A DNA stretch of 64,000 nt from Guillardia theta CCMP2712 (Eukaryota > Protista > Cryptophyta), in the NCBI RefSeq assembly GCF_000315625.1, contig NW_005434542.1, positions 120,087 to 184,086 on the forward strand, written 5' to 3'. Below are positions 1 to 64,000 of this stretch, in pieces; the stretch's first letter is position 1; each line of letters opens with the position of its first letter. The notes under the pieces are model-generated. The model ran no database searches. It was not told the origin of the DNA and saw only the letters and a list, made by a program, of their open reading frames with translations. Position numbers and translations under genes: made by a program.

Positions 1-254
1 ATAAAGATTTTTACCCAGCCTGCCGTAAGGTTTCACATCACGACCCCAGGCATGATAGCATGGAAGGAGACAAGTGAAAAGAATCGAGCAGAGCCGCATG
101 AAATGATCACATGACATACAGCGGGACCTTTTGATCAATTGCCGAGCAGGAAAAAAATCTTGTGGATTTCTAAATTTATTGCGTTTCATCAGAATTACGC
201 CAGAGGCCGTGGCATCTTCGGCGGGATGAAAGCTAACTAAATCAGCCAGGCGTC

Positions 255-1262
255 CTAGGAGCTGAGGCTCACGCGCTTGACCTTGAAGCTGCGGCAGAAG
301 TGCGGCTTTAAGAAGAGCTTGTTGCTGTTGCGACGGGTGTACGACACCATCTCGTTGCAGACGGAATCGGACAGAAGCTCCGGTTGCTCGTTCTCAAAAA
401 AGATGAAGAGGATCTGAGCCCAGATGATCATCAGGATCTGAAACAGCCTGCAGTTGCAGTCTACATGCGCATGCAGCCCGTCCAAGAACATCTTGGAAAG
501 CTTGTTGGGGATCAAAGATCCCCAGAGCTTCTCCTCCCTCGCCTCATCCTCCAGGCGAAAATGCAGCACGAAAATGGCAGACTCACTGGAGTTGGTAACA
601 AACTTGTCGACCTTGACAGTGACCTTCACTTCGCTGCACTGAGCAGAGTAAAGAGTGAGACGAGTGACGTCGGAGCTTTGCGACAAAAGCTTGAAGACCG
701 ACATCAGCGAGCTCCTGTCGGTCTTGGGGCCGCACAAGAAGTTGACAGTTCTCCCAGTAACTTGAGCCCCGTCAAATCCAAAGATGTTGTTAAAACACGG
801 ATCGACATATCTGATCCGCGGGAGACAAGACCCTTGCACTACCGCAATGCTGCTGTCCTTCTGCAACGGCTGGGTTGTGCTATCGGCAGGATCAAAGAAG
901 ATCACAAAGATAGCCCCTTGCTTGTTTTCAATGTAGCTGATCTCCAAGCAGCAATCCTTGGTCTCTCCGAAGCTGTCGTACATCGTTAAGAGACACGTGC
1001 AGCTTTGTTGCGGTGAATCACGGCATGCTTGCATTGTGTTCCTTAACATCTGAACGTTCGTCATGGGCCCTTGCAAGGTGCTCAAAGATCGTCCAATCAG
1101 TGCATCCTTGGACCAACGGAACATCTCCGACCACTCGCTGGAGGCATCGAGGAAGTTGTAGGGGACCGTACCTTTCACAACCACCAAGTTGCGATACCGC
1201 GACACTGCGGTGGTAGCTGCCTGGTTGTCCCAGTTGTGGCTAGATCTTGCCAGCGTCATCAT
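255..1262 (-). CDS. Intronless protein with two LOV-like PAS domains and a C-terminal hydrophobic segment
   Basis: 335-aa ORF. PAS motifs SEWSEMFRWSKDALIGRSLSTLQGPMTN and FNNIFGFDGAQVTGRTVNFLCGPKTD resemble LOV GRNCRFLQGPETD. Hydrophobic segment LFQILMIIWAQILFIFF near the C-terminus. Confidence 0.75.
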   Translation of the reverse strand: MMTLARSSHNWDNQAATTAVSRYRNLVVVKGTVPYNFLDASSEWSEMFRWSKDALIGRSLSTLQGPMTNVQMLRNTMQACRDSPQQSCTCLLTMYDSFGETKDCCLEISYIENKQGAIFVIFFDPADSTTQPLQKDSSIAVVQGSCLPRIRYVDPCFNNIFGFDGAQVTGRTVNFLCGPKTDRSSLMSVFKLLSQSSDVTRLTLYSAQCSEVKVTVKVDKFVTNSSESAIFVLHFRLEDEAREEKLWGSLIPNKLSKMFLDGLHAHVDCNCRLFQILMIIWAQILFIFFENEQPELLSDSVCNEMVSYTRRNSNKLFLKPHFCRSFKVKRVSLSS

Positions 1263-3013
1263 GGCGGTGAAAGATCAAGAGAAGGAAGGGAAGAGGGAGA
1301 AGGGAAGGGAGAGAGAGTAATGGGGGAGCGGGAGGCAGTAAGGACGAGGCAACACGGACGGGAAGGAAGAGGTCAAGGGTCAGGAGTATCGGGTGAGGGG
1401 CGGGTTGTAGCGCAGTAGTAATGTCATCATTGCTGACAGCGGGTATCGAAATATCCTCTTTTCAAACAATCTCAAAGGTATCCCGCTGAATAATACCCCC
1501 TCAAATCGACTTTGAGCGAATCTCAAGGGAAAAATCCTGGAGCATGGGTGGAATATCCTATGACGGCACTTAAGGAATCGCTGATGACATGGTAGACAAA
1601 CAAACAAGTTCAAAAATTGTTTCCATGTACCCCTCCCCCAAAACGTCTTCGGTGTAGGTCGTAACTTTAAAACTCAGAGGCCAAAAACTGCTTGTGGATT
1701 ACGTCTGCCATATCTGTGATTGGAATCATTGCAAAATCACACTGTTTCATATCCTGTAAAGTGGTTTGAACGAGGGCAGCGATTTGTTTTCCTAGGAAAA
1801 TATAAGTTTAGATTTGATGTCTCATCAATTTCATTGGTGCGGGCCTGTTTGAATACAAATCAGATCAGAGGGGTCGGTACGCAAGTGTAATACTATTTTT
1901 GAGCCCCCTCCGGCCTCTTGTCATGCATCTGGCATTTGAAAACTGTAAAACTTTTGTTTCAAAATTTTCAAATTTTGACCAAAGGGAAATGAATTCGAAA
2001 TTCTTTCAAACATGCATAAAACAAGGTCACTTGTTGCATCATGGCAAACCCTACCCCACCCTTCCCTTCCCTTGCTTTCAGTACCTGAACAACAGATCAG
2101 TACCCGTACTCATCAAGCATCTCATTCCGAAGTCACGCAGCCAACTTAAAACCTAGCACTTTCCGACCGTGACGAAGGGCTAGAGCCGGGCCGGGCCGGG
2201 CCGCAACACGGGCCGCGGTCAGTCGCCGTACGGTCACGGTGCCACCGCCGGTCCCCTCAGGCTCAAACTTACCTTTGACCGTCGACTCCCGAGCCTAGTA
2301 ACTTGAACTTCGGAACTCACCGTTCGGAAGCGGCTGCCTGACACGCCTGGCACTTCATGGCGAATCATTAGTACCCGGTACTAGTACATGAAAACCTACC
2401 TCTCTCACTTCCGGCCGCCGACGGTGACTTTGAATAAATGACTTGATCGTCGGCGTCGGACTCAGCCTCCGAGTCACGCTTCTTTCACTCGAAGTACTAC
2501 GCGGCCAAATGACACTGCCGTCGGTGTCGGAGACCACTCAGTGACTTGCCAGGGAGCAAACCGTGAACTGCAAGCGGCAGCACAGCCGGGAAGATCCGAT
2601 GATCCGAGGGCATCGTAATGCATATGCTCAGCACGTCCCGCCAAAGGCCTTTCTTCCCATCATCGCCAGCACTGATGGCCTCTTGCAGGACGAGTGCGTT
2701 GCGCTTTCTGTGGCCCCCGGCTGGCGGATCGCTCGGCGAACACTGAAGGAAACGGCAGCGCAGTGGATGGAGTCGGCCTCGCAAGACGTCTCAGGTAATC
2801 CGACTTGCGGTGGCAAACGCATCCGCCGGGTCCAGGATCAGTCATTCGTCAGCTCAAGGCCTCCCTGTCCTACGCTGCCCGGATCATCGCGGGTGCATCA
2901 GTCCCGGTACGGTATGCGTCTCATTCCGACTTCGGCGGCGGCCACCGACCGTCCGCCGCATCCGCGGCCCTGCCATGCGGCCGCGCGGGGGACTTGTCAC
3001 AGTGTCCTGCGCG

Positions 3014-3282
3014 CCGTTAAGTGAAGGTATCAGTTAACTTTGGGGGACAGCAGTCGGCAGGATTGGGTTTGGTTCTCGCTGTCTTTTCTCTTCTCGCCGC
3101 CGCAAGTTGGCCTGTGATGCGACAGTGTCAGGGTCAAGCCTCCTCGACTCTCCTTATTGTCCTCGTACCGTAACTTTGAGTAAAGAGATAAAGGCGGGCC
3201 TACTATCATGATGGGCCAACCGCCGTTCAACTGCTGTCCCCCAAACAAGTTGGCGGCTTAACTGATACCTTCACTCAAACGG
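3014..3282. mobile_element. MITE-like or fold-back element with imperfect terminal inverted repeats
   Basis: Perfect inverted arms 3020-3037/3258-3275 (AGTGAAGGTATCAGTTAA) and 3039-3054/3230-3245 (TTTGGGGGACAGCAGT). No credible coding interior. No clear target-site duplication. Confidence 0.4.
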
Positions 3283-4235
3283 TTCAACGCCGGGTTGTCC
3301 ACCGTCGGAGTCATGGCCTCGGACCGTCCCGGCGGCGCCGGAGGGCGGCGGGCCGGGCCGGCCCGATCGGAGCACGGCGCCGGTACATAGGCTGCGGCCG
3401 CGCCCTTCTCCCGGGAGTACGGTCCACTCGGATGCCATCAACCACCGTCGCTCGAGTTGATTTGGAATCGGATGATCAAGTTCAATGATTGACAAGTTGA
3501 CAGTGAGGCGGCTTATCATCTTGTCATCTCATGTAACAAAATGCTCTGATAACTAACCTGATCGGACTGTGGATGTCAACCGACTAAAAGAAATTAAGCT
3601 AGAGAGAGACTAGATTAAGCCTGGCGAGAGAGAGACTCGATGATGCTGAGCTTAGGGTTTTGTTGATGTTGTGAAGGTTAAACCCGGTAGTAAGTGTAGG
3701 TAAGACCTCTTGCAAGAAAGAAGCAGGGATGTTAAAAGGTGGTCTTTGTCTGAGTAGCGATCTCGTGCATCGAGGTGAGTTGTGATCGTGTGGATCGGGG
3801 GTTAGAGATTGAGACTTTTGGCAGCAATCCATGAAGCTGCTTGTTTGGTCACGAGTCCCACCCTTGCCCAAGTAGGCCTTAAGAAGTCTGGCCAGTATCA
3901 TCAGATCTCCAACTTCCGTAAAAGCAAATTCAAGTTCGATAGATTGTAAATTCATTACAGAAATCCTAGGCTAACTTGAAATGTTCGAAAAGCCGACTGT
4001 ACAATTAGAAGAATTACAACACGAGACAGCAAGGACTTGCTATTCTGATTCTGTTTCTACAACTTTTGCCCTGCAGCTACACTTGAAGCAAGTAATAAAT
4101 AATTTCCGACTGAATGGTGATGTCGTTGTCATCAAGTATGTGTGCAGCAAAGTTTGGCAAATTCCGGCACAACTTGCCGCCAACTTGGCATGTCACGTTG
4201 CCATGACATGTTGCCAAGTTGAACTGGAAACTCGT

Positions 4236-5195
4236 TCAGATACTCAGACGTTTGACCCGAAACGAGTTCGAAAAATGAGGCTGAATGATCCTTTGAGAAC
4301 CGCTGCTCATTGTTGACCGCCTCCTGGCCAGGTTGCATACCCTTGGAGGAGATTGGTTGAGTTCGAGATCATCGTCGTCTACGCTGATGTACTGCAAGAA
4401 GAAGACGAGTCCATGGAAGATCATGATCATAACGGTGGCAAGAAGTCGAAGTCCTGCTGACAGCCTTTGAACTCTCCTTTCAGGGACAATCGGCTGCGAA
4501 TCTACAACATGATCGTGGCCTCGAGACCAAAATTCCAACAAGAAAACCCTAAAGAGCCAATCCAAGACCGCGGATACGGGAACAACAACGAGAATCCTCA
4601 CAAAGATGGATTCCATGATGTTATCAAAAAATCTCGTGGCATATTCGTACCCGTGACGCATTATGTTGCTCTCGCTCGCTTGGTCCCGTATAGTTTCTAT
4701 GGCGAATTCGGTAAAGCGTTCTTTTGTATTCTCATCCATTTTCTTCAAGCTTCCGGCAATTTCAGAATCCACGGCATTTCTGATAATGACCAGCATGAAA
4801 CGTTTGTGTCTATGCTCAAATGAATGCAGCTCCATTAGACATTTTAGCGCCTTTCCTTGGATTGTGTACAATGTAGACTCAAGTGAATCTCCTTCAATAT
4901 CGTAATCCGTGTCATGCCCGCTAATCAAATCGCTGAGTTGTGAAGTGTTGGTAGCCGGTCCATGCAATACAAAAAAAGACCTTCCCTGGAGCATCATCTT
5001 TGACCATTCAAATCTGTCAGCAAACGATTGAGAGGTTTGAATCATTTCGAATGCAGGGCTAACGTCCAACAGCACCCATTCCTCATTAGTTAAATTGTTC
5101 TGCTGTATGTAACTTTCAAGATCGTCTTGAACAACGCTGTCACTGTAAGTCCAATCATGTGAGCAGCGTTTCTTATCACTGGGCTGTGAAGACAT
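4236..5195 (-). CDS. Intronless PAS-domain membrane protein, paralog of 255-1262
   Basis: 319-aa ORF with SQSFADRFEWSKMMLQGRSFFVLHGPATN and two hydrophobic segments. C-terminal PHFSNSFRVKRLS is shared with the neighbour (PHFCRSFKVKRVS). Confidence 0.7.
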   Translation of the reverse strand: MSSQPSDKKRCSHDWTYSDSVVQDDLESYIQQNNLTNEEWVLLDVSPAFEMIQTSQSFADRFEWSKMMLQGRSFFVLHGPATNTSQLSDLISGHDTDYDIEGDSLESTLYTIQGKALKCLMELHSFEHRHKRFMLVIIRNAVDSEIAGSLKKMDENTKERFTEFAIETIRDQASESNIMRHGYEYATRFFDNIMESIFVRILVVVPVSAVLDWLFRVFLLEFWSRGHDHVVDSQPIVPERRVQRLSAGLRLLATVMIMIFHGLVFFLQYISVDDDDLELNQSPPRVCNLARRRSTMSSGSQRIIQPHFSNSFRVKRLSI

Positions 5196-6895
5196 CCTGC
5201 GCCGACCCTCAAGCGAACGCGAGACTAAATATGATCAGGACGGGCAAGAGAGACTGATGGTAATGAAACAGGAGAGAAGGAGGTAGGATACGATGAGAAA
5301 GGGACAAGATGAGAGCTGTCCGAGGAGATGGGATAAGGACGAGCTGCTGGGGCTAAAAGGGCGGGGGCAGGTGAAGGAGCAAGTGCCCTCGAGGTGCAGG
5401 GCAGAAGAGGCCTAGAGGGAAGGAGGCGGATGGACATGCTTGCTGACATGCTTACAACAAAACAAGCAACGTTTTGGAATTGGTTTAAATCCCCCATGGA
5501 AAAAGATATGTTTTATTTCTGTACCCATTGATTTCACCCCTGTTTGCCATATGATTTAGGACCCCTCGTCTGCCTTTTTCGAGCAGACACAAGATCTCAT
5601 CAGACCCCCCATCAAGGTCATTGAATCCTCAATCATTACTCTATATAAAATGGACAATGGTCCTACCATCACATTCCTTTTGAGAACGACATCTGCTCCC
5701 GACAAGTGGTCTAAATTTTATGGGACTCGAAATGATTTGAGAAAATTCAGATTTAGGTTTGAAGAGAAGGTTCAGGCGAGTGCTTTCTAGAAATGTCCTT
5801 GATGCCATTTGAGCAAAACCAACCTTGAAACATATTTCCAAACTCTCGGTCATTTCTTTTCAAAGTATTGTTTGAAATTTGGATCATTTTCTATTTTGGA
5901 AGGTGCTAAAATTTACCACATCAGGCTTTACACTCCCAAGGGGCGATAACCTGGTAGGGTACCCAGATATCCAGAAAGTACCCATCCAATTACAGACAGA
6001 ATGAAGGGTACAGATGGTGGATTTGAGTTTCTCCAGATACGTACCGAGGGTAGGTAGTGAGAAACAGGAGTAAAAAACCAAACAGATTTATCTTGAAAGG
6101 TTTCTTTTACTCGACGCTTCGTTCGTGATTGACTGGAAGAGGCTCATAACCTTCTTGACAGTCATATGTCTCAGGGGGTGGTACACCTGTACCCCCCCTG
6201 CTGATGAGTATTTGCAGTTGAAATTCACGAGCATCCACAAGGAGGGTGGGGTGGACTGGGATATAGGGGTGGGCTGTTACTCAAAGGATATGGTCGCTTT
6301 GAAAAGAACTCTTTTCGCTCCACAGGAGTCGCTGGGAGTCATGTTCAGGGCAGCACTTGGGGCATCGGATCTGCTCCTAGGATTTGTTCCGATGCCTTCC
6401 GGTCGCTTCGGGCTGAGGCGAGCTCGAAATCATACCGTCCGAACACTCGGATCAACCAGTCCGGCCCGATCGGATTTTTTGTCCGGCCCGGCCCGATTGT
6501 GATGAAAGAGCCCTCATCCCACCTCAGTCCCATCGATGCGATCCATGGAAGATTCGCGCTGAAATTCTGTGGTGCTCGAGCGAGGGCTGGTGGGAAGGAA
6601 GGAGGGGGAGGAGGGGGCGGGGGGATGGTAGGAGGAGCGAGGATCCCTGGCAGAGGAGAAGCAGAGAACGCAGGAGAGGATGAGTGAGCGAAGGAAGGGT
6701 GTGGGAGGAAGGGGCTGAAGCGTGAGAACAGGAAAAGTGATATAGAGAGAGTATATGGAGGGAACTCTACCTCAGAAATATATGGTAGTGGGGGGATGTC
6801 TCCAGGTAGACCTCGGTTCTCTGATGAGGCGGAGCACTGTCGGATCTCGGTTCATGGTTGATGTCCTCGCTGCGCTGACCCTCCATGTGAACCAG

Positions 6896-8966
6896 ATGCC
6901 GCGGCTCATCCTGCTGTTGGTGGTTCTTGGTATTTGCTCTGCCAACTATGCGAGCAGGTAATGAGGATGTGAGAACGAGAAAGATCCTTGTGCCCCTGAC
7001 GCCCTTGACGTGAAGATATGCGCCCATGGCCGGACCTAGGAAGTTCTTGGGTGATGGAGAACTTCCGAGTGTGCTGAACTCACGCGAGCTGCTTCCTGAG
7101 TCACAAACAACAGTCCCACAAGCTCTGCGTTTGAGAGGAGGAGGCTTGCCGTATAGGTACCAGGTAGAGCTCGGAGCCTGCTGTGGGTCTCCCATGACGC
7201 CATGAGCGCAGGACAACTGGAGTGACATTGTGGTGAGAATGCCCATCGACGAGCCCATCAAGTCCAAGGACATCCACTACAAGCTCACACCGTGAGTGAA
7301 CGCTCCTGCGGAGTCTTCCTTCTCTCCTCCCCTGGGACAAGGCTGCCCTGGTGTGACAGCGTGCGGCGCCAGGTCGATGTTGGAGCTGGGCCTCAAAGGG
7401 CAGGAGCCGTTTGTGAGTGTGACCCTGCGGGTACTCCTTGCTGTGTGATATGTGCTGGCAGATCAAAGACGAGCTCTGGGGGCTGGTGAAGGTGGACGAG
7501 TGCTTGTGAGGCTGCTGGGATGTAGATGGGGGTGCAGCTGAAGGCATGTGTAGGTGGGAGATCGAGATGGACAACAAGCTCGGGAGGCACGTGGCCCTGC
7601 AGCTGAAGAAGGTGAGGAGCCCGAGGGAGGCAGCAGGCTGGTGATGGTGCGGGCAGGCGAAGGGAGAGAAGTGGGACTTCCTGCTGAAGAAGGAGGACAT
7701 CCCGCCTGACATGACGGTGCCGCGTTCCCCTGCTCGATGAGATTTTCCCTCCGTCGGGGCTCACGCAGGCGCAGGTGACAGAGAAGTGCTTCCTCGACAT
7801 TCAGGTTGTTGGTGGCAGCTGGGAGGTCCCCCTGGGACTGACGTCGCTGGTGCAGATCGATGGGGAGGCGGTTGGTCGGATCGTCATCGGGCTGTACGGC
7901 AAGGTGACTTGATTGCTCGACGCAATGGACTAGGGGTTAATAGAGGACCGCAGACTTGCCCCCGCACTGCCTACAACTTCAGAGCCCTCTGTACTGGCGA
8001 GGTAGGAGCACGTTTGATTTCCTCCACCCCCCTCCCTCCACCTCTCCTCCACCACCTCTCTTCCTCGCTCTCCGAGCCTCCTCCCTCCCTCGTCTCTCCC
8101 TCCACCTTCTTCCCTCCATCTCTCATCCTCCTCTGCTCCTAACGTGCCTCAAAGGTCCAGGTTGACCCCGAGAAGCACAAACGAACGCAGGCGGCCAACG
8201 CGACTCTCACCTACAAGGGAACCAAGTTTCATCGCATCATCCCGAGCTTCATGGTGAGGGGAGGAGGTGAAGACAAGCGAGCTTCTCATGTAGATATCAG
8301 GTTCAAGGAGGAGACTTCACCAAGGGCGATGGAACTGGGGGAGAGTCGGTCTATGGAGGAAGGTAATGCTGCCCCCTTCCCCTTGACCGCTCCCTCTCCT
8401 TTCCATGCTCATTCCTCTGATTCCTCCTGCCTCCTTTCCCCTACCCTCACTCCATGTGCTCTTCCCCAGTCTTCTCACCCGCTCCTCATCAACTCTCTTG
8501 CCATCAAGCACACCCCTCCTCTTCCTCTTTCTTCCTCCTCCTTGAATGACCACACGTGCGTTTGAAAGGTTCGAGGACGAGAGCTTCCAGATCAAGCACT
8601 CTCGCGAGGGCCTCGTGTCGATGGCGAACGCTGGAGCAGACTGCAACGGGGCTCAGGTAGGGAGGGCAAGACATGGTGACGAGTGGGGCTGATCTTGGTC
8701 AAGTTCTTCATCACCACAGCAAGTGCGGCTCATCTCAACGGCAAGCATGTTGTCTTCGGCGAGGTGGATGCCATGACAGATGGTCAGTCCCACCATGACG
8801 CCTGTTGGCAGGTCCTAGAAGGATATGAGTTCGTGCAGAAGATCGAAGACTGCGGGTCCAACAGGTTTGTGCTGCTTGCATCCAGCTATCGCAGATGACA
8901 TCTTCGAGCAGCGGGAAGCCTTCCAAGGAGGTCGTCATTGTGGATTGCGGCGTTGTCAGCGAGTAG
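6896..8966 (+). CDS. Signal peptide + presequence + CS (p23/NudC-like) domain + cyclophilin PPIase, multi-exon
   Basis: Spliced reading: [16 protein letters not shown]...[24 protein letters not shown]...[10 protein letters not shown]...WEIE...LQLKK...WDFLLK, then [76 protein letters not shown]. Stop TAG at 8964-8966. A short upstream exon is possible. Confidence 0.9.
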
Positions 8967-9153
8967 GAATCGAAAGATGTGTTGTGAATGTTCAAGGTTG
9001 AACCAAGAAAAACGTTTCATTGACATCTAAAATTTACAACTCGCCCACACCGTTTGCCTTCCACCATTCGTAGAGAGAAGAGAGAGAGATACGATGAAAG
9101 ATTCGTCACTGGCAACCAACACGAGTCAGCCGACGGCATGTGACGGCATGTGC

Positions 9154-10031
9154 TCAAGCACAAGGAACCTGTTGACTTGAAGCAAATTTTGCTTTGATTT
9201 GTTCAAGTTCTTCTTGTTGTTTCTCCAGTAATACCTGCGGCAACGTTCAACCAGGCACCTCACATGTGACAATCTCTTACTTTCTTCGTCTGTTTATTCG
9301 GCTGATAGTACAACACTATCAGGTAGCTGCCCAAACGTCAGTAGCGCTCAGCACAACCAACGATGCAAACTCACCGATCCAGCACGTGAAATCCTGAGAG
9401 ATTGTCGCATGCATTCTTTGCGTCGTAGATGTCTTCATACACCACAAAGGCAGTCCCACGCGTGTCCTTCGTGTTCCCCCTGCACCCACTCTCAGCAAAT
9501 GCACACTACCACGAGTTCAGGAAGGAAGCACAGTGTGAGGAGATGAGGAGATGAGGAGATGAGGGGGAAAGTTCCAAACATGACCATGACAAGATCATCA
9601 CATCTGCAAAGACACAGGAAGAGGAGGTCACGCTGCATGCGGTCCTACTCACTTGCGGATCTGGCGAATAGCTCCGTAACGACCGAACAGATCGTACAGC
9701 TCTTCTGCTGTGATCTTGAAGGGGAGGTTCCTAAGGGAGCAGCGGCGTCAGTCTGACTGCTCTGCCTACCTCAACCTCCTACCTGACGAAGAGGATTCGG
9801 TTCACCTCGGGAGGTAGACGCGCCTATGCATCAAGGGTCACTCGAAGGGACGGGCCAGCCGTTCGCCCCCAGCAACGCAGGAGCGCTGCAACACGAGACA
9901 CTCCACGAACATGCAACGACATGACAGCAAACATCATCAAGCTTTCAACTTCTTCACCCCCGTTCATCAGCCCCGTCACTCACATTCGCACGTCCGCGCC
10001 ATGCGTTCTGTACACCAGGGTCGAGGGCCAT
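9154..10031 (-). CDS. SF3B6: Splicing factor 3B subunit 6 (p14 branch-site protein, RRM), about 6 exons; missed by the ORF track
   Basis: Exons translate to [76 protein letters not shown], the conserved p14 signature. The 3' end is approximate. Confidence 0.93.
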
Positions 10032-11371
10032 GGCTTGTCTGCACAAGATTCCAGTCAGCTAAACGGGGCAAGAACAACAACGGGACGCTGAAGATCCCCG
10101 AGGATGTCAGAGGAGCACGAAATTCGTCTCGTCGCTGCACCCCCTCCTCCTCTACTCCTCTCCCGCCCACCCGAGACCGTCACAAAAACAAGAAACAGGA
10201 AACATAGATCCCCGTCGATTGCCTCCCTCCCTCCCTCAACTAACAACAGCTCGAGAGATTTCTGAGTGACCACACAATAGGAGAGCTTTCAGCGCATGCC
10301 ATATCGCTACCCTTCTGCTAGATCCCGTTGCACGCAGTGTAATGAACCTTGTGCCGTCACAGGTCACTTTCAAGAGCTCTTCAGCATGAACATACAACCA
10401 ACAACGCACAGCAGAAGCAAACACAATACCAATGACTTCATCAAGTAACTGCTACAAGTACTTCGAGCGCCCTGCTCTCCTCTCCTCCAGCAACTACTCG
10501 CTCCCGCCCTTGATCCTGTTCATCGGGCTAGAACCTTTTTCTCTGATCCCGGTTCAAATGTTTGTGATCCTCCTGCCTCTGATGTGCCTGATGCTTCTTC
10601 TCCTCATTGTACTGCTGATAACACTTCTTTCATCATCGTTTCTCCTCCCTCCTCCCCCTTCCCCTCGCTCTTGCTCCCTCCCTCACGCGCTGCATGCTCC
10701 TCCTTTCCTCCGCCTCCGTTTTTAGACTTTTAACATTGATTTCTCTGAAATTTTCTTCTGTAATTTTCAACATTTGAAATTAAATTTCAAATATAGTTTG
10801 GAGTCAAAATACAATGCTGTGTCGCCCTGACATGTGAGTTATAAATATGTAATCGAACATATTTTTTAAATTGTACTTATCACATTTGTAGCTTGGTCAA
10901 ATTTAGAAAGAATCGGGGAGATATAATATCAAATATACTTATTGATATGTATATAGTTATTGAATGTGCTCATTCGTACCCGAAACGTCCCATGAGTACA
11001 CCTTCCAAGGTATCTCCGTACAATATTTCTAGTCACAAGGGTACTTTATATTCATTTCTTTCCACCGTTTCCTCCAGGTTCCTAAAATAGTTTTAGTAGG
11101 TTTAAAACTAGCGGTCAGTTTCGGATCAGCTACTACTAGTTTTACTGCCCGGATTTTACTCGCGTTCAAAGTTTCAAATTTTCAAGGTATCAACGTTTCA
11201 AAGTTTCAAAGTTTCAATGTTTAGTTCGAATCTGGCGCCGGGCCGGCCGGGCCGGGGAACTGAGAAAGGGGTGAATGTGGGCGATGACAGGACATGCAGG
11301 GAGGGCACGAGGAAGCGGGGGAGAATGGGGAGAGGGAGGGAGGGACGAGGAAAGACTGAGGAACGAGGATC

Positions 11372-11430
11372 AAGATGAAGATGAAGATGAAGATGAAGAT
11401 GAAGATGAAGATGAAGATGAAAATGAAGAC
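11372..11430. repeat. (GATGAA)n hexamer microsatellite
   Basis: Direct reading. It generates the poly-DE, poly-MK and poly-HL ORFs. Confidence 0.9.
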
Positions 11431-11684
11431 GATATTGCAGGACAAGAGAGAAGGGTCGAGGAATCATACAGGCAGGGGCTGCAGGGAGTGGGGGACAGGG
11501 ACGGAGAGAGGAAGGGAAGGGAGGGAAGCGGGAAGGAGATGGTACAAAGGAACTTGTAGGCAATTGGGTGGGTATGTACAGCACCACGTCAACTAGATGA
11601 CTCCGTGTGCTCGCGCCAGGCTGCAGTGCAGCTTGGGGACTGAGGGTAGGCACCAGGCTGAACCTCAGCTCCGTATCAGCGCCA

Positions 11685-12990
11685 TGGAAGATGAGGGCGC
11701 GCGATCGGTGAGCATGGAGAGTCCGAGCTCGAGTGAGTCCTACTTGACTGTCCTCAGGTCTTTGAGCTCTCCCAGTCGCAACTCCTCCAGCTGCGTCGGG
11801 CATGTGAGCAGGTTCTGCTATGGCGGGTGTGCCTGGCCGCTGAAGCTTCTTGCAGGGTCAGGCGCAGGCATGCTCGGCGTTCGGGGCCGGTCTAACAGCA
11901 GACGACAGCGTGAAAGGTTGTTCTCCCTGTGATCTGCGCTGTGAGCTAAGAGGAGCGAAGGCAAGCGAATCGCCAAGTTCCTCAAGAAAGGTCCCGCTAG
12001 CTCCTACCGCTGGGTAGACCTGAAGGCGTGCAGGCTGCCAGCTCGGAGATCCCAACGGCTGTTTCGCGCTCGCTGGATTGTGAGGGGAATACATACGTGA
12101 TAGGAGGAGCTGATGGGCATGCAGGCAGATGGAGAAGAGGGTTCCAGGGAACGAGGAAGCTGCTTTCCAAAACACGCTGACGTCATGTCGGATGGGCCTA
12201 GCAGAAGGTGAAGCAGCAGAGGAGGGGTGAGGGAGGAGGAGGAGGGTGATGGATGGGCAGGTTGCTGTCAGACTGGACTGATGCTCTTCTCTGGACTTGG
12301 TCTCTTGTCTGGTCGGTGAGGACCTGTGTGAAAGTTGCGGCAGGAACGAAGCAGAACATTCAATCGGGGCTGGGGGTTTTGATGCAAACTTGCGAGAAAG
12401 GAAACCACGGCAAGAGCTGCTTCGAGACAGGAAGGATCATAGCGTCTCTTGCTGATGCGGGTGCGCGGCATGACGCGATGGGGGGAGTTTGGGGGGAGGG
12501 GGGGCGGGAGCGAGCAGGGAGAGAGCGAGGAGAGGGAGAGTGAGGAGGGGCAGAGTTGGGAGGGAGAGCGCGAGCATTCGGAGAGGGAGGAGGGAGAGGG
12601 TGATCAAGGTAAGAGTGACACGAGGCAGGTGCCATCGACAAGGAGAAGATCAACGCCACTGAGAAGATCCGGACCTATCTCCGCAAGGTAGCGCCTCGAC
12701 CTCATTCCCGTGACTAAGGGCAACTCCAGGCCTGTGACTTCAAGTACCAAGAAGGCTGTGCGTCACTGCAGGCGAGGAGAGGGGGGAGAGGGGGCGGCAG
12801 GGCCGTTGCTGAAGCTCCTTGAAGGAATTTGAGAAGCAGTTCCCTCCATCCAGCGACGCGGTCCACGAGGTCGATCGGATCCTTGAGGCGGAGCGAGGTA
12901 GAGGCTCTTTGAATGCTCCCATCGCTCCTCCGATGTCATGACATGAGAGCAGGTGAGCAAGGAGGGCAGGAGGGCAAAGGTCAAGACTAG
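11685..12990 (+). CDS. Multi-exon protein with Sel1-like helical repeats; start uncertain
   Basis: Exons give GLGVLMQTCEKGNHGKSCFETGRI and KIRTYLRK-ACDFKYQEGCASL (paired-Cys Sel1-type pattern). Spliced stop TAG ends at 12990. Confidence 0.45.
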
Positions 12991-13113
12991 TCGACAACTC
13001 CTGATAGACTGCCCGGAAGAATTGAAAACGCGCGTTTGATGTTGTGTACTCTTTACCCCTGCCTGAAAGAGTCTCGCACTTTGCCAACACTACAAACACC
13101 GCCCTCAAACCTT

Positions 13114-16100
13114 CTAGATCAACCCAACTTGATTGTAGGAGGAGGACAGCGGGTTCCCGCCACTCTCTGAGTGGGCACCTACCTGGATGTTCCTCCGAGC
13201 CTTGAAGTAGTACAACTGTCCTGACCTAGAGCTCCTCAACTTGAGAAGCACGTTGCTCCAGAGGTCCCCACGGAGATGCATGTGCAGTCTACCCGGAGGA
13301 ACTCGATCTATCGGAACCCCATCGATCTCGCAAAGCTCGTCGCCCGTGTGTACCATCAGACTATCCGACAGCCCTTGGGAGTCCTGCAGCTCGTTGATGG
13401 CAATGACTGAGATCGGGAGTCAGAGGTCGGGCCCGAGCTCATGGCGGAGGGAGTGAGAGAGTACCTGGGAAGGGAGGCTGCTCGTCGAAGTAGAGGCCGA
13501 CGGTCCCTTCGATGTACCTGGACGTCATAGGAGAAGCTGCCGGCTTCTTGACGACGCCAGTCGAAGTGACGGTGTAACGGGAGCCCAGGTTTTCAAGCTG
13601 CAGCATCAGGGTCTGGTTGATGCCCTGCAGGCGAAGGATTTCTTTCTGCATCTGCAGGCATCAAGTCAGAGCAACCCAGGAGGCTCGTCGGCTCACGTTG
13701 TCTCTTTCGGCCCTGTCCTCTCGTGTTGGGGAGGACTGGTACTGCTGGAACCTCAGATCCAGGTTGTCGAAGGAGTCCCGCGACTTCCTCTGGTACTCCA
13801 TCAACTTTGTCCTGGCCTCTTGCAAGTCTTGTGTAACAGAAACAAGGGAAGACTGCGGCATCGGTCATGGAGGCAGCCTGACACGAGACTAGAGGGAAAG
13901 GCAGCACCTGAAGACGGTGGTTGTCGATCTTGAGGGACTGGGCCTCGTCCGAGGCGCTGCCTACATGTTCCAGCTGGTTTCTCAAGATCTGGTTTGTCCT
14001 CTCCAGCTCAGAGTTGGAGCGCTTGAGGTTCTCAACCTGGTTCAGGTCGACGTAGTCAGACATGCCCTTGTGCGCTGATGCCTCGTTGCGGCTGGTTGAG
14101 CTCTCGCTCTCGAGCCTCTCGATGATTTTGTACGCAAACTCCAGCTCTTCCTTCATCTTCTGCACCTCATTTAGCCTGTCGGCCCCCTCGCTCTGCCTCA
14201 GAGCCTGGTCTTCCTGCTCCTTGGATTCGTACTCCTTCAACCTCCTCCTCGCGCCTGACAACTCTTCATTCTGAGCCCTCAGGAGGTTCTTCATATCTTC
14301 TTTGTCCGATTGATTCTCCAGCTCGAACATCTTGATCTTCTCCTCCAGGTCATTCATGATGGCTGCCTTCTCCTGCAGCTGGTCTTGGAAGTACCTCCTC
14401 TCTTGCTCAAGGGTCGCTCGGTGGTCTTCTTGGATGTTTGACAACTGTGCCGCATACTCCCGCCTCATGCTTGCCATTTGCTCCTGGGCGTTTGCAAGGT
14501 CTTCCTTCAATGTCTTCAAGTCATCCTCCTTGTAGTCCTTCTGCAGGAGAAAGGTCACGAGTCAAGACAGTCAGCCGGCTATTCACCTTGGCCTTGTACT
14601 GGTTGAACTTGTGCACTCTCAGCGTGATCGTCGAACTGTCATCATTCTCGTTCTTCAAGAACTCGTCGGAGTTGATCTGAATCTTCTTCGTCAGCTCCTT
14701 CGTGTGCCCGAAGTCAGCCGAGTCCAGGTTGATGACCGTCGTGCCCAGCAGCTCTGCGGCAACCGAGGGCTTCCCGCTGTATGTCATGATGACGAGCTCG
14801 GTCGAGTCCTCGTTGAGCTCGCAGAGGAACTCCTCCTCGTAGTTGATCGTCTGTCCCGGCCTGCGGGAGGTATGGTGGACCTGATTCCTGCCATCCAAGC
14901 TGATCATGACGTATGTCTCCATGTCTTGGAAGGAGGACGGAAGGCACTCGAGCGACATGACCTTCACTTGGATGCAGTCGCCCCGTCGGAACTTGAGCCT
15001 CTTCTCGTTCTGTTTGTACTGCACGATATCTCTTTCAAGGGCTTCAATCTGCTTCTGTTGATGCTGCAGATTGTCGTTGTGCGCCTGAAGCATCGTTGAC
15101 AAAGATCGTACTTCCTCATCTGACGGCAAAGGTCAGCCGTCGAGACAAGGACACGCCTCCATCCAGACTTACTGCTCCTTTGCTTCTCAGCTTCAAGAGT
15201 TGATATCCTCGACAAACTTTGGGATTCGTTCTCGACATGTTTGGATCGCAGCTCGAAGATCTCATCGCGGAGCTTGTCGCACTGCACGGACAACAAGCAA
15301 CACTCAGAGGGTATGGCGAACATGACTTCCACCTCACCTCCTCGAACTTCACGTCGAGGTTGTTCTTGAGTTTCAGCGCGTGCTCCTCAGCATGCCTCAA
15401 GACGTCTTTGAGTTGTTCGAGCTCATCCACTCTAGACTGCAGTTGAACTGTCAGATTCTTCTTCTCTTTGTCCAGGACCTGAAGCCGAGCCTGCAATTCC
15501 CTCACGTCAAACTCGAGCTGCAGATTCTTCTCGTAGCTCTGCGCAAGCTCGTTTGTCTTTTCCGCCAGTTCAGTATTGTCCCTGTCCTCAGTGCGATTAT
15601 GAAGGTCGGACTTCAGCCGCCGAACCTCCTGCTCGGAAGCTATCAGCTGACTCTCGGTGATGCTGAGCTTCGTCGTAACGGAGTCGAACTGCTCGAGATC
15701 CGCCTTCCGACCCTCGAGGTGGTCAATCTGGGAGTAGGCATGGCCCAGCAGGAACCTCAGCTCGGCGTAAAGGTTCTGGAAGAAGGTCTGCAGCTTCGCT
15801 TCCTTGGCGTACTGCGCCTTGAGCATGTTTGACACGGCATCAATGATCTTTTGTGGCAAAGGCCCTGATTGAGATTCGAGCTGAGAATCTTCAGAGGCTC
15901 TGGGCGCTTCTTCGTACTCGTCCTTGAGACGAGAAAGTAGGTCATAGAGTCGGGCAACCTCTTCAACCTGCTTTCTGGGCAAGCAGCACAGCTCCACCTC
16001 AACAATCTCGTGAGTGATGACCTTCCTGACTGTGAGATTGATCGTTTGAGATTCACAAGACAGAATCAAAGTCGAGATCGTCTCGTGATTTGCAGACAGC

Positions 16101-16590
16101 GAGTTGACGGCAATGATCTCGTCTCCCTTTTGAAGCTTCTCGCAAAAGAATGCAGGGCTGCCGGGCACAAGGATGTCTGTAAGGGCAGACAAGTGAGCCA
16201 TCAAAACTTGGAGCACTTGTCTGCATACCGATGAAGCAGCCGTAAAGACCGATCCCAATAGACTTGGCATAGCGAGGAGTGAAAAAGTCATCGTCTTCTT
16301 GCTCACGAAAACGATCTTGCCAGTAGACGGGGAACCTCTGCATGTTCGTACGATTTTCTATGTTTCACAGACAACCAGGTCAATCTCCTGACAGGGTACA
16401 CGAGCTGTCGCTCACCTTTCACCGAGGATTCATAGCTCATGGTGCTCTACATGGCAGCCACGGTCAGCAGAGTTACAAGGTTAGCATGAACAAGGACCTC
16501 TCCCCGCGGGAATCCATTCTCCATGCTCGCGCGCGAGTTCCTCGAGATGAGGGAACCGTTCATCGGAGACAACTCCGAGAGCAGGCTCAT
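13114..16590 (-). CDS. Large multi-exon PDZ - coiled coil - C2 - coiled coil - PDZ protein; start approximate
   Basis: PDZ: PGSPAFFCEKLQKGDEIIAVN. C2: IQVKVMSLECLP...TYVMISL...INYEEEF...ELLGTTVINL. C-terminal PDZ: VGLYFD...GDELCEIDGVPI...LRGDLWSNVLLKLR. E/K/L/Q-rich linkers. Confidence 0.75.
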
Positions 16591-18509
16591 GGCCTGTTAC
16601 AAAGACGATCAAGGGATGCAGTGCAGGCATGCATGCTCGCAAGCTCATGATTCATGGTCACAAGCTGTGAAGTCGAAAGGGCGTTTCAGCGTCAATGTGT
16701 GGAAAACAAGGAGCAAGGTGTCCGAGAGGGGTGAGCAACAAACATCAGAACAGGAGAGGGGATGAGACGACCTTTAGCTGTATAGCAAGAGGGAAGAAGT
16801 CAGCTAGCAGAGGGGAAAATGTGGAATGAGGTGTTAGATCATGCTATGGTTGAAAGAGCAGCTGCAGCTACTGGGGCAGACAAGGATCCGTCGAGGTCAG
16901 AGTCATCGGGATTGCCAGCATATAACTGTGATGGGCGTCAAGGATGAGAGGAAGTAAGGGACTTTGATGAAGATTCGGCGAATGGTCAGGAGACAGAAAT
17001 ATGAAGGTCTCTTGTTCGGAGAGAGGATTGCAAGGCATGAAGATCAGATCAGCCTGTCTCCGTAGAGAGCAGGTTCAAGACAGAGTGAAAATAAAGGGAG
17101 AACCCCGGCCTAATCGGGGGAGAAGAGGAAGAGAGGAGCAAGGAGTAGCAACTGGACGGGGGTGTCAAGACGAGAGGTTCTAAGACAGAGCACACGGAGG
17201 TAGGGGGAGAGAGATGGGCGAGGACTGGAGCTGGAAAGACTGAGCGTGGAACGAGTACGAGAGAGGACGGAGAGGAGAGCAGGCGCGAGAGGAGAGGGAG
17301 AGGAGAGGGAGAGGGAGGGCCATGCAGTGAAGCGGCATAGGGGAATGAGATCTTGCAGCCCAGAGGAAGGAGCTACCGGTGATAGACAGATCCGTACGAT
17401 TCCGAGAGGGGGGTAGTGGTGGTACCATCTTCGTACCAGGGGTGGTAAGACTTATATCCGGGGATAGCAGGGGTTCAAAACGAGTACCCCACCCCCTAGT
17501 GATAAGCAGCCACCCCCTACAAAGTTACCCAGGGTGAGATACTCCGAGGCTCCGGGGCAAGGGTACCTTCGGGTATGCCAAGTTGGTGGGCCAGGGCCAG
17601 GACGGGTGAGCCGGGTGGCTGCATTTCGGCCTGCAAGAGGCAGCCCCCCATAGTCTGAACATTTCCCTCTTGTCGCACTAATGCAATTGCGGTAACCCCC
17701 TACAATAGTCATCATGCCGCCCCACCGTGACCCCTTTGTCTTCACAGCAGCCAAGTTGCTGTGGCTCGTATCATGATACGATATGAACCTACTACCCACC
17801 CCCTGGGACTCACTGGGAGCCGGCCTACAGTACACCGGTGGTACCCCTCGGGGGCGGGTACTACGGTACCTTAACTTAACATTGAGTAAAAGGCACCTCG
17901 AGCTCCAAGCAAAGTTAAGCTACCACCTTTGGCAGTGACCCGGAAAATACCCCACCCCTCTATCGCTGAGTACCAATAGCCTGATATCATACCACCGGTC
18001 AGGTCCCAGTTCCGGTGGCACTCAGCCGACGGTCAACCACCCCTGGCCCATCAAGCACTGAGTTGGTTTTGCGCCCCTTGGCGTTGAGCCGCTCAGGCTA
18101 CTGAGGCCCAACATGACCCCCTGCGGTAAACCGGAAGTTCCGGCCGCTGAAACAGACTCTCCGTCCCGGCCCGGGCCCTTTTACACTCAACATCGGAAGT
18201 AACTCCGGCGCTGCCGCTCGGCCCGGCGGAAGGGCCGCCCGCCGCGGGGGCCCCCCAGGCTATGACTGATCACCCGGCGGACGGCCCTCCGAGGCCGCTC
18301 CGATCACGCGGCGGCCCGGCGGGCTGGCCGGAGCGGCTCAGGCGGGGCCGCGCCGGGCAGGCTACGGCGCCGGGCCCCAGCCTCTCGGAGGCGGCGCGGC
18401 CGCACACGGCCGGGCGCCGTTGCCCCGGCCATCAGGATCGGACTCCGGGATGGTCACCAGGCTCAGTGCCACGCCGGTCAAAGCTGACTGGGACTCTGAT
18501 GAGGACTCC

Positions 18510-18915
18510 GGAATGAGGAGCGGGAGCGTGACGGCTGTACTGCGGGCAGAGATCATGATATGCATGGATGCAGAAGCCTGTAGTGTAATAAAGGACGTGG
18601 TTGAATCCATTTCTGCGACAAGACGAACTCGGAAACTACTAAGAACCTTTCAAAGTTTTATAGCAGTTTGACTACTAGGGCTGCCATGACGGCACCTTGC
18701 TGAAGCTCTGCGGCAGCCCGCCGACCTGCGGCACTCAGTCTGGCGAGCCACGCCTTGTGCCTCGGAGAGTTTCACGATGCCCCGATACTATGATAGGCGA
18801 TGATGGTGAGCCAGACGGAGCGTTCTTGTCAGCGCTCTGCAACCGTTGCCGCCGGGTCACTAGCGGGTTGGTCCCTGCCCGCAGTACAGCCCGTCACGCT
18901 CCCGCTCCTCATTCC
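18510..18915. repeat. 40-bp inverted repeats (18510-18549 / 18875-18915) bracketing a segment that is an inverted copy of 20420-20665
   Basis: GGAATGAGGAGCGGGAGCGTGACGGCTGTACTGCGGGCAG versus its reverse complement with a 1-nt indel. 18550-18712 is the approximate reverse complement of 20470-20620. Confidence 0.85.
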
Positions 18916-18972
18916 TCATCCCAGCTTTGTGGGCTGCAACTGCTCCGAGGTGCCTTGGAACCGCTGAGCCTA

Positions 18973-19848
18973 CTACATCATCCCTAGCAAACACAACTCT
19001 TGAACCCTTTCCCTGAACAATGGGCTCCTTACCAAATAGCACATCCCCATCTGAGAATTCACTTTCTCGTCATCGCTTGCCCCACCGTCCTTGTTCAGGT
19101 AGCCGCCAATTCTTTCCGGGCTGTACAACTCTTCAAAAAAACCCAAATACTCTTCGGCGCGTTTCCCCTTGCCGTAAAAGGATGCAGCAGATACTATGAT
19201 CATGTCTAGATAAGGCATGCATGCCTGTTGAGCCTTTTTCATGTGGAGCCGCATAGCCCGCTCATCCTCGATCTCCTCAATATTGGTGGGGTTGCAATCT
19301 GACGGCAGCTGTAGCTCCGCCTTCACCTCCTTCCATACAGTCTCGAATGTAGGACTTGGCTTCGGAACCGGATCCAACTGGTGGAGACCCTGACCAACCT
19401 CGTTCAAGAACCTTTCTACGTCTGGCTCTCCCTCCCGCTCGCTCCCCTTTGGATAGAAGCAGTTCGCTCTTCTCGCCTGATATTGCAGGTTTGCGTACGC
19501 TGGTCCGGATAGCTCTACCTCGACCATTCGATTCTTCTTTCTGTTTCTGCGTTTCTTCTTGCCTGCAGGCTTAGGCTGTGGTTCAGCTTGCTCACACACA
19601 GTCTCTCCTGCTGTCTCCTCCACAGCCTCTTCCCCTGCTGTCTCCTCCACAGCCTCTTCCCCTGCTGTCTCCTCCACAGCCTCTTCCCCTGCTGTCTCCT
19701 CCACAGCCTCTTCCCCTGCTGTCTCCTCCACAGCCTCTTCCCCTCTGTCAAGGAAAGAGAAGCTGGGGGGTGGCAAGGGGGGGGCAGAAGGGAAGATGAG
19801 GAGAGAGTAAAGTGAGGAGGAAGCGTCTTGCGCAGCAACAGCAGCCAT
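18973..19848 (-). CDS. Hypothetical protein, tandem paralog copy 1, with 5x EEAVEETAG and a basic NLS-like patch
   Basis: 291-aa ORF, 27-bp tandem repeat, KKKRRNRKK. Core YANLQYQA..NCFYPKGSEREGEPDV.RFLN is shared with copy 2. The 5' part may be intronic. Confidence 0.55.
   Translation of the reverse strand: MAAVAAQDASSSLYSLLIFPSAPPLPPPSFSFLDRGEEAVEETAGEEAVEETAGEEAVEETAGEEAVEETAGEEAVEETAGETVCEQAEPQPKPAGKKKRRNRKKNRMVEVELSGPAYANLQYQARRANCFYPKGSEREGEPDVERFLNEVGQGLHQLDPVPKPSPTFETVWKEVKAELQLPSDCNPTNIEEIEDERAMRLHMKKAQQACMPYLDMIIVSAASFYGKGKRAEEYLGFFEELYSPERIGGYLNKDGGASDDEKVNSQMGMCYLVRSPLFRERVQELCLLGMM
19606..19742. repeat. 27-bp minisatellite x5 (x3 in the paralog at about 21111-21193)
   Basis: Unit CCTGCTGTCTCCTCCACAGCCTCTTCC. 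Confidence 0.9.
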
Positions 19849-20690
19849 TCCTGGATTCCTGGGTCAGTACCCCTGTGGGCATCCCTAGACGGAGGGAGGG
19901 AAAGGACCGGGTGGGACGAGTCATCTTGGTACAAACATTCAAAAGCTGATTTGAGTAAGATTTGAATGTGAATTGGCGGCAAACCGCTGATCCACGGACT
20001 GAGGCTGGCCGGGCGGCCGGCGGGCCGGCTGCCAGGCCGGGGCGAGTCCCGGTCCGACGATCACTCGGGGGCCGGGGACTCCGACGGCACTGGGCCCCCC
20101 GGCGGCATCATCATCCGGCGCGGCCGGGCCGCCCGGCAGGCCCACTGCCAGTGACTGCTGGTGACCGTGCCAGTACGGTCTGAAAGGTCTCGTGCAGTGC
20201 CCGCGACGTTAGACCAGGGTACTGATGGCAGCCCGGCTGCGTTGCCGTTCCCTCATAATCAGAGTCCCGGCCGTTCATGGCAAGCCTTGAAGGCGGAATT
20301 AAGGCCGCCCGGGACATCAGTGCCATGATCGGATCATGGCTTCGGCCCCCCGTCAGTCCTGCCGCTGCAGTGCGGCTGAGAAACAGCCCCGGGCTCAGCT
20401 TCTGCCGAGGGGATGTATCAGCCACCCGGCGGCAACGGTGGCAGAGCGCTGACCGTTGAAGAATCTCCGTCAGCAAGGCGCCGTCATGGCAGCCCTAGTA
20501 GTCAAAGCCTATAAAACTTTGAAAGGTTCTCAGTAGTTTCCGAGTTCGTCTTGTCGCAGAAGTGGATTCAACCACGTCCTTTATTACACAACAGGCTTCT
20601 GCATCCATGCATATCACGATCCCTCAGTGCCCACAGTACAGCCGTTACGCTCCCGCTCCTCATTCCTCATCCCAGCTTTGTTGGTTGCAA

Positions 20691-21299
20691 CTACTCCGAG
20701 AGGTTCTGCTGAGTCTCTCGTATAGTTTCTGCCAAAAACATCGCGTGAAATCTTTCCCTAACCCCTGGGATCTTTGCAAGACGCATCAGAGTTTTCTGTT
20801 GATCTTCCTCGTCGACTTCATCGCTTGCCCCACCGTTCTGGTTGGCACCTCTGTGTTCCATCAATATGGCTTGAAACACTCGGTTCGCCCTCCTACCAAT
20901 GTCGTTCAAGAACCTTCCTACGTCTGGCTCTCCCTCCCGCTCGCTCCCCTTTGGATAGAAGCAGTTCAATCTGCTCGCCTGATATTGCAGGTTTGCGTAC
21001 GCTTGTCCGGATATCGGAACCTCGACCATCCCATCCTTCGTTGTTTTGTAACCGGGTTTGTGCTCGCCTGCAGGCTTAGGCTGTGGTTCAGCTTGCTCGC
21101 ACACAGTCTCTCCTGCTGTCTCCTCCACAGCCTCTTCCCCTGCTGTCTCCTCCACAGCCTCTTCCCCTGCTGTCTCCTCCACAGCCTCTTCCCCTCTGTC
21201 AAGGAAAGAGAAGCTGGGGGGTGGCAAGGGGGGGGCAGAAGGGAAGATGAGGAGAGAGTAAAGTGAGGAGGAAGCGTCTTGCGCAGCAACAGCAGCCAT
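20691..21299 (-). CDS. Hypothetical protein, tandem paralog copy 2, with 3x EEAVEETAG
   Basis: 202-aa ORF. The 5' half is nearly identical to copy 1; the C-terminal half is diverged and shorter. Confidence 0.55.
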   Translation of the reverse strand: MAAVAAQDASSSLYSLLIFPSAPPLPPPSFSFLDRGEEAVEETAGEEAVEETAGEEAVEETAGETVCEQAEPQPKPAGEHKPGYKTTKDGMVEVPISGQAYANLQYQASRLNCFYPKGSEREGEPDVGRFLNDIGRRANRVFQAILMEHRGANQNGGASDEVDEEDQQKTLMRLAKIPGVRERFHAMFLAETIRETQQNLSE

Positions 21300-22060
21300 T
21301 CCTGGATTCCTGGGTCAGTACCCCTGCGGGCATCCCTAGACGGAGGGAGGGAAAGGACCGGGTGGGACGAGGCATCTTGGTACAAACATTCAAAACTGAT
21401 CAGATCAAAGTTTGGCGGCAATCTTTTTTACTACAGCCCTTCAACCCTGCCTTCAACCGTTTCAACCCGGTTGCTTTATTAGTCACGGTGCTGTATCGGA
21501 GGGTCATGGCACGAAGCCGCTTTGTGACGCCGGCCCGGCCGTTGCCCGGTGCAGTGCCTCACTGAAGACACCGTGGCAGGCCCTACTCGGCGGCGTGGCC
21601 CAGTGGCCGCCGTGCCGGGCTGGCCGGCCAGGGCCGTGACTCGGACTCGAGACGTCCGTGACGGTACGGTCGCCGGAACAGCGGCCGCACGGTGCTTCGG
21701 ACGGAAATCAGTGACTGTGATCGGAGTCGACGCCGCCTATGCCGGGCCGCCGGGCGGCCCGGCTCAGCGGCTGCTGCCGGTCCGCCTCAGTACACCCTCA
21801 GTCGTGGACTCCGAGTTACGCCGCCTGCAATTTATGGGGCGCACTGGCCAACATGCAAGGGAAGCTAGGGAAGGGAGGTCAGGAGAAGAAGCCATGAGCA
21901 GAGCTGAGGAGAGTAGAGTAGCATGTTAACAAGAGTAGAAGGAGGACCAGAGAAGAGGACAGAGGGAGGACAGTGCCAGCGACGGAGGGGAATCAGGAAC
22001 AGCAGCAGGTACATGTGCTTGCGAGGGTAGTGGAAGGAGAGTGAAAGAGAGAAGACTAGG

Positions 22061-24697
22061 ATGACGCAGGAATTGAGGACCTTGATGGTTGCCAGGCTTG
22101 CTCGAGGAGCTACGATGTGGGGGAGGGGAGGATGTTCAATTCAATTCTATCTGGCAACCCTTGTGGTGTTGGTATGGCAACAGCAAGCAAGGGCGTTCGC
22201 TCCTGCCATGCCATCGAGCTCTTGTGCGAGGATGGCCATGTTCAATCACAGATGTTTCGGCGGCAGACACTCAACGGAAAGGTAACGCTGATATCCTCTT
22301 GCGTCATCCATGAGACAAACCCATACTTTTAGTTGGCCCGCAAAAACTCGGAGGAGAGAATCGTTACCCGGCAGACTACGGCTCTCGTCAAACGAAGATC
22401 TCAACAAGGAGCGCAGGCAGGTCTTGGCGACCATTCTTTCTCCCCTGGCAGCAGGTGGCAATAAGGAGGATGTACGGATAGTTCGTCATGCCTGACCTTA
22501 CCGTTGCAGTTTCGACAGCATACCTGATAGTGGTCAGACTTGTCGATTTCCCAACCACGTTGTTTGACGGTTGTCCTTTCCAGCCTCTTGTGCTGGGCAG
22601 CGGGACGAGAAGCTCGGGATGGTACAAGAAGATGTTTGCTGAGAACATGGTGTGCGACGGACTGGGAGGTCAAGATTTTGACAATTTTGCAAGGAGTCCA
22701 TGGACGATTACGAGGAGGGGGTGTCCGGAATGAAGAGGAGCCTCTTCAGCCTGATGCAGGACGACCAAGACGTGCTTGGTGCGGACGATTTTGTTCCCCG
22801 GATCGATTCTCATCCTCTCACTCCTTCAGAGATCGGAGCTGGGCTAGGCCCCAACCTCCCTTACTTCCCTTCCTCGATTCGATACACGGCAGGTGGAATG
22901 ACAACTCAATGCTCCTCCTCCCCTCCTGATCCTCCACTTCTTCCTTCTCTCTCCTCCTGCTCCCCTCCTCCTGCTCTCCTCCTCCTCCTCCTGCTCCTCC
23001 TCCCCTCCCCCTCCTCCTCCTTCTCTTCATCCTCTTCATCCTCCTGATGGACTGACTGCCTGACGACAACAGTGGAGCCCAACCAATTCATGCACGAGCG
23101 GCTGATGGAGAAGTCCGCTCGCTTCCTCAAGGAGCCCTTGAAACTGGTCGATGACATCCGGTGAGGAGATGAGAGATGCGACGAGGAGGAAGAGAAGGAG
23201 AAGGAGAGATGGGAGGGAAGTCGGGAGGAGACGGAGACGAGAGGAGAAGAGCGAAAGTGAGATCAGTATGAGGCAAGCAAGACGAGAAGTTGGAGGGAAG
23301 AGATCGAAGGAGAGCAAAGAAGGAAGGGTCCCAGGGCGTTGGAATGCTCTTGACTGACCCATGGGATGGAGAATGATTCCATCTGCTTCCATGGACGTCG
23401 TCGTCTCCACTCTAGTTCTCTGCAGCGTACAAAACCAAGTGAGGAAGTCAGATGCAAGCATCCAGCAAGACTGATAACCATGTGCAGGAAGAAATGCTCG
23501 ATGAGGAAAGCGAATCCGTTCCACCTGCACCTGCCGCCTTCTCCTTCTCGACCATCCCTAACCCTGCTTCACCTCGCTCCCCCTCCCGTCTCAGCCTCTC
23601 TGCTCAACAGCCTCCTCCCTCCCTTGGTTGATCTTGGTTCCATCAGATTCTCAGAGTCCTCCGGCCCGGAGGGACCTTCCTCTTCGTGGAGCACGTCATC
23701 GAGCGATCGCAGGTGGCGCCGATGGCCTTGTCAGGCCCCTTACCAGTCCTCAGGGATATCCTACACCTTACAACCAGAAGTCCTTCAACTGGAGCAAGGC
23801 CTGGTACAGGTGAGAGGCAGGAGTTGAGGACGAGATGGGACGGGAAGGGACGGGAAGGGACGGGGCAGGAGGAGAGAGGGGACAGGACAGGAGGAGGGAG
23901 GAAGGAAACCACAGGGTGGGGAAGAAGAGTTGAGACGGATGTAGAAGATGAGCCGGAGGGGAAGGAAGGAGGGAGGGTCGAGGGTCGAGGTCGGGATAAG
24001 GCAGTAGAGAGCCGAGGAGGCTGAAGAAAGGAAGAGAGGAGAGGAGAGGAGAGGAGAGGGGGGGAGAGAGGGGAGTCAAGAGGAGAGGAGAGGAGTGGAG
24101 AGGAGAGGAGAGGAGAGCGAATGAACTCATTCTCTTCCCAGGTGGTTTCAGAGGGCCATCACCCCCCTCCAAGTGAGACTCCGTCCGTTGCTTCTGGTGC
24201 TTCAGTGAGATGAGGCGACAGGTGGCGCTTGCAGACGGCTGCCATGCCGACAGGTGGAGGATGAAGAGGCGGGGAGGAGGAGGCCTAACGGCAGCATGGC
24301 AGGGATACTCTCGCTGCGATGCAGAGCAAGTTGTTGAGCTGGGGGCGACTGATGCTGCAGCTGACGACGTTGTTGGTGGCATGATGGTTGGTCGCCGTGA
24401 AGGTTTTCGGACGTGTACTGCAAGCATTTCTATGTGAGGAGGAGGATCAAGTTTGGTCAGGTGTGACTGTCCGGTTAGATTCCTGAGCTGTGGGGGGGGG
24501 AGGACTGGTGGAGTTTCTTTCCTATCGGGCCACAGGTGAGCAGGACCGTTCGAGAAGAGTGTGAGGGTCAGATGTACGAATTGGGTGATAGTCATGACGG
24601 TGATGGTTCCTGAAATGCCCATGGGGATTGCGATGACGATGGCGATGGCGATGACGATGATGATGACGATGATGATGACGATGATGATGACGATGAC

Positions 24698-24736
<39 letters not shown>

Positions 24737-24849
24737 ATCTTGGTCGAGGCGATGATGAGTTTGACGCCAGTGCATAGATTGCTGGTGTCGCCATCAAACG
24801 TCCCCTCAAGGACTCTGGGGTCCTAGCAAAGGTTCGTCAGACTTCCTAA
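22061..24849 (+). CDS. Plastid-targeted class I SAM methyltransferase (METTL7/Methyltransf_11-like), multi-exon
   Basis: Signal peptide ending ARA-FAP (22187-22204). Exons DVL-EIGAGLGPNLPYF, VEPNQFMHERL, SASMDVVVSTLVLCS, RVLRPGGTFLFVEHV, ADGCHA and terminal IAGVAIK. Stop at about 24849. Confidence 0.85.
24630..24735. repeat. Intronic (GAT/GAC)n trinucleotide repeat
   Basis: Direct reading. It generates the spurious poly-H, poly-I and poly-M ORFs. Confidence 0.9.
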
Positions 24850-27800
24850 CAGCCGAAAGTGACATCTGAGCAATATCTTCAGATTCAGTTTCAGTTTTGC
24901 GCCGCACAAGATGAAGTGAGAAGGCCGAGCCCTCCTGTTCCCTTGCCCTCACCCTCCTGCAGACGAATCCCGGAGACAGTAGCTCACGGAGAGTCCGATG
25001 CGACTGATCGCCAGAGTGCTGGACGTCCAGCAACGACCGCGGAGCTGGTGCTTCTACTCGTTATTGTGGCAGCAGACTGATCCGATGCAAGAGACTCTCC
25101 GGATGAACGCGGTCTATCACTTCATCCTGACCCTCGACCACGACGAGGACGACTCTAGAACAGACTGACGGTACGCCGAAGACTCTGAGGGGCTGATCTC
25201 AGTCACAACCTCAGTCTGAAGCTTCGAGGCATCTGCTACTGTCAGGTCGAACCCGGGGAAGGAACTCTGTATAGAGAATAAAACTTTCTCTACAGCAAGA
25301 ATACGCAAGAATGAGGCGAGCATGGAGGGCCTTGTATCCTCTGCTCCCATCATGAGTACAAAAACCTACAGACCTTTCTCGCTGCTCGGATAAGAACCCC
25401 AACGCCCTGCCCTCCCCGGCGTCAACGGCGACCTCTGATTCTTGAGATGAGCCAGACGAAAGATAGCGCTCCCAGGACAAACAGCTGCAGAAAGATTCAC
25501 GTCATGCCAACAGGAGGAGCAGACAGCCAAGTAGTTCTTACCCCTGTACCGACCCTTGCTTCCGTTGGTGATAGTTGGAGGTCCATGTGGAAGTCCCCGC
25601 CGGACCTGTGGAGCAACAAGGTTGGGAGGAGGCGGACGGCCCAGGAAGCCGTACCTTCGCCACCATTCCTGTCCGAGTTCAACAGCCTGAGGCTGACCTT
25701 GCGGACCAGCTCCTGCAGCCGGCGAGTGAATCAGCAACGAGCAACTTTCAGAGGTAGAGCAGTTGGCACCTGACGCCTTTTCCGAGGGGACATCCAACTG
25801 AGAAGTCGCAGCAGCTTTGACAGCTTCGGGAAGATCGTCATTTGGCAGAGACGACGATGACATCTCGTTTTCTTCTATCGCTATCCCCTGAACAAAATGG
25901 CACGAACGAGTCACGGCGAGCGTTTCTCATGGTCAGTCTGACAGACCTTGAGAGCAAAAGCTGAATGCAACTCAGTCTCTTCCAAGACAGGGAGCCTGTC
26001 TACCCCATGACCAAAAGAATAGGTGTGATAATCTTGAGCTCGGATGTTAGTGTGTGACAAATCCAAAAGGCTGTATCACACCTTCCTCCATATCAGGATC
26101 CCAGTCAGAAGCAGAGAGCTGAAAGAGTTTCTGTCAGATATCTTCTTCGATACGTTGAACATGGAGCTAAGAGAGGGGAGGATGTTTCAAAGAAAAAAAT
26201 CATCATGGTAGTGATCGAGAGAATGTCCAAGAGATCTCAGAGGTAACAAGAGCGGACGAAACATATCACAAAGAGCATTCAGCAAGCAACATGAAACAAA
26301 CATACATTGCTTTCTCGTCGGCTAGGGATGTCAGGATCGCACTCTGGTGGAATTTCCAAACCAGTCCTCTTCAGGCAAGATGTCAATATTCCAAAAATCA
26401 CGTTTTTGCCCTCCCGACCTGCATGAAGTCCGCGGTGAACTTTCCATGAGCCCCTTCACGCATTGACAGTAGAGTCTGGCACGCGGATCAGAGATTCTGC
26501 CTCGATCCAGGAGGAAGGTCACCTCGAATCGAGGAGGCGTATCTGGTGAGAGCGGCTCGTATCTTGGACGGTCTCGCATTGGATTCGGCTTCACTGTGCC
26601 ATCAGGCATTTGCAATGGCCGCCTGCAGGGTAATAACATGTCAGAATGGCACTCCTAGTTACGACAGGAACTGATCTCAAAACAGAAAGGTGTTAAAAAA
26701 CTCACAGTTCTTTCACTGGCGGTAGAGTTTCCGTAGCAAACAGTAGCTGCTTTAAAGAATATCTGAAATAGCCCTATCAGGGCAATCCAAGAGGACAGCA
26801 ACTCAAGGCCACTCAGCATCGAATTACTCACAAATTCCTGGAAGGCGCTGCTTCTGGATTCATGGGGGGTAATTGTACTGGATCCAAGTCCAATGCTGCA
26901 AGTTCCTGTAGAAATCTCACTTCAAGAAATACGAACTCAACCTCCAAAATACCGGAGGTGCTTCCGTGAAGGACATTCTGGGAAGCCGGGGAGCGGACAA
27001 GCTTTCACTTCTATCTCTTTGATCATCATCGTGCCCATGCGAATATGTAACAGGAGCTGCTCATACATCAATCCCGATTAATGCTCTCTTCATTCGCTCA
27101 TACCTATAGGCTTGTGCCATGCCGGCTCCATATCAGGAGAATGTTCAAGTTTAGCAGAGCGATTCTCTGTCTTCTGCTCTTCAACCACATCCTGCTTCTG
27201 CTCTTCGGTCACATCCTGCTTCTGCTCTTGGACCATATCCTGCTTCTGCTCTTCCATAGGATCCTGTTTCTGTTCGTCTACAGGATCCTCAGACTGTAAG
27301 ACTGGCGTGGGATTGTTCTGCAACTCCCAGTTAGCAGAGGATGATTGTCATCGGTTGGTGGGAAGAGGCGATTGATTATGTGAGAGAACATAGGAATACA
27401 AGTTTCTCCTCTCATTCTGTGGAGGTAGATGTGCTCAGGGCGGAGGGAAACAGATATGATGGAAGTAGTAATCCTGACAAGGTCGGTGACACATGGTTTG
27501 AATGGGCAATGGTGAACATAGAAGGACTCGAGATGGATTCTCACACAGCATGAGACAGGACTGGTATCTGGAAGGGCTTGAGTACAAGGATGGAGGCAGT
27601 GGGGGGTCTTTCGCAGAAGAAGGGATAAGGCCAGACGGGGTGGTATTTGTGATGGACAAGGTTGGCAAGGAAAGGTGCACATGGATGGTGAGCAGAAGGG
27701 CGGGGCAAGGGGTAATGACTAAGATCCAGGACAGGAGGAACAGCAGGAGAAAGAACAAGGACGCTCGGAGTGCACGAGCATCGAAGAATGCAGAGGGGGG

Positions 27801-27985
27801 GAAAGAACTGGAGGAAGCGAGAGAGTGAGGGAGGAGCGAAGGAGGCAGGGAGTTGGTTGCAGTCACGTGGGGAGAAGGAAGATCTGTGGGAAGGGGATCG
27901 GTGGGAAGAGATTGGCGGGAAGGAGACAGGAGGAAGGACATGGGGCTGTTGCCTTCGGCTTGCTCTTGGCGCCCTTCTTGCCCAT
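24806..27985 (-). CDS. Hypothetical multi-exon low-complexity protein; could be more than one gene
   Basis: Starts MGKKGAKSKPK. A chain of minus-strand ORFs bounded by splice-like sites (27090-27323, 26331-26639, 25366-25914, 25117-25353, 24806-25033). No recognisable domain. Confidence 0.4.
27171..27290. repeat. 24-bp coding tandem repeat x5 (EQKQDxxE)
   Basis: Unit CTTCTGCTCTTnnnnnnnATCCTG. Confidence 0.85.
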
Positions 27986-28914
27986 GGCGGCGGAGCTTTG
28001 GAGCGAAGGGGAAGAACTGGGGAAAAGAGGGGTGGGGTCCATTAGGGGTAGGGGTCCCCATACGGGGTTAGGGGTTATCCTGAAAGCAAGGTAACACAAA
28101 AGAAGGTAGGGGTAATGAGATGACGGGTATCATTGACCGAAAAATGTGCTTCAAAATAAGGGGTAAACAATAAAATCAGTCATGGAGGGGGTGGGTCACC
28201 CAATAATTTTCGATCGGTGGGAGGTTAACGGGGTAGTAACTTAAATTATAGTTATAGTTTTGGTGGGTAGTCATGAATCCAAGTACCGGTACTTTGAAAA
28301 CACAATTCTCTGCTGTAGCTAGGGTAGGGTACTGAGAGTGTAGAGGCTCACATCGCAGAGGGGGTGAATCCAAGTATAAAAATGATTTTTTCAATAGTTT
28401 GTATCACATTTATTACTTATTACTTGATTTATAATGCATACTTATAATAATAAAATAAACAAAAAACTGTTTTTGTCAGTGCCGTATGCCCAGTGCACTG
28501 GCAGGGCGCCGCCGGGCCGCCGGACCCGAGCGGCCAGGGATCGGCGGGGCGGCCGGGCTCCGGCCCGCGGCCCGCAGGGACTCCTCGGAGTCCTCGAATT
28601 CTCGGTACTGCGCATGACGCTGCCGGCCCGCCGCGGCCGGCATTAACTCAACTGGCAAGCTTCCGAATGTGACTCACGGTACGTGACCGACGGTCGAACC
28701 GTCAGTTGGGCCAGTTGCTTCCGAGCTGCCGCTTGGAGCCTGAGTCCTGGCGAAGCCTGCCACCGCCGCGTGACTCGGATCGGACCCGGCGGCGATCCGG
28801 ACGGGCCGGACCGGCGGATCGGACGCCGGGTCCCGGCGGAGGGCCGGGGACCCGGTGACCCGGGCCCGGCCGGGGCGCGCCGGGCCCCCGGGGCCCGGGC
28901 CGCCGTCCGATTCT

Positions 28915-29432
28915 GATCCGCCCGGCCGGACCGTACGGTACTCGAGGCCCTCCACTAAGTTCACTCACTGTCAAGCAGCCTCGGCCGGGCGGCGCCGGGT
29001 CACCTGGCCGTGCCTGACTCGTGAGTACGGTCCGAGCCCCGCCGCACACCGCCCGGGGTTCGGTTCCGAAGTGGCAACCGGTTCACTAGGCCTACGGTGG
29101 CACGGCGCCGCCTCGGTGGGCCCGCGGCTCCGCCGGCTGAGGCCAGGACTCTGGATAACCAGAGATCATCGGCCCGGATCCGCCCGGCCGGACCGTACGG
29201 TACTCGAGGCCCTCCACTAAGTTCACTCACTGTCAAGCAGCCTCGGCCGGGCGGCGCCGGGTCACCTGGCCGTGCCTGACTCGTGAGTACGGTCCGAGCC
29301 CCGCCGCACACCGCCCGGGGTTCGGTTCCGAAGTGGCAACCGGTTCACTAGGCCTACGGTGGCACGGCGCCGCCTCGGTGGGCCCGCGGCTCCGCCGGCT
29401 GAGGCCAGGACTCTGGATAACCAGAGATCATC
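28915..29432. repeat. Apparently exact 256-bp direct duplication (period 262) in a GC-rich intergenic island
   Basis: 28915-29170 matches 29177-29432; both begin GATCCGCCCGG and end AGAGATCATC. Confidence 0.9.
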
Positions 29433-30226
29433 TTCTCTTTACGACCATGACCACTCTTTTACTCAAACCATGAGGTTGCCCTAGGGGGCTCTTATATGAG
29501 GTCCTAGTCCTGTACCCCCACCCTTCTTTTCAATCACTCCTACCCACAAGGCGCATTCAGGCTGAACCACCCATAACCTACCCCTGCACCACAGTTGTCT
29601 GGTCGAAACACCCCGTGTAGGACTACCCCACCTGCTCCAGTAGTACCCTACCTGACATGATTCACCTTCTCCTAGGTAGCCCATCCTATCTCTTTTCCCC
29701 AACAACGATCGCTCTGGAACCTCTGTGACCACCCTACCCTGAGAATTACACCCTACCCCTCAGATCAAAACAGTTCCGTAACTGATTACCCCCTGATAAT
29801 ACTTGAAATACCCTGAATTGATACGGGTCACTTCAACACCCACCCCATCATTTCAGCTCCGAGGGAGCACCACCCAGGAAGCCATTTCTTACGACCGGTG
29901 CAGGATCGGGGGAAACTGCGAATCGATATGCGCGTCGTGGTAAGAAGAGGAAGAGCGGGAAGAAATGGAAAAGTTGGGGAGGGAGCAAGAAGGGAACAGA
30001 TTGAGAGAGATCATTTAGATACTAACTAGCGAAATGTGGTGCTTCATGAGAACCGGGGAGGGCAGTTTCTAGTTTTGCCTTGATGCAATTGATCTTTGTT
30101 TCACACACATACATACGCAATCGAATTATCATCTCGTCTTGTTGTACTGACAATGACTCGTATCAATATTCTTACAAACATAAAACGTGTTTCTATGCTG
30201 GTTGAGCGCCTGATTGAAGTTTCCAG

Positions 30227-30451
30227 ACATTCTTGCTGGTTTTGGTCCAATGCCTGATTGCCATCTTTGGAGCAACCCATGCCTCTGTTCTTCCAAGCGT
30301 GAATGTGAACTCCGCAAGGAACTTGAACCTAAGAGGAGGAGGTGAGGACAAACAGAAGCCGGAAGGCAAGGGCAAGAAGGGAGGAAAGGGAGGAAAGGCT
30401 GCGGGACAGCAGGAGAAAGCTGGAGGAGCTGAGGACAAGAAGAAGAAGTGA
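30227..30451 (+). CDS. Small protein: signal peptide + LNLRGG + short Lys/Gly-rich peptide; start exon upstream and unresolved
   Basis: After acceptor TTTCCAG: TFLLVLVQCLIAIFGATHA-SVLPSVNVNSARNLNLRGG-GEDKQKPEGKGKKGGKGGKAAGQQEKAGGAEDKKKK*. Confidence 0.55.
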   Translation, partial: TFLLVLVQCLIAIFGATHASVLPSVNVNSARNLNLRGGGEDKQKPEGKGKKGGKGGKAAGQQEKAGGAEDKKKK

Positions 30452-30527
30452 GAAGACTACGGCAAGTGAACCTCGTGGCTAATGGTGACGGATGTTTGTT
30501 GTTGTCTCTGTTCAGAACCAACTGCGA

Positions 30528-31625
30528 TCAACCTTCCTCCGGGTTCTTGCACATGCCGTTACCAATAAAATGGTGATAGTGGTGAAACTGCAAGACTTTG
30601 TTTATGGGATTTTTAGCGATGAGCTGATTTCTATACAAGAGAAGCTCCTGGACGGCACAGCTCGCCAAGCAGGTCACGAAATTTCCCCCCCACCTTCCTT
30701 TGACACGAGATCGGCGGCTGTCAGTCCATGGAGATCCTGATGAACTGAGATCAGGCGAGAGAGTGCGTATGTGACAAGACGGTCTTACACGGATCCCATC
30801 ATTCGCGCCATGATTCATGAGATGTACCACCTGATATTAAACACTTGAGTAGAATCAAGAAGAGACTTCACAATATATCCTCACGCAGGAGGAGAAGCCA
30901 GCAGGCATGCTGTAGTGAAGCGCAGTCCGTCCAACAGAGTCTTGGATGTTCGGATCCGCCCCTGATTCGAGGAGTAGTTTTGACACCTTGCAGAGTGAAA
31001 CTGTCAGGCGACACGTTAGAGCAGAACAGATGACGAGGCTTACATCCCCGTGGCCGTTCATGGCAGCATAATGCAACAAGGTGAACCCTTTGACGTCCTT
31101 GAGAGAAAGGTCTATCTTGTGCCTCTGTAGCACCTCAGCGATCTGTTTGCTTTTGCCATCCTTGGCCAATTGAAAAATCGAGAAGTCATCTGCACAGTCG
31201 CGGCGTCAAACAGCATGCTTCTGTAACTGAGGAAGCCACAAGGTGGGGCTGGACCACATGGGAAAGGAAATTCATACCAGGAGCGGTGCTCATGAATCTC
31301 AGCGCCCGATGAACACCTTGAGATGGAGCGGAAACAAGCAGTAAGTATCACCTGAAGAGGCCAACGGAACACACCTGATCTTCCGGATGATCTCGGGCCG
31401 AGCAACGCAATAGGGCTCCTCCCAACCCAGTCTTTTAGCGATTGCATTGCATAGCGCGAGTGGTGCATAGCCGAGACAGTGAGGCGACGGACGGGGGGAG
31501 AAGACATGTTCTTCTAGTCTGATCAGTGACGAGCTCTATGCTGAAACCTTCACTGCTTCCTTTGCTTCCCCGGCCTCCTCCCTTGCTGCAGCTACACAAC
31601 TGGATCCGGCCTTGCCAAATTCCAT
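30528..31625 (-). CDS. Ankyrin-repeat protein, multi-exon
   Basis: KDVKGFTLLHYAAMNGHGD; VSKLLLESGADPNIQDSVGRTALHYS; VVHLMNHGAN. Confidence 0.8.
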
Positions 31626-32000
31626 GTAACGGAAATAACTGTAATACTCGACCAACGGACAAAGAGCGACGGAGGGAAGAGGGAGGAGAGGAGGAGAGGA
31701 GGAGAGGAGAAGAGAGGAGAGGAGAAGAGAGGAGAGGAGAGAGAAAGAGAACCGAGAGAAGACGAGGTAGTACCGAAGAAGAGAATGCAATAGAGGGGTG
31801 GCTCGCACAGGTTGAAAGACAAGGCGCAAGCGATAAATTCGTCTCAGTCAGTTCCTCTTTCATACACGAGTCAGTTCCTCTTTCATACACATTGTTTAAC
31901 CTTGAAAAAGGAGCTCAAGATTTTAAATTCGTGCTAGGATTGTCTGAACTTGGAGAGGAAATGGCTGCGACATGATCTGAGGGGCGATTTCAAACTGAAG

Positions 32001-34791
32001 ATGGAAGTGTCGGTTGAAGCCGGCGAGGCCCACGTGCCTCCCTCCTCAGACGAGGACAGAGAGACTTACAAACCTACCAGGACGAGCAGCGAAGGGGGAC
32101 AAAAGTTCAGACCGATCAGTGCTCCGAGATGTTACGGCAACCTCCGATCGAAGACAAACCAAACCCACGACAGAGGGCTGAGTCAGCACGATGTGCTCAC
32201 GATAGACAAGCAGTACTACGCCAAGGTGAAGACCTTCCAGCATCGACCGACGAGCGCTCCCAACATTCGGGAGGGAGAAGAGGCGGATGATGAGGAGGGC
32301 TCGAGGAAGTTGCCCTACATCGATGATTGGGACGATGACGACGAGGGCACCGAAGAAAACATTCTGAACGACAAGCAGGACTTCCTGTTCAGCCCTCAGA
32401 ACACAGAGGAGCACGAGTCTCAGAAGGGACAGCACCTCAACCTATCAAACTCCATCGGAGTTAAGCGTGACGGAGCGTTCCACAGGTCCGCGTCAGGGAA
32501 GCATCGCAAGAGCAGGAGGAAATTGCCACAGCATTCTCCCACCTTCGAGTCCAACGGGGCCCTCCGCTTCATACGAACCCCCGTCAACTCAGCCCCTCCC
32601 ACTCGCATCTACTCACCTCTGTACGGAGAGAGGAGTGAATTCAACTCCTTCAGACCGATCTGGGCTCTTAGCAAGCCATCTGAGGTAGCGCATCGCTCGT
32701 TGCACGTCTGACGGGCAAACTCACTTTCATGCAGGAGCAGTCCCTGTCGAGCTCCTTGAGGCATGTAGAGAGAGAGAGACCTAAGATTCCAAGGAGAAGC
32801 TCCTCTGCTACCTTGATCCGCACCATCGCTGCCGATCCCAGCAGGCCCAGATCGAGTTTGGCTCCCGTCCCACTACTGGTGCAGTCGACAACGAGGGTGT
32901 CTTAAGAGTTGCTCCTTACGTTTGTGCAGGTGGTCAAGAACCCGCTGGCTACGAAGCTGGGGAAGAACACAGGAGACCTGGAGGAGATAGGAGGGAGCTT
33001 CGAGCCCTTGAAGAGCCAGAGCTCGCTGCCCGATTACGACGCTCTCCACGACCCTCACCTGAGGAGGTTCTGGAGCAGGCAGGACCTGCAGCATGTGCTG
33101 AAGCTCAAGGGGATGATCCGAGACGAGTATGCCCCGGACACCGGCCTGTTTGAGTCAGGTGAGAGCTCCTGACCATGGCTTTCTGCGCTGACTTGCTGGG
33201 ATCAGCCATGGCCAAGGAGCTGGCGGATCTGTCGGCGCAGCGCGACATCCGGGATATGATGATGGAGCAAACGGCAGCGATGAAGCGGCAGAGGAGCCAG
33301 AGGAGGGTCTCTCAGTCCGCAGCGAGGAAGCTGACTCTAGAGGTATGCGAGGACGCGCACGAGAACGTTGAGGCAAAGATACATATCTCCAAGGAGCAGC
33401 CGGTGATCTCAGCATGGCTGAGTTGGGGGAAGAGCCAGGGGGACTCGGCGCCAGATCTGGATCTATCCTGCATCTGCTTCGATGACAAGGGGCGCGTGCT
33501 TGAAATCATCTTCTACAGGTCCCTGGTCGGGAAGAACGAGGCCCTGGTGCACCTGGGGGACGACTTCGACCGGGCACAAGATGCTGCAGTCAGCTCAGAC
33601 GGGGTGCTGCTTGACCATGCTGCAGACGTGCGGAGGGAGGAGACGATACTGGTGGAGCTGCCTCGGATCATGCAGTCGGTGGTTGCCATCGCGTTCGTGG
33701 TCACTTGCTTCAGCGACGAGGGCGGGCTAGCCGATGCCGTCGGAGCGGAGCTGATCCTGTGCTCAGGGTCCAGCCGATCCAACCCTGAGGACGAGCTCGT
33801 CCGCCACTACCTGTCGAGCGAGCGGTACAACGCGGCGCTGACGTCGATGGTGGTCAGGGACCGCTCCTCTCCGAGCAACTGGAGCATTCGGACGATCACG
33901 AGGGTCGCCATGGCGAACGTGGCGGTGGAGATGGTGCAGATGGTTCAGTCTCTGCTGCGGAACAGAGAGATCTGCTCGCCCTACACGGTCCTGATTGAAT
34001 ACTGCACGGCAACTCGGCCCACCTCCTCGCTGCGGGGGAAGAAGTCAGAGTTCACCAAGGCCTACAAAGCAGTAGTGAAGGCCATCAGCCATGCCTTCCC
34101 CTTCGTCAGGGTCGTCGGGAACCCCCAGGGCCTCGTGGAGAAGCCTCGGATCGGCTCCTTCGAAGTCACGCTGCTCGACGGCAGCCGGGTAGTGAAGCTC
34201 ATCTGGTCCAAGTTGATGCTCGGCCGGTGGCCCCAGAAGATGGACACGATCCTGAGGCGGGTGGCGTCGGCCGTCAAGCAGGGCAGCACCGCAGCCCCCG
34301 TGCCGGACGAGAGGTCGGAGGTCGAGATCCGAATGGTCAACGCGTCAACCCGCGAGCGCCTGCCATGGGCGACGGTGGAGGTCCGAGCGCTGGGGATTGC
34401 GGCGCAGAAGCTGCAGATGCTGAACGGGGTGAAGAAGAAGGAGAAGCCGCGAGGTTGGATGGCAGACAAGAAGGGTCAGGAGGAGGCGCCGGCACGTTGC
34501 CAGTACCGCGTGCAAGCCGATGAGGATGGGAAGCTGAGGATTCGGATCCCTGGTGGAAGGTGAGGAGGGAGAAGGGCGGGGCAGGAGCATGGGAGCGTGA
34601 GGTGGAGAGGGGAGGGGGACTTGGATGGAGGCAGGAGGCAGAGACTCACGTCTTTGTGCAGGTACGAACTGTGGGGCATTTGTGCAGGATATGATTGTGA
34701 ATATCCGTTGGAGCTGCTTGTCAAACCTTTCTCGAAGACGAAGATGAAGGTGACATTGGCGCTGGCGTTGGAGAAGAGAAACCCAGTTTGA
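32001..34791 (+). CDS. Multidomain protein: disordered N-terminus, ERICH3/FSIP2-like motif, TerD domain, Rdx (SelT/W/H)-like domain, C-terminal beta-rich domain
   Basis: YDALHDPHLRRFWSRQDLQHVLKLKGMI. TerD: LSW...DLDLSCICFD...IIFY...VHLGD...ETILVELPRI...IAFVVT. Rdx-like: IEYC...PRIGSFEVT...LIWSKL..GRWP. Confidence 0.7.
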
Positions 34792-35172
34792 CAAGAAGAT
34801 CTTAACGGGCATCGCTAGCTGTACAAGTAAGCTGATTGTAATGAAAGCGTACAGGACCTTGACTGAGACGCGTCTGTCTGTGCACTTGACAACTGTCAGA
34901 TGGGTGTGCCGGTTGACAAGACAGACAAAGAAGAAGGCTGAGTTCGTGTTGTTGCTGATGTGCGTCTCCTCCTCCACGTTGCCTCTACCATCAACTTGGT
35001 CGTGCAGGTGACGACTGGATCGCGATTTCATGTTCGCATTGCTGCTGGGGGGATGGGGTGCAAGGGGGTCCTATACTTCAGAAGAGTAGGGGTACAAATA
35101 CACAATTTTCTGTGTTTGAGATGGGGTAGGGTAGTGGAAGGACGGGTGGCAGAGAAACAAAATAAGTTCTCC

Positions 35173-35914
35173 ATGGCTGACACAGGTGATGGAATGGTGG
35201 AGCGGTGAATGCTGGGGAGGAGTGAGAAGGAGTATGGGGAGGAGAGGAGAAGCAGTAAGAAGAGAACGGAGAGTATGAGTGAGGAGAGGAGAGGAGAGGA
35301 CAGGATAGGACAGGACAGGACAGGACAGGACAGGACAGGACAGGACAGGACAGGACAGGACAGGACAGGACAGGACAGGACAGGACAGGACAGGACAGGA
35401 CAGGACAGGACAGGACAGGACAGGACAGGACAGGACAGGAGAGAGAAGACAGAACACGGGAGGCGAGGCGAGGGGGAAAGTGAAGTGTCGTGAATGGAGG
35501 GATACCAAGACAGGCAAACAGGCGGAGAGGAGGGAGGAGGAAAGAGAGAATGAGAGAAGAGAAGAAGAAAAAGAGAATGAGAAGAAGACAAGAAGAAAAG
35601 AAGAAAAAGAGAAGAAGAAAAAGAGAAGAAGAAAAAGAGAAGAAGAAAAAGAGAAGAAGAAAAAGAGAAGAAGACTGAACTTGTCATGGCAGGTCCAACG
35701 CCAATCGAAGAGAACCTGGGCTTCGAAGAAACTCTTGAGGGGAGTGACGGGGATAAGGTGCTGGAAACTTTCGACCTCGCCGGCATAGCCAAGTACATCC
35801 AACAGCATGGCTGCAAGAACGTCATCGTCATGGCCGGGGCAGGCATTTCTGTATCTGCTGGTATCCCGGACTTCCGCACTCCTGGCTCAGGTCTGTACGA
35901 CAACCTCCAGAAAT
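35173..35914 (+). CDS. Class I sirtuin (SIRT2/Hst2-like), 5' part only, truncated by an assembly gap
   Basis: DLAGIAKYIQQHGCKNVIVMAGAGISVSAGIPDFRTPGSGLYDNLQK. Confidence 0.85.
35299..35440. repeat. (GACAG)n pentamer satellite in the sirtuin intron, followed by a GA-rich tract
   Basis: Direct reading. Confidence 0.95.
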
Positions 35915-36014
35915 NNNNNNNNNNNNNNNNNNNNNNNNNNNNNNNNNNNNNNNNNNNNNNNNNNNNNNNNNNNNNNNNNNNNNNNNNNNNNNNNNNNNNN
36001 NNNNNNNNNNNNNN

Positions 36015-37071
36015 TGAGATGCAGGAAAGAAGAGCAATTGCTGAAGACGTCAAAGAAACTTTCTCAGTATCTCCTCTCTCTCTCTCTCCTCCACACCCAG
36101 CTCTCCCCTCCCACCTCTCTGCTCCTCTCCTCTTCACTACCTCCCCCTTCTTACCTCCTTCTCTTCCTGACCTGCTCATCCTCCTCTTTCTTCCGCCCTC
36201 GCCCTCCTGTTCTCCTCCTACACTTCTTTTCCATTCTTCTTGATTGGTCGTTCAGTCTCTTCAAGATTCGCTAGGAGACAAGTCAACCGACAGCCTCGTC
36301 CTGTACATTCGTAGCTCTGGAAATGGTGGACGAGATCCATGTCTTTATCTTCATCATGCTCCTCTTGCTCCTCCTCCTCCTCCTCCTCCTCCTCTCCTTC
36401 CTTGTCATTTCCTCCTCTACTCTCTCGCGCTGACGCAAAGTCCCTCAGTCAGCGCCGGGGAGGAGGAGGAGGAGGTTCGGGTGAGGCTCGAGCCTCTGAT
36501 CGAGGAGCTTGTCCAGCTGGAGCATGCAGTCATCCTGACAGGTACAACTAGCGGCAACATGAGATGCGAATGACGAGGATGAGCAGGAGGAAGAGCAGGA
36601 GTCGATCAGTGCGTAGGAGAGGTGAAGTGCTTCTCCCCGTCCTCCTCCTCCATCTCCTCCTCCTCCTCCTCCTCGCATCCTCGCCTCCCGCACCTTCGCT
36701 TGTCCTCCTCCTCTCATCTCGCAGCAGCTCTGGGACGAAAAGAGCTCGCAGCGCAAGCAGCAGCCCCGCGCCCTGCACGTACTTCCTCTCTCCAGGTCTG
36801 CTGTGCCCCTCTCGTCACGCGCTCAGCCCCTGCTCACAGCTTCGCGTCGCCGGAGGAGGACGGGCTGCCCGCGGAGTTCTGGGGGTGGGGGAGTGGGAGC
36901 ACAGTGTGGGCAGGAGAGACGAGGGAGGAGAGCGAGGGAGAGGTGAGGGAGCGGGCAGACGTCACGCTGGCGGTGGAGGTGAAGGGAGGAGGAGTGAGGC
37001 TGCGAGTGGAGGGGCATGAGGGGAGCAGGGAGGAGCTGGAGGACGAGAGTCTGGAGCTGGGGAGGAGGTGA
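36015..37071 (+). CDS. 3' fragment of an unidentified multi-exon gene between two gaps
   Basis: Exon-like blocks (EMQERRAIAEDVKETFS, VRLEPLIEELVQLEHAVILTG, FASPEEDGLPAEFWGWG) separated by low-complexity introns. Not recognisably sirtuin sequence. Confidence 0.3.
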
Positions 37072-37689
37072 GAAGCTGCTGCTAGCAGGAGGAGACTGAC
37101 GTTGAGGAAGGGCGGTCACATGCAGGAGGACGATCGAAGAGATGGCGAGGAGGAGGAAGCAGCTTTAGGGGCCCAGAGCACAGGNNNNNNNNNNNNNNNN
37201 NNNNNNNNNNNNNNNNNNNNNNNNNNNNNNNNNNNNNNNNNNNNNNNNNNNNNNNNNNNNNNNNNNNNNNNNNNNNNNNNNNNNNNNNNNNNNNNNNNNN
37301 NNNNNNNNNNNNNNNNNNNNNNNNNNNNNNNNNNNNNNNNNNNNNNNNNNNNNNNNNNNNNNNNNNNNNNNNNNNNNNNNNNNNNNNNNNNNNNNNNNNN
37401 NNNNNNNNNNNNNNNNNNNNNNNNNNNNNNNNNNNNNNNNNNNNNNNNNNNNNNNNNNNNNNNNNNNNNNATGGAGCTCGGAGCCCATCCCCTCGAGCCC
37501 CTTCCTCCTGCTCCACGCGTGACCCTTCCTTCCCTCCTTCGCGTTCCCGCCCTCCCTCCTCCTCCTCCTCCTCCTCCTCCTCCACAACTGATCATCACCA
37601 CCCTCACCACCATCTCTACCCCACTGACTTCTCGTTCTCCTGCTCCTCTTTTCGCCTCCCCTCCCTCCCCGTCCTCATCGTCGTACCTG

Positions 37690-38942
37690 TCAACAGTAGA
37701 GTCCATCCCTTGGTGCCTTCCTTGACCAGAATGCATCTGCCACAGGAGTAAGGGAGGAGGAGGAGGCCAGGAGGAGAAAGAAATCAGGAAGGGACGAGGT
37801 GACTTACTGTTCTCCTGCGGAGAAGACAACGCCGCTGCCATCGACCGTAGCGAAGTCCGTCATCACCTGCCCACCAGTCACAAGAGGAGGAGGAGGAGGA
37901 GGAGCAGCAGCAGCAGCAAACGAGGGAGAGGAAGGGGGAGGGGAGAGGAGGGAGAGGGAAGGACCTCCACTACAAGGTCTTCCTCCGAAGAAGATCCCGG
38001 GGACGAGCCCTCGTTGGGTACAGACGCCGCCATCCCTTCCTTGGGCCGCAGCGAGTTGTCGACGAACGTGAGCTGAGCAGCGACGAGGGCGGAACCGGTC
38101 TTGCCGTTGGGAGGAGAATTGACGGTCGAGGTGTTGCGGAAGAGCTTGTCCCTTGCTTGCTTCGGGGTACCGTCGAAGCTGCCGGCAACAGAGAGATGCG
38201 CGTCCTGTAGGGGATGAGTGAGAGGCAGGAGGAGGAGCAGGAGGAAGAAGAGGCAGGCAGGAAGGAAGAAAGGAAAGGAAAGGAAAGGAAGAAGAAGAAG
38301 AGAGAGAGAGGAAAGGAAAGGAAAGGAAAGGAGCTGTGCAGTCGTGAAGGAGCAGGGGAACAGCAGGACTAAAGGAGAGGGAGGGGAGGGGGTGACAGGG
38401 AGGATCACCCTGTGTATGAACAGACTTTTACAGCTGAATGGAGCACATGCTGAGTTGGTGTTGGACTTGGATGTCTAGACCAAAGGTAAGAGGGGAAGGA
38501 GAGAGAAGACGAGAGGAAATCAACGTGCAGGTTCAGTGCAGTGGGAGGGAGGGAGGGAGGGAGGGAGGGAGGGAGGGAGGGAGGGAGGGAGGGAGGGCCA
38601 GGCAGGCAGGCAGGCAGGCAGGCAGGGGAGGGAGGGGGTAGGTCTGCTTGCCTTGTCGAGGGAGTCCTGCATGGTGGAATTCTCTTCCTGTTCGATCACT
38701 CTTTCGTTGTGAAGGACTTCGAGCTTGAACGGGTCGGAGGACCCAGCGAGCCCGTTCGCATGATGTTCCAAGGGTTTCTTGCTCGCTGACTTGACCTTCT
38801 CGCCCATCAAAGCTTGCTCCGCCAACCTGTTGTGTCGTTCACAACATGGGAGCAGGCAGGTCGTGTAAAGAACAACACTCACTGTTCTTTGAGCGCATCC
38901 CTTTCTTTGTTTGAAGCCTGGAGGTATTTCAGCCATGACTCT

Positions 38943-38986
<44 letters not shown>

Positions 38987-41178
38987 TCCTCCTACTCGTC
39001 TCCTTGACTCGCCTCCTCTTCCGCCTCTCGTCTCACCTTCAATGCCTTGTCCAGACTTTCAATCTTAAAGTTCGCCTCCTTCAACACTGATCGCAGCTCT
39101 TGTTGAACCTTCATCAACGCAAGCATGAGCATTGAGCGTCTCCCTCCCTCCTCTCCTTCCCACTGACAGTTCGATCCCGCCCACATCTCCTCCTCCTCCT
39201 CCTCCTCCTCCTCCTCCTCCTCCTCCTCCTCCTCCTGACCTTCTCATCTTCTGCTTGTACTTCCCTCAGCTCCGATATCTTGTAACTCCATCAGCATCCT
39301 CCTCTCTCGCAACGACACTCAAACCTTCTTTCTCAGCCCTTCCAACTCCGCCTTGCTGGCGGAGGATGCAGAGAGTTGGCCCCTCAGCTCCTCGTTCTGT
39401 GCCTCAAGACGCGAAACCTTCATCAACCGTCACCGAGCCCCTCCCGCTCTCATCTTCCCACCTGCGCCACCATGTTGCTGTCGTAACTCGACTGAGCCTC
39501 GGCCTGAGGGGTATCAGCGAGAATCTCATACGTTGTCCTTCACCTTCGTCCTCAGCTCCTCCACCTCAGCCGCCAGCCTCGTACGCTCTACTTCCTGGAT
39601 GGAGCTGAGTCACGATCGCAAGGAGATGTGGCACAGGGGGGGATAGAAACTGTAACGGCTGTCAAACTCCCTCACCTTCAACTTGTCCTCTGCGCTCAGC
39701 TGCTTCAGGATCACCGTCTGCTGCTGCATCACTTCGCAGATCTCCTCCTTCTCCAGCTCCAACGCCTAGATACACGTCAGCCACCATGGCGCGGGACAGG
39801 CCGACAGAACCTGTAATCGATCTTGCGCCACGGACAGATCGTTCTCCAACCCCTCGATGGTGAACCTCAACTCTCGAATCTTCCGCTCCTGCCCTCTGAT
39901 CACCATATGACCTCCACATCCTTGGAGGGACTGACCTGAACCTCCTTGACTTGCTGAGCGTCTTCGAGCTGCTTCTTCAGGCTGGACAACACGCCCTCAC
40001 TCTCTGAGATTCGCTTGACCTAGCTCGTGTGTGAGACAAGCGCACGGTCTCCTCCTTCTCATACTTGAGCTTGCAATCGGCTGTTCTCCTGATTCAGAAT
40101 CTCGATCGCACTCCTGTGCTCACTGACAGGCGAGGAAAGCATCAGAGCAGTGTCAACAGTCCACTCCACCACAAACTCACAAATCTCGGTTCTCCATCTT
40201 AGCGATCAGTTCCTTCTGGACTTCAATCGTCGCTCTTGACACCTCCAAGTCCTCGCAAGTCCTCTTCAGCTCTGCAAGGCCATCAGGTATCGAAGTCCCT
40301 TGCACAAGGATCGGACCTTCTTGCAAGCTCGTGTCCAGCTGATTCCTTGGGTCGACTCTGTTCGGGCTGATGACGCTCTGCGGAGCCTGAAAGAACGTCG
40401 CAGCATTGGAGGCGCCGCTAACATGGGGAGGATCAAAATTGATCCCGGGCCCTCCCTTGTTGGACGAGTATGGTGTCTGGTAGGAAGCGTTGGATGAAGA
40501 GCTGGGCCGGTTGTTGACCCCACTAGAGAAAATATTCACCTCGGCCTTGACCGCGCTCGACGTCAGGCGGCCAGCAGACAAAGTATCCTGATAGAACATC
40601 CCCGCGTCTTTCTTCCATGCAGCCCACGACGATCTGTCAGGAGGAGTAGCGCTGGGCTTCAGGTCCCAGCTCCCCTCATGAGCCTGCAGCACTGGCTCCC
40701 TGTTCATACTGCTATTGGCTGGTCTAGTCGGAGTGAACTGCAAGCTCTTGGTGTCCTCCCCTCGCTTCTCCCTGTAAGGAGACAAAGACCACCGTCCCTT
40801 CTCTTGATCCCACATCGGCCTCAGCCCTATCCCGACATTGTGGCCCGTCACTTCTGTTGAGGGCATCGGGTAGTCACTCCCCAGCTCCACCGGCTTCGAT
40901 AACCTAGACCTCTCTGCCGACTTCACCCGCGGGGTTTCACCTTTCATCCAGAGTTTCGGAATCGGAGATCCGTACTCATCTTCCAGCTTGTGCTGGTCTG
41001 AATGGTTCATCCTCTCAAGACCTTCTCCATCGTAGTCTTGCAGCTCGTTTGAGGCGACAGCGTCTGGGACCATGGCCCTCGGGCTGTCTGCCTTGCTGTA
41101 CAAGCTCTCAAGATCCTCCTGCAGAAGTTTCCGCATCTTGTCTCTCCATGATGGAGAAATGGTGGAAGGAGACGCCAT
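37690..41178 (-). CDS. Large multi-exon coiled-coil protein; the 3' end runs toward a gap
   Basis: 333-aa first exon ending in heptads (LAELKRTCEDLEVSRATIEVQKELIAKME), followed by several E/K/L/R-rich exons with splice sites. Confidence 0.6.
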
Positions 41179-43530
41179 CTAAGACTCAATGACGTCCAAG
41201 ATCTACATCAAAGTCAAATGAAATCTGGCACAGAAATCGATTTGAGGACTATCCAGGGGGCAACTTCAAACATCGTTTTCGTTGCTTTGTTCGGCACTAC
41301 GTTGCAGGGTTGCACATCTCGTGTTACAGCTGAATGATCTATCAAATCAACCACACGCAGCTATCCACAAATATCCCCATCTCAATATTCATGCGTTTCT
41401 CGCAAGAGCAATTCCCAACTTCGCGAGTGAAACAACGTCAGAAAGGTCTCAAAGCAACTCCTTTCCATCACGAAAACATCTGCAGCTCAACTGCTCCCTC
41501 TCATCCTCCCAAAACATCCACATCATATCCACAAGTTATCCCTTCCAAGTGAATTGATTCTTCTCTGCTATGACAGTCCTCGTCCTGCGCTGTTCTACCG
41601 TACTGCGCCGCCAGAGGAAGCACCACCCCTCCTTTGACGTCTTCAGCAGGGTAGGGTAGCGAGAGGCCCCCCCAATTGTACCAGCAGTCAAAGTCTTGGC
41701 CAAATCGTAGGGGTAGGGTGGACAACTTTCAATGGTGGGTTATGCAAGAACACCCGTGTGTGCCTTCCACATTCTCTCAGTACCCCCCTTATATGGCTGA
41801 TTTTGTTATAAATGATCACCGGTGTTACACATCTAATGCATCACAGTAAGGTGGGTGGTATCCCCACCAGGGGTACACGAATGGAGACGATGGGTGTACC
41901 TCATAACTAAAACCCGCGGCACTAAATTTGAAAATAGTTGAGTGAACTCTTGAAACTGAGCCCTGTGCCCCGACGATTTTACAAATCTAAGTTCAAATGT
42001 TTCTCTGTATTTTCAAATTTTGTCCATAACTTGACGCCTGAGCCTCAGCGGTCGGAGTCGGAGACATTCAAGTTTTCCGAGTCCGGCGACACGGCCCGGG
42101 GCGGGCCGGCTTCAACTTACGGTCACCGGGTAGTCGACGGTCAGCGCCCTGCTCAGTCACGACGGACCGGGTCATGGTAGGCTCCCTGTCCCGGCGGCGC
42201 CGGTGGGCCCGCCGCCGGGCCGCGTCCAGCTCAGTGCCAGTGGCCTCAGCAACGCCGGGGCCCGGGGGACCTGTGAGACTGGCAGTGCCACTGGGTGAGG
42301 CCGGGCGGCCGGGGCCTGAGGCCCGGACTCCGGGCTGGGTGAGACCAATATAATGTTTACTCATCGAGATTAAGTTACAATTTAGTATCCATTCAGAACT
42401 ACCGACCCGGGAGAAACAACATGAGGTGTAAGTGGGGTGGGGTAGTGAAACAAAAGGTTGGAGGTCAAGTGGTGATAAGGAGGGGTGGTGCCGGAGGCAA
42501 GTTTGGTAGGAAATAGAAGGGTGGTGATGTACCAGGGGTGGTATTCCAAGGCCAGAGTAGTAAGAATTGGTGGGAATCTATAGGGTGGGGGTGGGTCTCC
42601 ATCCCAGTAGTAGGGGTTGAGCTGAGGTCTCATAGAGAAATCAGGAAGGGTGGGGTGAGAAATTAAGTATAAAGTAGGGGTGATTTATCAAGTCAAATGA
42701 GGGGTGGTAAGAAAAAGGGTGGGGTACAAAGATGGGTTGTTAGGACTTGGGTGGGGTGGTGAATGCACAATGCCACCGGAGAGCAGCAGCAAAGCCATGG
42801 AGTAGTGGGTTGGCGGTGGCAGGAAGAGAACATGGAGGGGAAGAGGGAGAGAGAGAGGAGAGAGTTAGAGTGAGAACGAGGAGAGATGAGAACAGTTTGC
42901 AACCAAGAAGACGAGCGAAGATAGAAACTAGAGGCGATGCAAGGATATTCTGTGTTCGTGGAAGTGAAGATCTGAGGAGCGTTTGAGGGTCACGGTTTTC
43001 TAGAGGAGAACAGATGGCAGTGATCGGGGAAACAAGGTTGGGAGGAGTCATTCTGTTTTCGTCTGAATGTCAGAAGATGGCTTGAGCTCGGAGGGAAATC
43101 AAGCTAGAACTATCGAATGGTGCAGTTTTCCAAGTATCGGTCACAAGTTTCAGAAGAGGTTTTGTGAGTCCAGGTGACAAAAAACAATTCTTCCGTGATA
43201 AGCTGGAGAGGAAGGAAAAGAAGAAAGGAAATCTCCTGTTTTTTGCTCAGCAAGATGAAGTACATTTCTTATCATGAGGCGTAGATTTGACGACAGACTG
43301 GGATGGTGATGGAACATGAATATATGAAACCACAGACTATGCGTATCTCCTGCTCTGTTTCTAACTGTCAGACAGGTTGACCTACCGATGCCCTCATGCC
43401 ACCTCCACTGTGATGCATCAAAGATAGTTTGATCTCTTGAACGTTGGGAAAAATGCAGGTGATCTGAGCACGTTCAGTTTGTAGTGGGGAAAGTGAGCTC
43501 AGTTTGCTGTGAAATCACGTTGCATCAGTC

Positions 43531-45613
43531 ATGCCAGCAGACTTCGGAGCAAGCTCTTACGCAAGCAGGTTGACTCCTCGTACGGAGAAGGGAGGAGGGC
43601 TGGGCCTTCCAGAGCATGCGGAGGAAGAGGAGATAACAGCATCCAAGATCTTGAAACTCGCCGACTTGATCAGAACCTCGAAGAAGTGCGTGGTGCTGAC
43701 AGGCGCTGGGATCTCAACGAGTGCGGGCGTCTCTGACTTCCGAGGGCCCAATGGAGTTTGGACGGCAGAGAAGGTTGAGATGTGTCTTGAGATTGTCTTG
43801 AAGGTTGTTCGAAGTTGTTGGAAGACACGAGATGAGATGAGATGAGACGAGACGAGATGGGGTCGGCAGGGATGTGGTGTGGTGTGGTGTGATGTGATGT
43901 GCTTGGTTCATCAATTGTTGTTATGCTTTTCCTTAGAATTTGAGCAGAAAGGAATTCCTCCTCCAGCTTCGAGAAGCTTTGAGACTGTTCAGCCGACCCT
44001 GACGCATATGGCGTTGTTGGGGTTAGTGCAAGCGAAGATGGTTGATCTTGTCATCAGTCAGGTGCCTTATCCCTCCCATCCCTTACCCCTCATCCTCTCC
44101 CTCAATTCGTTCTACAAATCCCCTTCTCTCTTTCTATCTTTTCTTGTTTTGCCTGCCCCCTCGATGTTTGCTGCTTTTCTCGTGCTCATGACATCTCGTT
44201 GGTTGCTCGTAGAATGTGGATGGCCTTCATCTTCGATCGGGTCTACCTCGTGAGAACCTAGCAGAGCTACACGGCAACCTCTTCATCGAGTCCTGCGAGA
44301 TCTGCGGATGGGAGTACCTGAGAGACTTCGATGTCGGAGGAATCAGCTTTAGCAAGACAGGGAGGGAGTGCGAGCGGCCGGGCTGCGGTGGTGCCTTGCG
44401 CAACAACTTGCTGGACTGGGAGGACGCTTTGCCGGAGCAGGAGTTTCAGGCGGCTGAGGATGCCCTGCGGTCGAGCGACCTGTGCATCTGCATGGGAACT
44501 TCGCTGAGGATCCGTCCTGCCTCGGAGCTCCCGCTCATCACGGTGAAGAATGGCGGGAAGCTCGTCCTGTGCAACCTGCAGAAGACGCCCAAGGACAGGC
44601 ACGCCTGCCTCAAGGTCCACGCGCCTATCGATGAGGTCATGCGCGGGGTCATGGCGGTCCTGGGCGTTAGGATACCCAAGTTCACGAGGAGCATGTCGCT
44701 GAAGCTCTCCTGCAAGCTCGAGAGACGAAGCGGCTCTGCTGGACCCAACGACTCAAGCAACAAGGCTGTACATAAGACTGACGACTGTCAAGAAGATGTC
44801 AAAGTCAAAGAGGAAGGAACTGGTAGGGATACGGACGAGGAGAGAGCCGTTAAGGAGAAAGAAGGCGGAGAATCATCGAGCCCAGTAATAGCTCACGGCC
44901 AGTTCTCCTCCTCAGAAATGGAGGAGGAAGAATGTTGGATGCTGTCGCTGAGCAATCAACTTGGAGCCGATTGTCCCCTCCCTCTGCTGGAGGCCGTGGA
45001 GTACAGGTGTGAGACATGGGCATGGCGGTTCGCGAACCGCCATGGTGGTGTCCTAACACCCTCCCAGTGTCAACGACGTCGTCCTTGCTTCCTCCCGCGA
45101 CTCTTTTCCTCTTCAAACTTCGATCCCCAAGGTACTTCCCTCCTGCCTGAATCACTCCCCTCCTTCATGCCCGTAGCTCAGCGATCCTCTTCAGGCCCGC
45201 ATCCCAGAGTTTCCGCCCTCCTGCCTGGCTGTCAGCTTTGCGTTGAAGGAGACTTGCAACCCCAACCCTTCTGTAGTGCATGTGAGCCCAGCGGGAGACT
45301 TGGAAGAGTCTGACGAGCCGATCTTGTTAGGTAAAGCCTGAGCAGTGGGCGAAAGTCACAGAAAACTTTGACAAGGAGGCTATCAAGCTGGAGGCTTTCT
45401 GGAGTGTTGATGTGCGTAGTTGTCATGTTGAGGTGCAGTGCCTTGACACTTGCATGAAGTTTGACCTTCCAGTCGCCGACATCGATTTCGACGCCTCCGA
45501 CAATACGGCACTGGTGGAGGTAGGTGGGACAAGCTCGAAGCAAGCTGGATGACAGGTGGTTTTGTACAGTCGTTGAACGAGTCAGCAAAGAGATACGAAG
45601 AGAAGAGAGCTGA
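43531..45613 (+). CDS. SIRT6: Class IV sirtuin (SIRT6-like NAD-dependent deacylase) with C-terminal extension; end approximate
   Basis: YASRL...LGLPE; VVLTGAGISTSAGVSDFRGPNGVWT; PTLTHMAL; SQ-NVDGLHLRSG; LAELHGNLF; Zn-binding CEIC and CERPGC; LDWEDALP; GTSLRIRPA; NLQKTPKD. Confidence 0.9.
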
Positions 45614-46488
45614 AGCAAACAAACGGAAGTTTGAGAGCCAAGAATCTCAGAAGTCGCCTGCCAGCCGCTTGAAGTTGTGTGCAACATGCCAACGGTGATG
45701 CAAAGTTCCTACACCACTAATTTGCCTCTATCTCCTCCATTTCCTACTCCCCCCTCCTCGGTCAACTACCCTCCACACACACACACACACACAACACACA
45801 CCCTACCCCTCCTCCTCCTCCTTCCCTTCACTCATCCCCTCGCTCAATCGCATTAACAAGAGCAACCAGGTGGAAGAAAGCGCCGAGTGAGTTGCAGGAC
45901 GACGAAGCATGGTTCTGCCGCCGGTGAGCCCTCTCAATCCAAGAAGACGTCTCCTCCTCCTCATCCTCCTCCTCAGGCGATGTGTCCCTATCTCGTTCCC
46001 GACGGGAAGCAGCGTTGCTGTAGGGTATTCAAGGATTCAGCTGTAGCTGGGCAGAAGCAGAGATCTGCCCTACAAGTTCTCTGTCCTCGGACCTGCTCCT
46101 GGACCTGCCCCTCTTAGAATTTTCCTTGCAGTTCTGTACATAAACATACTTCATCGCTAGCCAAACGCACATCTCGGTCTCTCGCAGTGATCGGCCGAGC
46201 CATGGCTCTCTGCTAACGTGTGGCACATGGGAGGAGGGGAGGAAGGAAGAATGGGGAAGATGGGAAGGAAGAAGATGAGAAGGGGGAAGATGGGAAGGGG
46301 CACTGGGTGGAACAAGCGACGAGGATGCGGGTAGTTATACAGGCGAGGAGGTACATCGAAGAAGTTGAACAGCTCTGTTCATTTCGAAACCGAGCCCCTG
46401 AGCTAAAGAAAGGAGGAGAAAGAGGTACTACCCTCTAGCTCTCGAGCTCACGACAGAGAGAAGAGAGGAAGAGGGGGAGAAAGAGGAT

Positions 46489-47103
46489 TCATCTCCTCCA
46501 CCTTCTGAGGAGGAGCACAAGAGTCAAGGCCAAGGCAGCAATTCCAACGTACTCAAACAAGGAACGCTTCCTTGGCGTCAAATCTTTGCCTGTCGGGCGA
46601 GAGCCCTTGACGTCTTCCCTGTCCCTGTCATCATGATGCTCCTGAGTTGGCTCGCGCACAGAATGGGTTGCTGCGTCTCTCGTGCCGGGAGCAGCAGCAG
46701 CCAGACGAACTCGGTTGGCTCCTTCAGGAATGGACGGAAGCTTTGCTCTCGCCTGGGGCGGTTCGGGGAGCTTCTTCAATGAGCGAGGATCGATGATCCC
46801 GCTATGAGAGGCGCCGGGGATGTCATGCTCGAAGCTGTTCGCGAAGCCTTCGGAGGCTGTTAAGCAGAACTCACAGGAGATATCGTTGCCCCCTGGAGGT
46901 AACACGTTGCCACAAGACAAACATCTGTTCTCGAAATCACTGGAAGGTCGTTCGAGGGGCTGCTGTTGTATTGGGGACTGATTGAATGGAAAGAAGGGCA
47001 AAGGGATGGGGAAGGGAAATGGCTCCGGGGAGGCGGAAGCTGCAGCAGACGGGTATCCAGAGGAGTCGCGATTGGGCACGTTGGTCGTCGGTCGGTCTGC
47101 CAT
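46489..47103 (-). CDS. Putative tail-anchored protein with a CxxC-x12-CxxC zinc-ribbon-like motif
   Basis: Single ORF with CLSCGNVLPPGGNDISCEFC and C-terminal YVGIAALALTLVLLL-RRWRR*. Confidence 0.6.
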   Translation of the reverse strand: MADRPTTNVPNRDSSGYPSAAASASPEPFPFPIPLPFFPFNQSPIQQQPLERPSSDFENRCLSCGNVLPPGGNDISCEFCLTASEGFANSFEHDIPGASHSGIIDPRSLKKLPEPPQARAKLPSIPEGANRVRLAAAAPGTRDAATHSVREPTQEHHDDRDREDVKGSRPTGKDLTPRKRSLFEYVGIAALALTLVLLLRRWRR

Positions 47104-48697
47104 CCTCACCGGAGAGTTCAGTGCATTCTGAGCCCTCAGAGCGCAAACCTAACGATCTTAGCAGCTGTTTCTGCCTCTCCCGTCAACGGCTTCAGCTCTC
47201 CTGTCCTCGTTCCCTTCCCGCTCCCCACCATCGATCGACCTTGTCTTGCCTCTCCTCTCCAGTTTTCCGGGGCCGGAGGTACCCCACCCCTCTTTTTGTC
47301 CACCCACCCCCGCAATCGAAGCCTTGACGTCATTATGACGAACCCCACCCATGAGGACCTCGTCTGTGAATCAGGTCTCCAGCACTGACCGTAACGGATT
47401 GACTCCTGAGATTGCCACCCGGCCCCGGCCGGGCCCGGGCCGGGCGGTCCGACCGGACGCCGTGACGGGCAGTCACCGTCACCGCGCCGGGGCCCCCGCC
47501 GGACTGACTCCGGGACGCCGGGCGCCGGCTACCGTACCGTAGTACGTGACACGATATCATAGTGTCCGATCTTAGCCGGGCTCAGCAAGCGGCACGTGAC
47601 GGTGACTCGGGTGACCCCGGGCCGGAACCAGTTGTCGCCGGCTGAGTCCGGGAGGCAAGTTGGATCGGATCGGGGCCGGCGCGCGGCGGATCATCATATG
47701 CCGGCTCGAATCATGATGGGCCGGCCCGGCCCCGGGCGGGGCCGCGCGGCCCAGTGCCGCCCGGGCCGGGCCGGGCCGGTGACCGGTGACTGCGGCGGCA
47801 ACGCGGCAGGGACCGTACCGTACTCCGGGGGCTTGACCATGTCCGTCCGATCAGTGAGCCCGCCCCGCCGCGGGCCGCCCCGCCCCGGGTCCGGGTCGGC
47901 TGAGCTCACAGAGTCACGAGTCAGGCCGCCCGGGGCCCGTCACGGCGTGAGAGTCACTGCCCTGGGCCGCAGTGAGAAGCCTGATCCGATGATCGGCCCG
48001 GGAAAAGCCCTGAGTCAGTCACGGTGTCAGGTTCAACGGTTTCATGCAGTTTTCAAGTTTACTCAACTCGCTTGACTTGAGTTTACAAAGTTGACCGGGA
48101 GATCAGTTTCTATCATACAAAAGTGCTTTGACGTTTGCTGGGTACAAATGAGCACTCCGTGGTTACTTGTCACTTTTACACCTAACTTCCCGGTACCCGC
48201 TGTTTTACTCAACTACGCCCATGGTAGTGAGTACCGAGTAATCTCTCATCACTTGTAGGGTTATGAATCTCGTGAAACGCGAAATCGTTCGGTTTCGAAG
48301 ATGCGTACGTCGTTTCGTGGGAGCGGGCTCTATTATTATTGTAAAGGAGCAGAGTCGTGATTTGACCACCCCTGTTTCTGACCGCTCCGTGCACCCCCTA
48401 CCCCGTGGGGGGGCTCTACAAATGACCATGGCACCCCCCCACATGGCAGTCCATCCAATAAACATGTACACCCCTGGTTTCATCGTTCTAGTATGGGGTA
48501 GTTGATTATGCTTCAGCATACCCCCCACCCCCCAGAAAAAACTTTTCCACGCCCCTTTGTCCGATCACTACGACGGTCCCTCCCATCCAATCCCCCCGCT
48601 CCCCCCACCCTATATCTGCCATCCCAGGGACTCTTGCTCCTCGCATCTTGCTCCTCTCCACCTTGATCAAGTTGTCCCTCGCTCCTTTATCAGCATC

Positions 48698-51600
48698 ATG
48701 TTTCGGACACGAATCTGTTCCCTCCTCCTCTTCAGCCTTGCCCTCGTAGACTTCTTGCACCTGGAAGTGCGAGCAGAAGCTGTAGCCAACAGTTCCACAG
48801 CAACGCAAATTTATGCTGCTGGAGCAACATTCCCGGAGGAGCTGTATATGGATGCCATGTTCGCCTATCAGTTCGTCGAACCCACTGTCACCATGTCCTA
48901 CCTCCCGACAGGGTCAGGAGGCGGAAAGAAACGAATTACACAAGGGGATCAGATGAAAGACGACGGTTTCGGTCCTCCCTTCAACATTGACTTTGCTGGA
49001 TCCGACTCCTTGTTGAATGCCCAGCAGTATGCCGATTACCCAGATTTGCAGATGTACCCTTCAGTAGCAGGAGCGGTGGTTCCAATCTACAACATTCCTG
49101 AGCTCGAGGAGCGAGCCTTGGACTTGATCTTGACACCTGAGACAGTGGCCAAGATCTTCTCTGGAGCCATCAAGTGAGCAGACCTGCGCCTTGAAAGATC
49201 TCAAAGACTGACTGCTGACAGGAACTGGAACGACACAACAATCTACAACGACAACGTGGCTGGGGGCAATCAGGCTGGAGCTGACGTCCTCAAGAAGATC
49301 AAGTCGTCGATCATCGTCTTTGTGCGCAATGAGGACTCAGGGACTACAGAGATCTGGAAGAAGTCTCTCGCAGGGGCCTCGGCATACTTTGCAAAGCAGA
49401 TCGGAACCTCTTCAAAGCCTGTCTGGAACTCAACGGCCCGTTACGAGTATCGAGACGAGAATAACGGAGTTGCTTCAGGCGTCCTCGCGACCGACTACGC
49501 CGTGGGTTACTCAGTGCTGGGAGTAGCACTGAAGCTCAAGCTCAAGTCAGCCATGATCCTCAAGCCTGGGTCCACCACTCCGATCCGAGCATCAGCAGCA
49601 GCCGTTGAGTTCGCAGTGGCCGAGATGGGTCTAGGTGAGGCGTATGGGACTAGTGGCTATCGGAACTCTGACATGCGTGTGTCATGGCAGACTTCGGCAA
49701 CAACGGCGATGCTCCTGAACGTCTCACGGCCAACGTCATGAACGCCCAGGGTTCACTCGCATGGCCGATGGTGGGGTACACCTACCTGGTCATGCGCAAG
49801 AATACGCTAAGGAAGGGAGCCACTTGCGAGCATCGCAAGGCGACGGTCAACTTCTGGATATGGTTCCACAAGTCGGACGTTGCGAGGAACTTGGCTCGAG
49901 TCCATGGCTTCTCTCCGCTACCCGAGATCGTTCAAAACACAGTTTTGACCCGCCTCATGGCCGACATCAAGTGTGACGGGGTAATCGCCTACGACAACAA
50001 CAACGTCAAGATCATCGACGGGCACACGATCCCTGTTGTCTTCACCACTCTTGGGATCCTTGGTAACACGTACATCGGAGTTGATCCCTCCGTCACTTTC
50101 AACGTGAGTTGCTCGCCTGCACCGCGCGACTAATGCTGACGTGGGCGAACCAGATGTACGAAGAGGCCAAGTCCGACGAGGCCTACACCAAGATGCTGTC
50201 GCAGAGGGGAGGCTTCGCTGTGGTTCGGAGTGGGGCAAGGCAGGCGTGGACAAGCGCAAAGTCGAATCTTGTCATCCCCCTAGGTAACGCACTTCTACCA
50301 TGACATGACGAACCTCCTCTGACAACTGCTGGCCTTCAGCTGGGATCGGCTATGGGCTAATCTACAACCTCTGCGGCGATGCCACCAAGGTAGCCAAGTG
50401 CGACACAACGACTGACAAGCTGGTGGTGGACGGGAAGACGCTGGCACAGCTGCTCAAGACACAGAAACCGACCTTCGGCGTGCTCAAGACGCTGAACCCA
50501 ACGCTCAACGCCAAGCTCGTGAACCAGGAGATGTACATGATCTGTCCCGAGGTGGGATCGGAGGACAGGGCCATCATGACGGAGATCCTGTCTGCCTTCG
50601 ACCCGAGCTTCACCGAGACCTCCTGGCAGTGCCAGACCTCCCTGTCCAACTCCCCCTTCATGGGCGTGCTCGGCGAGAAGCGATTTGCCGTTGGCTTTGG
50701 CCCCCTCAACGACATCCCCTCTACCGTTGAAGTCGCCGACTTCCAGTCGTCGACCGGGAAGAAAGTCTCCTACTCCGTGGACGCCGTCCTCCGATGCGCC
50801 AAGGCTGACACCATGAACGCGTATGGGGCGTATGAGCTACCCAAGGGGTCAGTGGACGACGGCTGCTACCCGCTGTCGGAAGGGTTCAACGTGATCGCTC
50901 CCAAGGCCTTTGCATTGACCGCGCAGAAGAACCAGGACTGCGGGCCTACTGACCCGGCAATTGCTATGACCATGTTCATAGGGTGGATGTACGGGCATCC
51001 TAAGGCCGTCGGGAAGTTTACCAACGTCAACTACTCGCTCCCTCTGATCAAGGCGAACCTGGCCCCTCTGGGATTTGACAAGGACCTTAAGGCAACGAAC
51101 ATACTCAACAGCTTCTCGTGCGATAGCAAGAGCATCCTCGACCCTCCCCAGCCCGCGGCCAGCGTGACTGCCTTCATCTCTGCTGCTGCCTTTGCCTCCA
51201 TCATTCTCCTCTTCCTCTCCTCCCTCATGTGGGCGTTCAAGAGCGGGAAGCTGGACTTCGACAAGCTCGTAGCAACTATCTTTTCAGAGGAGATCTGCCT
51301 GCTGACAGACATGATCATCAACGTTTCCGACGTGATCACCTTCTCCATCTCCGTCTTCATCCTGGTGGCCAAGGAAGAGTTGCTGGTGGATCTGTTTCCC
51401 ATGTGCGTCCTCTTCATCATCCTCGGGTGGATCTCGACCCTGCACAACTTCCGGCTGACGTTGAATCACTTCCGCTACATCATCATTCAGAAGGACGCTA
51501 GCAAGAACGACGTCTTTGTCAAGAAGCACGCAGAAGCTGTCGCTAGCGCCTCCTTCGAGAAGCGGAAGCCCTCCCTGACGAGCTGGTCCAAGGTCAGCCC

Positions 51601-52051
51601 TCAAGTTCAGGCCGACGGCGAGACGCGGGAGGAGGTGTCTAGAAAGCTATCCCAGGCCTTCTCCATCATCAGGTCCAACTCGCACCAGGACGGTGGCCTT
51701 TCCCACATCGACATCATCGAGAACCTCCAGAGGGCGCGCGAGAGGCTGCGGGGAGATCTCTTCCTCATCCTCTTCGAAGCTCTTCCGACTATGGTGATTT
51801 CGATCAAGATCAACATGACTCTTCCCAGCACCTCCCTCATCAACGTCATCTCCCTCATCTTCTCCACCTCCGTCTTCGGCGCCAAGTCAGCTGGGCTCGC
51901 CTCCTACCCCGTCGTGGTGGGAGACCTGAAGAGAGAGAAGAGTCGGCTGCACAACGAGATCATTTCCAAGGTCCTGTCCGAGGTTTTTGAGCCCACGGGA
52001 CCTCAGAACGGGCAGTCTGTCGCTGTGGAGGTCGCCTCCAACGAGAACTGA
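48698..52051 (+). CDS. Signal peptide + PstS-type phosphate-binding domain + second degenerate PBP-like domain + multi-pass membrane domain
   Basis: AGATFP, YLPTGSGGG, DFAGSD, GAVVPIYNIP, AKIFSGAIK-NWND, VRNEDSGTT, AVGYS, AWPMVGYTYL. Second lobe ending CYPLS. About 5 hydrophobic helices in 51160-51900. Confidence 0.85.
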
Positions 52052-52492
52052 GGGGAGGGAGTGCGGGCGAGTGAGCGGCTGCTGGGTCAGTGAGGTGTAA
52101 GGCGACTTGGCATGGTGTAGATAAGTTTCAATGTTGTCTATCTTCATCCCAGAGCAGGACAGCAAGTCCGTCTCTGATGTGTGTTGAATGAAATATTCTT
52201 GTTTATTCAAATGACTGACAAGTCCGTAATTGTGTCTTGTTGCAAACAACCTTGTGATTGTTGCTTGGCGAAGTGAAACATCATCTTCTGTGCCACAGTA
52301 TCCCGGTACTGATCATGCTTGCGCACTGCCAGCCCGGCTCAGACTCCTCCGAGTCAGTACTTGGATGTCACACGGCCCCGCGACTCTCATGATACGGTCC
52401 GATCATCGCAGCCTCCGACCTGCTCGGCAGTCCGACTGGGCCCTGACCTGACCGTGAGCGGCCCGTCGCTGTGACATGCCATGATAACTTAA

Positions 52493-52583
52493 CTTTGATC
52501 GAGTATAGGCATGATATCTTTGATCGAGTAAAGGCATGATAGCTTTGATCGAGCAAAGGCATGAATCGAGTCAAGGCATGATA
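52493..52583. repeat. 25-bp tandem repeat x3.7 in an upstream intergenic region
   Basis: CTTTGATCGAGTATAGGCATGATAT / CTTTGATCGAGTAAAGGCATGATAG / CTTTGATCGAGCAAAGGCATGA / ATCGAGTCAAGGCATGATA. Confidence 0.85.
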
Positions 52584-53207
52584 AGGAGTGAAGGTAACGG
52601 GACTGGACTGGGACTACTGAGAGCTTCTGGCACTGCCGGGCCCCGGCCCAGGCCCCCCCGGGCCACTACCACCCCCCACTGTTCCTCACCCGGTGACCCC
52701 CTGACTTCCCAGGTTTGACCCCCACCCATGGCCGGCCTTCTGGTGCCTCCGGCTGCTAATAGTCATGTTTTGAAAAGCGGGCGGAGGATAGCGAAGATCA
52801 TGCGGGAGAGGAGGGAAGGGCAAGTAGGAAGGGGCAGGATGGGAGAAGAGGAGCACAGGAGAGATAAGGGTCATGGGCCCGGCTGCCTCCATGTACGATG
52901 ATGATTCGAGTTGGTCAACTTGGAGTGAATGTTTAATGGCTGAGAAGTGGTCAGGGAAGGGAAGGCGACAAAGAGGAGGGAAGGGAAGGCGAAGGAGGTG
53001 AATGTAGCTGAAAGAGGCTGCAGACAAGAAGGAAGGGTGGTGCATCTTTTAAGATCAGAAGGTTGAGCGGTGGTAACCTGCAAAATCTTGACATGAGCTT
53101 GGTGATTTGTGACAGGATGAGCTCAAACCTTTGGATGCTTTTCCCTCGTCCAGCGTCGACCAGTGCGTGAGCTCAAGGGCTGCTGCTGTGGAGTTTGACG
53201 TAGCAGG

Positions 53208-55381
53208 ATGCGCGTCTCGTACAGATTCATTCCTCTCCTCCCTGCCTCCCTGTTCCTCCTGCTTGCTCTGAGCGCTAGAGCGGAGAACCAATGCGCCCAA
53301 TCAAACTTCTCTGTCATGAGCAATGCGTCATCGTTTTGCTCGAATTACTCAGTGCAAGTGCGTATGACTCTTTGTTCTGTCTTTCTCTGTTTCATTTCTT
53401 GTTTTCTTGCAAGATTAACATCTGCCATAACGCCGACGGGATGAACATGACCGACATGACCGACCATACGCGTGAGGCGCAAGGTGACATCTCAAAGTGA
53501 AGGCCTGCCTTGGATGACATGTGACTTGGAAGATTTGCTGGCGAGCATGAACGTATCCCAGTGTCAGGCAGCCATGCATCAGATCTGCAGCAAGGCGGGA
53601 GGAGAAGCTTTGCCTGCCTCCCCCTCCATCTGTTGCAACTACATGGTGCCCGGCGCTGGTTTTCTGATCTCCTGTACATCGAAGGTCAGTCTTCAGCTAG
53701 GTTTGAAACTCGAGTGAAGGACGCTCTTGCTCCCTTACAGGAGGAATGCTTGGGGTGGGATGGTCTATACTCCATCGACTTGGGCAACGGTGAGCCATAG
53801 AGGAGTGCGCTCGGTCTGACAAGCATCCCAGTCTCTGCCCCCAAGATCTGCTGCAGCACGTGCTCGGTTTGGCTGAACGCGCTCTGCAAATTCCCTTCCT
53901 CTGCAAACACCCAGCAATATTGCCAGTCCATGTGCTCCAACAGCTTTCCATGCTACTCCTCCACAGCAAGCCCACCTCCTCAGGGTACTCCTCCTCCGCT
54001 GGTCTACGGGAGCATGCCAACAGCAGTCATCCGGCTCCGGATCGAGGGCCTGCTCATGACTGACTTCGACGCTTACATGCAGTCTCACTTTCTCAAGATC
54101 CTTGCGCCCCTCATCGGTGACACCCTTCTCCCTTCACTTCTCATCGCTGACTGCCCCTCCTCTAGATGTCGGAGAGAGCTTCCTGGTACCTTCCATGTTG
54201 CGTTGCTCCTACCGTTGAGCCGCTGCTTTCACAGTCTCTCAAGGTAGTCTCCTTCAGGAGGAGTCGAAAGCTCCTGCAGGTCTTCCCCAAGCCTCAGCAT
54301 GCCCGTGAGCTGATGTTCATCTGCAGTTCGCCATCATTGTGGACGTGGAGGTCAAGACATTCTCTGAATCTTTCGCACAATCTATCGTCACGACCATCGA
54401 GTCTGTGGTGGACAGGTCAAGTTTTCCGGTCAAGGGACTTGTGGGAGCTCACGGTCTTGCAGTGGGAGGCTCATTCAAGCTTTACAGCAGAATGGAGTTA
54501 GTCTCTTCTGTTGCACTGGACCACATTGACGGTGCTGGTCGAATCAGATTTCAGCCACGGGGGTTGTTGTCGTGTCTGCGACTGTTGTGAACATTCAGGT
54601 TGGTGTTGTTGAGCAAGTTTGAACTTTGACAAAACACATAAGGGGGTGCCAGCTGCCGTCGCCCGTGGAACAACTCCAACGCAGCTCATCTGTGATTCGT
54701 CATGTAATGATCTTTACTTCACCTCTCACTTTTCCTATCTCGTTCGCCTTCTCTGTCGGGGGTCGTGGTGACTAATTCATCTCCTTACCTCTCACTCTTC
54801 TTCATCCTGCTCATTGTTTTCGCCTCTCATGACCGAAGCTTTACATCTGTTTCCCTGTCGCGTTGCTTTTGATTCTTTTGGACCTGATTGTGACATGATG
54901 TGCTTGTCTCAGGCATGACATGTATCAAACCTGGCAAGGTAAATCACTGTGTGCTTCTGAGCATTGCGGCTGAGATATCGCAGGACGGATGCGTCCTTTG
55001 CAAGGATGGATACGCGTTCTGGTTCTAGTCTCAAGATGAGAGCCTTCATTCGCTCACTTTGAAAGCAGGCAGCCTCCAGAACGAGCCCTGGCTGGGACGG
55101 ACGAGAACGGACAGTGTGTGGGGTACTGGGGCAACGGAATGCTGCTAGTGATAACATCGCTTGTTTTGATGAGGGGAAGTGACAAGGGTCAGGGCTGGGC
55201 GTTGGGAGCGATTTTGGGACTGCTGGCCATCGGAGTTTGTATCCACTTCTTCTTCGACGCGATGGATCTCAGTGTTGTGATGGGGAAGAGAAGGTCACTC
55301 CCTCTTCCAGCTGTCTTCTTCCTTCTGCCGTCCTTCTCTACTCGCCTCTTTCTTCTCTCTCTCTGTCTCTCTGTCTCTCTG

Positions 55382-55433
<52 letters not shown>

Positions 55434-55553
55434 TCTCCCTCCCTCCCTCTCTCCCTCTCTCTCTCTCCCTCTCTCTGTCTCTCTGTCTCTGTCTGTCTGT
55501 CTGTCTGTCTCTGTCTGTCTGTCTGTCTGTCTGTCTGTCGCTCTCTCTCTCTC

Positions 55554-55588
<35 letters not shown>

Positions 55589-55680
55589 TTTCTAAAGCTA
55601 CCTGCTCTACTCGCAGGCATCGAGTCCGCGAAGCTCGATGGGTAGCTACCGACAAGGCATGCGAGGCGACGGCAAGCTGA
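53208..55680 (+). CDS. Signal-peptide membrane protein with a Cys-rich ectodomain, a SEA-like region and C-terminal TM helices, multi-exon
   Basis: MRVSYRFIPLLPASLFLLLALSARA; many Cys-rich exons; AVIRLRIEGLLMTDFD...RRSRKLLQ...IVDVEVKT; TMs GMLLVITSLVLM and WALGAILGLLAIGVCIHFFF. Confidence 0.6.
55350..55590. repeat. Intronic compound (CT)n/(CTGT)n microsatellite
   Basis: Direct reading. Confidence 0.95.
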
Positions 55681-55949
55681 TGGGGTCTAACTTGAACGAC
55701 AGGACGATCCGCTCTTTGACACCGTCGGCCTCCCTCCAGCGAAATGAGAAACTCTGATGCCATGTATATGTAGATGTAGCAATTTATCCTGTACCGCCTG
55801 AACCCTCTTTCTCCCACCTCACTTGTCCCTGCTCCTCCTCTTTCAGCTGTCCTCAGGGCCCGCTCTTCCTGCGTGCCCTCCTCCTCACCAGCGCTAGCGC
55901 AGTTGAAGACCATTGTAGATGTTGAGTGAGCGAAAACATGTCAAGAACG

Positions 55950-58900
55950 CTATGCTCTCCGGCCACCATGTTCATGGCCGTCACGCGTGTGACTATTCTC
56001 AAACTCATATGGCAGAGACAGGTTGGACTGATAGTACTGATGATTTGTTAACAAGCCAAGTGAAAATCGAGAGATAGTGACTGAGACATTATTATTATAC
56101 TGAAACATTATGACACATGTACATCGGTGAGTGTCGTTACATTGTCCATGTTCTAGAAGGTATACTGCGAGATGGATCGGGTCCCTGTCAGGTGCATCTG
56201 ACGCCAAGAGACGAAGATGAGGCGGAGCTCGTGCCTGACATCCATGTGTCGCTTCATGAAGGACAAGTGGGATATGTAAGCTTCCTGCACATTCTCCTGG
56301 AAGAATGAGAACCACGCTGAAAAGAAGCGCTTCTTGGTATTGTTGAACGCTTTTGACCGGAAGATAAAACTGAGGTGCTTTTTGTACGTCGAGACCTGCC
56401 TGTCGACGTAGAATTGCGTCCACTGACGGAACGCACGGGAAACTGGGTTACAACGCCTTGTAAGAGCAAGAAAGGAGGAAAGAGCCTGTGCTTGTGAAGG
56501 AAATGAAACATTCTGAGGTTGTTCCTGGTTGAGATGTAGAAGATAATTGAGATCGTCGGAATGATCGTCGAGATTGTTTGGAACCATTCGGTTGACACTC
56601 GACAAAAATGCTGCGCTGGAGTAGAGACGAGACATAAGGGCAAAGCAAGAAAGCAAGGCTTAATACCAAGGTAAGTACCAGCAAAGAATTGAAAGATACA
56701 ATTACCTTGCTCTTGAGACACACGATAAGTGTAAGACACTAGCAAACTGGAAATATCAACTAACGATTGGGCGAGAAAGGAACAAGACTCCTCCAGCCCA
56801 TTCACACTCATCTGCAAACAGAGTCCCTAAAAAAAAATGAGAAAAGCACAAAAACAAAAACAAAAACAACAACCTCCCGCCGCCTCCGCTCCTCCGCCGC
56901 CTGCTCCTCCCACCGCCGCAGCGCCCCCGCCAGCCCCCTCCTCGTCCAAGCTGCCGCCGCCCGCCTCAGCTGGCCTCTCTCCCGCTTCTCCGTCCGCGCC
57001 CCCTCCGCCCACCGGCTGAACGCCCCTAGCGCGCTCCCCTTCCACCACCGCCCCAGCGCCTTCCTCCCGCTCGCCTTGAGCCGCGCCTCCTCCTCCACGT
57101 ACGCCCGCCAGCGCTCCCACGCCCGCCCTGCCCGCCCGTGCTCCATCCGCACTACCGTCTTCGCCAAGATCCCCCTCTCCCGCCTTCCCGCCCGCGCCCC
57201 TTCCCGCCAAGCCTCTATCGCCTGCCCTGCCCGCCCTAGCCTCCACCGCCTTCCCGCTCGCTCAAGCGCGTGTGTCTGAGTCTGAGTCTGGTATCCTTGA
57301 TGAAGCTTGCGCTCTCGTGAGACCGCCTCTGCCGCCCGTGCCGCTACCGCCTCCATCGCTTGTTTCATGCTCGCCCGGAGCTCTGACGTCTCTGCCGCGA
57401 TCTCCTCGATAGACTCTCGTAGCCCGTGCTTCNNNNNNNNNNNNNNNNNNNNNNNNNNNNNNNNNNNNNNNNNNNNNNNNNNNNNNNNNNNNNNNNNNNN
57501 NNNNNNNNNNNNNNNNNNNNNNNNNNNNNNNNATCACCCACGCCTCTATCGCTTGCCCATGCCCGCCATAGCCTCCACCGCCTTAGCGCTCGCTCAAGTA
57601 CCTCCCGACGCCTCAGCTCCTCCGCCGCCTGCTCCTCACACCGCCGCAGCGCACCCGCCAGCCACCTCCTAGTCCAAGCTGCCGCCGCCCGCCTCAGCTG
57701 GCCTCTCTCCCGCTTCTCCGTCCGCGCCCCCTCCGCCCACCGGCTGAACGCCCCTAGCGCGCGCTCCCCTTCCACCACCGCCCCAGCGCCTTCCTCCCGC
57801 TCGCCTTGAGCCGCGCCTCCTCCTCCACGTACGCCCGCCAGCGCTCCCACGCCCGCCCTGCCCGCCCGTGCTCCATCCGCCCTACCGCCTTCGCCAAGAT
57901 CCCCCTCTCCCGCCTTCCCGCCCACGCCCCTTCCCGCCAAGCCTCTATCGCCTGCCCTACCCGCCCTAGCCTCCACCGCCTTCCCGCTCGCTCCATCGCG
58001 TGTGTCTGAGTCTGAGTCTGGTATCCTTGATGAAGCTTGCGCTCTCGTGAGACCGCCTCTGCCGCCCGTGCCGCTACCGCCTCCATCGCTTGTTTCATGC
58101 TCGCCCGGAGCTCTGACGTCTCTGCCGCGATCTCCTCGATAGNNNNNNNNNNNNNNNNNNNNNNNNNNNNNNNNNNNNNNNNNNNNNNNNNNNNNNNNNN
58201 NNNNNNNNNNNNNNNNNNNNNNNNNNNNNNNNNNNNNNNNNNGCCCGTGCTTCGCCGTCTATCAAACAATCCCGCCCGAGCACATTCCCGCCAAGCCTCT
58301 ATCGCCTGCCAGACCGCCCAAGCCTCCACCGCCTTCTCGCTCGATCCAGTACCTCCCGCAACATCCGCTCCTCCGCCGCCTGCTCCTCCCACCGCCGCAG
58401 CGCCCCCGCCAGCCCCCTCCTGGTCCAAGATGCCGCCGCCCGCCTCAGCTGACCTCTCTCCCGCTTCTCCGTCCGCGCCCCCTCCGCCCACCGGCTGAAC
58501 GCCCCTAGCGCGCTCCCCTTCCACCACCGCCCCAGCGCCTTCCTCCCGCTCGCCTTGAGCCGCGCCTCCTCCTCCACGTACGCCCGCCAGCGCTCCCACG
58601 CCCGCCCTGCCCGCCCGTGCTCCATCCGCCCTACCGCCTTCGCCAAGATCCCCCTCTCCCGCCTTCCCGCCCGCGCCCCTTCCCGCCAAGCCTCTATCGC
58701 CTGCCCTGCCCGCCCTAGCCTCCACCGCCTTCCCGCTCGCTCCATCGCGTGTGTCTGAGTCTGAGTCTGGTATCCTTGATGAAGCTTGCGCTCTCGTGAG
58801 ACCGCCTCTGCCGCCCGTGCCGCTACCGCCTCCATCGCTTGTTTCATGCTCGCCCGGAGCTCTGACGTCTCTGCCGCGATCTCCTCGATAGACTCTCGTA

Positions 58901-60987
58901 GCCCGTGCTTCGCCGTCTCCTCCCTCTGGGCTCCTACATACATCACCCACGCCTCTATCGCCTGCCCTGCCCGCCCTAGCCTCCACCGCCTTCCCGCCCT
59001 CTCCAGTACCTCCCGCCGCCTCCGCTCCTCCGCCGCCTGCTCCTCCCACCGCCGCAGCGCCCCCGCCAGCCCCCTCCTCGTCCAAGCTGCCGCCGCCCGC
59101 CTCAGCTGGCCTCTCTCCCGCTTCTCCGTCCGCGCCCCCTCCGCCCACCGGCTGAACGCCCCTAGCGCGCTCCCCTTCCACCACCGCCCCAGCGCCTTCC
59201 TCCCGCTCGCCTTGAGCCGCGCCTCCTCCTCCACGTACGCCCGCCAGCGCTCCCACGCCCGCCCTGCCCGCCCGTGCTCCATCCGCCCTACCGCCTTCGC
59301 CAAGATCCCCCTCTCCCGCCTTCCCGCCCGCGCCCCTTCCCGCCAAGCCTCTATCGCCTGCCCTGCCCGCCCTAGCCTCCACCGCCTTCCCGCCCTCTCC
59401 AGTACCTCCCGCCGCCTCCGCTCCTCCGCCGCCTGCTCCTCCCACCGCCGCAGCGCCCCCGCCAGCCTCCTCCTCGTCCAAGCTGCCGCCGCCCGCCTCA
59501 GCTGGCCTCTCTCCCGCTTCTCCGTCCGCGCCCCCTCCGCCCACCGGCTGAACGCCCCTAGCGCGCTCCCCTTCCACCACCGCCCCAGCGCCTTCCTCCC
59601 GCTCGCCTTGAGCCGCGCCTCCTCCTCCACGTACGCCCACCAGCACCTCCATGTGCTGTTTTGTGTTTTGAATTGTTTTGTTTTGATTGTTGTTTTGCAC
59701 TTTTGGTTTGCTTGTGAACGGATGTAGAATAGTTGCTTCCATGCAAGCATGTATAGCTGAAGCATGTGCCTGTTCGCATTCGATGTAATCGCTTTGTTTT
59801 GTCTTGTTGTTTTGTTTAGTTTCCTCCAAGCACTTACTTTCTTCTTTAAATCACAACTCATACGTACTCTTTGCATTTGTATGAAACTGGTTTCAATTTG
59901 CTTCTTATGTTGTACTCTGTACCGCATAGCTATTATTATGTTTGTCTGACACCTACGGGTTCTTGATCTGTGTTTTGCATAACACAAGGCGCTAATGACA
60001 ATGTTTCCATTATCAACCGAATTGCTTTGTCTCCAAATATCAAAAAAATCGTTGAGTAAACGAGAATTCTCTTTTGCACGCATAGAGGTTTGAAAAAGGG
60101 CCGATTGTTCACTCGAGGTGCGACAACTGTACCAGACAGAAAAATATCTCTGAGATATCTCCATGTTTTTGGCCGAAAGACAACTCATGATCGAAGACAA
60201 ACGGGCAACATCAGCATCCTGATACTTGATTTCTTTGTCGATGCAATTGTCATAAGCAGTCAAGCAAGTCAAGGCTCTGAAACTCTTTTTCTTCTGTCCG
60301 AGACCGTACCGCCTGAGTAGAGTACGATTGAGTCTCACGGCGTACCCTTGAATTCGAGAGTGATACTTCCAAACTATCAGAAATAGTCGTAGAACCATTT
60401 CGGTTGTCAGAGAAGACGTCTCTATAAGCTCTGTTTGTGGTTTTATCGTTTTGTATAGAGCGTCGAAAGCCTGGCGGTAAATCAGTCTCTCCCTGCTGCG
60501 CTGTACCTGGAAAACCGCCGTTTTGAAACGCGTTTGAGCGTTCACGTACTGCAGGACAAATAGTTACAAAACCTCCAAAGAAAATCTTCACACTTACCAT
60601 CTTCCATGAACTCCAATATGTTTCGAGCATCACACGATGCATTGCGCGACCCAATCTCTGAATGGCATCATAGGGTATGATTTTAGACTCCAGGTATACT
60701 CTCCAGCCCATGAACGAATTCCGAATAGAAAGAGTGAAGCATGCCATCTCCCAGATGTCTTTGAAGTACATGAGCGCTCGTTTGTACTTATGGCTGAGCC
60801 TCCATGCCTGCAGGGCCCTGCGCATGAGACTAACGAGGCTTACGATCTCAATCAGGTCGCGTTTTCTCTCCATCCGCTTCTGATGGTGCAGCATGCTTCT
60901 CCAGGAGGCTATCGCCTTGTACTGCAGCATCCTCGCGCGCCCTGAAACAGGGCCTCCCATCCCCCTGTCCTGCCGCGTTCCCAACAT
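55950..60987 (-). CDS. Sfi1-like Trp-repeat (putative centrin-binding) protein, interrupted by two assembly gaps
   Basis: Trp every 33 aa (AFSRW...ALRRW...AIEAW...AWERW). Degenerate repeats in the flanking exons (AIASW, ALQAW, SFMGW, AFRQW, FFSAW). Confidence 0.75.
56873..59640. repeat. GC-rich coding tandem array with a 396-bp (132-aa) unit and higher-order blocks
   Basis: AGTACCTCCCGCCGCC recurs at 59005 and 59401. The block GTGTGTCTGAGTCTGAGTCTGG recurs at about 57270, 58000 and 58750. Confidence 0.9.
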
Positions 60988-62216
60988 GCGCCCGCGCTCG
61001 GGGTCGGACGTCCGCGTCGGAGTAGATGAAACGTCTCGTCAAACATTGAGAGGCATGTAGGGGGATGAGGGCGATAAAACTTTCCGCCGCTCATGCCATG
61101 CCATGCCATGATGGCCGACTACGCCGTGACTCGGACTACAATCAACCGGGGGGCGACCGGCGCGGAGCGGCCCGCGGCGGGCTCCGGGTCTCCGATGATC
61201 ACTGAGTGCTAGAGTGCACTTTCTGTCGGCGATGAACTTGAAATTTCGGGTCGCGCCGGGCCCCCCCGGGCACGCGCCGTTGCCAAGTTGGCGGGCTAGG
61301 CCCGGCGGCGGCGGCAGTGAATCATCAGGACAGTCCTAGTCACGCCCGGCCGGTCCGAGACCCGGCCGGGCCCGGTCCCGAGTCCGCCGCTCTCAGCAGA
61401 GTCACGGCGCCCGTGACTCGGATGCTTTCAAGCCTGTTTAAAAATCAGTCGGGGAGGACGGATTGAATCACCGGGAGAGTAGAGGAGGCTTGACCCTAAC
61501 CGTGTGACTGCCGCACAGGCCATACGGAGAGAAGAGAAAAAGAAACTTCTAGTAGCGGCGAGAATCAACCCACTTCCGCGGAACTTGATGCGGCGGCCAC
61601 TGGCACTGAGGCGGTGGCAGCGCCCGGCGGAAGGACAGGGAGGCCTTGAGAGACGTCTTGCGAGGCCGAGAGACCATCCAGCGCTGCCGTTTCGTTCATT
61701 GTTCGCCGAGCGATCCGGCGCCAGCCACCGGCGGACAGAAACCGTGACTGACTCGTGACACTGGCAAGTGACTGAGTGACGTCCTGCCATGATTCGGTGC
61801 GCCAGGGGCGGGCCTGAAAGGATTTTTCAACTAAAAAAAATGATGATAACCGGGGTAGGGTTCAGACAAAATAGAGGACTGAATTCCTCTACTACATGAA
61901 AGTTAGGAGCGAAATGTTATAGTGCCACTCTAAGCTGAAATGGCCAAGTGGTTATGATGAGGACTACAGGTGTGGGGTCACATCCAAAGAGCAACAAAAG
62001 GAAGGAGGGGTAGTGTAATGACCACGACTGTTGCTCGACGATTAGCCTGATGGCGAGAAATCGCACCCGGTGACGAAGAAGGAGAGCAGGAGGACAAGAG
62101 GGAGGCAGTGTTTGCTTGCTACTGAGAGAGTTGCTGCTGGTGTGTGATCCAGTAGAGAGGAACAAAGACAAGCAGCAACGTGTTTGCTCGCGGAGCAAAC
62201 ACGTTGCGGTCTGAAG

Positions 62217-63959
62217 ATGGACGTACTGGACATCAACCCTGACTTTCGCACCGGGCATACCCCGCTGTCTCTCCAACGTAAGTCAAGTATTCAGCGAGAA
62301 GTGGAACGCTCAGATTCTTCAATAACAGCTGCGCCTACTATAAGTCCACCAGGAGCTTTGTTTCGACATCATGTCATCATCAACATGTCCTGTCCCACTC
62401 CGGCCGCAAGGATCTTTTACACTCTGGACGGGACCGAGCCGGGAACACAGTCGGCCCTCTATTGCGAGCCCATACTCCTTGAAGCGCCAGGAGCAACTCT
62501 AGTGATGGCATGTGCCATCAAGGCAGGACGCTACGTCAGTCAAACCTCCAAAGCCTTGTTTTCAAGAATCCAAGAGAGGCCTCAGTCGGTGAACGAAAGT
62601 CGAAGAGAGAAGGTGCCGCTCCTCCCTCGTCCAGCGACATCCATGGGGAACCCTACCCACGAATTCGCATTAGATCTGCGAGTGCACTCCCCGTCTGATC
62701 AACTTTGCCATGGAACCTCGAGCGGTGTTGCAGGAAGGAAACCACTGTCAGTTCGTTACCGAAAATTTTCTACAAGGAATAGCAACCATGAACTTAGAAA
62801 TGCTTTATCCTCATATCAATCCATATCAGATGGTTTTTTGACAAGACATCGAAGCTTGATGTACGCCCGTATGAAACAAGGCAATGACGAAGAGGTGAAG
62901 AGGACATTCGAAGATAATTTTGACTGCACAACACTGGAAACTCGTCTTGGTGACCATGTGGGAATGACCTCCTCTGATAGGCCAAGGGAATGGAGACTCA
63001 GACAACCAACAATAACATTCGCTGAGAGCAATCTGAAAAAGGAAACATCCTCAGAGCTCGATCTGAGTGCGAACGATATGAAAACTTTGCCAATCCTTCT
63101 ATGGGACGATGACGCTTTCGAGTCAGATGGAAGCAGCGATCAAGAGCATGACTTGACAAGAAAGTCAATGGCTAACATACCGATACAAACAGCCACCGAA
63201 TCTGCAAGTTATGGTTGGACTGAAATGCCTGACAAACAGAATGGGGAAAATAAAACAGAAGGCAATTTTGATGCTCATCATTTTGGAGAACTCGTAGAAA
63301 ACGGTAAGCTTGCACATTCGAAAGGCAACCTGAACAAAGCAGACAGCAAGGGAGATACGTCTGAACGAGAAGTCAAAACACTATACGCTAGTGGATCTGA
63401 CGTTGTCTCAGTGGATATAATGAATGAAAAATACGTCGACAGAAAGGAAAACATGATGCAGGACCAAGTTCAAAACTTAAATCATCTTGATCATCAACAG
63501 TTTCAGACTTTACGTCCAACAAAACACAAAGATGCACAGCATGAAAAAGTCACGAATGATATCACTCTTGAACCAATCAAAGAAGAAACACTATGTGAAG
63601 CAAAGTCTGATGTCGGAGACAATCATGAATTGCAATCAGATCCAAAACCACCTTCCAAAACATACCAATTCAACATCAAATCAAACTCCATACACAAGCC
63701 CGAAAAACAGTCAAAAATGAACGAAATAGGCGAAGAAATCAACAGGGAGGAGGAGGCCGGTACAGGCGCGGCCCCAGGCGGGGACGACGGAGGGGCAGAA
63801 GCAGGCGGCAGCGGGCAAGAGGAGGGCGGAGCGGAGGCGGGAGGAGAGCCGCCGCAGCAGGCGCCTGACGACGGGGCAGGGGCAGGGCAGGAGGGCGGGG
63901 AGGGCGGGGAGGGCGGGGAGGGCAGCAGCAGGGAGGAGGAGGCCGGATCATCTTGCTGA
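62217..63959 (+). CDS. Protein with an N-terminal Fn3-associated/chitobiase-C-like Ig domain and a long disordered tail
   Basis: APTISPPG...INMSCPTPAARIFYTLDGTEP...LYCEPILL...LVMACAIKAG. Confidence 0.7.
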   Translation: MDVLDINPDFRTGHTPLSLQRKSSIQREVERSDSSITAAPTISPPGALFRHHVIINMSCPTPAARIFYTLDGTEPGTQSALYCEPILLEAPGATLVMACAIKAGRYVSQTSKALFSRIQERPQSVNESRREKVPLLPRPATSMGNPTHEFALDLRVHSPSDQLCHGTSSGVAGRKPLSVRYRKFSTRNSNHELRNALSSYQSISDGFLTRHRSLMYARMKQGNDEEVKRTFEDNFDCTTLETRLGDHVGMTSSDRPREWRLRQPTITFAESNLKKETSSELDLSANDMKTLPILLWDDDAFESDGSSDQEHDLTRKSMANIPIQTATESASYGWTEMPDKQNGENKTEGNFDAHHFGELVENGKLAHSKGNLNKADSKGDTSEREVKTLYASGSDVVSVDIMNEKYVDRKENMMQDQVQNLNHLDHQQFQTLRPTKHKDAQHEKVTNDITLEPIKEETLCEAKSDVGDNHELQSDPKPPSKTYQFNIKSNSIHKPEKQSKMNEIGEEINREEEAGTGAAPGGDDGGAEAGGSGQEEGGAEAGGEPPQQAPDDGAGAGQEGGEGGEGGEGSSREEEAGSSC

Positions 63960-64000
63960 ATCCGTTCTGGCTCGAGCTGTCCTGGAGCTGCAGGATGTGT

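Follow-up and report, generated by a model that had tools for sequence, protein, structure and literature searches.

A Guillardia theta gene with tandem PstS-type domains and a five-helix membrane module encodes a candidate phosphate receptor

The gene at 48698-52051 lies on the forward strand of the window, by which we mean the whole 64,000-nucleotide stretch of Guillardia theta CCMP2712 DNA that was analysed. It comprises 1047 codons and a TGA stop over five exons and four introns (Table 1). In the encoded protein, a signal peptide is followed by a PstS domain (D1), a second domain of PstS fold (D2) and five membrane helices. All four introns have GT-AG ends and preserve the reading frame, and in-frame stops are absent. 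An alignment with paralog C71 gave a DNA identity of 72-84% for the exons, gap-free in exons 1-4, and of 46-65% for the introns, which carry indels in three cases and retain their GT..AG ends. Considering the splice-site ends, the preserved frame and this contrast between exons and introns, the introns of the gene are real. Of the neighbouring genes, one is a Sir2-family frame and the other is chitobiase-C/Fn3-associated, and neither is related to phosphate; the only repeat in the flanks was a tandem one of 25 nt on the 3' side.

Table 1. Position of the gene and of its predicted parts in the window
Feature	Positions	Strand	Evidence
Coding region	exons 48698-49173, 49222-49634, 49691-50103, 50154-50283, 50340-52051	+	frame-keeping GT-AG model, contrast with paralog C71, part order in 3 paralogs
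Signal peptide, aa 1 to ~27 (hydrophobic core after a basic start; VRA-EA)	48698..48778	+	hydropathy peak aa 6-24; cleavage site inferred
D1 PstS domain, aa ~34-385, exons 1, 2, most of 3	48797..49956	+	TIGR00975, PF12849, PDB PstS alignments, ligand columns
D2 PstS-fold domain, aa ~402-744, end of exon 3, exon 4, start of exon 5	50005..51139	+	profile A3, AlphaFold, Foldseek, ligand columns
Membrane helix 1, aa 753-778, then short juxtamembrane helix	51164..51241	+	hydropathy, model helices
Membrane helices 2 and 3, aa 794-820 and 824-862	51287..51493	+	model, family alignment A2
Cytoplasmic loop, aa 863-932	51494..51703	+	model, K+R count, alignments
Membrane helices 4 and 5, aa 933-971 and 977-997	51704..51898	+	model, family alignment
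Cytoplasmic tail with conserved helix aa 1000-1027	51899..52048	+	model helix 256-283; conservation with Hanusia

An earlier reading of the letters alone (the sequence-only reading) had proposed a single chain in which a PstS ectodomain is fused to a multi-pass membrane domain, and the exon structure bears this out. The D1/D2 junction lies within exon 3 and the D2/membrane junction within exon 5, so the PstS and membrane parts cannot be separate genes. In addition, a Hanusia phi protein (P0001) extends over exon 4 and across its joint with exon 5 to take in the entire membrane part. Judged from these intra-exonic junctions and from the Hanusia protein spanning the joint, the fusion of the PstS domains to the membrane module is real. 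Word searches for a full-length annotated protein gave only the Hanusia fragment P0001. The gene has four paralogous copies in total on four contigs, and the three others have the same order of parts. The dN/dS value against the closest paralog was 0.135 overall; D2 alone gave 0.095 and the membrane part 0.12-0.24, showing that the gene is under purifying selection. In one RNA run, four exonic reads were found in exons 2, 3 and 5, and none crossed a splice junction. Four further sequencing runs, those matching best, were rejected as an RNA test of the fusion, since their contigs continue through the introns and the runs are therefore DNA.

The first domain had been described as keeping the PstS phosphate-binding motifs, and all four are present in register with E. 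coli PstS, namely GATFP (aa 42-46), GSGGG (72-76), AGSD (100-103) and RNEDSGT (194-200). The phosphate ligands of D1 (T44, F45, S73, D103, R194, S198, G199 and T200) are identical in all eight positions to those of E. coli PstS (T10, F11, S38, D56, R135, S139, G140 and T141). Asp56, the counterpart of D103, selects phosphate over sulfate in PstS. The sole change at the site is the D-to-E replacement already read in RNEDSGT, where the Arg-pairing Asp137 of E. coli becomes E196; this might alter the phosphate affinity of D1. When exons 1, 2 and 3 were searched one by one, TIGR00975 gave collinear matches to profile positions 2-109, 129-230 and 237-309, with E values of 1.4e-14, 4.4e-10 and 4e-5, which are scores per exon and are not summed over the whole domain. 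PF12849 matched exon 1 with 41.4 bits against a cut-off of 27. The ligand set is also intact in the three paralogs, save that paralog C11 yielded no S38 motif. As such, D1 looks, from its sequence, competent for phosphate and seems to face outside, and the protein would bind phosphate at the cell surface. Glu, not an aromatic residue, follows the predicted cleavage site of the signal peptide, and plastid targeting was set aside; an aromatic residue is usual at this position in cryptophyte bipartite leaders.

What had been taken for a second lobe without the binding motifs is not a lobe but a whole PstS-fold domain, although the loss of the ligand positions was read correctly. Profile A3 of D2 matched PstS structures in the PDB at E values of 6e-20 to 1e-16. 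The AlphaFold model of D2 has a pLDDT of 87.6, and its best Foldseek matches were all PstS (E about 1e-7). The ligand columns of D2 read T I E F P V S E D, with S139 as the only side-chain ligand kept. Therefore, compared with bacterial PstS, the anion site of D2 is dismantled and its fold is complete. D2 also has eight Cys in common with its Hanusia homologue.

Hydropathy and the AlphaFold model agree on five membrane helices after D2, in line with the number estimated earlier, and the Ser/Arg-rich loop containing KRKPSLTSWS was likewise recovered. Helix 3 extends into the cytoplasm in the model, and the conserved residues of helices 2 and 3 are D808, P831 and W841. The cytoplasmic loop consists of two helices and a Lys/Arg/Ser-rich linker holding the KRKPSLTSWS sequence, where pLDDT drops to 60-69; the 100 aa joining helix 3 to helix 4 include 18 K+R. 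Its IRSNS motif is also present in Hanusia, and paralog C71 has IRTNS. In helices 4 and 5, E957-x-x-P960 and G991-x-K993 are conserved. The NxS/T sites are confined to the predicted outside, and an N-out/C-in topology fits the charge and glycosylation-site pattern.

About 50 proteins have the five-helix module, most of them with a different conserved ectodomain. In the family alignment A2 (n=33), P831 is invariant, W841, P960 and G991 are each found in at least 90% of members, and in most members an acidic residue stands 2-3 places ahead of the helix-4 Pro. The identity of the module to its relatives is 17-27%, with local profile E values against complete members of about 1e-60 to 1e-90. This unnamed family (P0003-P0008 and others) comes from Geminigera cryophila, Partenskyella glossopodia and uncultured marine eukaryotes. 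Its members share the five helices, the conserved Pro/Trp/Pro/Gly and the acid-x-x-Pro helix, but they carry an unrelated ectodomain of ~170 aa that is rich in Cys and His and possibly metal-binding. For this domain, no relative was found among PDB sequences and the ESM Atlas search was blank. In the Guillardia theta genome, the module was found only with PstS. Considering that most relatives carry a different ectodomain, the module pairs with outside binding domains in general.

The fold of the module was compared with known families. Pfam searches returned no match for exon 5 (E up to 1) or for the module (aa 745-1047; E up to 10), and Foldseek against the PDB gave nothing at E up to 0.001, all matches having E >0.7. 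The best VIA matches were Erf2/DHHC (Z 11.9 over 107 residues) and designed bundles, which we took as generic four-helix packing; a VIA Z of ~13 is common by chance for helical bundles. In the ESM Atlas, TM was at most 0.36 by shape and at most 0.87 by features, the latter in unnamed clusters. The module weakly resembles MotA/ExbB/TolQ-type and XK-type membrane proteins, in every case below the noise level of helical bundles. The membrane module is thus a confident model without a Pfam family or a convincing solved fold.

The sequence-only reading had also found FEALPTMVISI loosely reminiscent of the E-x-x-P helix of XK-type membrane proteins, a likeness that the analysis recovered only faintly. 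The XK-related proteins (PF09815; Xkr4 9boj, XKR9 7p16) are lipid scramblases whose N-terminal half aligns with the two membrane hairpins of the module around its cytoplasmic hairpin. The VIA comparison with Xkr4 and XKR9 gave Z values of 9.6 and 9.4 over 152 and 142 residues (rmsd 3.3-3.5), under the chance level of ~13. Among the module relatives, 3 of 33 matched PF09815, the best at E 0.015, with 14-15 bits against a cut-off of 24.8, and the sub-threshold matches of two members fell in one register, with helices 4-5 on profile positions ~126-169. These hints, weak but consistent in register, are what remains of the proposal. On the other hand, PF09815 had no match on the protein itself, a search of the Guillardia theta genome, run without a positive control, found none, and a profile search of PDB sequences for XK kinship returned only coiled-coil noise. 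Furthermore, XK-related proteins have eight helices plus two hairpins, in contrast with the five helices of the module.

The absence of PstABC genes noted earlier for the window holds genome-wide for pstC, which was not found in the Guillardia theta genome by a search whose control was positive in 14 of 14 control genomes. D1 shares its fold family and all eight ligands with bacterial PstS (E. coli PDB 1IXH; TIGR00975, PF12849) of the PstSCAB importer. However, bacterial PstS is a free periplasmic protein, whereas here the domain is tandem-duplicated, fused to a membrane part and encoded in a genome without pstC. PstS-like ectodomains are also found on kinase-cyclase receptor genes of Guillardia theta. 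Like the receptor guanylate cyclases with a binding-protein ectodomain, the protein couples an outside binding domain through the membrane, but its gene has no kinase or cyclase domain. In other protists, a homologous D1-D2 tandem stands ahead of 7tm_3 domains in class C GPCR-like proteins of PBP_like_2 + 7tm_3 type, and the ligands are kept in P0043 (Hondaea, GBG31271.1), P0047 and P0053; P0047 is a single open frame on a single 4.1-kb contig. This architecture has been noted for Spizellomyces (PMC3251606) and Plasmodiophora (PMC4815078). The protein described here differs in having the five-helix module with no 7tm_3 (PF00003) match, so G-protein coupling cannot be assumed.

Taken together, we consider a cell-surface phosphate receptor, with its output left unnamed, to be the best reading of the gene, at a probability of roughly one half. 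It is backed by the intact D1 ligands, the tandem on 7tm_3 proteins, the PstS-like kinase-cyclase receptors, the module as a general partner, the absence of pstC, the fusion, purifying selection and the topology pattern. Against it, the RNA support is thin, with four reads and no splice junction, the D-to-E change might shift affinity, and the module is without a recognisable output domain, Pfam family, solved relative or clear fold match; its buried charges and conserved prolines would equally suit a channel or carrier, and so cryptic a module could be a mere anchor. In the proposed mechanism, the signal peptide would be removed, and D1 would face out and close on orthophosphate as bacterial PstS does. 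D2 might serve as a disulfide-rich rigid relay or pairing domain linking D1 to the membrane, where helix 1 would feed into a four-helix bundle with buried Asp808, Glu957-x-x-Pro960 and Lys993, and the long helices 3 and 4 would bear the cytoplasmic helical hairpin and the basic Ser-rich linker. Phosphate on D1 would then shift D2 and helix 1, resetting the bundle and the cytoplasmic hairpin, and the reset hairpin may alter a cytoplasmic output, e.g. partner binding or phosphorylation. Every signalling step of this model is inferred, as is the sensor, gated-protein or transceptor function first suggested for the protein.

Alternatively, the protein could be a tethered phosphate scavenger, in which D1 captures scarce phosphate for ordinary carriers or endocytosis and the module acts as an anchor and sorting device. 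The site is of the high-affinity PstS build, there is no Pst permease to serve, four paralogs exist, and the sibling ectodomain on the same module, if metal-binding, would make nutrient capture a common theme. A membrane-anchored, iron-binding protein that is endocytosed is known in the diatom phytotransferrin. However, a plain anchor needs no five helices with near-invariant Pro/Trp/Gly and buried charges across distant lineages, and the D1-D2 tandem is also used on 7tm_3 receptors; we regard this explanation as unlikely. Somewhat less likely still is a phosphate-gated channel or carrier (a transceptor), in which copies of the module form the pore or carrier and D1 controls its opening. The conserved helix-2 Asp, helix-4 acid-x-x-Pro and helix-5 Lys do lie inside membrane helices, the long helices that reach into the cytoplasm in the model resemble the stalks of oligomeric channels, and the faint fold likeness to MotA/ExbB/TolQ-type and XK-type proteins points the same way; yet these fold matches are all below the noise bar (Foldseek E >0.7; VIA Z <=11.9), and a module that also comes with an unrelated ectodomain is hard to square with a phosphate-specific path. 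Finally, that the gene model joins separate PstS and membrane genes, or that the locus is a decaying copy, is very improbable: an ATG opens exon 4, the Hanusia protein starts with Met just inside the exon-4 equivalent and the RNA reads leave the junctions uncovered, but that Met is out of alignment with the exon 4 ATG, D2 is spread over exons 3, 4 and 5 with its first strand in the same exon as the end of D1, exons 3 and 4 are just 50 bases apart, a protein beginning at exon 4 would have no signal peptide although D2 has its eight conserved Cys, and the order kept in four paralogs on four contigs, the low dN/dS and the open frame also speak against such an artefact.

The receptor reading bears on how marine algae respond to a scarce nutrient. 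Phosphate limits growth over large ocean areas, yet the means by which eukaryotic phytoplankton sense it in their surroundings are, to our knowledge, not known; the eukaryotic phosphate sensors described so far are either carriers doubling as receptors or intracellular SPX-inositol-phosphate systems. In this gene, a membrane module is directly attached to a binding domain whose chemistry is known and whose selectivity is high. One ligand would serve several outputs, with PstS-like domains on the five-helix module, on kinase-cyclase proteins in Guillardia theta and on GPCR-type proteins in other protists. More speculatively, and with considerable doubt, the module may be a new marine-protist membrane transducer with interchangeable nutrient-binding ectodomains, tandem PstS for phosphate in this gene and a His-rich, probably metal-binding domain in the relatives, perhaps descended from half of an XK scramblase fold; if so, the gene family would be the alga's long-sought sensor of outside phosphate and a new receptor/transceptor class. 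The PstS-type set provides concrete, clonable candidates for phosphate sensing or capture by a marine alga, and the confidently modelled five-helix module, whose family is uncharacterised and also pairs with an unrelated ectodomain, may represent a new receptor or transceptor class.

The gene under study starts with an ATG at 48698, and its five-exon model, which comprises 1047 codons, has no internal stops and contains four introns of 48-56 nt, each GT-AG. Searches and folds were run exon by exon with the queries E1 to E5 listed in the table, while residues were numbered, hydropathy computed and local alignments made on the joined translation; the genome under search comprised 87,145,349 bases in 669 contigs. 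The exon boundaries are confirmed by the nearest paralog, which lies on contig C71. Exon DNA identity is 72-84%, with exons 1-4 aligning without gaps and exon 5 with 14 gap columns. Intron identity is 46-65%, with indels in three of the four introns, and GT..AG is conserved at all four intron sites.

Coordinates of the gene, its membrane module, its neighbours and further PstS-like loci of the genome
Feature	Position	Strand	Remark
Exon 1	48698-49173	+	GT-AG model; query E1 48698-49171
Exon 2	49222-49634	+	GT-AG model; query E2 49223-49633
Exon 3	49691-50103	+	GT-AG model; query E3 49693-50103
Exon 4	50154-50283	+	GT-AG model; query E4 50154-50282
Exon 5	50340-52051	+	GT-AG model; query E5 50342-52048
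Helix 1	aa 753-778		model; followed by short juxtamembrane helix
Helices 2 and 3			model; hairpin
Cytoplasmic helical hairpin			model; basic, Ser-rich linker of low confidence
IRSNS motif and KRKPS stretch of cytoplasmic loop	51626-51670
Helices 4 and 5			model; hairpin
Tail helix			model; after helices 4 and 5
Tandem repeat	52490-52581		25-nt unit, four copies
Neighbour open frame	44216-45313	+	Sir2 match, E 5e-10
Neighbour open frame	62184-63959	+	chitobiase C-terminal/Fn3-associated domains, E 3e-11
PstS-like locus C12	L025:3712-6459		G. theta genome
PstS-like locus C305	L024:2209-4833		G. theta genome
PstS-like locus C69	L026:3745-5712		G. theta genome
PstS-like locus C54	L027:3164-5211		G. 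theta genome

The first domain (D1) was aligned with E. coli PstS from the K-12 record, with PDB alignments in addition. When the exons were searched apart against family models, TIGR00975 (PstS) matched E1, E2 and E3 in collinear order, and PF12849 matched E1 above the family cut-off. The ligand residues T10, F11, S38 and D56 of E. coli PstS correspond to T44, F45, S73 and D103 in D1, and R135, S139, G140 and T141 correspond to R194, S198, G199 and T200. Glu196 takes the place of Asp137, which pairs with Arg135 in E. coli PstS. Since this alignment shows them directly, the PstS motifs and the D-to-E change described in the sequence-only reading are correct. That reading had regarded the following stretch (aa ~402-744) as a second lobe; profile, model and Foldseek instead identify it as a complete second PstS-type domain (D2). 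Profile A3, built from D2 and its relatives, matched crystal structures of PstS (E 6e-20 to 1e-16), and the AlphaFold model of the exon-5 part of D2 (pLDDT 87.6, pTM 0.83) returned only PstS as top Foldseek matches (E about 1e-7, probability 1.00). At the ligand positions D2 has T, I, E, F, P, V, S, E and D, and its anion site is thus lost. Eight cysteines are common to D2 and its Hanusia homologue, and this pattern fits an extracellular, disulfide-bonded domain.

Both domain junctions lie inside exons. TIGR00975 ends at ~aa 383 and the first D2 strand follows at aa ~402-434 in the same exon 3, D2 is spread over exons 3, 4 and 5, and the junction between D2 and the membrane module falls within exon 5, a single open frame. 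D1, D2 and module follow one another in the same order in paralogs on contigs C71, C11 and C130 (identities of 86%, roughly 50% and roughly 35%), which also keep the phosphate motifs save for the S38 motif, not found in the C11 paralog. The Hanusia phi protein P0001 covers the exon 4/5 joint and the entire membrane part. Against the C71 paralog, dN/dS is 0.135 over exon 5 and below 0.25 for each part. Direct support from RNA is slight: the four best-matching sequencing runs were DNA, and in the only RNA run four reads fell within exons and none crossed a junction.

The module (aa 745-1047) was folded with a 33-sequence alignment at pLDDT 86.7 and pTM 0.76. In the model, helices 3 and 4 span ~39 residues each and reach into the cytoplasm, and the charge distribution together with NxS/T sites fits an N-out/C-in orientation. 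The cytoplasmic loop carries a basic KRKPS stretch besides its IRSNS motif, the latter kept in P0001 and read as IRTNS in the C71 paralog; IRSNS and KRKPS are candidate sites for basophilic kinases. Foldseek with the module model gave no match at E up to 0.001. The best VIA-align structure comparison was with Erf2 (Z 11.9, 107 residues), designed bundles coming next, and Xkr4 and XKR9 gave Z 9.6 over 152 residues and Z 9.4 over 142 residues; all these scores are below the level that the tool calls common for helical bundles. The XK likeness suspected earlier from sequence met with weak hints among the module relatives. PF09815 (XK-related) was matched in 3 of 33, the most for any Pfam family, with a best E of 0.015; the helix 4-5 region fell at profile positions about 126-169 in the two relatives inspected, the structural alignment with XK proteins suggests the same register, and an Atlas cluster with XK members ranked 15 (score 0.81). 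However, the window protein itself had no PF09815 match, and the module family profile found no XK chain among solved sequences. We regard the link as a lead rather than as membership, and a doubtful one.

The sole close database relative is the Hanusia phi protein. The exon-5 profile, used in an exhaustive HMMER search, retrieved 66 proteins, which form two groups. About 50 have only the membrane module in common with the window protein, with named sources in the cryptophyte Geminigera cryophila and the chlorarachniophyte Partenskyella glossopodia; when complete, they are 450-620 aa long and have a signal peptide ahead of an unrelated ectodomain, itself about 170 aa in length. This sibling ectodomain (P0003-P0008 and about 40 others; alignment A4, numbering of P0005:19-195) has the invariants H84-x-N86-x-H88-S-C90, C97-T-P-F, H110, H142, R144 and D161, of which the His, Asn, Cys and Asp suggest a metal site. 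It had no Pfam family and no sequence relative in the PDB or the Atlas. The His-rich siblings are without the IRSNS and KRKPS sites.

The other group consists of large proteins that match via D2, with D1 (PBP_like_2) ahead. As the best match falls in the second domain in 10 of 11, the D1-D2 tandem is an old cassette. The phosphate ligands are kept in P0043, P0047 and P0053, and P0047 is one open frame on a single contig. Five of these proteins continue after D2 with a 7tm_3 domain of the class C GPCR type. One of the five, P0038 (1077 aa, from an uncultured eukaryote), departs from the tandem in having only one D2-like PBP domain, then 7tm_3 and RGS; it is a GPCR with its own G-protein regulator in the same chain. 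The PBP_like_2 and 7tm_3 architecture has been noted in a chytrid (PMC3251606) and Plasmodiophora (PMC4815078), without a functional test. Within the G. theta genome, the module is confined to the four PstS fusions, and pstC is absent. Four further PstS-like loci lie in genes that encode a kinase domain and a single membrane helix, and a guanylate-cyclase domain was found in those of C12 and C305. All four are of the receptor-cyclase type, their ectodomains being PstS-like. No phosphate-related genes were seen in the neighbourhood of the gene within the window. The tandem repeat, whose copies are 68-100% identical to the first, lies about 440 nt past the stop codon.

We give a probability of about one half to the protein being a phosphate receptor. 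This reading is favored because GPCR-type proteins carry the same ectodomain cassette, PstS ectodomains recur on the receptor kinase-cyclases of G. theta, the module has a second, unrelated ectodomain partner, and the genome is without a Pst permease. Phosphate binding would close D1, D2 would pass the closure on, and the five-helix bundle and cytoplasmic hairpin would switch state. Two rivals are retained. A tethered phosphate scavenger, by analogy with phytotransferrin, seems unlikely, and a gated channel or carrier is slightly less probable again. We found no paper on PstS fused to this five-helix module. Membrane receptors with binding-protein ectodomains are of a known kind; the combination of tandem PstS domains with the five-helix module, and the module itself, appear to be undescribed.
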